NCBI RefSeq assembly: GCF_006345805.1
Contig: NC_042997.1
Span: 187,550,001 to 187,614,000, forward strand
Source of the DNA: Octopus sinensis
Lineage: Eukaryota
DNA length: 64,000 nt
Direction: 5' to 3'
Position numbers and translations under genes: made by a program. Under the pieces are notes generated by a model. The model saw only the letters and a program-made list of their open reading frames with translations, was not told the DNA's origin and did no database searches. Shown piece by piece: positions 1 to 64,000 of this stretch (positions within the stretch are counted from its first letter, which is position 1; every line of letters begins with the position of its first letter).

Positions 1-30
1 TTGACCAACCCTGTATTTAGTATTTATTTA

Positions 31-235
31 TCATCATCATCATTTAACATCCCTGTTCGATGTTGGCTTGGGTTGGGAAGATCCACTAGATCCAAAGACT
101 TCATTCCAGTATTTGCTTTGGCTTGATCTCTACAGCTGGATGCCCTTCCTAATGCCAGCCAGTTTCCAGCATATACTGGGTTGCTTTTTTTGTGCTACTA
201 GTACTAGTGAGGTCATTGTGCAGCTTGCAAGATTA
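31..235 (-). mobile_element. Family A repeat (RTE-type LINE 3' UTR or RTE-dependent SINE), old degraded copy
   Basis: (CAT)n tail, then tttaacatcc and the core ctacagctggatgcccttcctaatgcc shared with other family A copies. Confidence 0.6.
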
Positions 236-914
236 TGAAACCTGAGACAGGAGATGAGAGTAGCTTTATGCCAAGAGATGAGGTGTAAAAGTATGAGAGT
301 AGGAGTGATGAGCAAGTCCTTATCGAGGATCTATGTGGCTATTCACATTTAGAAGAGAGAATGAGATTGCCAGGTGACTCCACAAGGTATGAGGGGAATG
401 GAGGTCAGTGGGGATAGAAGAACCAGGAGTGTGGGCTGGGATTTGCAAAGAGTGTATGGGAAGCAAGAGTTAGAGGTAGGCAGCAACTGTAAAGATTGGT
501 TAGGGTTCAAGAGTGGATATAGAGAGTAATGTATAAGGGGTAGGAGATGACCAAGGAGTGTAGAAGAGAGATGGGGAAGTTGTAGGGTAGTATGAGTAAA
601 GAAGATACAGTTGGCAGGGAGGAGCACGAGTGAGAGATAACATGTAATTGGGTAGGCTGCAGAAGTTGGGAGACAGGGGCCGGTGTAGTGCACGAAGAGA
701 GATAATTTAATGATTCAGTAGGGGAAAGGAGAGCAAATGATCAATGTGGTTCGTGGGCAACAGCTAACAAGTAATAAACAGTTCCAGGTAGCAAGAAAAA
801 AAAAACAAAATGGTAGTGAGAGTGATCATGAGTGGGTGGTAGGGGTGGGAATATCAGGAGATTGGATAAGGTACCCATTTGTGTATATATGTACATGCAG
901 TGCTTCCAAGTCAC

Positions 915-1330
915 TTCTACAGAGATGGATCTTCTCCAGGCCTTCATATCATCAGACATCCTTGTCCTTTGTCATCCGCTCCATAACATTCAGGGATCTG
1001 AGGTCAGCCTTCATCATCATATCATCCTGGGTCTTCCTTCCACAAATTCTAACCTTATTAAATGATTGACACTTCTTTCTACAGGTGTCCTCATCCATAT
1101 GCATCACATGTCCATATGAGTGCAACCTTCTTTCTTGTGCACTATATCTGATTCTTCTTATGCCCAGTTTTTCTCTCAGCACATTTATACTACGTCATTC
1201 ATGCACACCCAACATTCTTTCCAGTCTGCTCACATCCTCTGCATTCAAGGATCACATCTCTCTATCAGTTCCAATACATGCATCATACAATCTGCTCTTC
1301 AGTTTCTGGGAAACACCTTTGTTGCCAACG
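915..1330 (-). mobile_element. RTE-clade LINE, ORF2 C-terminal relic
   Basis: Minus-strand translation LREKLGIRRIRYSAQERRLHSYGHVMHMDED...MKADLRSLNVMERMTKDKDV matches the RTE ORF2 C-terminus pattern (RRLRWYGHVMRM...DRDVW); stops and frameshifts present. Confidence 0.75.
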
Positions 1331-1338
1331 ACATATAT

Positions 1339-1510
1339 ATAGGTGTAGACGTGGGTGTGTGGTAAGAGGTTTGCTTCACAACCACAATGTTATGGTTTCA
1401 GTTCAAGTATGTGGGACCTTGGGCAAGTGTCTTCTACTATAGCTCCAGGCCAACCAAAGCCTTGTGAAATGATTTGGTGTACAGAAGTTGAAAGAAACCC
1501 ATTGTGCATA
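1339..1510 (+). mobile_element. Family B tRNA-headed SINE (CORE-like segment), 5' half
   Basis: Motif ccttgggcaagtgtcttctactatagc...aaagccttgtga shared with copies at 33434, 49169, 49935, 54760; ends in a (CA)n tract. Confidence 0.75.
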
Positions 1511-2149
1511 CACACACACACTCACTCACACACACACACACACACTCACTCACTCACTCACACACACACACACACACACATGTAGGTGGAAAGAAGAAAA
1601 AAAAACACCTTCTGAAGTAAGTAGTTTATAGGCGCAAAATTTCAAAGACAGTTCTTGCAATAGTTCATGTTTGATCATAGCTATGTTCTATATCAGTGCA
1701 TTGTTCATTCTCTCTAATGCCTAGCAGTTAGTTTTTTTTTTTTCATCTTGAGCTTTTGTAGCTGTTGACAAATATGAAAGAAAGTGAAAGAAGTATTTCT
1801 GGACTGTATCCAACCCTCAACAGTTGTACAAAATTATTTGGTTGTGGTAATAGATGGTATGACACTATGTTTCATTGTTGTTGTGTGTTTGTGTATATGA
1901 GTATTGAGATTTTGGCATCATTTAGGTTTACTTATCCTCACTGTTCAAAAATCAAGCCCTTATCAGAAGCCAAAATAGTATTTTCAACTCTTATACTCAG
2001 TTTTTGATAATTATACATTATGTGGCTATGTTTGATGTGGTGCCATGAGACTTGGAAAAAAAAGACGATTCCATAACCATCACTCCGAAATGAGTATGAC
2101 CAAGAAGTGTGTACCATGTTTTTGGAAATTGTATTAGTTAGTGATATAA

Positions 2150-2884
2150 TAGGGTCAATGATGGGTGCCAGTGAGGATGGTGGTGTTGGAGAGGTAAGGG
2201 CAAGTGTAGCAGTGTGGACAGGAGTAAGGGAACGAGCTGGGTTGGGAGGTTGGGTTAGGGAAGAAACTGTGGACCAGGAGATCACGTAGCGTGTGGGCTC
2301 GTTTGAAGGAGGGGAGGGGTCGGAGAATGGTGGGTTGGAGCGGTAGAGTGGAGGAATGGTAGGTGAGGGGAGACGGGTGATGGTGGGGCAGTTGTGGGGG
2401 AAGAAAGCAGATGCATAGTCCATGGAATGTGCTCTGGCAAGGGCAGTATGGATAGTGGTGAGGGGATATCCACGTAGGATGAAGTGGCAAGCCATGAGTT
2501 GAGACTGAGTCTCAAAGTCATGGTTGTCGCTGCAGAGCCTGCGCAGATGGAGGAATTGGGAATAGGGGATGGAGAACTTGGTGTGTTTGGTATTGGAGGA
2601 GGAGAAGTTGAGGTATGAGTGTGAGTCTGTGTTTTTAGTGGATGCTGGTGGTGAGAGTGGAGTGATGAATGCTGACAGAAATGTCGAGAAAGGCGACAGA
2701 AGTGTTGGAAATAGTGCAGGAGAAGTGGAGGGCAGGATGGAAAGATTGGACAAAAGAGAGAGTCGTCAATATAACGATCATATAGTTCAGGAGTGGGACC
2801 AGTGAAACTTGAGAATATTTGGGCCTCAATGTAGCCAATGAACAGGTTCACATAGTTGGGGCCCATTCTCGTTCCCATGGCCAT
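2150..2884 (-). mobile_element. Penelope-like element (RT C-terminal half, thumb, Cys linker toward GIY-YIG), frameshifted relic
   Basis: Overlapping minus ORFs give AMGTRMGPNYVNLF, YDRYIDD, FLDISVSI, TDSHSYLNFSS...SIPYSQFLHLRRLCS...RGYP, SFKRAHTLRDLLVHS and CPHCYTCPYL, the ordered motif series of PLE reverse transcriptases. Confidence 0.85.
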
Positions 2885-2972
2885 ATATATATAAATGTGT
2901 GTGTCTGTGTGTACACAGTATTTAAATATGAACTACTAATAGTTTCATACACACACACACAGAGGATTTAAA

Positions 2973-4789
2973 TCAGATGAGCTAGTGTAGCATGTTGTGT
3001 ATTATCAGTCATTCAGGCTCAAAATACAAATAGCTGCTCTCTGAGAAAATTCAAGAAAGAACAGGTGAAGAATAGTAAATGAAAAGAAGGAACCAAGGAA
3101 AAACGTATGGAAGGAAGGAAGAAAAGACTTGTGTTTCTTTGATTTGTTACAATAGGAATTAGCATGGTTTGGTGTGATTGATTTAACAGGGAAAGGTTAA
3201 TGTTTGTGAGACTCTCTGCTTAATCTGGAGAGAGGGGTGTTCTCCAATTTTATCATGGAAACTTATCCAGATGCTTGCATTTAGTGAACATTTTTGGATC
3301 CTATTACCAAGCCTGCATTTCCTTGAGCAATCAGTGAATGGAATGCATCATTCTACAATGCCCCACTTGATGGTTTGTAGGGTATTGCTGGCATTCAGAT
3401 GCCAGATATGGCTAGCTAACTTAGTGATTTCCTTATCTACATATCAGAAAGAAAACCTGTGGCTGGCATATATTTTTATAAAGTCACTTTCACATAGACC
3501 AATATACTTTTCCTTTTGTGTATTGTAATTTCATTCAACTTGGGTGACCTCAACTTCATTAACCACCAAGATAAACATACATGACTAGTTGAGTGGGCAA
3601 GTGCCTGTGTCTCTACAGTTACATTTTGGAGTAGGTGCCTGATGTGATTTATGTGTAATAATGTTTTTCATATTGAGGCAGCAGCTGTAAGAAACTGTCA
3701 CTGAGTGTCTATTAAAAATGTTCTTATACCTATAGCTATCCAGGAAATTCTTATCTTTCAAATTTACTCAGAAGAAACTTGCCATGCAGTGAGTCTGAAC
3801 CTAAGACCATGTAATTGAGAAGCGAATTTCCTAACCACAAAGCCATGCCTTTGGCACATTTGAGTAATGACGGATTGCTTTGGATTTTTTTATATCTGAT
3901 CCATCTTTTCCTTTACACCTGTACTGCTCGCCATCACTTTCCTGTCCTTCTGATCACTTCTCATTTAACATCCATCACTTCTCTTATCAATTAATATTAC
4001 CTTCCTTTCATTGCCATGCCACACACACATATACTTGTCTGTTTTACCAGCATTTACTTTATCTCTATCTCTCACCATTCACCACTTGCTGTCACTCTCT
4101 TACTAGCAAAACGATTATATGCATAGATACACACATGCACATACAAACATATATACATCATGATGCTTGAGTATTGAGGGATTGTGTTTGATCTGATTAC
4201 ATCTGATGCACCCATTTCCCTCTCTCTCTCTTGCAAAATACAGCCATCATAAGCGTCTTTCCCCTCTCATGCCTGATTAAAGAGAGTTTGCATTTGATAT
4301 TAAACACTGCCCCAACCTCACCCCAAGTGTCCACAGTCTCTTTAGTATTGCCATTTTGACTACCTATTAGTCATACCCTTTCATACTCATTAACATAATT
4401 TATTCTTCTGTATTGCTAGCTTCTGCTCCCTCTCTTTCAAGTTACTTATTATTGGCATCTATCAGTTACGCTTTTGTCACTAACGATTTCTATGACTACC
4501 AATCACTCACTATCTTTCATCACACCCTGTCAATACTGTTTCTTCCATTACTCCTTTTAGCACTATCTCCCACCTCATACTCTTGTTTTTACCATATTTC
4601 ATCTCTGTTCTTTTTTCTCCTGTTAGTGACATTGCCTTCTGATAGTATGATAGTCAGATGAGCTAGTGTAGCATGTTGTGTATTGTCAGTCATTCAGGCT
4701 CAAAATACAAATGGCTGCTCTCTGAGAAAATTCAATAACGAACAGGTGAAGAAAAGTAAATGAAAAGAAGGAACCAAGCAAAAACTTAT
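2973..4789. repeat. Pair of 136-bp direct repeats (2973-3108 and 4654-4789), about 95% identical
   Basis: Both start tcagatgagctagtgtagcatgttgtgtatt; about 7 substitutions counted by eye; period 1681 bp. Confidence 0.9.
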
Positions 4790-5463
4790 CTGCTCTGTTA
4801 GGGACATTGCCTTCTACAAACAAAGGCAGTGTAGAGCAGTGAGAACCTCTTTTACATTGCAAGGCTGAAGGCATCTGCAACTTGTCCTGGTGTCGTAAAA
4901 ATGCTCCCTATTCACTTTGTAATATGATTGGTGATAGGTAGGGTATCCAGCTGTTGAAACTATGCCAAACTTAATTACATTTAAGTGAAACATGACTCCT
5001 TGACCAGTCCAAAAGGACAAGAACTCCAAATAAGAAGTGACCGTGATATTATTCATATATATCATCATCATCATCGTTGTCATTGTTTATGTCACTTTTC
5101 TCTGCTTGCATGGCTCAGATGTCTCTTCTGTAGCTTAGCATTTCCACTTTTGGGGTCTTTTGTTGTTTCCTTGAAATCAGCCTGACTTCTTGAGATGCCA
5201 TTTTCAGTCTTATTGTTCTACAGATTCCCAAACTTGATAACTCAGTATTTCTTTAGCAAATTAACCTTTTGCAAATGCATCGCATATTTGTAGCAGCTCA
5301 GTCTTCTTTCTCACACATTATGTCTGATTTGTCTCATATCCTATTAATCTCTTGGTTCATTATGTTGTTCATATGCACTAACATTACACAACCAGCAGAG
5401 TATCCTCACCTTATTTCTTTCCAGCCTTGTCACATCCTTTCACCCTCATGTTTTATTATACAC

Positions 5464-5654
5464 TGCCGGTGGCACATGAAAGCACCCACTACACTCTCGG
5501 AGTGGTTGGCGTTAGGAAGGGCATCCAGCTGTAGAAACTCTGCCAGATCAAGATTGGAGCCTGGTGCAGCCAACTGGTTTGCCAGCCCTCAGTCACACGT
5601 CCAACCCATGCAAGCATGGAAAGCGGACGTTAAACGATGATGATGATGATGATG
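5464..5654 (+). mobile_element. Family A repeat, 5'-truncated, (GAT)n tail
   Basis: tgccggtggcacatgaaagcacccactacactctcggagtggttggcgttaggaagggcatccagctgtagaaac...gcggacgttaaacgatgatgatg. Confidence 0.85.
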
Positions 5655-5976
5655 TCCTTAAGGACTTCACTGCCCTTTATTCAGCTCTTTTCACTTTTTC
5701 CACCTCATTCTTTCTCTGGTTGCCATTCTTTCACAAAATCATCTTCTATTGCTAATTTTGTCATCTTCCTAAAGAAAAGCTATCAATTCCTTTTAAGGAA
5801 CTGTCTAAATATTCGAAAGAATTTATTCTATGGATGCTCATAGTACTAATTCTGTTACATGGTAAGTGACAGTTATACAGAGAAAAGACCTAAAGATTTT
5901 TTTTTTACACTATTATAATTTGTTATTTAATATATTTTCATTTTCCCCTTTTTTTTTTTCAATCACTTTTCTCCAG

Positions 5977-6105
5977 CAAAACTAGAAGGCAATTTTTCCG
6001 ATGAACTACCACCTTCAACAACACATTCACAGTCAATAGAAACTACCACTAGAAGTATAGATATTCTTTTACCAAAAGATAAAACTCATGGAGGCAATGA
6101 TCATG
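5977..6105 (+). CDS. DDR2: DDR exon: extracellular juxtamembrane stalk ([43 protein letters not shown])
   Basis: Poly-pyrimidine tract plus CAG at 5974-5976; donor ATG|GTAAGT at 6106; 129 nt, stop-free, phase 1-1, in frame with the TM exon. Too short for the ORF track. Confidence 0.8.
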
Positions 6106-6277
6106 GTAAGTAAAATGTCTTCTGTGCTTTTTAATTCTTTTATTTATATTTTTTAAAAGATACATATAAGCTTTTTTTTTAACATTTATGTCAGATTTCT
6201 TGCATCTGTGAGATGCTACGTTGGAGTGGGCATAGATAAAAATTCATTCCTTAAATAGTATATATTACTAACTTAAA

Positions 6278-6351
<74 letters not shown>

Positions 6352-9300
6352 CATTATGATATGCCTTTCAGAGTTAAAATGGCTGCCAACATTTTCTAAT
6401 TATTTCAAATGGGTACCTTTGTACTCTTATACAAACTGGCATAGTCATTCCCATGATAAAATCTAGAAACCATGGAAACTACTAGCCTGCAGCCAGAGCA
6501 GTAACACTTCCCTTCATTCATCAATGAAGGACAAGAGTTTGAAATGTTAGATTCTTTAATCCCTAGGCAATTAAATTTACTAGACTCTCCAAGTAACTGT
6601 CCAATTTCTTTCATTTATTTTTAAATATGTTTTGTTGTGAATTTTACTGAAGTTGAAATAAAAGTTACCTAATAGATTGTTGATTTTTGGGGGATTTTTT
6701 TTTTGTTTTTAAATATGTAGGTTAGAGTATATTTGAAAGTGTTTACAGTTTTTGTGTGTTTGTGTGGAAGTGTACATTATTTTCACAAGATATGATCAGG
6801 CAATTCTGATGTTCACAATATAAATACCAATCCAATACTGAACTTGATTCGGTCAAGTATAGGCTTATCTCCCCAACCCTAAAAAAAAAATGTATGTTAT
6901 CTATTGTATCAGTTACAAATCGACATTCTGTGAATAGCTGATATTAGTTAGAATCAACTTATTAGGTCAAAGTGATGCAGGTATGGCCATGTGGTTGTAA
7001 AGTCCACTATGCAATGGCACTAGGTTCAGTCCCACTGCATGGTACCTTGGGCAAGCATCTCCTATCATAGCCTCAAATCAACCCAGTTCTTGGGTTGACA
7101 GTGCCTTCTTTCCTGACTATAAGATAAATTAAGGATAAATTTTATTAGTATTTAAATCTATAGAATGGTTTCATGCAATCTCTAAATGGATAATCGTTAT
7201 CCTCAGTGGCTAAGAAACAGCAGTAGAATAGTAAACATTCACTCAGATATCTACATGAAACCATTTATGGACTGAATCATGTGTATGGATATTTATTTAC
7301 TGAGCTTGATTGGTATGGGGGGAAAAAAATCATAAGTTTAATCTCCACAGTATTTATTTCTTTGCTACCCACAAGGAGCTAAACACAGAGAGGACAGACA
7401 AAAGGATTAAGTCGATTATATCGACCCCAGTGTGTAACTGGTACTTATTTAATCAACCCTGAAAGGACGAAAGGCAAAGTCAACCTCGGCGGAATTTGAA
7501 CTCAGAACGTAGTGGCAGATGAAACACCGCAAAGCATTTCGCCCGGCGTGCTAACGTTTCTGCCAGCTCGCTGCCTTCAATCTCCACAGTATTTGCCTGT
7601 ATCCAAAGCACAGCAGTATTGAAATTATGACAGGCTTGTCTGATTGTGGACAGATGCTGTTAAGGTTCAGCTTGATGCTTTGTTTCAAGTGCATGAGAGG
7701 CATTGACATGCCTACACCACCACTTCGATAGCTGTTATTTTTATTGCTATTGAGTGACCTTTAACTTTTCTCAAAGAGTGGAACTTGACTAGGTTGCAAG
7801 TTTAGCATCTGACAACTTGACCATATAGTACCACAGGTAAGAGGCTATAGTACCACAGGTAAGAGGCTTTATAGATTATGATCAATGTAGAAATTGGATG
7901 AAGGATGATTGAAGCCCTATCAAAGCAGCTTCAAGAGGAAATCCTTGTGCAGTGGGAAGCTGAAGTAAATTTAATCAGTAATAAATTTAACACACAAAGT
8001 TTATCTTCAACAAAAAAAATTAATGTATTAATTCCAGTTTAGTTAAAGATTGGAGAAAACTTTTTCCATAAGTTGGAATTCATTTTATTTTGCCTGTCAG
8101 CCCTTCTTCCAATAAAATTATAAAATATCAAATTATTTTTGTCATCTTTTATTGTAGAGGAGGGTATACAATTTTTTGATGTGGTACTGTTGTTTTATTT
8201 TGTTTTATTGTTTTATTATTGTATCTGGGTTGATTCATTTATTACACCAAGATGAAATACAGATTTATTTCGTCTAAGTGATATATTATAGGCAGCCACA
8301 AAGACTTTTGTAAGTATAATATGTAAATTCATTTTTCTCTGATTTTGAAACACTCACACTCAAACATATACACACACATTTATTGATCTGGTTTTTCAAG
8401 AGAACTTAACAATTGACAGTTAACAGAATATGATCACAGCACATTTTTCTCTATCTCTTAAAAAAAAAAAAAAAACTACAGCTTAAACATATTCACATTG
8501 TTGTTTTCTTTCTCCATAAGTTTTGAAAAATGTAATTTAAAGTTTGCTTTGCCTTATTTAGGAAATGTCTGCTATGTTCACGACTCTAGTCTCTGGATCT
8601 CCTTCACTGGATTAGATCTGTCTTGAGAACTGTCTTTATGGAACTTGTTCCAATCATCCCTTCTTGACGAATTGAATCAAGCAAAGAGGCTTTAGTTTGG
8701 GACTTTTCTTAAAAGACCAAATCTTTAAAAAAAAAAAAAATGAATTGTTGTTTATATTTTTTTAAAGTCATTTACTTATCTATATTTTTTTCTTGTGCAT
8801 GTTTTTCCTTCTAGAACGTTCTCGCAATGATCGTCAACATAAAGCTCCAAAGGCCATGGACGATAGCTATGTTGGAATTATAATTGGTGCTCTCGCTGCC
8901 CTCATAATTATTCTGTTCATTGTGGCTGTAATAATTGTGGTGCGGCATCGGCGATCCAAACATAACAACAACCAGCCTTGTCAGAAACCAGTCGTCCTTG
9001 GCGATAGGCATGTGACTATAAACCTTAGCGACCTCAGAGGTGGTTGCACCAATGGTAAGCTTTCCCATGGTAACATGTACAACAGTGTAGCAACAGATGA
9101 TATGGACTCTGATCGAGAAATGTGTGCTGGCAGTGCAGATAAACTGTGTTCCAAAGGAAGTGGCAGCGGAAATTACCTGGAACCTAAAGATAGCATTCAG
9201 GGGAGGAAACTACCTGATTTGCCTCCCACCCCTGATTCTTCAGGCAAGTATTTGGAAACCTCCTCCACTCCTACTTCCTGCTACTTATTTTGGGGTCTCT

Positions 9301-10174
9301 TAAACTTAAGTAGGTATAACATTTTATTATTAAAAGCATCAGGGAGCAAATAATCAATAAAGATTTCCAGTTTTTCAAATAAAAGCAAGCAAAAATTGAA
9401 TTTAAAGATGAGATGATAGGCAATTATTAGAAAAGGAAAGTTGAGGATCTTGTTTTGAAAAAGCCATTAAGATATTAGTTTTCATTTATAAAATAATAAA
9501 TTTGAGAATTTTCCTTTAGGAATTAATTTAAACAAATAAACTAAACTTAGATAAATTAGACTTGTATTAGATAACTCTGTGGAATCTGGATTAATATTTA
9601 CCTTATTTTGTTGAAATACTATTTTTTAGTATTTTTAAGAAGCTAATTACTTAAGTTAAAAGCTTATTGCTATTCTAATTTAATAGTTATCATAGCATCA
9701 AATCTACTTAGAACCCTACTGTATGATTTCCAGCAAGGATTTGAATATTCTGTTTATTACTACTCAACACTTCATGAATTGGTTCTCATTTTGCCTCAAT
9801 TTATAGGCTTAGATCAAGGATTTAGGATTTTCAGACACACACACACACACACACACACACCCTTAAACATGTGCGTGCAAACACAGACACACAGAGTTTG
9901 AAATCAGCTTTTGCAAATAGATAATATTTATAAATTGAAGAGACTTTTCTGATAAAATACCTTTCCTTTCAATTGGATTTACTAAACTACATGCTAATCC
10001 TATTGGAATGAATATATAAAAGAAACAATTTCCTAATCTCCAAACCTTATTTTCTCTGTGTAAAGATTAGTGAAAACAAATAAAATAAAATGAAAGTAGA
10101 AAATGATTCATTGTGAAATTGGTGATATTTCATTTGCTTATTGACTTTTATTGGTCAGAAGATGATCAATCAAT

Positions 10175-10210
<36 letters not shown>

Positions 10211-12657
10211 AATAATCATTTTATGTCCAGTTTTCTATGCCAGCTGGAGTTTAATAGGCTGTCTTAGTTCAAGTTATCTTGCACATATAACAGTCAACTG
10301 GTCAGCTTTGGTATTGTGTCTTATGGTGTGACCTGGGTGTTTCACAGTACCACTGGCACTTGAGAAGTTGTCCTATGTCAAGAGGATTATAGAGTCTCCT
10401 CTACCCTATATCAGTGCTTATGCAAAGTTGCTGCCCTCCTTGACAGGTAGCCACATCTTGCTCATGCATCCCATTTTGGTACGTCCTCTACACCTGAAGG
10501 CCCTTCCTGTCATTAACCTCTTAATACAGACTATGCCGGGTGAAATGCATAGCCGTCTTTCGCCTGCCGTTACGTTCTGAGTTCAAATTCCGCCAAGGTC
10601 GACTTTGCCTTTCACCTTTCGGGGTCAATAAATTAAGTACCAGTTATGCACTGGGGTCGATGTAATTGACTTGATCCGTTTGTCTGTCCTTGTTTGTCCC
10701 CTCTGTGTTTAGCCCCCTCATGGGTAGTAAAGAAATATATTTGGTGCAGTTTGTGGTGCCACTAGCTCTTGAGAGCTTATTCTATGTGAGGACTAAAATG
10801 TTCTCCCTTTTCTTTATCAGAAGTTATCTAGATTTAGAGTACTAGTGGTACTGTGAAACACTCAGTTCACACCATAAGACACAATACCAAAGCTGACTGG
10901 TTGACTGTTGTATGTGCAAGATGACTTGAATCAAGACAGCCTATTGAACTCCTGCTGGCATGCTATCTTAGAGGGGTGACCATCCAAAGATTGGGAACAC
11001 GAGACTTAGAGTAATGGCAATGAAGTTTTTTGGGGTTATAATAAATGAAGTAAAATTCTTATGCCTTGAGTACTCTTTTTACTCCTTTTTTGTACAGTTC
11101 TGTGTTCTGTAACACAGTAAACATAGATAGATTTAATTGTAAGGATAATTTAAAAGAATATCTTAGCATTAATATCATAGGTTTATGACTGTGATGTCTT
11201 TATTTTTGTTTGGTGAATTTCACTTTATGTTAAAGAGTTTACCTGACAAGAAAATCCAGGCAATTCTGGGTTCTAAATTTTAAGCTATCATTGCTATTGA
11301 ACTTAAAACAATACATTCAGCATACTACTATGCAGCAACAGTATTCATGGACAAAATTTTGCTGATTTATCTTTTTTTTATTCTGAATATTCACCTGCTT
11401 TTCTGAATAAATTCTTAATATTCAAAAGCAGGTGATTGTCCACTACTCTATCCTCTTATTTCACTCATGCTTTCATTGGTGTATCTAAATATCAAGTAGC
11501 CGTGTATTAGTTCTAAACAGTTTGCAGTTAATATTTTAGTGAAGAAATTTATCTCAAAGATATTGTATTTTTGCAGATAATATTTTGATATTTTAATGAC
11601 AGAGCTTTCAAAATATGTTTTTATCTACTGAGTGTAGTGTTCCAAAATTGAATTAATTTTATCATTGTTGTATGGATTCAAATGACTTGAAGTTCCTCAA
11701 TCATTTGCTGACATTTAATGAACTACTCAAGTCTGTAATTAAATTGTTATTTAAGTGAAATATTAAGAATTCAGACTTAATTTGAAAGCATTTGCTTTAA
11801 TTTGAGCGACTCTCAATAGTTTAAACAGAAAACTCAGCTGCTTCTATTTTGTTTTCCTACCCCTTCCAACTTTATTGCATTGCACCAAATGTTGTCATGT
11901 TGCAGTTGAAATGAAGTGCTGACTCATTCAAATGCATTTCCTTGGATTATGTAAGAGTAAAATATCAGAGTTTCAAATGGTGGTTAATGTTTGTATGCTT
12001 TTATTATTGCTGTTTGAAACATTACCCTCATCAGTGTCTGTAATATCACACAGCATGTCTCAGATTTAACATGCTGTGACTGAACCAATGAACACTTCAT
12101 TGTTTTCATGGTGTTACATTGATGGAAGAAAACATTTTAAAGGCCAGGAAATGCAAACATAAATAATACAGTTAGTTACAACTCATTGGGGATGTAAAAT
12201 GTAATGTGCAATTTTGTTGACCTTTTTCAAAACATACTGCATGAACGACCTGATAAATTGGTTGCTATGAGAAACAAATTAATGATTTTAAAAATAAAAT
12301 ATAATGGAATTGAAATTTATTATTTTTATAAGCTTTCTGTGTCTGTTCAGTAGTAAAGTACTCAAAAAATGTACTTCATAATTGAACAAAGACTAATTAC
12401 ATTTTAAGTTCTCTTTGTCAAGAATAACAGCATGTCTTTGAGACATGCTTAATGACTGTTTAAAAAATAGTCTTTCATATAATTATTTTAGTCGCCAAGC
12501 ATATATTTTATTACTTTAAATTTGAGAAATTAATATATATCAAATAGTAATGTTAATAATAAATATTAACTAGTTACAATATCAAAGTAAAGCTATAAAA
12601 TATGCATTTTCTAACACATACGCTCTCTTTCGCTCACTCATGTTTTAAGGCCATGTG

Positions 12658-12706
<49 letters not shown>

Positions 12707-14649
12707 AACAAATGGAAAATGGAATGAACAACATTATTTAAAATTATTACTACAATTGTTTCGACACAGTTTAACATTCATATTACATTGGTGAGATGTT
12801 ATGTAACCATTATCATCCTTCCAAAGTGTAAAATGCAATCCTCTAGTGATTGTTTAAATGAGACTTTCGTTAGATCTTGCTGACATTTCACTTAGTGTGA
12901 GAACGCATACCCAAAGCTGTGTGTTATTTTCAGCAGTTTACAGACAAAACCAAACTCATAGATATACTGACAGACAAAATACAATTATAATCAAAATGCA
13001 AAATAAAGAAATAGGCAAAAAACGGTGGGGTAAGGCTGGCTATAAATTACAATTCTACCTTCATGGTCAGATTATAAGAAAGAAAATGCAAAACAGAATC
13101 AAGAATGAATTTCAGCTCTGAAAAACTAAAATGATGAAGACTGACCGTTCCTGTGCTTATCAACTGTTTCTTTGTTTAAACAAAAACCTGAGGAGGTGAA
13201 TTTTACACCTTGAATGGATGATAATGGTTACACATCTTACCAATCTATTACAAGTGTAAAAATGTGTAGTAACAATTGTATTGATTTTGAATGTAGAATA
13301 TTGTTCATTCCATTTTCTGTCATTTATCTATTTATATAAACTTTATGGTATTACTGATGTATATCCAGTATCAAGAGTATTTCCACTGTATGATGATGTC
13401 AGATAGCCAATAACTGTGGACAAGCTTTACATAACATACTACAAGATTTTTACCCAAATTGTATTTAGCTTATATGCATATATGTATAGATACATTTACA
13501 AAAAAAACAAAACTCATCCATAGATATGTACATGAAAGTGTGTGTATGTATGTATGTGTGTGTGTATGTACATATGTATATATATATATTCATATAAATA
13601 TTAAAAAAATAAATAAATGCACTCTTTTAAACCCTAGCCAGGCTCATGGGCCCGGTTTCCCGGTTTCTATGGCATATGTGTTCCCCAGCTGGACAGGACG
13701 CCAGTCCATCGCAGCGTTACTCATTTTTGCCAGCTGAGTGGACTGGAGCAACGTGAAATGAAGTGTTTTGCTTAAAAACACAACACATCGCCTGGTCCAG
13801 GAATTGAAACCACAATCTTACGATCATGATGCTGACACCCTAACCACTAAGTCACGCACTTCCACTCATATAAATATAAACAAAAATAATTGAAAAAATT
13901 ATGGTAGACTAAGGAAAACAAAAATAAATTTGACCAAATATATTACAACTGTATAATTCTGTTAGTTATTGTTACGTTCTAGAGAAATGATGATTGCACA
14001 GAGTTTCCTTACCTTTAGGTAAAAGCCACATTTTCTCCCTTTCAGATAAAAACATTTTATTTACTATAATTCACTTATCATTTTTTTTTTTTTTTTCATC
14101 ATCATTATCCTTATTTTAACATTTTCTGTATGGCAATTACAAATCGAAAAATCATAAAGATGAATATTTTAAAGTCATATAATGTGTAAAAGTAGAATTT
14201 AATCAATAAATATCAATTCTACATCACTAACATCTATAAATAGTAATAGTCATCTTTAGTGGGACTTTCTAAAGAATTTAAAAGAATTTTCCAAAAAGAA
14301 CCTCACATTCATCTTTCCCCTTCTGTTTCATTTTTTTTTTCTCTCATACATGTTGTCAATTGCATAGATCATCTGTTGCCTGTCAATCTGTCACTGTCTA
14401 CATATCTGCCTGTTGTTGTTGTTCATTCATAGATGTATGTATGTGTGTGTGTGTGTGTGTGTGTATGGTCTACAAATACATATATATATACATGTGTATG
14501 TGTGTATATATATATTATATATATATGTGTGTGTGTGTGTGTGAGTGTGTACATATACATATATGTGTGTGTATGTGTATATATTTTTATATATATGTGT
14601 ATATATATATATATATATTTGTGTATATATATATGTGCATATATATATA

Positions 14650-14693
<44 letters not shown>

Positions 14694-15278
14694 GTATGTG
14701 TGTATATATATGTATTTATATATATGTATGTGTGTATATATATGTATTTATATATATGTATGTGTGTATATATATATATGTATTTATATATATGTATGTG
14801 TGTATATATATGTATTTATATATATGTATGTGTGTATATATATGTATTTATATATATGTATATGCATGTATATATATGTATGGATTTATGTATATCTCTA
14901 TGCATGTATGTATGTATATATATGTATGGGCATATATATATGTCTGTGTGTATATGTATATATGCATGTGTATACATATATATATGTAATGTGTATATAT
15001 ACATATATATATATACATGTGTATATATGTATGTGTATATGTATATATACATGTGTACATGAATATATATGTATACTTCTGTGTGTGTGTATATATATAT
15101 ATATGCATATATATATATATATATATTTATTTATACATGTATTTATATGTATACATGTATAAATGTATACATGTATTTATATTTATACATGTATTTATAT
15201 GTATAAATGTATACATGTATTTATATGTATACATGTATTTGTATGTATACATGTATGTATATGTATACATGCATTTAT

Positions 15279-15310
<32 letters not shown>

Positions 15311-15477
15311 ACATTTATGTATGTGTATATATATATAAATGTATATATATATATGTGTATATATATATATATAAATGTATATATATATATGTATGTATGT
15401 ATATATATATATATATATATATATACATTTATGTATGTGTGTGTGTGTATATAATATATATATACATTTATGTATGT

Positions 15478-15543
<66 letters not shown>

Positions 15544-17638
15544 TAACATTTTGGGTGTGTAGTCTGTTTGCTCATTTTTGTGTTAGACTCATCTTAGCAT
15601 TCCATTCATTATTGTATATGTCTGCTTGTTCCTCAGTATTATATGTCTGTAACACTGTGTTAGAAGAAATGTTTGTTGTCAAATTCAATTTCATTTGTTA
15701 TCAGTTTGCTCATCCATGCATTATTTTGTTCCTTTCCACCCCTCAGCTAAGATATCTAGTTATGAGTATTTTGCCATTTCTCCTCTTTCTATTGTCACAT
15801 TCTGATGTTATTTTGTTGACATGTTGTTATCATATAGATTACCCAGTGTAAATTGTGAATTTTAAAATATACATTTTAAAATGTATTTTATAATTTATAC
15901 ATCGAGTTTTCATATATTTTCTCTCTTCAACATTAGTTTCTCATTTTTCTTCATATTTCTTTAAAAGGGCAATTTTTTCCCCCATTAGCTTTGTTGTATC
16001 TACATCATGCTTGTTTTAAACTATTCATATTCTACCTCTAAATCTTTGAGAATTAGAAGTTCTAGAATATATGTAGCATTATCTAAGTAAGTTTTCATTA
16101 AGTTAAAGATATGGTTTGGTAATTCTGAAATTCTGAAATAATCTTCTTGAGTTAAAGGTGACAGAATTTAATTTATGTCTGAATTTCTGAGATAAAGATT
16201 TATCCTTATTGTATACTGATGTATTTAGGCTGTTATCTCCATACTGGTTGTTTAGTTATAATGGCTGAAATGATGCTGCATTGACCACAATGACGACACT
16301 AGTCTGAATATGTCAGTGTATAAGATGATAGATTTAAGTGGGTTTTTTTTATATTTGATTTATTATTTTCTTATATACACACACACACTTTACTTCAAGG
16401 ACACAATGGAGACACGTGTCCACACATATGGAGATGCACATCCATACATACAAACATGGTACATAGTTGCAAAACACACACATACTTGCATACACAAGGA
16501 GACAGAAGTGCATACATATACAAACGCATGCTCACACATACATAAAACAATACACAAACACAGACATGCAAGCATATGAATAAGCAGAATACATATATAC
16601 AGATGCACACACATACATAATATATACATATGCATACACACACACATATATACATACACATACTTGCATACATACATACATACATGCATGCATAGGCACA
16701 CACACACGTGCACAAACAAAGGTTGCAAGATGCAACAAAAATTTTAGGAAAATATAAATAAGGAATAAGTGGAAATTTTACCGGTGAGTGTGTTAAATTA
16801 TAAGGCACAAAATGAAAATGATTCTCCCCAGACACAACAGAATATGCTTCAACACACGAACTCACATACAGAATCTTGCAAACCAAATCCAAAACAAAAT
16901 ATCATCTTAAAACTAATGTTTTGTTGAGCTAATTGTTAGAACATTCAGTATTCAGCTTTAAACTATATCTGATTTCGCTAATTAGCTTAAATTGAATAAA
17001 ACGTACTAAAATTCACTATCAATAACAAATATTGTGTTGATCTGTTTTCTTTTTAACAGTTGGTTTAATCTGATATAATTGTTATCATCTGGTCCCTTCA
17101 TTTCTATAGTAATTATTAAAATCGTTATAACATTGTATTAAGGTTTTAGAAGATATTCTATTCATGTTCTGTTTATTTTGGAACATGTTCTTTGATTTTA
17201 TTCGTACAGAACTTTCATGCTTAGAGAAAACTTTAAGGTTATTAAGTCTTTCGCACTTATTAGCTATTGGTTGACAGTGAAACCATGTGATACCTGCTTA
17301 ACTTTGAATAGCATAGAAATGGTTCTATTGAAAAAGAAAAAGATGATGCTGAGCAATTGAAAATGGGTGCTCAAGATTTGTTATAGAAGTAAAGTAGAGG
17401 TTGTATGGTGAAATGTTAAAATTGCAGTTCATCCTTTGAACTATTATATTTATAAGGTGTCAGTAAATAAATATTAACACAAAATAATGCTAATTACTAA
17501 CATCTAGAATCACTGCAGCAATCTATATTAATCTGGTTGAAATTTAAGTTCAAATCCAGATGAATATATGCATAATGTCAGTAGCAATGATATCTATCTA
17601 AAATCATCATTTTACAAGTTTTCCTATGATTACCTTTG

Positions 17639-17688
<50 letters not shown>

Positions 17689-20600
17689 GTACAAAAACAA
17701 ACAAGAACAAAAAGAAAAACAAACATGCCAAAAACTAAAAACCCAGAATAACAACACATACATTCAACTTGGTATACTAAAGAAACAAGCATTTCAACAA
17801 AAATACCCTTGGTCCCAGGGGTAGGCCCAATGCGATCACAGAAGTGAATGGATGCCAAGATTAGATGCCTTTTCCTTCCATGCTATTCATAGTGCCCATG
17901 ATGGTGGGTTCCTCTCCCCACCACCGCCACCAAATCCTTGGCACTATGGAGAGGCTTGCTGGTCCTCACTCTCCCAACAACACCCCAAATGCAGCAGTCC
18001 AAGGGGTTCAAATCAAGAGAATTAGAGAGTCACAAGCACACAGTGTTTTTGTAGGGGAGGGGTGAATTTTACTGGACATGAGCTATTCTCTTCTTTTTGC
18101 TTATACCTTTTTATTTATACCTTGAAGTCTTTGTGCATATCACATATCAAGTAGTGGACTCCACCACTTGGAAATTTTGGTGGTGGCTTCCATCAATACA
18201 TTGAGGGTGTCATTGTTGATATCTTGGATCTGCTGGATAAACTCTGCTGTTCTCATGATATAACGATCACTGTGAATCTTTCTTTCTCTTAATCACAAAT
18301 AACATGTCACTGCCAGTGGACCCCTGCTCTTGTCCTGAACATGCATAACCCAGCCATGTTCATGAAGCTGACCATCACCAAGTCACTGTGGCTGGCAGCA
18401 TGCCTTTCCATTTCCTGTGTCATATTGGAATCTGCCATGTTGATACTGGCAACAATGAGAAATTAAAACTAGATACGTTGCAGATAAGATTGTTAGTCAT
18501 TTTCCATTTATGGCCTGCTAAAGTTTGTTCACAATTACCCAATGCACCTTGTATGTGTGTGTGTATTTAAAAGCACATACACTTGCACAGTATATCTTAC
18601 ATAAGTTATAATATCATGCTTGCAAGAAGCAGAAATTCTAATCTCCATCTCTTCATGAAAACTGCAATGAAAATTGACAGTTATAGACTAAATGTAGTCT
18701 GTTAAGTATATAAAGATTATCATCATTGCATAGAATAGATTTAGGTAAACTGTTGTATTGAAATAGTTTCTGAATTTGAAATATCTTATACTTGGTTACA
18801 GTCTAGTTTCCATTTTAGCAAAATTGATTTTTGATATTTTTATGATTCACTTGGAAGTAGCAGCGAAAAACTTGTCTTTTAGATATTGATTTGCACCAAC
18901 ATTTATTCAAATGGCTAAGAACAAAATGTTTTGGGACCAACATAAAGATTAGTATTTGGTTTAAACAGCTTCAGATTTCAAATCTTTATCTTACCTAGAC
19001 ATATTCCTAATGTTAAACATCAGTGAAAATGGAATTAATACTTTATGAATAATTGTGCTGATATCATTGAATTATTATTATTATCATTGTTTCATTGAGA
19101 TATTTTGTCGGTATATTAACAGTTGAAGAGACTAAGATACTTCCAAGAACAGCTTGTATACTATCGACTTTTTACAATACCATCTTCAAATCTTGCAAAA
19201 TAATTGGTACTTCTATCAAATATATTCTTGAAATCAGTAGGCAAATAAATACTCATCATCTTTCATATGGTTTTCTCATTTTACTCATTATTTCTAAAGA
19301 TAACCCTCAAATTTTCACCAGTTTATTGAATTGTAAAGTTAACCAAAGCCCAAATTCATATTTATATACCAGATAATGCTTTCTTTAAAATTTATAATTG
19401 AATGAAAAAAAGAACATATAATTGGAATAATAATTTATTCACTTCTAACTGAACAGTTGCCAAAAGCAAAACAAAAATCTCTGTAAAATAAAACTATAAA
19501 GTTATGGAAATTAAAAGTAATAGATTCCCACCAAGTAAAGAAAACCACTCTTTTGAACATTAACTTTACGTAACAAATACCATAATATATGTATCAATTA
19601 TCATCTACTCATCTATGTTTCTAACATGTGAGAAGTTTTTTGGTGGTGAGAGATCTTCATATTAGCTTTAAACTTGTTGTATTTTAATTACACTTTAAAA
19701 TACACCTGAGTTTAAAAGATCTGCCAAATTTCTGCTATAAAATCATCATTTCTTCCAAATATAATACAATGGTATTTTTTCAAACATGGTATGATAACAT
19801 TAAGAAATTCTACTTCATATTTGTTTCTGATGCTAATTAACCAACATTTCCTTGTTAAATATAGAAAAGCTTATATATTGAATCTTAATTGATCTAAATG
19901 GGGCAGGGAAGAAAAGAAAATTTTTGATCTCTGTTATTTGGTTTAAAAAAAAAGTGGGACTTTCAGTAGAAATTACATTGTTTGGTATTTTGTTAAAAGG
20001 TTTGTTTTGATCATTTCTATTGAATTGTGATATTGCTGGTTTCAAATAGATCTTGCAATCATCATTCAGTAATAAATGCTGGATAATTTGTTACTTCTAA
20101 ATGTGTATGAGTGTGTGTATCTGTATCTGTGATGAGACTTTGGTCTCTTCTTTTCTTCAACTTTGATACTGAGTAGATTGTTGATTGCAAGTTGTATTGA
20201 AACCAGTTATATCTCAATCCTGGCAAACAGAATACTTTTCTGTTTATTTTATTACAAAAACTTCTCTTTTAAAAAAAATGGCAGATTTTTTATTTTTTGC
20301 TTCATTTTGTGAATTTTTTTTTTACATAAAATGTATTAAAAAATATTTTTTAGTATTAAAAAAAAGCTGTAAAATATACATTGTCATTGACTTCATTTGA
20401 AACTTCTCATTAGGTAATAATTTTCCTTATTACTCTTATATATATTAAAAAAAAAAGGTAATTTTCTCCAGAATTATCATACAGTTTTTATTAATATTAT
20501 AATCAATAGAGTAATAATAGGTCAGTATAAACATCTGTCTTTTTCTTCTTTAATTTTCAATCTTCGTAAATAACTTTTATACTTAGAATAAAAAAATCCC

Positions 20601-23600
20601 TTGTTCTTTTTGCATTCAAAGAATTTATACATTATTATCTTTTTTGCTTAAATCTCCCCAGCCAAATAATTATGAATATTTTCTGAATAAATTATCCTTT
20701 TGGCGAACTAACTTTACATTTTCAATTGTCACTCTCTTCAGTTTTTATCCTTTTTCTTCCATTTTTAAATCTTTACCTTAGTGAGGTGTTTTAAAACTCT
20801 AATTCTTGCTGACAACTCTCTCTCCTTTTTTCTCTTATTCATCAACAATGGCTTTATTTGCCACACAGCTTCAGTTTGGGATGTCTATATATCTTATTTT
20901 TATCTCTTCATTTTTATCTTTATTTCAATCGAAGTTGGTATCTGTTGCTCTATGTTCTTTTGTCTCTTATCCTTAGGCATGCACTTCATTCTCCCTGCGT
21001 GATGATGCCTAAGATTTGCTTTATTTTACAAATTTATAGGCATAATATTGTTGTCTTTTTAATCAATCTTATCACTTTAAACTGGAAATTTTTTAATCAA
21101 AGATAGAGTATCTATAGTGGTAGACATGGTGTTGATAACGTTAAAACCTATACTTTTAGTGTTAACAAAATACTTTCAACTCTTAGCGTATTTATCTGTG
21201 AGAAGGTACAGTGCTAAACCTTTTCTCCAATCGTTATTGTGACAGGAGTAAATCTCAGTTTTCTATAAAGTTCAAATTGAAAATTACTTCTTTCAGTTTG
21301 ATAGTTATCTCTGAGTTATAAAGTGAGTTTATCTTATTTCAAACTTAATAACTTCATACATTAATATCCAGCAATTACTTTCTTTTTTTTTTAAATTCAT
21401 GATAAGTTGAAAATATATATATAACAATCTTAAAGCATTTTAACTATTCTTACCAACATATCGAGAACCCTATTATTTTTTTTTTCTCACTTGTTTTCAA
21501 TTATAGTATTTGATTCACCTATCATCTTTAGACTCCTCTTATCTAAACTCTAATTACAGTACTATCAAACTGATCAGATTGCATATATCCTAAGTTTTGT
21601 TTTTATTTATATATACTTCTTTACATCACAGCTTCTCTCCCTTAAAAGCTACTAACAGCTTACATCAAAGTTTGATTGGAAATTTAAACATTTCTCTCCC
21701 ATCACTTACACACTTTCAACTTTTCTTATTTTCATCTGACGTAAATGTCATTAAAATACAGCCTTCATGATATCAATTATATTTTAGTTTGATTTTTATC
21801 TGATAAAACTTGAAGTATTTTTATTTGAAGACAATAATAATAATAATAATAATAATAGGCTTAAAACTTCAAAACTCAGCAAAATGTAGAACTTTAAAAA
21901 TAAAATTACTATAATTTCTCCAAAGCTAATTGAAGAAACAATAATGATAATGAAAGGCTTGCTTTTGGTAGGGAATTAGCCTCCATTACCCACCATTACT
22001 ATTTTGTCGTACCAGACCTATAATTCTCTCTAATCAACAATGCCTGAATGACCCACTTCCATCACCTCCCTGCTGTCCACCCTTCCACACTGCTCTCTTG
22101 TTGTCTTAATCTGCCAGTACACTAGAGATCTATGGTCAGAATCCATTCCATCTCCTCGTATTCCAATCTTGCTGCCAAAAATGCTGGCCACCTAGCAATA
22201 TTATTTCTTATTGCCTGCTATGTATTTTTTTTCTATAAAATGAAATTCTTCCACAGCTGTTGGAGATTATTTTTGCTTGTTTTATTCTTTAATTTCTTTT
22301 AGTTTAGTTTTGAATTTAACATTTTTTTTATTGTTCTTTACTGCATTTTTCAATTTTTTTCTTGCTTTATTCACTAAAAAATGCGCTTCTACTGACCTCT
22401 GTCCTATCAATTTTGCTTCATTTTATACAGATCCTTGCATCATCCATTTTTTTGTTATTAATAAATATTTTGTCTTAATGAAATAGGATTGAATAATATT
22501 TAGAACTTGAAAACTGTGTGAAAAATATCCATACTTTTTCTCACCATGATAACTGATGTATAGTAGTTTGAACCAGGAAATTCTTTTCTGTTATCAAATA
22601 AGCTATCATTAGATGAAGAGATTTTTAGACTTCTACTCCTAATATGCTTCTTTGCCTTCTGTTAAAAGTTTAACAAGATTAGAATCCATTTCAAAAGTTA
22701 GATTTAACCATGACTGCACTTTAAGAACTTCTATACCATTTTTTTTTCTTTTTTAAAGGGAAAGACATTTCTAGGTTTCTCTTGTGATATAAGTATATAA
22801 TAGCTAAATTATTTTCCCCTGTTATCAGCATCAGCATCCCTAAATTTGTTAGCAACAAAGGTCTTGTTATTATTCTATCTTGAACTACCAAAAGTATAGC
22901 AGTATTTTCCAGTGCCTATCAAACGATTTAGTATTTGAATTCATTATCATGCTAATCACAATTAATCATAAAACATCCTTAATCCAGTTACATACATAAT
23001 TCATTTAAGTTTTTTTTTTTTTAACAAGTTTCAACATTTTTTTGTCATATTTAAACTATAATTTCTGCAACTACATTAGCATAACTCTCCTAGTTGACAC
23101 TGACAAAATATTTCAAGAGTAACAATCTACAAACTGTGTATTGTCTTTTATCTACATTTTCACTAAATCTAATGGAGAAACACTTGCTTTTCTCAACTAT
23201 CCTAGGATTTCACTCAAATGCTTTATCACCAGCTCCTATCTACCACTATATACACTCAGTTATACATCCTTCCTTGTCTGTTTACTTCTGGACTAAGCCC
23301 TTGCATAATATTATCATTCATAGTCAGTATTATTAACATTTTTTTTTTATTACTTTAAATTTTCCTCTAATTAAACTCATCAAACTGCTGGTATGGCATG
23401 ACATTTCATCAAATTGCATGACTGTTTTTTTTATTGTGCTTTTTTTGTAATGAATGTTTTCTGATTTTTCTAAATATTTTTGATTTTCATTTTTGATGTT
23501 ATTACATGTTTTTATTTTTGCTATGGCTTGCTTATATATATATGTGTGTGTGCGTATGTGTGTGTGCATTTGCATATATATATATATATTTATATTTTTA

Positions 23601-26600
23601 TATATATATATATATTGTAGCTAGAATGTATTTATATGACTTGGTCCACGCAATGTTGTATTGTATTCGTTTTTTTTCTTTTCCCATCTCTCAAAAGCTA
23701 GATACCTGATACCTTCAAACAAACATATACTCATTCATGGGCCTACATAGCATGAATAGTATTCTAATAACTTTTAGAAGAGTTGACATTTTATTTACAC
23801 TAATAAAATTCAATATTCTATTTAGACTAATTTTTATTTTGTGGAAAAAAAAGTATCCATGCAATAGCTTTTCTGAAAACCATTTTTCATCATGTATAAC
23901 ATTATTTAAAATATTCAAATGTTTTTCTGTTTGTTTGGTTTTTTTTTTTTTTTTTTACATTTAAAAAAAAATATATTATTGAAATATATTTTAATAGAAA
24001 TATCAATGAATTTTGGTATATTATATTTCTCATTTTATTAGCAGTATATTTATATATTTATTAAGTGTACAATATTAAAATTGTCTGATAGCTTTTATAG
24101 AAATTAAGGCATATACAAAGTTTTCCTTTTAAATACTCTCTCCTTATCCCTATTCAATATTTTTTTTTTTTTTTGATAAAGTTCTACAAAAGCCAAATAA
24201 AGAAAATCTGAAGTGTTTATTGCTTGAAATAGAATCAAAAATAATTTCTTTTCCTTCTTTTTACTGGAGGAAAAACTGAAAACAAAAAAGTTCTTTACAG
24301 TTTCCAATGACTATAACTTTTTTTTTGCATAATATTTTAGCACTAAAAAAAATAGTTACATACATACTCTTCAGTATGTGTGTATGTGTATGTGTGTGTG
24401 TGTGTGTGTGCGCATATATGTGTGTATGTTTTTTATGCATGAGCTCAACAATGTTTTTGGCTCTAAACATTTTGGCTCATTAGCAATTTGATGTGTAAGT
24501 TCTAAGATTCATGAATTATATATCAAAGACAATAAACTGGCCTATTTGTGTCAACCCTTTAGATACTACTATCAATAATTTAGGTATTTTTTACATATTA
24601 CTTCTTATTATTTTTATCTTTTTCCAAACATTGCTTCTAATTAGTTAATAATTGATTATTTAGTATATAAATAAACTTTATCATGAATACTCTTTGTTTT
24701 ATTTGGGGGTTGTTTTTATTTTCTGTATTCTGTTTTAGCTACAAAAACTTTTTTAATGGCTTTCCTTAAGTGAAATGAATGTAAAATGAAAACAAAAAAG
24801 AGGTTGTGGGGTTTTAATTTTAAGTAAACTACAAGTAATATTCAAATCAAATTTATGTCACTTAAAAATTTTATGAAGGATTTGTTTTTTTAATGATTGT
24901 TTTACAGTTCAATGCTTCAGTAATAATGTCTATTAGTAGCAAGTCACATTTTCACATTACAATCAGTTTACTATTAATCTTATTACTTTGAAGGGTTGAT
25001 CTGAAATTCTATGGTGCCTTTGACTTTTATTTCACCAAATTATAGACATTGTATACTAACTTACACTTACCTACCTACTTCTTACTGAGAAAATATAGCA
25101 TATTCTGCATGTGATTGTGATGACAAGATAATGATGACAAACAGCTCTCTTTAACATCAGTTTTACTACACTGTCTTAAGATAGATCAATATTTTATACA
25201 AGTTCTACTGGAAGATTTTTTTTTGAACTATCCTCTCATATATTAGTTTTATTCTGGAATAGTAGCTCTGCTGGGTGGGTAATCTTCACAAATTGAAGGT
25301 ATTCACCTTTTGAAAAAAGAGACACTGATCACAGGTGAAGGTGTTAAAATAATAATGGGGAGGAGTAAATGTAGATAAGAGAAAGAAAAGAGAATAATGG
25401 TGGGTGGGAGGTAATGATTTAGTGAGAAGAGCAGTGTCCACAATATTTTCAAGCCTTTCCAGAGTGGGTTGATCAATATAGTTGACTTTTAGTTTGAACA
25501 TCATATTTAAGACTATGTGGGTAGGGATGGAATTGCAGTTATAGGCAAGAAATATGATGAAAAATGCTTATTGAAATAATAGTAGTAACAGAATTAGGTG
25601 AGCCAGATCACCTGGACATGCAACTTGCTAGCTTATAGCAGCAGAAGCTATTGTAGTTACAGTTGAGGAAACTACATATGTGAGCTAGGATTGTAGTGTA
25701 TTAGTGAATGACTTTCATATTTATAACTCTAACATGCAAAATGTTGGGAGAAAAAAAATTCCCCCCGCCTAGAATTCCTAGTGTAACAAAAGATTTTATT
25801 CCACAGATTTGTCTGCTTATTAATAGTTATAAGGACCTGCAAAAATTGCAGTTATCACATTATTAGTCCCTTACTTTAATAATTTTTTTTAGTAAAACTA
25901 ATTACCTATTAAATCAGTTTCAAGAATTAAAATTATAAAATTTTTAGTCCTTTTGTTTAATATTTTTCTGTAACTTTTTAAAAAATTATTGATTTGATAA
26001 AATCATTTCTTTTACAGTGAAACAAATAGGATGCACTATCTCATCTATTAGGCCTAATCTTCTTAAGTCTTTATCTTCCACAAATACTCTCTAAAACTAA
26101 CTTATAGCACTTTTTCCTAGCATGCATTGTTTTAATTAGATGTTCATACTAGTACAATCAGTTTTTAAATGTATATTTTCAAATCTCTTTGATACTCAGT
26201 CACTTCTACAACTTGTTTGCAGTTAAGTATCATCAAAGTGTATAAAGTTTGGCCTATGGACCATATTCAGAAGCCTTTCTCCAAATCCTGCAGATCATCT
26301 GCTCTTTGGGTTCTGGGAGAGAAATCTTTAATCACCAACAGAAGCAGCAATAACTAGCTATATTTAAACAGACACCACAGATGTAAATTTTTTGAATTGA
26401 AGCCTACTGAAGACAGAAGCAATTTTACATAATGCATTAAAACACAATAAAGATAACATTATTTTAAATTCTGGAAACAAAATACTTGAATTTCAATTCA
26501 ATAGATAAGAAAAGTAAATAATTCTTAAAGAGACTAGCACCTTCTGCTTTCTAATCTCAAAATAGTGGGTCTGTAGATGATCATATTCATTTTCTATAGG

Positions 26601-29600
26601 TTAAGCAGTGGTTGCTCATGAAGTTAGCAGCTTCAGTGCATGCAATGCATCGGTGATTCCGGTTCCTTGCCAATCTGCCATGGATCCATTACCCCTTTTG
26701 TTCACCTCTTATTTTCATTGACTACACAACACTGAAGTCCTGTCTACTTTGTTACTGTATATTAAACAAGTCTGTTTCTCAGATGCTTTTGGATGATAGT
26801 TAACCCCTTTAAATTAGTAAGCTAGTTTTTGTGGTATTCACTTTTTAGCCCCTTGTTGTATCAATCAGAAACAACTTTAAAGTTTTTAATTATTTCAAAA
26901 AATTTGGATTGAATCAGTCTTAATGTCAAGATAAAGAAACTTTCATAGATATCTCTTCTTGTACTTCTATGAACCTAAACTATGATAAAGAAATCAAGAC
27001 TGGTATCAGTCCTTGGTGCATACCTGCCTCTACAACATATCCTCCTCCCCCATGGCCTTATTGAAATATTTACATGGCCTGAACAATTTCTACAAATCGT
27101 TCAGCCGTATATAGCTTTTTCATTGCCCACTTGACTAAAGAATGTATCATGGAATTTTTTTTTCAAAATAGTTCCTTGCGTGCAAAAACCCAAAACAATT
27201 GTATACTATGAGGCGGAGTCCTTTAATAATCTTATTTCAATGTAGTGGGATGAAGACCCAAGATAGTAGAATAGTGAAGTAAAATGTTGTATAATACTTA
27301 ATTTCTTTTGCTGGCTTGAATTAAAGCACCTGTGACAATTCACCTTTCAAGTGTTAAGAGTTAATAAAATAATGTTGTTGTTGTTTGTTCCTTCTCAAGC
27401 CACGCCTGGCTCATAGGGCCGGTTTCCTTGGCATATAGGTTCCCCACCTGGACGGGATGCTGGTCTGTCACAGGTGAGCTGCCAGATGCAGGAGGAAAGA
27501 GTGAGAGAAAGTTGTGGCGAAAGAGTCAGCAGAAGTTCGCCATTACCTTCTGCCAGAGCCACGTGGAGCTTAGGTGTTTCGCTCATAAACACACACATCA
27601 CCCGACCTGAGATTCGAACCCCTGATCCCTTGACTGCATGTCCGCTGCTCTAACCACTAGGCCATGTGCCTCCACAATAAAATAATGTAGTTGGTTTGAT
27701 TTGACTGACTACATGTCTACCTCTGCTACGATTAGCCCTATCAATATCTCGGTTTTATTGCTGCTTTTAATACTTGAAAGAAAATATTCCAAAACTAAAG
27801 ATACTAGTTTATATCAGTGCCAAAGATTTCCTTTAATTGACTGATTTGAATAAATTTTCAGGTAATTTTAAATAAAATGAAAAATGTTAATGTTTTGAAT
27901 CAGGAAAAAAAAATCACAAGTGACTGAAATATCAGAGATTTAGCCATCCGTATGGTATTATTTTTGTCTTTAAGATGGTTAAATTCATTTGTTTAATATT
28001 TGTTTTTAAAGCAATACGCTTTGAGTTTTCTATTTCACCACATTCCAGATTCCCGTGATTATGCTGTACCTGACGTGACCAAGTCATCTTTGACAGTGTC
28101 CCTACCACCACGACCTCCACGACCTCCCAAGGGCACACCCATCATGGGTAACACACTTGACAAACCTCCCAACTATGAAGCACTTTATGCTGCTGCAGAT
28201 ATAGTCAATGTACACGTGCCTAACATTCCCAGTCTACAGGGGGTTAGTGGCAACAATATTTATGCAGTACCCAATGCTGACCTACTTCTTAGTATTGACT
28301 ACTCTGTGGCAGAATTTCCTAGAGATAACCTTAAATTCATTGAAGTTCTTGGTGAAGGACAATTTGGAGAGGTAAGATGTGTGCTTGTTATAAATTTGAA
28401 TAATTTTTCTTTATATGATTTGATTTCAGCAATGCTTTGTCACCTTTGAACATCCATAGGCAAAAGTTTTTGTTGAACTATAAAAAAGATCTTTTGTCAA
28501 ACTGAGGAGGACAAGATGAAATCTAGACCTAAGAGCTTCTTATGATGCTGATATGATCTTTGGAGTTAGTTTTTGTGAAAAGTTTATAAGAATTCTTATA
28601 GTTGATGCTATGGAAGGGAAGAATGAAAATATGATTCTTGGCTTTTTTCCCACTTTATAGAGTTGTGTGTTTCTTAAAAGCTTCATTAGATTAACACTAT
28701 GCTCCAAACTCTCTTCCCAGACCTCATTAGCAATCACTATCTGTTCTTAAAGCACCAATTACAAGTATTTCTCTGGATTTTGCAATCCATAGTTTGTTTT
28801 TCTCACTAGACTCTTGGAAACTACTGAATGTAAACCCAGGAACTTTTTTCATTTATCAAGTGTTTCAACAGTATGCTAATTTTCTTTTTGATTTTTCATT
28901 TTTATTTAGTTTCTCATTAATTCTACCATCTTTTTGGCCATGTGCAATGCTCTCCTCCTTGAACATAATAGTTTAAAAATATGTCTGGAAAAGTGTTGTT
29001 ATTTAAGGATGAGAAATTGTGTGTCTTACTCAGGTGTTTGTAATTCTCTGCAGTCGAGTGTTCTAGCCATAATTGGTAATATGCTAAAACTGTTATGGCT
29101 GAAGCCTTTGTATTGATCAATAAAAGCACTTCAGCATATGTCTCTTACTTTCAGCCACTTCATAATTCTAACTCAGGAAATGGTATAATGTTTCGATACT
29201 AAAAAAGACAATAGTGGATCAGAATCTCTGCTGTGAAACTGTAATTCATGCAATTTATACATGCAATTATGTGTGGAAATAGAAAAGTTTTACAAAAATA
29301 CCATCACCATTGAAACAATAGATGCAATGATTTTATAAATAGCCTGAAAATTTTAACTGTATTTATGTGTGTAAGTGTGTGAGGCTTTGCTAATTTTGCA
29401 CCTGCTTTTATTTTGAAAAAAACATAGAAAGTAAATAATGAATATAAATGGTTTAACAACTTTGAATTCTCATTAAACCAAGTTGAATGCATAGATAAAG
29501 GAAATGCCGGGAAAATGGCAATGAAGGCTGTAGTAATAAGATATTGAATGTTTTTTCTCTATTAGGTTTAATCACATTTTGAGGAATGTGCTTGCTAGAA

Positions 29601-32600
29601 ATGAATGTTAACTCTATTTTAACAAATAACAGAGAAAATGGAATATAATATTCATAATGTGATTACTGAGAATATTATGTTCATGATATATAATAACTAT
29701 GTACTGATGTAACAGAAATGCAAAGAAACATGACCTTATATAAGCCCTATCAAAAATTACTTTTCTTTCATTTATTTATTTATTGTCTTAAATAAAAATT
29801 TTATTGGTTAACTTGAACAAAGATATCTTTAAAATTGTCAAGCACACCATAGTACAGAATTACTCTCCTGGGTAAAATATTCTACAGTCTGCTTTCTGAT
29901 CCTCAGTTGAACTTATTTAATTTCACTTACAAATTCAATTCTTCCTGTATTAAAAAAAAAAAATTAGAGCTGGCAAAAGGAGAATTAATATAACATTCAC
30001 TGAATGATGCTGGCACAGCTAGCTACATTTAGAAAATGCATTCTGAATAGAAAAAAATATACTCTGTGTGTGTGTGTGAATAAATTTTAGATCTGCAATA
30101 TGTTGCCTTTAATTAATTAAATTGCTGGAATACATGATTTTGCAGAGGAGTATGTGATTATTTCCATTTGAATCCTGTCCATAAAACAATAAGTGGAATA
30201 TCACCCCCTTCAAATAACAGTTTAACATAGACTTAACAATAAATTGAATTTTATTCCTTCACAATAAGAATAAAAAATATTTCGTCACATAACCTTTTGG
30301 TTAAGAAGTTTGTATCACAACTACATGGTTCTGAGTGAGATCCCACTGCCTGAGTAGCAACGAGTGCACAGAATTTGGTAGTTGGAAATTGCAAAAATAT
30401 ATACATAAACATACATATTTACCATAATGTAAATATCCTAAAATATGTAAAAGCATAGATTTTTCACACTGCAGCCATTATTTAATATAGAACTCAATTT
30501 GTTGGGAAGATATACTTTTTTATGTAATGAACATATACATTAATATGTGTATCTCTATATGTAACTCACTCTAGTAAGACCATTTCTTGATTGTTATTCA
30601 TGCTTCATTTCTAAAAATGACCGGGACTCTGCCTCTTAAGCATTGCAGTGACTGCAGCTGCACAAGAGATTTGTAATTGCTTTCACTTACTCTACACCTT
30701 CCGTGTAATGAAGCAGGGAAGTGGCTGCATTTCATTGTCAGTGATGTACACGATACTCTGGCTGCTGCAATAAAAAATTCTGCCATCTGTTTGGGTTGTG
30801 AAGATGGAAAACCAATTATATTTCCCACAGTAGCTGAATACTAGGAAATGGGATCATGCTGGTTGCTCAGTGAGCTAAGAAATACTTGTACTGATGAAAA
30901 TATTTGTAGTGGACATCCTAGCACTGAACTAACCCCATTTTTAAAAAAAATCATAAAACATAGTATGGACAAAAACCCCTGACCTCAAATTAAAAAGACA
31001 CAGGCTTGACCTACATAAACCACTGTATTCCAGCCAGAGAGACTATGTATCTATCTTAGACTGGTGCTGAAGACCATCACATTGTGAAAATCATCAAGTT
31101 CTTGAATTTTACTTGCCTCTTAGTTCCATTACTAATCTTAAAACAACTGCAGTTGATTTTGTAGCAAAGCTTTGATGTCTTTGAGTCAACTGGTACCTTG
31201 CTGTGTACCTCATCTATCTAGAATAGTTTTATGGTTCTTATGTTTTTCAAACAATAGTCAGTGTGCTCAGATTTTGGAAACCCAATTTAGGCAGTAGCTG
31301 TTTTTTGTGGATTATCTTACGCATGGCTGGTGTAATGTTGGTAGCATTTTTATCTTTCTGGTCATATTTGCTGTAAGTGTACAATGCACTTAGGATTTTT
31401 TTGTTTTCTACTCGTTTTGGTGCAGTTTTACTAACTTCCTTGCACTTCAATCTCACAGACAAATTGCATACACTGTGTATCAACACATGATTAGTGAAGC
31501 AGTACTTAGCCTCCCTCATGACAGATGTACAGCTTACATCTGTAATGTTACCCCTCTGAGTAAGCACATATTCCAACAGGTGCTATTGTTTTAACTGTGG
31601 CTGGCAATAGTCGTAAAACATCTTTTTTCAGGAAGCTGGAAGAAGTTGTTTGTCATGGCTAGATCATATTTCAGGCATTGTTTGAATATTAGTTGTCTGT
31701 TGGATTTGATATTTCATTTTCCAAAGTAACCTGATGCATGGTCACATGTTTGGTAATTTATCCTTATCCTTGCATTAATATTGCCCTGGCACCAGCATCT
31801 TATTAGTTGTTAGTATTGCATCCCAGTATTTTCTTCATATACACTTTCAGCAACTTTCAACATGTTCTTCTAATAAAAGGTGTTTTACTGATTGAGTTGC
31901 TTGCAGAGAAACTAGAGCAGACTAATTTAGGATCTTGGCAAATTGTATATTCAGTATTTGGTGTTGGTTGTTGATAGGTTTATATTTAAGTTTTTCAGTT
32001 GTGGCTGTACGTTCTTCCTAAAGCTTAAATTTTGTCACTAAACTGTCTTTTTAATTTGTTTTCTAAATTGTGTGCGCACGTGTAGGGTGTTGGCATAGCT
32101 ATATGGTTAAAAAGTTTTTCTTTGCAACCACATGGTTTCAGGTTTACTCTCATTGCACACCATCTTGGGCTTTTACTAAAGCACTGAGCTAGCCAATGTT
32201 TTGTGAATGAATCTGGTTGATGGAAACTGTGCAGAAGCCTGTTATGGCTGTATATATTTGGGTTTTGTCCTGCTATCTATCGTACTACCGATCTTGTATC
32301 TTATCGTACTACACAGGACACTGGAAGTCTTCTACTGTAATCTAGGGTCAACCAATGTCTTGTGGATGGATTTAGGATGATGAGAACAGTTGAAGCCTGT
32401 CGTGCATGTATGTGAGTGTGTGACTGGGTTAATATTTACATGAAATCATTGAACTTTATGCTATTGTCATATTAAATGGTCATCTAGCTTTTGTGCTTTC
32501 AAAAACAAGTGAAAAAAAAAATTTGAGAATCAGTTTAGGTTTAACAGGAAGGACACCCAGCTGTAAAACAATACCTCATTGTATTTGTTCAACCTATGCT

Positions 32601-35600
32601 AGCTTGGGAAACAGACGGAAAAAACAAGTGAATTCCTGTGTATGTATGTGGTTGTGCAAATTTTCATATCTATCTGCACATTGGTTGTTTACGTTCCTGT
32701 GAATAGCAGTTCAGCTAAAACAAAAATCAATTCAATAAGTATCAGGCTTTAAAATGGTCAAAACATTGCCACAGTGGCTGAAACAAGCAAAAAATTAATG
32801 AAATAAACGAATTAATATGCTTGTATGTGCGTGCTTATGTTTGCAGTTGAATTTGATACAAAGCTTGCTAAAATAATAGTCGTGTAAAAGGACTAAACCA
32901 CTCGATAAATACCACATGGATAAAAGAAGCCGCAAATACTGAGGTCGATATATTCGACTGAAACCCTTCAGGGCTGCAGGTCCACTAATACTGGCATCAA
33001 CTCGCTAAATCATTGACAGAATTTCGCGTTTTATATAAATAAATAAATAAAAAATTGTAAGGGAGATAACTCATAAATTTTTTTTCTTGTGTTAATTCCC
33101 CTGATAAAATATCCAGTAATTTCCTTGAGAAAATGGCAGTTTTGTTTTGTTTTGATTTTAATATAATGTACTTTAATAATAATAATAATTTTTAGCTTGT
33201 TTCATTTTGGTAGTGTAGCATTAATCTTATAACAATAATTATTTTCTTGTCTAGGTTCATTTGTGTGAAGCTGCCCGAATAACCGACTTCTTGGGAGAAG
33301 AATTTGTGGTGACAAGGACAACACCGCGGTCAATGTTAGTTGCTGTAAAAATGCTACGTCCCAGTGCTGATGACAGAGCCAGGTAATTAAATTTGACTCA
33401 CTCTGAACTTTTGTTTTCTCTGTCCCTCATCATTACTCTTTACTCTTTTACTTGTTTCAGTCATTTGACTGTGGCCATGCTGGAGCACCACCCTTTAGTC
33501 GAATAAATCGACCCCAGGACTTATTCTTTGTAAGCCTAGTACTTATTCTATCGGTCTCTTTTGAAGAACCGCTAAGTTACGGGGACGTAAACACACCAGC
33601 ATTGGTTGTCAAGCGATGTTGGGGGGACAAACACAGACACACAAACACATATATATACATATATACGACGGGCTTCTTTCAGTTTCCGTCCACCAAATCC
33701 ACTCACAAGGCTTTGGTCGACCCGAGGCTATAGTAGAAGATACTTACCCAAGGTGCCACGCAGTGGAAATGAACCCGGAACCATGTGGTTGGTAAGCAAG
33801 CTACTTACCATACAGCCACTCCTACACCTATGTTCCTATGTGAACATTTTAAAAAGCCTAAATACAATCTTTAGCTGGAATAACTTTTGCTTAACAACAC
33901 ACATCAGCTGGAGTTACAAGACAGTTTAATGATTGGAATCACTGTATTATATATCAAAATATGAGTAGTTTTAAGGAAATCTAGTCGAAACACTTATGTA
34001 AATCTAATATTTGTAAATTGTGTAAGATGTATCCAGAAGACTTAAGTACTTGGACTCTGAAAGATTTACAAACGATATTAACTGTATTACTTTCTAAAAA
34101 ACATTTGGCTAACTCCTTGTCTAACCACTCTTTCAATGATGGATTTTCACAAAGTACCCTGATTTCCATAGCAGAATTTTCATTCTGATGAACTCTTTTC
34201 TTTTTTATATACCAATGATTAATGAATTTCACAATCTGGTATTCACAATTCTCTAAGCTAAAGGTCACAGATTTATCAGCTCCATCGACATTAAATGATA
34301 CATCACGAAAGTTATATATTTATAAAAAAAACAAGTTTTTAACTTTTGGGATTGGGGTGGGTGAATAGATTTATAGAATCTCTGCATCAGGCTTGTAACA
34401 CTCTAACCTCTGTTAATTAAAAAATACTAAAGTACCATACCAGTGTAATCATTGCCAGAACAACAAGCTGGCCTCCGTGCTTGTGGCACATAAAAAACCC
34501 CATTCGAGCATGATCGTTACCTGCATCACCTTACTGGCACTCGTGCTGGTAGCACGTGAAAAAGCATTCGAGTAATTTCATTGCTAGTGCTACTTGACTG
34601 GCTCCTGTGCATGTGGCACATAAAAAGCACCATTTGAGCATGGTCGTTGCCAGTACCGCCTGACTGGCCCTCGTGTTGTTGGTGTTAGGAAGGGCATCCA
34701 GCTGTAGAAACTCTGCCAGATCAGATTGGAGTCTGATGCAGCCATCTGGTTTGCCAGACCTCAGTCAAATCGTCCAACCCATGCTAGCATGGAAAGCAGA
34801 TGTTAAACGATGATGATGGTGACTAAAACTTCCAATTCACTCCAGAACTAATTTCACCTTTTTTTAATTTTAATTTCATCCTAATGATTGTGTTTCTGTT
34901 TACAACACATCACATCCATTGTTTGTTTTTATGTAGCATATGATATGGTTCTGACCACTGCTAACATTAGCATCATTTAGTTGTTGCAGTATAACCTCTC
35001 TACAGCAAAGACATTTGTTCCTGTCCATCTATCACACTTCTCATCACCTGGCATACAGCTACCTCCCTCAGTACTATACCCCATTCAATTGTCTTGCAAA
35101 TTACTTGATGACCTTACTGGTGTTTGGTGCCAGTCCCCTTTGTAAAGTACTTGGCTTTCAGAAGGGCATCCAACTATGCCAAAGCAAACATTGGATCTTG
35201 ACAACAGTTCTCAGGCTCAACAACTTTTGTTGAAACATTCAACCCATGCCAGCATGAAAATCAGATTTTAAGTAGTAATTATAGATTGTAACAACTCACA
35301 TTTGATCAATCTCAACAATAACCTTTTGTCACCATTCAGCTAATTATCTCAGCTCAAAGACACATTGTTCCTATTGGTTTTTAATACTGCCATTCTTGTA
35401 ATCATCATTGTTTATATTATTAGTATGTGCTATGTTTTCTCTTTGAGTAAATTAAAATATGAACCCTTCTTTCATTAAGCAGAAGCATTCCTTAATAACG
35501 TGGAGTTACTTCTGCAAAAAAATATCTCCTCACCAAATAAATTATATATATGTATATTTGCTGTTAATTCCTAATAAAATATTTGTTTTAATTCAGAGCT

Positions 35601-36372
35601 GATTTTCACAAAGAGATCAAGATTATGTCACAGCTTAAAGACCCAAACATAGTTCGTGTACTTGGAGTCTGCACACAAGAAGAACCATTATGTATGATTG
35701 TCGAATATATGAAATATGGAGACCTCAATCAATTTATCTTGGAACATGTCCCTGAAAGTCCTGTGGCTGCTGCAACCAATGCTAAGACAATGAGGTAAAT
35801 ACTAAAATCAGATTTTATAACAACATTTTACAAATGCATGTGTATTTTATCTTATATGTTAATGTTAATAATTATATTATTTTTATTATTATTATCATTA
35901 TTTTAAACATAAAACAAAACAACAGGGAAATGAAGCAAAAAATTTCTACTTTCTTGTTATTTTACAATAACTCTACAAATATTTCCATAATTCTGAATTT
36001 TATTAAGTATTTGAACTAATATGCATCAGCATATGATACTAGATATTGGATTGTAACTAGCTAAGTATATATAGGTAGTTAGGATTTACCCTCACAACCT
36101 ATATATATATATAATTTTAAAATAGGATAAAATCTTTATAAGAATTTATCAAGTAGTTAGCATGAAAAACCTCATAAGAGAAAAAAAACCCATCAATTTT
36201 TTTCTTTTAAATGTATTCATTTTTATTTAAAATAAATAAATAAATATATATATATATATATATAAAAAATTTAATTAGAGGGTGAGTAACCTCATGAAGG
36301 GATGGTTTCATCCAAGGAAATACTGGTTCAATACCTAGTATTTTGGGGGAATAAATTTATTTAAAATAATAG

Positions 36373-36411
<39 letters not shown>

Positions 36412-39400
36412 TTAATTAGAGGGTGAGTAAACCTCATGAAGGGATGGTTTCATCCAAGGAAATACTGGTTCAATACCTAGTATTTTGGGGGAATAAATTT
36501 ATTTAAAATAATAGGTGTATATATATATATATATATATATAATTACATTATATAAAAGGGCTTAGTAAAATAAATTACTTTGCCGCATACTGAACTCATT
36601 AGAAATAGTAGCTAAAAAAACTTTTTTAAAACTATTTCTAATACTTAAAGAAAACCTCTCTCATATAGTGTTTGCTCAATTCAACTCACGAAAGTATGGG
36701 GGTAAAGACATTAAAAAATCAAATGCAAAGGTTATTTGAGAACGTACGTTTCAAGATTAGTCAACTCGACATTTCTATCATCAGCTCAGAACTCCTTGGT
36801 TTGGATTTGAAAACACTGAAAGTGGGAGCATACCCTTTCGGCTTCTTATCGCTTCTGAAGATTTGCTCGAAACTAACAGTGCCAGCAAACTCAAATATGC
36901 AAGCGAAGAATTTCTGCTCTCCCCTTTCCACCCTCAATTGTTGAAATTATAATTCATCTCTCTCTATTTAATGCCTCGGATTTTACCGAAAAAGCATAGT
37001 GTTTACTGATTTTAACCCACGCTGGTGGAAAGGGGAGAGCAGAAATTCTTCGCTTGCATATTTGAGTTTGCTGGCACTGTTAGTTTCGAGCAGATCTTCA
37101 GAAGCGATAAGAAGCCGAAAGGGTATGCTCCCACTTTCAGTGTTTTCAAATCCAAACCAAGGAGTTCTGAGCTGATGATAGAAATGTCGAGTTGACTAAT
37201 CTTGAAACGTACGTTCTCAAATAACCTTTGCATTTGATTTTTTAATGTCTTTACCCCCATACTTTCGTGAGTTGAATTGAGCAAACACTATATGAGAGAG
37301 GTTTTCTTTAAGTATTAGAAATAGTTTTAAAAAAGTTTTTTTAGCTACTATTTCTAATGAGTTCAGTATGTGGCAAAGTAATTTATTTTACTAAGCCCTT
37401 TTATATAATGTAATAATTTGAATTCGCCTTAAATGGTCCCTTTGCATACTGAATACTTGGTGAAATTGATTAATAATTAATTAATTTTACCCTCAATTGT
37501 TGAAATATATATATATATATATAAAAACATATAGTTTATATTTATTTAAAAGAAGAAAAGAAAATGGAGATTAGGAAGTTCATAATTGTTTATTATTAAC
37601 AGCAAATTGGTCATCTTCACTTACAGCCATTTCAATTATTAATACTCAATAAACATTAAATTTACATTTATGTGACATGAGCACAATATCATCAGAGGAA
37701 AAAAGATGTATATTTGGATGTTATGTGTGTGCTTATGAATTCATTTTAGCAGACTGAATGTTGTGTGTGTGTGTGTGCATATATATATATTTATATATGA
37801 AATAATGTTTCTTTATGTTATATTTTTTTAAGGAATATATCAGCTCTAACTGAACCTACATGATGTATTCCTTTCTGTCATATCTATGTCTCATTTACCA
37901 GGTTGTGCTTCATACTTTTTCTCTCACATTGCTTTCTTCTGGAGCTTCATCTCAGTTTCCATGAATCTTCAAGCATTCAAACAGATCATTGACTCTGTTA
38001 ATCTTACCCTGTTATTCTTTACTCAGGGACTGCACCACAGCAATTTAAAGATAAATCTAAGAATGTATAATATGCTGCCTGTTAAAACGGTGTGGTAACT
38101 AAGAGATGGTCAAGGAAAGCCAACTATTTCATCAAGATCATTCAATTACTTAATGAATATCCCATATGCTTCATCATGAATGCAGACAATGTTGGCTCCA
38201 GGCAGATGCAGACCATCTGTATGTCACTCAGGGACCATGCAGTTGTCCTCATGGGTAAAAACCACAATGATGAAGAAGGTCATAAGAGGTCATTTGGAGC
38301 ACAATGCAGCCCTTGAAAGGTTGCTACCACATATTAAGAACAATGTTGGTTTTGTGTTCACTTTGGCTGATATCAGGGATAGATTGACGAATAACAAGGT
38401 AAAAACTCCTGCTCTTGTTGGTGCTGTTACTCCGTGTCATGTGTTGATACCTGCTCAAAATACAGCTCTTGGTCCTGAAAAAACTTCTTTCTTCCGAGCT
38501 TTGTCTATCCGAACAAAAATCTCCACTGGTACTATTGAAATCTTGAATGATATCTGTAATATCGTTTGGTTATTCAATATAGCAAGGGAATCCTTGAGTT
38601 GTCTCCCTTGTTTGTTTGGGTTTTTTTTTTTTTTTTTATATATTTGGCACTGTAGACAACAGAAGTTTCTCTAGTACTCTTCCTGATTCTTTCCAATTTG
38701 CCACTATAGAAGAAGAGTAACAAATATCGAAATAAATGAAAACAGTAAACAAATTGTTTCCATATATGAAATACATTCAATGTTTCTAAAATTTAAAGAA
38801 AATACCCAGAAAATATTCAAAAAAACATTTACTGATTGAAAGTGGATGGTAATGTTGTACAATATTGAAGTGAACTGAAAGCTGGATTTCAACAGCTAAA
38901 AAGACTGACTATAATCAGATAGATGATCAGGAAGATTGAATACAAATGAGATGATAAATTTAGAAACTAGGATCTCGCAGGTTAACACAAAATAGAAATC
39001 ATCTACCTCAACTTCATCATCATCATTATCGTTTAACGTCCGTTTTCCGTGCTAGCACGGGTTGGACGGTTCGACCGGGGTCTGGGAAGCCAGGGGCTGC
39101 TCCAGGCTCCAGTCTGATCTGGCAGAGTTTCTACGGCTGGATGCCCTTCCTAACGCCAAGCACTCCGCGAGTGTAGTGGGTGCTTTTTACGTGCCACCTG
39201 CACAGGTGCCGGGGAGAAGTCCGGCATCGGCCACGATTGGTTGGAGCTTTTAACGTGCCACCGGCACGGAAGCCAGCCAAGGCGGCGCTGGCAACGGCCA
39301 TGTTCGGATGGAACTTCATCATAATTATTTAACATCCATTTTCCATTCTGGCTTGGGTTAAAATCAATAACTCGACTGTTACAATTTCATAAAGCTAAAA

Positions 39401-41616
39401 TGATGATTATTCATTCATTTTTTTTTACATTTATAATTTAACATAAACTTGTATTATTTCTTTCAGTTATTCAAACTTGTCATCAAATATTTCATTTGAA
39501 TTTACAAATACTTTGTTTCGTATTTCATTCTTCATATCATTTTCTATGTTTTAAATTTCCCATTTCCCTTTTCAGCTATGGTTGTTTAATCTTCATGGCG
39601 TCACAGATTGCATCAGGAATGAAATACCTCGAGTCCCTGAATATGGTCCATCGTGATCTGGCCACAAGGAATTGCCTTGTGGGCCACAACTACTGCATCA
39701 AGATCTCTGACTTTGGCATGAGCAGGAGTCTTTATAGTGCAGATTATTACAGGATAGAGGGAAGAGCTGTCTTACCCATCCGATGGATGGCCTGGGAAAG
39801 CATTCTCTTGGTATGTTGCTTAAGAACCTTCGTCTTTTACATGTTAACTAAATATTCTCTTATTCTTTTATTTGTTTCAGTCATTTGACTGTGGCCAAGC
39901 TGGAGTACCACCTTGCAGGATTTTAGTTCGAACAACTCAACCCCCAAGACTTATTTTTTTTAAGCCTAGTACTTACTCTATCAGTCTCTTTTACCAAATC
40001 GCTAAGTTACGGGAATGTAAACACACCAACATCAATTGTCAAGTAGTGATGGTGGGACAAGCACAAAGAGACACACACACACACACATATGAATTCTGTA
40101 GATAAGGTCAGAACAGTACTGGAGGAGTATTTTTCATCACAGACCAGTGAATTTTGGAAGAGGGGCCTTGCAAGTCTACCAGAGAGATGGAAGAGCATTG
40201 TAGAAGGAGTATAAAAAAACCACATTATTTATGGGATGACCCAATAGAAGACACTTGCCCAAGGTACCACAAAATTGTGAATCCAGAACTGAATCCGGAA
40301 CCATGTGATTGGAAAGCAAACTTCTTACACATAGCCACACCTATGTAGTGTTTAAAATCACTCCATTTGTTTGAAGTTCATTAACAATGAAACATTTAAT
40401 AGCTGTTTTGTATGAAGGTTTCACAGCCATTACACAAATTTGATATGTGGAAAAATCAGTATAGTCAATGTATTGCAATGCAGTTTATTCATTGACAGGA
40501 TTCCAGCAGCTAGTTAATTAATAATAGTTAGAATAATTTTTGAATAATCCTAAATTTAAATATTACTGTTTAACCCTTTAACATTCAGATTACTCTAGCA
40601 AATGTAAAAGTTATTTAATAGTTACTAATCACTATGACCCGGCAATGCCAGGTCATAGTGCTAGTGCATGCATATACAGCTGTGTGCGTGCGCACATACA
40701 CGCAAGTACTGTCCAAATCTCCGACCAATCACATACAGCTAGCTGACATTCAATTGGCGTATCGAGTTTTGGGCATTTTGATTGGGTTTTGGATAGAAAA
40801 TTCACAAAAAAGTGACTTCTATTGATTTTTTTAATGGCTTTGCGGGGTGACTGGGGAAATGTGAAGATGTGCACGACCACCCTTGGATGGTTTTGAATGA
40901 CCATAGAAAGTGCAAGCCCTTTAACTGAAAAATTGTGGGTTTGCATAAAGGACATGCACACACACACATACACAGACATTTGCCGTTTATATATAGAGAG
41001 AGAGATTTAATCATTTTGAACTCCTCGTGCATTGTCTTGTAGCTTTGAGATTTCAATGACGTGATTGTTTATTTTTAAAGTGACATTGTAGGTTAGGTGT
41101 GAGAGGCCAGATCTGTCAGGTCTGAACATAAAACAGGCAGAACATTTGGGACTGATATGGCCAGTTTGAATACTAAAGGGTTAATCTTGGGAACCAGAAG
41201 GAAATTATTGTATTTTCAACATTACTCGTTTGTAAGTAAATATTCTGTTCATAAAATGTTGTTGTTTCTCTTTCCTAAAACAGGGCAAGTTCACGACTAA
41301 GAGTGATGTGTGGTCATTTGCTGTAACACTGTGGGAAATATTAACATTTGCAAAAGAACAGCCATATGAAGCGTTAACTGATGAACAAGTCATTGAAAAT
41401 GCTGGACATTATTACCGAAATGATGGACGCCAGGTTTATCTTCCACAACCGCCCAATTGCCCAAAGGAAATTTATGATTTAATGCGTGAGTGCTGGAACC
41501 GACAGGAGAGTGAACGTCCGTCGTTTAGGGAAATTCACATGTTTCTTCAACGGAAAAATATGGGGTATAACCCAAAGGATGAAAAAATGAATCAAATAAA
41601 AGTGCCCATCTGCTGA
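5977..41616 (+). CDS. DDR2: Discoidin domain receptor tyrosine kinase (DDR2-like), 5'-partial, 7 coding exons in window
   Basis: Exons join in frame (phases 1,1,1,0,2,2,0; 1775 nt) with AG acceptors and GT/GC donors. Contains a TM helix, DDR-type juxtamembrane motifs ([18 protein letters not shown]) and intact kinase motifs [43 protein letters not shown]. Invertebrate Ddr is a co-orthologue of DDR1/DDR2, so the symbol is approximate. Confidence 0.95.
6280..6349. repeat. Pure (AT)n microsatellite, about 35 units
   Basis: Uninterrupted AT run. Confidence 0.98.
6977..7095 (+). mobile_element. Family B SINE 5' fragment, degraded
   Basis: ggttcagtcccactgcatggtaccttgggcaagcatctcctatcatagcctc. Confidence 0.6.
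7356..7578 (-). mobile_element. Family C tRNA-headed SINE, full length, with 16-bp TSD
   Basis: B-box-like GTTCAAATTCC on the minus strand; TSD AATCTCCACAGTATTT at 7340-7355 and 7579-7594; homologous copies at 10534 and 58208. Confidence 0.9.
8815..9243 (+). CDS. DDR2: DDR exon: transmembrane helix ([28 protein letters not shown]) and proximal cytoplasmic juxtamembrane region
   Basis: Acceptor ttttccttctAG at 8813-8814; lies in ORF 8793-9353; 3' end placed at CAG|GCAAGT (GC donor, phase 1 matches next exon). The 3' boundary is less certain than the 5'. Confidence 0.85.
10534..10737 (+). mobile_element. Family C SINE
   Basis: gttctgagttcaaattccgccaaggtcgactttgcctttcacctttcggggtcaataaattaagtaccag...gggtagtaaagaaata. 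Confidence 0.85.
13602..13865 (-). mobile_element. Family D tRNA-headed SINE with 12-bp TSD
   Basis: A/B-box-like TAGTGGTTAG and GGTTTCAATTCC on the minus strand; TSD TCATATAAATAT at 13590-13601 and 13866-13877; near-identical to the copy at 52039. Confidence 0.9.
14433..15544. repeat. 1.1-kb compound TA/TG/CA microsatellite with higher-order minisatellite units
   Basis: Almost entirely alternating purine-pyrimidine; produces the spurious Y/I/M/C/V ORFs. Confidence 0.97.
16370..16720. repeat. Degenerate CA/TA-rich simple repeat
   Basis: Runs of cata, caca and tata. Confidence 0.8.
17790..18551 (-). mobile_element. Tc1/mariner (maT/DD37D-like) transposon relic, internally deleted
   Basis: Minus strand gives N-terminal [18 protein letters not shown] and [24 protein letters not shown], then directly C-terminal [16 protein letters not shown] (SPDLNPLD motif) and [13 protein letters not shown]...GIFVE. 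One TIR-like end at about 18520-18551 followed by TA; the second TIR was not found. Confidence 0.7.
27376..27675 (-). mobile_element. tRNA-headed SINE (family D-related) with 13-bp TSD and (AAC)n tail
   Basis: Minus-strand TAGTGGTTAGAGC and GGTTCGAATC; TSD AATAAAATAATGT at 27363-27375 and 27676-27688. Confidence 0.88.
28049..28371 (+). CDS. DDR2: DDR exon: distal juxtamembrane region to kinase Gly-rich loop (DSRDYAVP...LGEGQFGE)
   Basis: Acceptor cattccAG at 28047-28048; donor GAG|GTAAGA at 28372; ORF 28000-28449. Confidence 0.95.
30560..31950 (-). mobile_element. Old RTE (BovB-like) LINE relic: APE endonuclease C-terminus plus RT fragment
   Basis: Minus-strand [52 protein letters not shown] (IDY...TDH pattern), then QTDGRIF near 30790; many stops, frameshifts and large deletions. 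Confidence 0.6.
32085..32260 (+). mobile_element. Family B SINE, highly degraded 5' half
   Basis: ttgcaaccacatggtttcagg...gatggaaactgtgcagaagcctgt resembles family B. Confidence 0.45.
33255..33382 (+). CDS. DDR2: DDR exon: kinase subdomain II (VHLCEA...[17 protein letters not shown])
   Basis: Acceptor ttttcttgtctAG at 33253-33254; donor CAG|GTAATT at 33383; 128 nt, phase 0-2. Not in the ORF track. Confidence 0.95.
33434..33830 (-). mobile_element. Family B SINE, full length, internal microsatellite, (AAAGAGT)n tail
   Basis: Complete match in layout to the + strand copy at 54760-55160. Confidence 0.9.
34451..34820 (+). mobile_element. Family A repeat with four upstream 55-65-bp repeat units and (GAT)n tail
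   Basis: Units end in ggcac(a/g)taaaaag; core ttaggaagggcatccagctgtagaaac; tail gttaaacgatgatgatg. Confidence 0.85.
35597..35794 (+). CDS. DDR2: DDR exon: kinase alphaC and hinge ([46 protein letters not shown]...)
   Basis: Acceptor ttttaattcAG at 35595-35596; donor GAG|GTAAAT at 35795; 198 nt, phase 2-2. Confidence 0.95.
36264..36518. repeat. Tandem duplication of a 113/114-bp unit bounded by (TA)n tracts
   Basis: Copies 36264-36376 and 36405-36518 are identical except for one extra A (gagtaacc vs gagtaaacc). Confidence 0.95.
36542..37414. repeat. Long near-perfect inverted repeat: arms 36542-36932 and 37024-37414 (391 bp each), 91-bp spacer
   Basis: Base-by-base comparison shows two mismatches (36585/37371 and 36863/37093); mirror ORFs 36672-36944(+) and 37012-37284(-) share their first 87 aa. 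Confidence 0.97.
38092..38554 (+). pseudogene. RPLP0: Processed pseudogene of 60S acidic ribosomal protein P0 (uL10), N-terminal half only
   Basis: [32 protein letters not shown]...[46 protein letters not shown]...[17 protein letters not shown]...GTIEILND. Intronless, +1 frameshift at about 38263, 3-codon deletion (KED equivalent), no intact start, homology stops near codon 158. Confidence 0.93.
39021..39311 (-). mobile_element. Family A repeat, young CpG-rich copy, 5'-truncated, with 11-bp TSD
   Basis: TSD AACTTCATCAT at 39010-39020 and 39312-39322; CpGs retained. Confidence 0.9.
39576..39810 (+). CDS. DDR2: DDR exon: catalytic and activation loops ([36 protein letters not shown])
   Basis: Acceptor tttcccttttcAG at 39574-39575; donor TTG|GTATGT at 39811; ORF 39496-39888. 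Confidence 0.97.
39863..40345 (-). mobile_element. Family B SINE interrupted by a mariner fragment (SINE 3' half 39863-40088, 5' part 40244-40345)
   Basis: Both halves match family B; the central segment of the family is replaced by unrelated sequence. Confidence 0.75.
40089..40235 (+). mobile_element. Mariner (DD34D-type) transposase C-terminal fragment
   Basis: [41 protein letters not shown] (40089-40214) fits the mariner C-terminal pattern FFxS...F..GIxxLPERWxKV. Confidence 0.7.
40574..41180. mobile_element. piggyBac-type MITE
   Basis: TTAA at 40570-40573 and 41181-41184 flank TIRs CCCTTTAACATTCA / TGAATACTAAAGGG (2 mismatches in 14). Confidence 0.75.
40625..41005 (-). mobile_element. 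Non-autonomous Helitron nested in the piggyBac MITE
   Basis: Minus-strand 5' A|TC(TC)nTATATATAAACGGC at 41005; 3' palindrome CACTATGACC...GGTCATAGTG then degenerate TTAG|T at 40625; A|T insertion site, no TSD. Confidence 0.7.
41284..41616 (+). CDS. DDR2: DDR terminal coding exon ([12 protein letters not shown]...QIKVPIC*)
   Basis: Acceptor CAG at 41281-41283; stop TGA at 41614-41616; ORF 41308-41616. Confidence 0.97.
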
Positions 41617-41909
41617 TTTAAAGAAAACTGTACTGTATAGAGTACAGTCAGACCAAAGAATCCTGCAAACTCCAGCACTGCCAAAATGTCCAGATGCCTG
41701 TCTGTCTAAAACTATATTGGTTTATTATTGACATCTTATAAAGTGTCACAATGATAAAACATAAACAAAAACCAAGCTTCAGGACATTAAGGAGAGATGT
41801 CCCCCATCCCTACAACCTTTTCTTTGATGGCCCCCCAACGACAATATAGGCAGTATCTTTGTACCTCGAGCTATCAATGAAACATTTTCAAACAGCGAGA
41901 CTACTAAGA

Positions 41910-42100
41910 AATATATATATATATATACACATATATATATATACTCATATATATGTATGTATATATATGTGCGTGTTTATATATATATACACACACACAC
42001 ATACTTATACATGTATATGTATATATATGTGTATATCTATATATGTATATATATATGTGTATATCTATATATATATAAAACCTACACACACACACATTTA
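41910..42100. repeat. Compound TA/CA/TG microsatellite in the putative DDR 3' UTR
   Basis: Direct observation. Confidence 0.9.
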
Positions 42101-45100
42101 AAAAAATTTTAAAAAAACAATTTATAGAAAATGGTAAAAAAGAAAAAGAAAAATTTGCCATTCAATATTGAATATGTTCAATTGCTAAATTTGCATAAAA
42201 AAAATATAAAAAATATAACTTATGGTTGGGCTTATGGCAATACAAAAAAAATAAAATATAAACTAAACCTTACATTTTCTTCTAACTCCCAAATTTTCTC
42301 CTTCCCCTTTCCCTACCTTCACATCCCTTTTAACCTCTTCAATTGATGATCAGTCACTGTGTTATACTGCTATTCCAGACTTCTGTGAATGTCTCCTCTG
42401 TGTCAGACCTAAATATTGTTATGCACACACACATACATACATACATACACACACTCATACATGCATACAGACACATTATAAACAGGCAGATAGAAATTAT
42501 GAAGTGACACACCTTCTTTATTTTAAACCCCCACCTGCCAATAATAAACTAGCAGTTTACTACTTTTTTTCCTTTTATCCTTATTTTTTTTAAGTTCAGA
42601 AAATATTTTAGTTGCTGTCACTGTTTCCTAAGTATTACATAAAAATTATTTTGTTGTGGTAGAATTTTTTTAGATAAATTTCTTTTTATGTAAATTAATT
42701 TTTAAAACTATGTCAATGAAAGTATTCATTTTGTGTAAAGAAATTTTAAGTTCAAATCTATTCATAGGTTTCTTGAAAAAATTGTTCCATTGTATCTTCC
42801 CACCAGTTCCTAGGTTTCTTAGTCAAAGGAAATAAATGCACAGCTTCCAGCATTCTAGAACATACCACCTATAATTTAGGATTTATATTAAAAAAAAAAA
42901 ACAGTAATAAAACTGCTTTAAATTTTAAATATTAAAAAAATAGCATATTTAAATACAAAACAATTTTTTTCATCCACTGCACAAAAATGTAGGATAATTT
43001 ATGCCCACTGGACTCTATCTGCCTGTTGTTATCTGACATATTGTTTGTGATTCTCTATTATAAGAGACAATATATAAATAAACACAAACAACTCTATAGA
43101 GAATTCAACTTCCTAAGGACATACAATATGGATGATGATGATAATGATGATTACCTATGGATATTCTAAAGCAAAAAATCTTTCTCGTGTTGTGAAATCC
43201 ACAATGGCATGCATGCAGAGAAACATATCTTATGCAGCAAACTGTGGCAAACATTAAAAAAAAAAAATCCTAAAAACTTTAATACTGAAAAAAATTCAAT
43301 ACAAAAGAGGAAAATAATTTAAAATTCAATTTATTGCTATCCTTTCTCCGAAGTATGGATGATGTGTAGAGACAACAAACAGAAACGAGCTAATTCCTAG
43401 GAAAACGAAAGAAAGAAGAAAAGACATTAAATTTCTTTAAATTTCATAAGAAGAAATGAATTCAAAGAGAAAATTAAATATAGATTCAATCAATTTCCCC
43501 ACTTTCCCCTTTTCATTATTATTATTATAATTATTCCAATTATTTTTTTCTTTTTTTTCACTCTTTTTCTGTTTGAAATATTCATTGTGATTTAAATTAT
43601 TTCCAACTTTTAGCATTGCAGCTGCTGTCCATTATTTCAAGCATTCTATTTCCATTCTAGTTTCTTATTTTTGACAGTGAAAAGTAAACTTTAACCTCCT
43701 TTCAAATATTTGTGCAAAACTTCCTCTTTGTAATACAAATATAATCACACACATACATACACACACACAATTCATGTCAGTTTTAAGTTTGCAGCCTGTG
43801 AAGCTAAAGAAAATTAGAAATTATTTGGAGACCTGGAGAAAAAGAAAAAAATTCAGTTACATTATTTAAATAGATAGGTGTTACTTAACTCCTAAATCTT
43901 CTGTGTAAGTAGGATGCTTTGAAATAATTTGATGTTCGAATGTGAGTGTTTAGCTCTCAACCGATTTTACTATTGGATCCAATTCCTTGGAGGAAAGCTT
44001 CATCTTGGTTTGGTCACCTAAAACGTCCATTTACAATTTGCTCATTTCTTTTATTTTTTTACTATTTCTTTTTCTCTAAACAGAAGCAGAAGAAAGGACA
44101 GATGTTTCCAATAATAAAATTTCAATTTGTACATTGGCTGGGATTTATCGTTAGGCTTCATTTATTTGCTAAAACACTCCTGAAAATCAGAAAGAGTAAA
44201 AACCTGTAAAAGAAAAAATATGTTGACAATCTTCCTATTTTTTCATCAAAAATAAATTTTAAACCATTTCAATTCATTAAGTTGACATTTCTCCTTTTTT
44301 TATATATATTTGTAGATTATTACCATTATTAATATTAGTGCTATCATATAATCCTTGCAATTCAATACTCATTGCACAAATCCTGAGATGCCTCCTTGTC
44401 TTTGATTCAGTATTGTCTAGTTTGAAGAAATTTATGTTTCTGATTTAGTTAACAGCCTAAGAAACACCCTGGCCTTTTAGTTGCAAGGTCTTCTCAATGA
44501 AACAAAATAAAACATGAATAAACAAATAAAAATGAAATGAATTGCTCAAACATTTTACAACCAAAATATAAGCATGTTATTCAAATCATACAATGATAGC
44601 TTGTAAAAGTTAATTATGTAGCTTTTTAAAAATGTTTGCAATTGAAAATGCTAGACATAAATGGTTGCACCTTGTGTACATTCGTGTGTGAGTGGTGTGT
44701 ATGCCTGTGTGTGTGTGTGAGAGAGGGAAAGAGAGAGCGAAAGAGAGAGAGAGCAAAATACCTCCAATTTGTAGGCTTAATATTGAGGAGAATGAAAAGT
44801 TGCCATTGTATATATACTATGAGCAATATCACCCCGACCCTTTTTTTTTTTTAATGGTTTCATTGTGGAGTTGTAAAACTATTTACCCGACAATCTTGAT
44901 CTTACTTTCTTAGTTTTCCCTTTCTCTCTCTCTCTCTCAAATTTTTATCTCTAGTTCTTTCTCTATTGTTCAAAATATCTCAGGGCTTTGAGCATAATGT
45001 AAACAGGACTTTTGTTTGGGCAAAAATGATGAAATCTTTCTGAATGGATCAAAAATGGTAAAGCCATCACCAGTTATTTTGAACATTGAGTAGACGACTT

Positions 45101-47035
45101 TCTACACATATCCATATATATACAATATTATACATCCATATATACTGTGTATAAACATTTTGTTTCCATATATATATATATATATTTTAAATCAATATTA
45201 CCCAATCATTTAATAACAATTTTAAGAACTAGAGAATTTAGAAACGGCAAAACAGATATGAAGTAGCTTTGACAAGCCTAATTTAACCCTTGAGATTTTG
45301 AGGTATTCAGACTAGTCCCCACTTCATGCTGAAAATGCAATCATTTGAAAACAGATGAACTCAAATATTTGTTAGACTCTTTCCATCCTTCTGTCCCATG
45401 GTATCTATTACAAAAAACTCAATTTCAAATGTTTATTTTATAAGACTCTTTTCATTGTTTATTCCAGACACTGCTCTTAGAGGGAAATGTTCAACTAGTG
45501 ATTATCAGTAGAGAGAGAGAGAGACGAATGTAGATTCCAGGAGGGAGCTTTCTAAATCATTTTATATTTATTTTTATTTTGTTGTTTTGCTCTAAACCAT
45601 TTCTGTTTATTACTGTATGCTAAAGTCAACCCTATATCTGTAGCCATCACAATCAAATTTACTGACAAAGCTCTTTTGTTCTTCAACTTTTACCTCTTTG
45701 GGTTTATTTCTGATCTTAACTGTATATTGTGACTATTTCCATATATAAATCTCTCTCTCCCTCATATATATACATACATATATATATATATATATACATA
45801 TATATATTTACATAAATGTATGTATGTATTTATATATATGAATGTATATATGTGCACACACATACAGACACATGTATATAAGAATGTGTGTGTGTCTGCG
45901 TGCTTGTAACAGCAGTGAATAATTGCAACTATATGTAAAAAAATAAAAGTTGAGAAAATGATTTTTCAGCTTTTTCAACTTCACAAGAACACCTGTCTAT
46001 GAAAATGCGTGAAACTAAAATCAAATCTTTTGCGCTAGCAAGTATGATTTCTTGCTTTGAAAAAAAAAATAATAATAAAAACAAAAAACAACAAAAACAA
46101 AAGACAAAAAAAATTTTGGATGACCTCATTATACAACGATAACTTGAACTGTAGCCAACCTTTTCAGCTGGTTGAACATGATCAATATTTATAAGGACGC
46201 TTTGTTACACTGTTTTTCTCTCTATCTGATCTGTCATATATATATATATATATATATAAATATAATATATGTATATGTATATATATATACACACACACTC
46301 ACACATACACACACACACACACACCTGTCTCCAAACCATTCCTGGCCTGAGAAAGTGATATCTTTAATTTCTCTCTTTTTCCATTAGGATGATTATTAAA
46401 ACCAATTTCTTTTTCTTCCCTACTTTGAGAGACATGAGGTGGTAGAAAGAGGGTTCAGGGCAAAGGCTGACCAAACCTTAATACCGCATGTTGCAGCTGT
46501 GTTATTGGTTCGAGTTAACACAGACAAAACTGCCGATTTATTGCTGCATAACTACAGCTGTGTTATCATATGGTTATTATGTGTCAAATTTGAAAACAAA
46601 ATAAAACCATTTTAATTTTATCTTGTCTTTTAATCTTAACAGAGCTAAAAAGTTAACTGTGATGTTTTTTCCTCTCTTCATCAGTAAATAGGCAGATGAA
46701 CTCCCAAGACTCTCCTCATTTCATTGACAAAACACTTGGCTCAAGTATAGTGTCAGCATGTCACTTTATTTCATTTTTTTACCTTTTTGTTTAATTATAA
46801 TTACTATTATCTGTCTCCAAACGAAGAGAAATCAATGAATAAATTGCAGTTTATTTGCAGTGAATCTGGGATCAACAAAAAGAAATTCTAAAAGAATGTC
46901 TATCATATAAAACAGATTGTGGGTGGAGAGGCTAGAGCATTTTTTTCTAACTTTCCCTCCTTCCCTTCCCCCATAATTTTTTTTTTTTTTTGAATTTCAT
47001 TTCTCAATTTAATTTTTTTTTTCTGTCTATCCTTG

Positions 47036-47130
47036 AATAAAAACAATGTTTGCTATGATTTTTTTTTTTTAATTTAATAATCTTTGTAATAATTTTTCAA
47101 GAATATTAAATCATTATGGATGTGTCTGTT
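47036..47130 (+). promoter_or_regulatory. Candidate distal polyadenylation signals of the DDR gene
   Basis: AATAAA at 47036-47041 followed by a U-rich tract; ATTAAA at 47105-47110 followed by GU-rich gtgtctgttt. Other hexamers occur earlier, so this is tentative. Confidence 0.25.
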
Positions 47131-49168
47131 TAACACAGCTTTATCTCACTCTCAAACTGTTGATATCTATGGTTTTACTATTACAGTAAAGCAGAAAAAT
47201 TAAACTGGTTTTGTTGTCTTTTTTTTTTTATTTATATATACAAACTTGACTACGATAGCATGACCTGGTCTTTGTAGTGCCTTTAGCAGAGTTTACTCTG
47301 TTGCCAGCATTTGGATCGGATCTCCCAGTTTTCTTCCAACCCATGTTTTGTTTTCTATCTTTTTTTCATTCTTATGCATATTTATACTGAATACTCACAG
47401 CAGCAATTCCATCCAGTTTGGGAGGACCTGAAAAAGGTCATGGACTTCAATACTCCTTTTCCTGGCTAACTTATTGAAGAAACATTTTAATGCTTCATTA
47501 ATTTTAAAAAAAAGCAGAGCACAGCTTTATTTTTAAGGTTTTTGTTGTAATTTTTAAAAACATCAACATATGATTAAGAAAACTTCTGGATTTCCAGTTT
47601 AAGCTGGAAGGATAAGTGGTAACAACTGTAAGCATTTCTTTCCATCCTTTGAGAAATGACAATACCAGCTTCAACTTAGTCAAAAATAGAACTTAAGGAA
47701 AGGCTGCCTTCAGTTGTTAAAAAAAAAGCTGAAAGCTATCAGTTTTAATTAATTAGTTTGGCTGTTCTACCTTTTTTGGGAGTGGGGGGATAGGACTTAT
47801 AAATTTGTAAATGAAACCATTTAGCTCTATAGTGATTTGATATCTTAACAACAAATTATTGGAAAAATATACTTGCACTGCTTTCTCTCTAAATTTTCTA
47901 TTGGCCTTATGTCTAAAGAAGAGGTTAATCATTGGAGTCAACTCAGAAGGACAAAAGATCATAGATAATAGGTTGGATTGGCGTAACTTATTTAGGAATT
48001 CGAAAAGTGTGAAACTTTTTTGAGGTTGAGGCACTATAGGCCCAGAAATAGAATTACACAACAATAATTAGAATTAGTTGTGGTTTAGCCCTTAATTCGG
48101 TAGATCTGTGATCAAAAGTGTAACTATCTAAAAGCTTGCTGTTTTAGGATAGTAAAGTTTTCAGGGAAATTTTACTGCTATTTCTCTATCAGATTGAGTG
48201 ACTGCAGAGATTCACTCTTCAATTTGTAAAAGTGCACAGCACTGCCATAATACAGTTTCTGAAATTTTTCAGTTAAAGGATTTCTTTTAACTCATGGTTT
48301 GTATATTCATTCATGATATATCCTGGCAGGTTCAAATGCAAATATGCTAATCACTGTTGTGTATGTCACAGGAGAACAACTTTTTTATCTATTTATAACA
48401 AACTTGGCTCATTGGTGCAAGGATTCTGGGATGCTTGTATTTTAATATGGTGTGTCTTGTTAGAAGTACTCAGAGTTTTGAGCCTAAACAAAGCATTGGC
48501 TTTGTTTATGAATTTAGCAAATGAATTGTTTGATGGTCACTGCTGATATCTACCCCGTAATTTAAAAAATCCTTATTTGAACTGAGTACAGCAAGATCAG
48601 AAATGATGATCTGCATATTTGTTCTTATTTTATTCTAGCAGATTAGAATGTAAATATGCTAGCCACTATTGTATACATCACTGAACAATTTCTCTTTTAC
48701 AATGAACAATATCTTCATTACTCATTGGTGCAAAGGATCCTGGGATACCCGTGTTTCAATATATTCTATCAGCCAGAAGTAGCCGAACCTTTTGCACTTT
48801 AGCCACTGATTTTGTTTGTTATTTCAGCGATTATTTATTATTTGTTGATCAGCGTTATCTGCCAACTAATAAAAAGTTTTTCCACTGTATCAACAACGTA
48901 AAAAAAAGATGACCGTCTTTAAGAGTAATAAATATGGTAATGCAAAATCTGGAATCAAAAGAAACTGCTATTGGACTGCAGGACAACTGTTCTTCCATTG
49001 CAAAGATCATGGAAGAGTATGATTCTCTCAGCTCCTCCGACAGAGGAACAGAGAAGGGGGGGGGTATCAATTTAAAGGGAGATAAGTGAATGAATGAGTT
49101 GTGTCCCTTGACAAGGGACATTACTCTTGTTCTGTTTCACTGTTATTCTTATCTGAAATTAGATTTTA

Positions 49169-49496
49169 TTCTTTTACTTGTTTCAGTCGCTGGACTGCGG
49201 CCGCACTGGGACACCGCCTTGAAGAATTTTAGTCGAATCGACCCCAGTACATTAAAAATTTTTTTTTAAGCTTGGTGCTTATTCTATTGGCCTCTTTACA
49301 AAACCTTTAAGTTACGAGGACGTAAACACACATATATATACGAAGGGCTTCTTTCAGTTTCTGTCTACCAAATCCACTCACAAGGCTTTGGTCGGCCCGT
49401 GGTTATAGTAGAAGACACTCGTCAAAAGTACCATGCAGTGAGACTGAACCCAGAATTATGTGGCTAGGTAGCTAGCTTCTTACCACATAGCCACTC
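49169..49496 (-). mobile_element. Family B SINE
   Basis: cttttacttgtttcagtc...gggcttctttcagtttctgtctaccaaatccactcacaaggctttgg...ccacatagccactc. Confidence 0.85.
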
Positions 49497-49934
49497 ACAT
49501 TTCAAAATTCAGAGATTTATGGTATTGGTAAACAACTAAAACCATTGATCCAATCCAAGTGTGAAAATGGTAGTCTATATATTGTCATGCTTTTTTACCA
49601 TTTCTCTGATGACAAGTTCAATTGCCCTTCACACTCTTTTTATTCTACTCACATACCACATCTGTCAATAAGAACCATCACAATACTCTTCAATTAATGT
49701 CTGGTAATTTTGTCATCTTTAATTATTTGTACACATGTACAAATTGTCAAAAGTCATCCCATGAGCATAAAGGTCTGCAAAAGAAAAATTAGATTTACGT
49801 TTTCAGAGCATCTTGGTCACTGATCAGAATGGTTACTAAACTAAACATTTCGTTTCAGTTACATTTGATTTGTATTAAAAGTTATTCAAACGAACTGCAG
49901 CTTTGGAAAGAAGAAAAATGGGTAAAATATTTAA

Positions 49935-50284
49935 TACTTTTACTCTTTTACTTGCTTCAGTCATTTGACTGAGGCCATGCTGGAGCACCGCCTTTTAGTC
50001 GAGCAAATCGACCCCAGGACTTAGTCTTTGTAAGCCTAGTACTTATTCTATCGGTCCCTTTTGCTGAACCACTAAGTTATGGGGACGTAAACAGACCACC
50101 ATCGGTTGTCAAGTGATGTGGGGGGGGGCAAACACATACATATATATACATATATACGACAGTCTTCTTTCAGTTTCCATCTACCAAATCCACTCACAAG
50201 GCTTTGGTCGGCCCGAGGCTATAGAAGAAGACACTTGCCCAAAGTGCCACGCAGTGGGACTGAACCCAGAACCATGTGGTTGGT

Positions 50285-50323
<39 letters not shown>

Positions 50324-50494
50324 TATATACGACGGGTTTCTTTCAGTTTCCGTCTGCCAAATCCACTCACAAGGCTTTGGTCAGCCTGAGGCTATAGTAG
50401 AAGACACTTGCCCAAAGTGCCACGCAGTGGGACTGAACCCAGAACCATGTGGTTGGTAAGCAAACTACTTACTGCACAGGCACTCCTACGCCTA
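49935..50494 (-). mobile_element. Family B SINE with an internal ~173-bp tandem duplication
   Basis: Segment cgac...aaccatgtggttggtaagcaaac occurs twice (about 50131-50292 and 50293-50464). Confidence 0.88.
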
Positions 50495-51320
50495 TAATAT
50501 AAAATTTCGATGGTGGGATAGTAGAAGTACTTTCATGTGTATGTGTGTTTTTGTGCACTCTGGGAAAATGACTGATTTTGTTTAAAAGCATAAAACTAAA
50601 AGCTCAGAACTGTCATAGTAGAAGTATAACAACTTAATGGAAGCAGTGAGTCCAAATTTGTATTTTGGAATTGTTTACTGTAGATTTTGATTTGATTCTG
50701 GTGTAATTTAAGTAATGCTCCTAGCACATGTTGAAAGTAAGGTTGTGGTTCAACTCTTGTAAAAAATAAAGCTTAATCAAGTAATTAAAGATGCCAAAAT
50801 TACCAGACATTAATTGAAGAGTACTGTGATGGTTCTTATTGACAGATGTAGTATGTGAGTAGAGTAAAAAGAGTGTAAAGGGCAATTAAACTTGTCATAA
50901 GAGAAATGATAAAAAGCATGACAATATATAGACTACCATTTTCACACTTGTATCTCATTAAGGATGATTTCTTAACTTTGCACAATTTCATACATTTGTA
51001 ACGACTACCCAACCCATGCCAGCATGAATAGTAAATGTTAAATGATGATGATGATGGTGTAATCAGTTTAGTTTAACCAATACAATACTGGTATTTCCTT
51101 CATCCTGTATTTAATAGTAAAGTCAACTACAGCAGGATTTAGACTCAACTATGTAATGAAGCAGAACTAACAGGTTGACATAATCTGGAACTCTACCATT
51201 CTACTACTTTTTTTGTATCTAATTAGTAATACTATATTGAATTGTCTTGTTTAACAGAAAATAGATACAAAAGCAGCTAAATGGTGTGACATCAAACTAC
51301 CATGAAATGAACACAGCTTT

Positions 51321-51665
51321 AGCACCATTCGAGCATGATCGTTGCCAGAGCAGCCAACTGGCTTCCGTACACGTGGCACGTAAAAGGGCACCATTCAACA
51401 TTCAAGTGTGATCGTTACTAATGTCGCTTCACTGGCACATGTAAAAAGATTCGAACGAGGTCATTGCCAGTACCAACTGACTGGCCCCCATGCCGGTGGC
51501 ATGTAAAAAGCACCCACTACACTCTCAGAGTGGTGGGCATCCAGCTGTAGAAACTCTGCCAGATCAAGATTGGAGCCTGGTGCAGCCATCTGGTTCACCA
51601 GCCCTCAGTCAAAATCGTCCAACCCATGCTAGCATGGAAAGCGGACGTTAAACGATGATGATGAT
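51321..51665 (+). mobile_element. Family A repeat with three upstream repeat units
   Basis: Same units, core and (GAT)n tail as 34451-34820. Confidence 0.85.
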
Positions 51666-52038
51666 TACCATTATCAAAATCACTTACATAAACAAATGAT
51701 GGGGAATTACTAACTCTTGGCAGATACTGGAGTTTACTGAGTGAAATTTCAGGTAACACTGTAAATACTGATATATAAAGATCACCAAAATGTTTTGGAT
51801 TCAGATAAGTAATTGTAAAACATGAGTAGCATCTGATCAAGAATTTTCATGTCATAGTTTGTCAAAATCAATGATCTTAGATTTCTACAGCTATGAATTC
51901 TGCGTGGAACTATTCCTTTTTGTTATTCCACTGGGATAATCAGTGGCATAGTACAATAGTTTCTATTCTTCATGATCTCTATTACTAGATCTCATTGAAT
52001 CAGATTATTATGTTTAATGCTTCTTCTAATGACAAACA

Positions 52039-52303
52039 GTGTAGGCACATGGCTTAGTGGTTAGGGTGTCAGTATCATGATCGTAACATTGTGGTTTCGA
52101 TTCCTGGACCAGGCAACGCATTGTGTTCTTGAGCAAAACACTTTATTTCACGTTGCTCCAGTCCACTCAGCTGGCAAAAATGAGTAACGCTGCGATGAAC
52201 TGGCATCCCATCCAGCTGAGGAACACATACACCATTGAAACCAGCAAACCGGGCCCATGAGCCTGGCTAGGTTTTAAAAGAGTGCATTTATATTTATTTT
52301 TTA
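52039..52303 (+). mobile_element. Family D tRNA-headed SINE with 12-bp TSD
   Basis: TGGCTTAGTGGTTAG and GGTTTCGATTCC boxes; TSD TAATGACAAACA at 52027-52038 and 52304-52315. Confidence 0.9.
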
Positions 52304-53317
52304 TAATGACAAACACCTGTGCAATTTTTTCAGATCACTTCCCATCTCTTAATTCAATCTTAAGATTATTCAATTAACCCCATTTCAATTGTTTTCTCAC
52401 AGTTTATTAATACAATTTGCAACATCAAAGCTCCTCTCTATTCTTCCAGTCTAAGTATCTTCAATTTATCTGTTCCATAAATTCATGCTTCAGATTTAAT
52501 GGTATAATTAAAATGAAGTAAGAAACATAACAAAAAGGAAGTTGAATATCAGGTTTACTTTGGTGAGAAATGAATAGAAATGGTAAAGTTTTATGCTTTG
52601 GAAATGAAAATCAGAAATTTTACATTTGTGAAACAAGATGTTCTTGTTATGGGTCCTTTTGCTCTTGGTGTTAAATAAAATACAGCTACATTAAAGTATC
52701 ATTAAGAGACATTTCTGAATAAAATATATGAATGATACAGAAAGCCCTAATGCCCACTAAATCAGAGGAGACAGGAATTATAATCAGCAACTAAGAACAC
52801 AAAGATAAATGTATTTGATAAAGAAGAAACAACTATGCTTGTTTTTGTTGACCAAATGTCAGTGTGTAGTCTTTGATATGATCATATTCTCTGCTGTCTG
52901 ATTCTAGAATTCTTCAGGTCATGTCTGAATGTAGATTTGGCACTAAGCTCAGATATGAATTTAGTGTACAATTTGCTGTCTTTGAAGTCACCATCCCTGT
53001 CTTTTATGATTTAGTCATGGGGAATATACAGGACTTCAAAATTGGATGTACACATTGATTTTTATGTATGCCAATGACCCAAGTTTTCAAAACAATGAAT
53101 TTCTCAATTTGTGGTCTGTCAGGTAAGTCCAATAATATTACTGAAATTATTGATTACTGCCTCAAATTAAATCAAAGCTGTTCTAGCCATAGCATTACCA
53201 GTTTTATTTTTATTTGTTTCTAGGGTTACATTATACAGTGTTCCTTCCATTTTTAAGATGTTAAGTGCAATTTAAAGGAGATTTGGTCGCTATTTCTAGC
53301 TATTTCATATCAGAGAA

Positions 53318-53538
53318 ATCATCATCATCATCATCGTTTAATGTCTGCTTTCTATGCTAGCATGGGTTGGACGGTTTGACTGAGGACTAGCAAACCAAAT
53401 GGCTGCACCAGGCTCCAATCTTGATCTGGCAGAGTTTCTACAGATGGATGCCCTTCCTAATGCCAACCACTCCGAGAGTGTAGTGGGTGCTTTTACATGC
53501 CACCGGCACGGGGGCCAGTCAGATGGTACTGGCAACGA
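53318..53538 (-). mobile_element. Family A repeat, 5'-truncated
   Basis: (CAT)n tail, core gatgcccttcctaatgccaaccactccgagagtgtagtgggtgcttttacatgccaccggcac. Confidence 0.85.
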
Positions 53539-54144
53539 CAACTTTAGTATTTATTGTAAACAATGTTGCCAGGGGATCTTTAGTAAACTAACAGGGAACC
53601 TGAAATTGCACTTTTGCAAGTACATCAGAATAATCATACATTGTTATGGATTGTCCACATGGCTCCATGCTAACATTCATTAAATTGTGCTACCAATATG
53701 TCAGCACTGGTCATGGAGCTGGGGACAGCAGAATGGTTTTGGTTTCAAGAGGATGGCAAATATTTAAAACAATGAGGTTTTCTCTTCTTGCAAAAAAACA
53801 GACAATACAAGCAACATGTAGAGAGTAGCGATACTTGAGTAATTGACCCACAGATATTACAATGAAACAATTGTGATCTGTTGGATATGCAATGTAAGTG
53901 TGATAGACAAATTTAGTGCATATAACTTAAGAGATACAGCATTGTTAGTATAACAATACTCTGAATTAGTGCAGGAAATACTAGTAATTTTATTATACAA
54001 TCAAAACAACAAGGACACACATATACTTCATTTTACTACTACGAGACAATTCTAACCCACTTTACTCAACACCATCACAATTTCAACCAGAATAAAACTG
54101 CACTAAAATTATCTAATTTCAAGAAAAAGTAGCAATAAACACAG

Positions 54145-54335
54145 ATCATCATCATCATCATCGTTTAACGTCCACTTTCCATGCTAGCATGGGTTGGACG
54201 GTTCAACTGGAGTCTGGGAAGCCAGGAGGCTGCACCAGGCCCAGTCTGATCTGGCAGTGTTTCTACAGCTGGATGCCCTTCCTAACGCCAACCACTCCAT
54301 GAGTGTAGTGGGTGCTTTTTACATGCCACCGGCAC
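54145..54335 (-). mobile_element. Family A repeat, 5'-truncated
   Basis: (CAT)n tail and the same core; ends at the first GTGCCGGTGGCA unit. Confidence 0.85.
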
Positions 54336-54759
54336 ACTGCCAGATAACTACCAAAATACCGAGAAATTATTTGACTTTATCTTCATATAATACATTGTTA
54401 TAAGAATGAAACCATGTAAATGAGATTACAATTTCTGTACCATTGTTTATTATTATATTATTAAAAGTTGTAAAAATTAGTTTATATAGAGATTATAACT
54501 AGACTGTGTAATTTTTTTTCTCAAAATGTTGTTTTGATATAATATCAAAGTTTTATAATTTTAAATGCCAATTTCTTTGCACTGACGACAAGAATAGTTA
54601 TTAGAAAGAATATAGTCACTAAAATTAGTCATGATATATCACCAACCGCAAAAGAGATAAAAGTATCTCAGATGAATATAAAATCTCAAAATAGGGCAGG
54701 GTTTGAATTTGATGAGATCCAGTAACTAAACGCTATAAAGTTTTTAAATAACCATTAAG

Positions 54760-54924
54760 TAGGCGTGGGAGTGACAGTGTAGTAAGTAGCTTGCTTATGA
54801 ACCACATGGTTCCGGGTTCAGTCCCACTGTGTGGCACCTTGGGCAAGTGTCTTCTACTATAGCCTCGGGCTGCCAAAAGCCTTGAGAGTGGATTTGGCAG
54901 TTGGAAACTGAAAGAAGCCTGTCG

Positions 54925-54955
<31 letters not shown>

Positions 54956-55160
54956 CTGTGTTTGTCCCCCAAACATCGCTTGACAACCGATGCTGGTGTG
55001 TTTATGTCCCCGTAACTTAGCAGTTCAGCAGAAGAGACTGACAGAATAAGTACTAGGCTTATAAAGAATAAGTCCTGGGGTAGATTTGCTTGACTAAAGG
55101 TGGTGCTCCAGCATGGCCACAGTCACATGACTGAAACAAGTAAAAGAGTAAAGAGAGAGT
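54760..55160 (+). mobile_element. Family B SINE, full length
   Basis: tRNA-like head with ggttccgggttcagtcc, CORE-like ccttgggcaagtgtctt, internal (TA)(TG) tract, tail gtaaaagagtaaagag. Confidence 0.9.
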
Positions 55161-55282
55161 TTGTCTCCAAGAATGACAGCATTGAGTTTTAATCAATATA
55201 CCTAATTCCAATAAAGATACTGGTGTGAACCAATAAACTACAGTAGGATGGCTGACTAACAGCATTAGTAGTTTATATCCCA

Positions 55283-55660
55283 CTAGCAGTATCGCCCAGC
55301 GTTGCTCGGGTTTGTAAGGGAAATAACTATATAAGCATTTTTAGAGAGTTATAGCAAAAAAAATGCATTAAAAATGGAAAAAAAATTATGGTAAATTTTT
55401 TTTTAAATCGTTGACTCATCGTAGACATTTTTAGAGAGTTACTTCCCTTATATAATAGCGAAAAAAATGCATTAAAATGGAAAAAAATGATGGTAATTTT
55501 TTTTTTAAATCGTAGACGCGCGCTAATACCCAGAAGGGCTCGATATGAATCACAACTATAAGGTACCCGGTTTTGGTTAAACTGCACCGCAAAATGTGGG
55601 AGTAGTTTGGAATCTAAATCGTAGGAGACAGACACACAACTTGACTTTTATATATAAAGA
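55283..55660 (-). mobile_element. Non-autonomous Helitron (378 bp) with canonical ends
   Basis: Minus-strand 5' A|TCTTTATATATAAAAG; 3' hairpin CCCGAGCAACGCTGGG (55295-55310), 8 nt, CTAG|T; inserted between A and T without TSD. Confidence 0.88.
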
Positions 55661-56525
55661 TTACTAGAACCGAACTGTCCTTGGTAAAGATACTTAACTC
55701 TTTAATGCCCATCCATTGGTAAAATATATCTCCCTGATGCATGCAGTAGAGCAGCTCTATATACAAGTATGATACAATGTAGCAGTGCTGAGTCCCAGTC
55801 TTTTAAAGAGCTTCACGTAAACCTTAACTCTAATCTTTTCTTACACTAATATAAAACTGTTTCTCAAACATATCAAAGGCATTCATATTTAGTTTAATTT
55901 TTTTGACTTTCTACAACCTACAGGATAATTCTGGTGAGTTTCTATTAAGTACTACTTTCAGTAACAAAGACCTCTCCACTATAGTGTCTCAACAATAATT
56001 ATTCCATGATTATAATCATATATGAACGGAAAAGATAAAAAGAAAACTTTCACAGACGTTGAGTATAAAAATCAATAAATATACAGCACAAAAAAAATTG
56101 CCAGAGTTATCTCCCATGATTGGCAAAAAACTCCTAGCCAAAAACCAGCAAAATTTGATTTTATGTAATGTATTTGAAACTCTCGTTTAGTGGCAGTCTC
56201 CCTCAAACAAATTACCAGATTCTCCACGAGGTTCTGTTATAAACTCGATATTCTAGAAATAGTTGCCAAATTTCCCTTGAATTGCAATTATCTTGAAAAG
56301 AATACATTTGATTGTGTCCTAAATACAGTCTGGGGAAAAATGGAGGTAATTTAACCCTTTCATTATATTTAATATTACTTAGACTATACTTAATAACAGA
56401 GTATTCTTATTTAGGGAATACTCAGTATCTAAACAGCAAAAAACAACAAAAGCTATGCATTCATTTTCTATTCTCTTTCTTTTACTTTTTCACATCGTTC
56501 AATCGATAAGAAAATATCTAGTGAA

Positions 56526-56676
56526 TATCTCACAGAGTGGTTGGCATTAGGAAGGGCATCCAGCTGTAGAAACACTGCTAGATCAGACTGGAGCCTGGTG
56601 CAGCCTCCTGGCTTCCCAGACCCTGGTCGAACCGTCCAACCCGTGCTAGCACAGAAAACGGACGTTAAATGATGAT
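56526..56676 (+). mobile_element. Family A repeat, short 5'-truncated insertion with 16-bp TSD
   Basis: TSD GAAAATATCTAGTGAA at 56510-56525 and 56677-56692. Confidence 0.9.
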
Positions 56677-57174
56677 GAAAATATCTAGTGAAAGATGATT
56701 ATTACCAGCTAAAAGTAAATTCAGATTTAATCTGACATAACGTCTAATTTTTTGAATAGGAAGAGATGAAATACCTGAATATATTACAGGGACTGATATA
56801 AACTATCCCCATAGAGTCTGAACCTAGAATACTGGTGTGCTCTAAAGTATCCAACTTAGCACTGTATTGTATCAGTAATCTTCTCTCTCAGTCATTTTTA
56901 CAACCATTTTTGTACACTTATATGACGTGGATGAACACAGATGCTTACAGTACATGTGTTTGTGAAGTAGTCACAAATCTAAATACTAAACTAGTTTGGC
57001 ATGGCCTCTCTACAGTGTGATTTTTTGATGGGACATGACCATATTACATATTTATCCAATCAGCTATGACTCCTCCCACATTTGGGAGCCTTGTGTGTTT
57101 ATTTAAGAAACCAATAATTATATATCATCATCATCATCAGCTTGCATCTATGGAAAATAAGGGTGATGAAGATA

Positions 57175-57562
57175 TCTTTATATATAAAAGTGAGGTTGTG
57201 TGCTGTCTGTCTCCTACGATTTAGATTCCTAACTACTCCCACATTTTGCGGTGCAGTTTAACCAAAACCGGGTATCTTATAGTTGTGATTCATATCAAGC
57301 CCTTCTGGGTATTAGCACGCGTCTACAATGAGTCTACGATTTAAAAAAAAATTTACCATCAATTTTTCCCATTTTTAATGCATTTTTGGCATATATAAGG
57401 GAAGTAACTCTCTAAACATTTATTATTAAATCTCAGAATGTAAAAAGCTACAGTAACCCCTCCCTCCTTTGTGGTTAGCCATATTGAGTTGGCTATTATA
57501 CTTTACATCTCTAAAAATGCTTATATAGTTATTTCCCTTACAAACCCGAGCGATACTGCTAG
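57175..57562 (+). mobile_element. Non-autonomous Helitron, same family as 55283-55660, terminator hairpin deleted
   Basis: 5' A|TCTTTATATATAAAAG at 57175; 3' acaaacccgagcgatactgCTAG|T lacks the 10 bases caacgctggg. Confidence 0.85.
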
Positions 57563-59000
57563 TCTAGTATATAAAACTGAGATGTATGTGTATTAATTTT
57601 TTACGCAAAATTGGCTTCACCAATTGCTTCCATACTTCTGATGCATGAATAATTTCACCTCGGACAAATTATAGCCCGTTCATTTGATATTTTCAGAAAT
57701 TCCCCACCCCTACACCTACTAAAACATGTACTCCACAAAATTTTGCATATTCGGAATCTACATGATATAACACATATACGTAGAAAATTTCATTAAAAAA
57801 TATCCATTTTTCTGAAAGTTATGATCATCCAAAGTCGGTGGGGTGGTGCAGAAAGCTGTACTTATGCAAATTTGTCTACAATATCAAGGTCAGACAAAAG
57901 AATGTCCCTGTATAGGGAAAGAGAGATAGCTGCAGAAAGGGAGGCATGCCAACAAAGAAACAGACTGTGCACTACAAAAGTTAGAGCATCTTAAAGTGAT
58001 GAACAGAGGTATGCATGACTGGCAAGGAATAGGATTCTCCACTGCAAAACAAAGAGCAGTTGCAGCAGCTCATAGAAGCAACTTCTATGAAGCAGCTTTC
58101 AATTATGATCCAGCAGTTCATTATGCTGATGACACCAGAGTTTCCATTGGTGCAATGACAACTGAGTGCATACGTTGTAAAGCAAGGAAGTTGCCTGGAG
58201 AGACACCTATTTCTTTATTACCCACAAGGGGCTAAACACAGAGGGGACAAACAAGGACAGACAAACAGATTAAGTCGATTATATCGACCCCAGTGCGTAA
58301 CTGGTACTTATTATATCGACCCCGAAAGGATGAAAGGTAAAGTCTTCCTTGACGCAATTTGAACTCAGAACGTAGCAGCAGATGAAATACCACAAAGCAC
58401 TTCGGCCGGCATGCTAACGATTCTGCCATCTCGTCGTTGTGCTACAGTGGTGGAAAGGTTAAACTCCTTGCAACTCACCAACCTCCGGAGCCATTGAAGA
58501 AACTGTTGTCATCAACTGACCAAGATTCCAAGCACTTCCAAAACAAAATTAGATAGTACAATGCTGCACTACATCATTTGGGGCCACAAGAGATATAAAT
58601 GAACCAGGATTCATGCAAACTTTCAGGGTCAAAGGTCAGATTTATCATCATATTGGCTCTCTACTACCTCTGTCAAATGAATCACCAAAATTCCTTCAAA
58701 TATATTTTATGGGTGATTCCCAACAAGAAGAGCAAGCGAGGTGCAAGAACATTTCCGGCATCAGGATGAACATTGTAGTGTCTCTGCAAAATATGCTGCA
58801 TATCAGCAACAACCTGATCAGAAGCTTCAAGACTGCACTAAAGGTGGTGGGACTTAACCTCCTTCAACCTTGCTTCCCACATGGTCAGCTGTATATTGGA
58901 TGTTCTACATTTGGAAATGAAAAGAACCTCTACATTCTCAGTGATAAACATGGCAAGACAGGAAACATAGTATGCGAAGAAGCACTTACATGAATAGTAG
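57563..59000 (+). mobile_element. Helitron with internally deleted RepHel pseudogene (3' terminus not defined)
   Basis: Candidate 5' end TCTAGTATATAAAACTGAG. N-terminal AFNYDP...IGAMTTECIRCKARKLPGETP / CYSGGKVKL...HFQNKIR*YNAAL / FMQTFRVKGQIYHHIGSLLP...FLQIYF joined to the helicase C-terminal tail VVGLNLLQPCFPHGQLYIGCS...NIVCEEALT*. In-frame stop, frameshift and SINE insertion. Confidence 0.88.
58208..58437 (-). mobile_element. Family C SINE inserted into the RepHel coding relic
   Basis: Matches 7356-7578; interrupts the ETP/CYSGGKV segment. Confidence 0.88.
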
Positions 59001-59429
59001 GTCCATGTCATATACAGAAGTGTAAAACCATTGAGCGTTACAAGTATTACTATTACACTTTCACTTTTTCACTGACATGCGTGAATGTATATCTGTGCAT
59101 ATAAAAGTGCAAGAGTAACATGATATATTCACTGTTTGTTTGTGTGTGTGTGTATTCTCTATGCATGACCATTCATTGTTTATAATCTGTACCTGTTTTT
59201 TTTTTTGGCTACGAAATAAGTTAGGCAAACATGTATTTACTTTATATGCATATATGAGTTGAAAACTTTCCTTTCACATTTCACTTAACGTCTATGTTCC
59301 ATGCTGGCATGGGTTGCAGAGTTACGTAAAAAGTTGGTATCTCAGCTACTAGCAGTTGAAACCTGTGTAATCTACACAGCATTTTCAAATTTCATTATTT
59401 TCTTTAACCTGGACGCCAGGTATTTCTGC

Positions 59430-59480
59430 TAGTGTGTGTGTGTGTGCATATATATATGTGTGTGTGTATATATATATGTG

Positions 59481-59512
<32 letters not shown>

Positions 59513-59570
59513 CACACATGTCTGTATACATGTGTGTGTATGTGTTTGTGTGTGCGCATATATATATTTG
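59430..59570. repeat. TG/TA compound microsatellite
   Basis: Direct observation. Confidence 0.92.
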
Positions 59571-59668
59571 CACAGGAATGGCTCTCCAGCAAAGAAGCTT
59601 GCTACCCAGTCACATGGTTCCAGATTCAGACCCACTTTGTGGCACCTTGGGCAAGTGTCTTCTACTAT
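59570..59668 (+). mobile_element. Family B SINE 5' fragment
   Basis: cacatggttccagattcagacccactttgtggcaccttgggcaagtgtcttctactatg. Confidence 0.7.
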
Positions 59669-60120
59669 GCCCTCTGAATGATAGCCTTTTGAATGAGACT
59701 ATTGTATTGGATCCACATCAAAGCACTATTGATTTGGTGCAAAAATTTAATGTGTCATATTCCACAAACATCTCAAGCAAATTGGGAAGGCATGCAAATT
59801 TGGGTTCCACATGAGCTTACGCTGAAGAACCAAAAACAACATTCCATCATCTGCAGCAGTTTTCTAACCAGGAATAACAACCTGAAAGGAAATTGAAAAC
59901 AGTCTTACAGACTTTTTTTCAGAAAAGGAAATAAGTTTCTTTGAATGTAGCATAAAAAAGTTACTTTTCCATTGGGTTGCAGTCATTGGAAACTATGGTG
60001 ATTACATTTTTGATTAAAACTATTCAGACAAACGAAGTTTAAGTTTGTTTTTATATCCTTTCTGTAAAAGGCAATTACTTTTCAAACTCCCTAATACACA
60101 CACACACTATATGATTGTGT

Positions 60121-60450
60121 GTGAAGGTGCATGTTTCAGTGGTTAGAGCATCGGACTCTTAATCATGAGGTAGTGAGTTCAATTCTCAGACCAGACTGTG
60201 TTGTATTCTCGAGCAAGACATTGTTTTTCATGAATCTCCATCTTACTCAGCTGTATAAATGAGTTGCGATGTCACAGGTGCCAAGTTGTATTGGCCTTTG
60301 CGTTTCCCTTGGATAACATCGGTGGCATGGACAGAGGAGGCCTGGTATGCATGGGCGACTGCTCGTCTTCCATAAACAATCTTGGCTGCAAGAGAACTTT
60401 CTAGGAGAAATCCTATGGTCATTCATAACTGAAGGGGGTCTTTACCCTTT
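60121..60450 (+). mobile_element. tRNA-headed SINE of a further family (CORE-like ctcgagcaagaca segment)
   Basis: A/B-box-like cagtggttagagc and gagttcaattc; single copy in the window. Confidence 0.55.
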
Positions 60451-60485
60451 CATGACTGTGTGAGTAAGAAATTCACTTTATAAGA

Positions 60486-60883
60486 ATCATCATCATCATC
60501 ATTTAACGTCCGCTTTCCATGCTAGCATGGGTTGGACGATTTGACAGAGGACTGGCGAACCAGATGGCTGCACCAGGCTCCAATCTGATCTGGCAGAGTT
60601 TCTACAGATGGATGCCCTTCATAACACCAACCACTCCGAGAGTGTAGTGGCTGCTTTTACATGCCACTGGCATGAGAGCCAGTCAGGCAGTACTAGCAAC
60701 GGCCACACTCAAATGATGTTTTTTATGTGCCACCTGCACAGGAGCCAGTCCAGCGGCACTGGCAACGACCTTGCTGGAATGTTTTTTTACAAATGCCAGT
60801 AAGGCGACGCTGGTAACAATCACGCTCAAATGGTGCTTTTCACATGCCACCAGCACAGAAGCCAGTCCGCTGCTTTGGCAACA
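60486..60883 (-). mobile_element. Family A repeat with four upstream repeat units
   Basis: Reverse complement gives the same ordered units as 34451 and 51321, then core and tail. Confidence 0.85.
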
Positions 60884-60957
60884 ATTTATCCCCAGGCCAA
60901 CCAATGTTCTTTGAATGAATTTAGTAAATGGAAACTGTGCACAATCATGTTGTATAA

Positions 60958-60988
<31 letters not shown>

Positions 60989-62550
60989 AGACTTTATCAC
61001 CACTCAACAACTGGTGTTGGTTTTTTTTATGTCTTCATTACTTAGTGGTTCAGCAAAAAAATGCAGGATAAGTACTGGACCTAAAATAAGTTTTGGAGTC
61101 AGTTGACCACAGTGAAAGAGTATAAAGGCCTAAAATAATAGCAGTGGTTATTGCTGATTAAATCAGCTAGTATTTATTTTAACAACCTCAGAATTATGGA
61201 AGGCAAACCTGACCTTAGAGTAATTTGAACTATGAATACACAACTAAATACCGTCACTCACCTGACCCAGCCAATCCACTCTCATCATCAACAAGTAGAC
61301 TTGTTTCTTAGAAATTTTCCCTGTTACTCTTGACCAGTGGATTCCAGCCAGGGTACTACGACACACATATGTTCATCCATCAGAGTGTCAAAGAATGTCT
61401 AGTAATCCTTAAGGATGACTGATGACTGGTGCAATGACTTTGTTTAAAAAGAAGAAGGGGTGTGCACCATCAACTTCACCCATTCATAGCTATCCTTAAT
61501 CCAGGGGTAAGACCAGGTCAAGATGACTGCAGATGGAGGCAGATGCAGTGGATGACCTAAATGCCTAACTTGCCTCATCTTGTCCTCTGTACTCTACAAA
61601 GCATTTCTGCAACCAGATTTCCATTAAATGAGTCATGAATATTTCTTCTGCTGAGTCTGCTAGAGTCAGTCTTCACATGCATAGGTAGGCAAGCCCTAAT
61701 ATGCAAATTAACCCTTAGCTAGGACCCTGACAGGTGCTACTACTCCAGGTCAGAGTAGACCTGGGAACAATGGTAGCTAAGAGGTGATTCCACATCTTCA
61801 AAACCCTGGAACTTTCAAACCAAGGTCCCACAAGTCCCACAACCAAATGCAGTTTAAAGTCATACCCAAGACACAGTGGGGTTAAAAATAGTAAAGGGTG
61901 TCGCAAATTTTAAAATTTAAATAACAATTGACAATTTTTGATGTCCACATTCCAAACATGGTAAAGTTTAGAAAGAGTAAGAAAATACACTTAGGGTACA
62001 ATTGATTTTCACTGAAGCTTATAATTTTCTGTCAGAGTAAAACATAGAGAAATAAGGTGACGAGATGCCAGAGACATTAGTCACCATTACAGGAGATACT
62101 ATTACAGTGAATATTTTATTAAAACTAATTAAAAATAACATCACTCACTTGATGGTCTTTTATCTAGTTTCTCTAATGAATGAATGCATGCATATATGTA
62201 TGTATGTGATTTGTAAAATGTTAAGATCAACTAATCATGAAATACTCTTCTTCTGATCTAAAAGAGAAATATTAGTATTTAATATGCAGCTTTGACAATA
62301 TTGTATATGTGGGGTTTCCACTGAGAAATAAACAGTTTGTGAAGCTTATTACGCATAGTGAATTTCAGAGTTGTATTTGTATGTCTCACTGTCTATATTT
62401 AAGTTCAAAATGCAATAAATATCATTCATAATTTTGTTATACACAAACCTGAATAATTAAGGTGAAAAAATAGTTTACAATATTTTTCCTAAATTTTATA
62501 ACTTTAAAATTTTCCTTGTGGAGTACAATATGAAGTTAAAAAATATTGAG

Positions 62551-62600
62551 ATCATCATCATCATCATCGTTTAACGTCCGTTTCCGTGGTAGCACGGGTT
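62551..62600 (-). mobile_element. Family A tail-only fragment
   Basis: (CAT)n cgtttaacgtccgtttccgtggtagcacgggtt. Confidence 0.75.
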
Positions 62601-63099
62601 CACTGAATAAAAACAGAAAAAAACCCAAATAACTGCTAATAGTGTTCCAAAGTCTCCATCACAAAGGTGACAGAGAAAGAATTTATTTACTCTGCACATA
62701 AAGAGAGTGAGATTTGATATGAATAGAAAAACACGACCAAATAACAATTGTGGAACAAGAAAAATACTTAGAAGCAAGAAAAGGAAAGCTCATTAGTGTA
62801 ATAAGAGAACATGAAGGAAATCAAGCAAAAAAAAAAAAATTCTCTCTCTTTATATGGAATTAATGAACAGCAAACAGGAAACTAACTACACTGAAGAATC
62901 AACATAAAAGGCTACTAAAAACAACAGATAGAATATAAATTGAATTCCTAAATATACAGAAGAAAAATTGGAGAGAAAAACCCTCCATGGTCAATGTACT
63001 TCAAGAGTCACCAAAAAAAAATTAATAAATAACCTGAGTGTAATGCCTACAATAAAAGTTATGGGATAAAAACAGAAAAATAAGGTCTAAATTCAGCTG

Positions 63100-63870
63100 T
63101 AGAAGACTAATACCTAGTCACAAGCAATTATAAAAATAGTGAAAAATGATACCAAAAACAAGACTATGGGACAATGAGATAGTTGACCACATGATCTCTG
63201 GTTGCTCATCCTTACCAAGTCTTGCCACTTTCCTCCACCTTTCATAAAACACACACAAGACCCCACCATCCTCTTCTTTACTCTCACCTTTGCACTTCAA
63301 GTGACATTTGAATAAGTTGATGAGAGTTTAACTAAAGAGGAAAATGCTTGTCTTCAAACCTCTCAGACAAGTTCACTACACATCTTTCACCGTAGCCACC
63401 AAACAGAGAAACACTACTCATCCTTTCCTGTCAAAGGAAAGTAGCAAACTGATTTTCACTTCAGACTCAGCTGGTAGATGGATTCATCCCATATACCCAA
63501 GCAGCTGATTGGTATAAGCCAACAAAAGGTAAAACATAGACAGTGATTGTGTTCAGAATGGCTTCATTTTCTCTTGTGCAGGTTTGGTTGTTGGCACTTC
63601 TGTGGCTGTAGAGCTTGTCTCCATGTAGCAACTCCATGCCAAGAACTTTTGGAAGCTATCTATAGTCTCTGACTTGAAAGTCCTCCAAAGAACATAGCTC
63701 AAATTTTTTTCAGTAATGCCCGGAATTGTTCCCAGGATATCATCACTCTTAGTCTCCACTAACTCTTCATGAAATATATGAACTGTTTTCCTACCAATGG
63801 TACCAGCCAGCTGATAGTGTATCATATGCATCTGGATGTCAAATGTCCACCTCTAGTCTACATTTGACCT
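63100..63870 (-). mobile_element. Possible Gypsy LTR-retrotransposon gag relic
   Basis: Weak motif series: QLAG...DDILG...LWRTFKSETIDSFQKFL, frameshifted ELLHGDK, later LCVFYERWRKVAR resembling a gag CxYHxRF motif. Recall-based only. Confidence 0.35.
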
Positions 63871-64000
63871 ATGATCACAGCTCAGTCAATAGATGACCTA
63901 TGAGAAGACAAATCACATGAAAGGTACTCACACCAGTTCAGTTAGGTTTTTGTCAGTGTCATCAGTGGTTGAACTATTTCTGCAAATATATTTGCCTCAG

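Follow-up and report, generated by a model that had tools for sequence, protein, structure and literature searches.

How a palindrome with two arms of 391 bp, nearly identical to each other, came to lie in an intron of a predicted kinase gene of Octopus sinensis is a question that bears both on the stability of this DNA and on the fate of its transcript. An earlier note on this DNA considered the structure to be of very recent origin and a potential source of hyper-edited RNA or endo-siRNAs. Here, we analyzed the window, a stretch of 64,000 nucleotides (NC_042997.1, positions 187,550,001 to 187,614,000; coordinates given below are those of the window), and searched for related sequences throughout the genome.

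The palindrome and its host gene

Three ORF pieces on the + strand (35592-35798, 39442-39888 and 41236-41616) matched the Pfam family PK_Tyr_Ser-Thr. When these pieces were joined conceptually and compared with PDB, the kinase domains of DDR2 (E = 4e-105) and DDR1 (2e-99) were found, whereas Trk and MuSK were weaker matches (1e-66). On the basis of the Pfam and PDB matches and of a GT donor at 35795, a DDR-like tyrosine-kinase exon could be placed upstream of the palindrome at 35592..35794 on the + strand. As this exon ends at ~35794/35795, the palindrome begins approximately 747 nt downstream of it. The next DDR-like kinase exon, which contains HRDLATRN...DFG, lies on the same strand at 39586..39804, with approximate boundaries taken from the Pfam-matched stretch. 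Thus, the position previously proposed for the palindrome, within an intron of a sense-strand DDR gene and about 750 nt past a kinase exon, was borne out.

The arms (36542-36932 and 37024-37414) are complementary at 389 of 391 positions on an axis that pairs position i with 73956-i, and all alternative registers in the same scan had at most 127 complementary positions. They are separated by a spacer of 91 nt (36933-37023); a repeat finder reported the pair as 409 nt with 98% identity, which reflects a slight overrun into the flanks. Only two mismatches, G36585:T37371 and T36863:G37093, were observed, each of which is a G·U pair on the + strand, so that the arm coordinates, the loop and the wobble mismatches of the earlier note were all reproduced exactly. 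The duplex of about 390 bp that had been claimed for the intron transcript was also recovered by folding prediction, in which the + strand RNA of 36518-37526 forms a single continuous stem of ~394 bp with an MFE of -747 kcal/mol. The palindromic structure is far beyond chance; the all-wobble pattern of the mismatches is not, since it involves two sites.

A dispersed family of 559-bp units

The arms were found to belong to a non-coding repeat unit of 559 bp, on which our literature search returned no paper. A 30-mer from the unit occurs 1,712 times in the 2.72-Gb genome, and 41 full-arm matches with at least 99% identity are spread across many chromosomes. The sequences nearest to the left arm were seven copies on other chromosomes, each with one base different (701 bits), compared with two bases (697 bits) for its own partner arm. 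Because these distant copies are nearer than the partner, the identity of the two arms indicates the youth of the family, not a recent duplication in situ. The young age assumed before is therefore supported, each arm being one position away from the family consensus, whereas a one-off local inversion is not, as the arm is part of a dispersed repeat with ~1,700 unit copies.

The insertion could be resolved into its parts. On its left side lies a remnant of the target microsatellite, (TA)12, read from the sequence at 36518..36541. The left arm (36542..36932, - strand) is an inverted, 5'-truncated unit copy that runs from unit position ~465/470 down to 77; blastn aligned 36932-36539 with unit 77-470 at 99.2% identity. 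Its 3' end, here called End B (...CCCTTTTATATAATGTAAT), lies on the outside and points left. The inversion junction (36930..36947, + strand), which could be read directly, is composed of a 3-nt microhomology, ACC (36930-36932), and the 15 nt that close a preceding forward unit (CTCAATTGTTGAAAT, unit 545-559), and the junction 27-mer CCCCTTTCCACCCTCAATTGTTGAAAT has a single occurrence genome-wide. A complete forward unit identified by blastn (36948..37506, + strand, unit 1-559) follows and terminates in End A (...TTTTACCCTCAATTGTTGAAAT). According to the symmetry analysis, unit 77-467 of this forward unit is the right arm (37024..37414, + strand), which pairs with the inverted copy. The remaining 92 nt (37415..37506, + strand, unit 468-559) form an unpaired extension of the End-A arm only, which is comparable to the one-sided insertion 'tail' of Penelope-like elements (PLEs) (PMC8557442). 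The right remnant of the target, (AT)n, is found at 37505..37523. Compared with the consensus, the left arm has one private change (unit 146 = window 36863), and the sole difference of the forward unit from the young-subfamily consensus is a C>T in a CpG (unit 424 = window 37371). The two 'wobbles' thus correspond to one private C>T per arm on the + strand, and the probability that two transitions both give G·U is 1/4, which justifies the caution already expressed that the wobble bias might be due to chance.

We then considered the general form of the insertions, for which all counts of architecture refer to 44 mapped insertions out of more than 1,000. Every outer end was either A (unit 554-559) or B (unit 460-475), and the inner ends were 5'-truncated and scattered anywhere over the unit. 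An inverted copy was present in 29 of the 44 (66%), with the 3' ends always outward, and 15 had no inverted arm. The search for further copies and their layout that the earlier note had proposed thus uncovered more than 1,000 insertions in which the head-to-head layout is the usual form, in disagreement with the idea of a local inversion. The whole family may comprise roughly 1,300 or more insertions, of which about two thirds would be long hairpins with near-perfect pairing. Among the fully mapped inverted insertions, 26 out of 27 combined an A end with a B end (probability 7e-8 under independent choice of ends), and in 26 out of 27 the outer end of one arm reached 92-94 nt further, corresponding to A versus B. 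Opposite-strand neighbours on one contig (C1) were arranged as (-,+) in 14 cases and as (+,-) in none (two-sided p = 1.2e-4), and the inverted composites in the fetched loci were divergent without exception. Units stacked head-to-tail were present in most mapped loci, with a same-strand neighbour spacing of 542-561 bp in 24 of 28; in the window, the stack consists of 15 nt of the preceding unit and one full unit. Each locus had its own junction, with 0-7 nt of microhomology or short templated fillers.

Both arms of an insertion were made from one template. Old copies are 88-93% identical to the consensus, yet their two arms match each other at 96-98.6% and have 12-38 derived variants in common. 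A snap-back origin of the second arm, in which a self-primed hairpin is extended, was rejected because B arms often exceed A arms (for example, at the loci L011, L014, L019 and L023). As A arms in turn reach 92-94 nt past the B end, neither arm was copied from the other. The distance between the inner end of the A arm and the B site, which is relevant to twin priming on a linear RNA where the first cDNA ends at the second primer, was only weakly clustered in a hand tally.

The family inserts into (TA)n microsatellites, within which almost all of the 44 mapped insertions are located. At 20 six-kb loci, 37 of 40 composite ends abutted (TA)n-type sequence. In addition, End-A sites followed by 10 A/T bases were found 1,439 times genome-wide, and ~88 of 100 among the matches listed were (TA)n. 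Target-site duplications are unreadable inside (TA)n. Ends A and B have a similar motif, ATTTTAC..CCCT[CT].., 10-17 nt ahead of the end. The same motif was also seen in two other (TA)n-abutting repeats of the window.

Origin of the inverted insertions

The unit has little coding capacity: the longest ORF over a unit trimer was only 91 aa, and no homologue of an ORF of 82 aa, also taken from the unit, was found among 5.8 billion proteins. ARAGORN detected no tRNA in 36000-38000, which speaks against a tRNA-derived SINE with a tRNA-like head and A and B boxes; the consensus unit has T6-T7 runs on both strands, which would stop Pol III. No ribozyme was found at E <= 1 in Rfam scans of the window locus, the tandem-unit loci and a sister family. 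A retrozyme, which has a self-cleaving hammerhead in each tandem unit, was rejected because these scans revealed neither a hammerhead nor any other known ribozyme, within the unit or at the tandem junctions. With regard to structured RNAs, no true miRNA family was found, and the weak miRNA-type matches represented generic hairpins or (TA)n; the palindrome gave a weak hairpin-type match to MIR1023 (44.6 bits vs a gathering score of 90). The substitution spectrum of the genomic copies was strand-symmetric (A>G 18, T>C 18, C>T 18 and G>A 17). Without an excess of A>G over T>C, a footprint of ADAR in the genomic copies, as left by an edited RNA intermediate, was also rejected.

Several known systems share some of these features. 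Twin priming, which is attributed to Ostertag and Kazazian in 2001, reportedly generates 5'-inverted LINE-1 insertions. As in that process, the octopus insertions have an inverted 5' part and a direct 3' part, with the 3' ends outward and a microhomology join, and both target 3' ends would prime one template. However, an inverted L1 is built from two separate stretches of a monomer RNA that do not overlap, and it has poly(A) and target-site duplications, whereas the octopus arms cover the same unit sequence, the units are multimeric, poly(A) is absent and the inverted form is the majority. Twin priming of the LINE-1 type was therefore rejected, given the lack of poly(A) at either end type and the overlap of the arms in unit coordinates. 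Foldback elements and long-TIR DNA transposons have long inverted arms of tandem subrepeats and a variable centre. In contrast, the octopus termini differ (A vs B) and truncated ends adjoin (TA)n directly; a foldback or TIR DNA transposon or a MITE, for which identical terminal inverted repeats and a common internal structure of the copies are expected, was rejected on account of the unequal termini, the insertions without an inverted arm (15 of 44) and the locus-specific junctions. A Helitron, which has 5'-TC and CTRR-3' termini with a hairpin just inside the 3' end and inserts between A and T, was rejected since the ends read ...GTTGAAAT and ...ATAATGTAAT, without TC or CTRR. Insertion into AT-rich sequence is compatible with Helitrons and is not specific to them. 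Like the 559-bp family, Micron of rice is a dispersed repeat without coding function that occurs specifically within (TA)n microsatellites, and it is listed as a MITE, that is, a DNA transposon (PMC3812793). Compared with Micron as described there, the octopus family differs in its variable 5' truncation, its unique internal junctions and the frequent absence of an inverted arm.

The closest parallels were found in PLEs, whose insertions take the form of partial tandems with 5' truncation, in many cases accompanied by an adjoining inverted 5'-truncated copy and a one-sided tail; a (TA)n insertion bias is known from the Naiad and Hydra clades, and non-autonomous derivatives make multicopy head-to-tail insertions (PMC8557442). 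The 559-bp family is similar to PLEs (Craig et al., 2021, PMC8557442; the comparison covers MRC1 of Chlamydomonas, a non-autonomous derivative) in its fixed 3' ends, frequent 5' truncation, partial or multicopy head-to-tail tandems, inverted 5'-truncated copy adjoining the 5' end, extension at one end, strong (TA)n bias and unreadable target-site duplications. Unlike PLEs, the unit has a length of only 559 bp and no coding function. As no hammerhead ribozyme was found, it resembles Naiads and not the Hydra-clade or canonical PLEs, which carry one. The one-sided extension is 92-94 nt, as against the 30-40 nt reported for PLE tails, and the strict pairing of A with B ends is undescribed in PMC8557442. 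It should be noted that Naiad PLEs in cephalopods are old remnants only (PMC8557442), which counts against a PLE as the driver of a young family.

One candidate driver, L047:153-1460, has a weak RVT_1 match (E = 0.003) along with a GIY-YIG domain at the C terminus (E = 2e-4; 22.1 bits, just below the cut-off of 22.6 bits), and among its homologues are coral and sea cucumber proteins that bear the names 'GIY-YIG domain-containing' and 'reverse transcriptase'. The genome has 223 occurrences of the 3' end of L047, with TATATATA coming next in 95 of 100 among the matches listed, and its neighbour pairs within 5 kb comprise 13 (-,+) and 1 (+,-). By analogy with this matching pattern, the GIY-YIG/RT element, itself or via a relative, appears to be the likeliest driver of the 559-bp family. 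No similarity was found between the 559-bp unit, or the sister family, and the L047 PLE including its 3' end, for which a single PLE copy was compared. With regard to a possible LINE partner, Dong/R4 is the most active LINE in O. vulgaris (PMC13282606), and an RVT_1 scan of the O. sinensis genome gave 60,160 candidates.

Taken together, we assign a probability of about 0.65 to the reading that the palindrome is a young non-autonomous repeat which was inserted into (TA)n through PLE-type retrotransposition and inverted at integration. The narrower claim, that it is an insertion of the repeat family whose inverted shape arose at integration, is very probably correct. In the proposed mechanism, the (TA)n target would be cleaved, and both exposed 3'-OH ends would anneal to TA-rich sites of one single-stranded template, for which a multimeric or circular RNA of the 559-bp element is the most likely candidate. 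Priming site A would be GAAAT|TATAAT, located where unit positions 559 and 1 meet, and site B would be TTTTATATAATGTAAT at unit ~450-465. Since the A and B sites alternate along a multimer, neighbouring primings would always produce an A end together with a B end. From each primed end, copying would then proceed inward over a variable distance, giving rise to 5' truncation and head-to-tail units, and the two products would be joined through 0-7 nt of microhomology. The absence of poly(A) at both end types and the symmetric substitution spectrum count against this reading, in which the RNA intermediate is putative.

The same two features, together with the absence of a ribozyme and a tRNA-like head, favor a spread templated by DNA, in which breaks in fragile (TA)n tracts are repaired from rolling-circle-type ssDNA circles, or from existing copies with (TA)n flank homology, and microhomology then links the two nascent strands. 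Self-complementary (TA)n flanks exist at every copy and hence at every potential donor, exact-period multimers would suit rolling-circle copying, and microhomology is indeed seen at the junctions. However, the B ends range over unit 460-475, as expected of internal TA-rich priming and not of an inherited boundary, and the A/B rule would be unexpected if free ends invaded any (TA)n flank in either orientation. Furthermore, the RT/GIY-YIG element of the same genome has a matching target and polarity, and the Helitron termini (5'-TC and CTRR-3') are missing from the ends as read. We therefore regard a DNA-templated spread as unlikely.

The remaining explanations concern this locus only. A very recent local inverted duplication through replication template switching at the site, in line with the very recent origin assumed in the earlier note, would account for arms that differ at just 2 of 391 positions and for an inversion junction that is unique in the genome, but it is very improbable considering that 29 of 44 mapped loci have the identical architecture, each with its own junction, that the outer ends are the two standard 3' ends of the family, both adjoining (TA)n, and that the partner arm is more distant from the left arm than seven copies elsewhere. 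Moreover, the 92-nt extension of the right arm and the 15 nt of the preceding unit could not have been obtained by copying the left arm. There is an even smaller chance that the palindrome is an assembly artefact, an inverted join produced while a difficult repeat was assembled. Tandem and inverted PLE structures often trouble assemblies (PMC8557442), and the junction is unique in an assembled sequence that was the only material examined; on the other hand, the ~1-kb composite sits within unique intron sequence on a 213-Mb contig and shows the A/B ends, divergent polarity and microhomology of dozens of loci with other junctions. It is about equally hard to believe in a selected RNA element, that is, a regulatory dsRNA or small-RNA precursor for the DDR gene in which wobbles were kept for pairing. 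The G·U nature of the two mismatches on the sense strand and the Rfam matches, weak and of hairpin type only, are in its favor; nevertheless, there are just two such sites, both explained by a private C>T of the + strand and one of them in a CpG, and hundreds of equivalent hairpins exist elsewhere. The sequence at this locus is so close to the family consensus that there was no time for selection. As one of more than 1,000 insertions of the family, the palindrome represents an ordinary insertion of a repeat, as opposed to an RNA structure that evolved at this locus.

Possible consequences for octopus RNA and for the family

Young repeats are the main targets of A-to-I editing across metazoans, including Octopus bimaculoides (PMC9989829). 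The DDR pre-mRNA that carries the insertion would fold into a duplex of ~390 bp and, incidentally, would probably serve ADAR as a substrate. This role as dsRNA is plausible by analogy with the inverted Alu pairs of mammals, which are likewise intronic, near-perfect inverted pairs of young repeats with the potential to form long dsRNA; unlike them, the octopus pair was made in one insertion event and not in two independent neighbouring ones. Hyper-editing or siRNA production would be a generic expectation for young inverted repeats of metazoans, an octopus among them (PMC9989829). Since the palindrome is the default product of a mobile-element family, it should not be considered as a locus-specific regulatory hairpin or as a fragile local inversion. 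The very long near-perfect intronic inverted repeats of this coleoid genome provide defined substrates for tests of repeat-directed ADAR editing, in which copies 99-100% identical to one another must be handled.

The family also represents a clean natural dataset on tandem and inverted PLE insertion at microsatellites, a poorly understood step, because its two alternative 3' ends let both priming events be told apart at every locus. It is possible, although we would stop short of calling it probable, that the family is a so far undescribed non-autonomous element without a ribozyme, carried as a passenger by a PLE with (TA)n as its target, and that its strict A/B pairing directly records how PLEs integrate. 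If so, both cleaved target ends would prime on adjacent TA-rich sites within a single multimeric or circular template, which would explain both the 'tail' and the tandem and inverted structures of PLEs, and the family would seed hundreds of perfect dsRNA-forming loci of ~0.1-1 kb in octopus introns, which would amount to a substantial ADAR load.

The palindrome as an insertion of a dispersed repeat

The two arms of the palindrome (window positions 36542-36932 and 37024-37414) are complementary at 389 of 391 positions, with position i paired with 73956-i, and all other registers reached at most 127. They are separated by a spacer of 91 nt, and only G36585:T37371 and T36863:G37093 are mismatched within them. 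The + strand RNA of 36518-37526 was predicted to fold into a single uninterrupted stem of ~394 bp (MFE -747 kcal/mol). The host gene lies on the + strand, where three ORF pieces matched Pfam PK_Tyr_Ser-Thr; when conceptually joined, they were closest to the kinase domains of DDR2 (E = 4e-105) and DDR1 (E = 2e-99), other kinase families being far weaker, and a GT donor near 35794/35795 closes the upstream exon ~747 nt before the palindrome begins. What the earlier note had described from the sequence, namely the location, the two mismatches, a continuous duplex of ~390 bp on the sense RNA and an intronic position ~750 nt downstream of a kinase exon in a DDR gene, was thus confirmed.

The note had also proposed a genome-wide search for other copies and their layout. 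When the left arm was searched against its own genome (2.72 Gb, 13,516 contigs; the window lies at C1:187550001-187614000), 41 full-length matches with at least 99% identity were found across many contigs. Seven copies on other contigs (701 bits, one mismatch) scored above the partner arm (697 bits, two mismatches). Sequence flanking these copies places the arm inside a 559-bp unit, whose complete copy in the window is 36948-37506 (+ strand). A 30-mer of the unit occurs 1,712 times genome-wide. ORFs in the unit reach 91 aa at most; a protein search with one of 82 aa found no homologue, a tRNA search found none and Rfam gave no match of substance.

The window insertion can be read as follows: (TA)12 at 36518-36541, an inverted unit on the minus strand running from about unit position 465/470 down to 77 (36542-36932), a junction with 3 nt of microhomology (ACC), the final 15 nt of a forward unit (36933-36947, +), the full forward unit (36948-37506, +) and (AT)n. 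Because of this layout, the 91-nt 'loop' is simply these 15 nt plus unit positions 1-76, and the palindrome ends at 37414 because the inverted copy terminates at the alternative 3' end of the family. The junction 27-mer occurs once in the genome.

Compared with a young-copy consensus (depth 36-72 sequences), each copy carries one difference: C>T in a CpG at unit position 424 (window 37371) in the forward unit, and C>T, in + strand orientation, at unit position 146 (window 36863) in the inverted arm. When two private C>T changes fall on one strand, both mismatches must be G·U on it, and the chance of this outcome, given two transitions, is 1/4. The two sites give no evidence of selection for pairing, in line with the caution of the earlier note that the wobble bias could be chance. 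With an octopus repeat-landscape calibration in which a Jukes-Cantor distance of 0.09 is ≈25 My (PMC13282606), 2 changes in about 968 bp suggest that the insertion is about half a million years old, within very broad Poisson limits, a rough figure also because the consensus drew on the copies closest to the arm.

Organization of the 559-bp family

Mapping of the unit onto 51 loci yielded 44 independent insertions. Their outer ends were always one of two fixed 3' ends, End A (unit 554-559, ...TTTTACCCTCAATTGTTGAAAT) or End B (unit 460-475, ...CCCTTTTATATAATGTAAT), inner ends were scattered anywhere along the unit (that is, 5' truncation), and units were stacked head to tail with a spacing of 542-561 bp. 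An inverted copy was present in 29 of the 44 insertions, in every one with 3' ends outward, and opposite-strand neighbours on the contig of the window were divergent (-,+) in 14 cases and convergent (+,-) in none (p = 1.2e-4). Both ends were mapped in 27 inverted insertions, of which 26 paired an End A with an End B (the probability under independent end choice is 7e-8); the sole exception, L034, was A/A. (TA)n adjoined 37 of 40 ends in 20 six-kb loci, truncated ends included. Genome-wide, there are 1,439 occurrences of the End-A motif with ten A/T bases directly after it, and ~88 of 100 End-A sites among the matches listed run into (TA)n. Microhomology of 0-7 nt or short templated filler sequence was seen at inversion junctions. 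In old insertions (88-93% identity to the young consensus), the arms were 96-98.6% identical to each other and had 12-38 derived variants in common, so the two arms at a locus were synthesized together on a single template.

Several related arrangements were observed. In a subfamily whose unit starts with TATAATTAAT instead of TATAATTCAT, five minus-strand units spaced 542-546 bp are followed by one plus-strand unit (C1:124724629-124727295), the same divergent layout. Two loci 865 kb apart (C1:21703503-21709503 and C1:22568161-22574161) are mirror images, the 559-family insertion and its unique flanks with identical 182-aa ORFs included, and represent an inverted segmental duplication or else a stretch duplicated in the assembly. 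A sister tandem family (L038, 3046-6001; period ~600 bp, at least five units, 98-99% identical among themselves) shows 68% similarity to unit 398-554 and joins a 559-family copy at unit 123 in a chimeric insertion; its B-like end adjoins (TA)n in L026 too.

Other repeats lie in the window close to the insertion. Repeat X (36236-36541) comprises two exact 112-bp copies (36288-36399 and 36430-36541) and a partial third, with a period of 142 bp including a (TA)n block. It holds a B-box-like GGTTCAATACC, and its minus strand ends beside (AT)n in the motif ...GGTTTACTCACCCTCTAATTAAATTTTTT, similar to ends A and B. An X 30-mer has ~120 genome copies at up to 2 mismatches, of which only the two window copies are exact, indicating local duplication of an older dispersed repeat. 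Another repeat end, ...GGATTTACCCTCACAACC (36085-36113, +), is directly followed by (TA)n and has a TTTACCCTC motif in common with End A; the pattern TTTACCCTC N3-20 ATATATAT occurs twice in the window and in none of 100 shuffles. The DDR intron with the insertion also contains a ribosomal protein P0/L10-like sequence with a frameshift (38086-38674, +); Pfam Ribosomal_L10 and RL10P_insert match it in different frames, and it looks like a processed pseudogene.

Possible mechanism and candidate driver

In the mapped insertions, arms ending in B were often longer than those ending in A, and A arms reached 92-94 nt past the B end. These two observations rule out that one arm was copied from the other and imply that each was independently synthesized inward from its outer end, the two sharing an external template of one sense. 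Site A (GAAAT|TATAAT) and site B (TTTTATATAATGTAAT) are both TA-rich, have the motif ATTTTAC..CCCT[CT].. 10-17 nt upstream in common, and are the sole two such sites on a monomer circle. Since they alternate along a multimer, two (TA)n target ends priming at neighbouring sites of the template would always give one A and one B. A DNA-templated route, by rolling-circle copying or by repair copying driven by (TA)n homology, appears unlikely.

Penelope-like elements (PLEs) show a high degree of 5' truncation, partial tandems, often a neighbouring inverted copy that is itself 5'-truncated, a 30-40-bp tail at one end only and a strong microsatellite bias, with (TA)n for Naiads and nearly all Hydra-clade families; their non-autonomous derivatives insert in multiple copies arranged head to tail, and Naiads in cephalopods are remnants only (Craig et al. 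2021, PMC8557442). The 559-bp family agrees with this PLE pattern in every feature but three: a hammerhead ribozyme was not found in the family, its one-sided extension is longer (92-94 nt) than the PLE tail, and its 3' end showed no similarity to a PLE. The one PLE copy compared, at locus L047, had no sequence in common with the unit.

This L047 element (153-1527, +) is 5'-truncated, has a 43-nt inverted repeat at its 5' end (82-124/219-261) and ends ~65 nt past the stop codon at a TA/TG microsatellite. Its coding part (153-1460, +) shows a weak match to RVT_1, with a YVDD motif, as well as a GIY-YIG domain at its C terminus (E = 2e-4, just below the Pfam cut-off). Its homologues, proteins of 450-740 aa, lie on contigs of 2-3 kb, and one in coral is named 'GIY-YIG domain-containing', one in sea cucumber 'reverse transcriptase'; their distribution and size fit the Hydra clade, to which the element possibly belongs. 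Its 3' end occurs 223 times in the genome, with TATATATA next in 95 of 100 among the matches listed, and neighbouring 3' ends up to 5 kb apart were (-,+) in 13 cases and (+,-) in one. The element has the same target and head-to-head polarity as the 559-bp family, and on these sequence features it is a candidate driver. The same locus carries an RT fragment (RVT_1; 3690-5143, -) that ends in poly(A) and looks RTE-like. After it, on that strand, comes a tRNA-like SINE head (..GCAGTGGTTAGA..GGTTCGATTC..), and the SINE 3' end ...GATCACGTGATT adjoins the (TA)n tract that the 559-family insertion adjoins as well.

Taken together, the palindrome is real and young and is the standard product of a mobile-element family, no special feature of the DDR gene. 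Its potential for dsRNA formation and editing would be a generic expectation for young inverted repeats (PMC9989829). The 559-bp family, above all its A/B pairing rule, is the more interesting by-product of this analysis.
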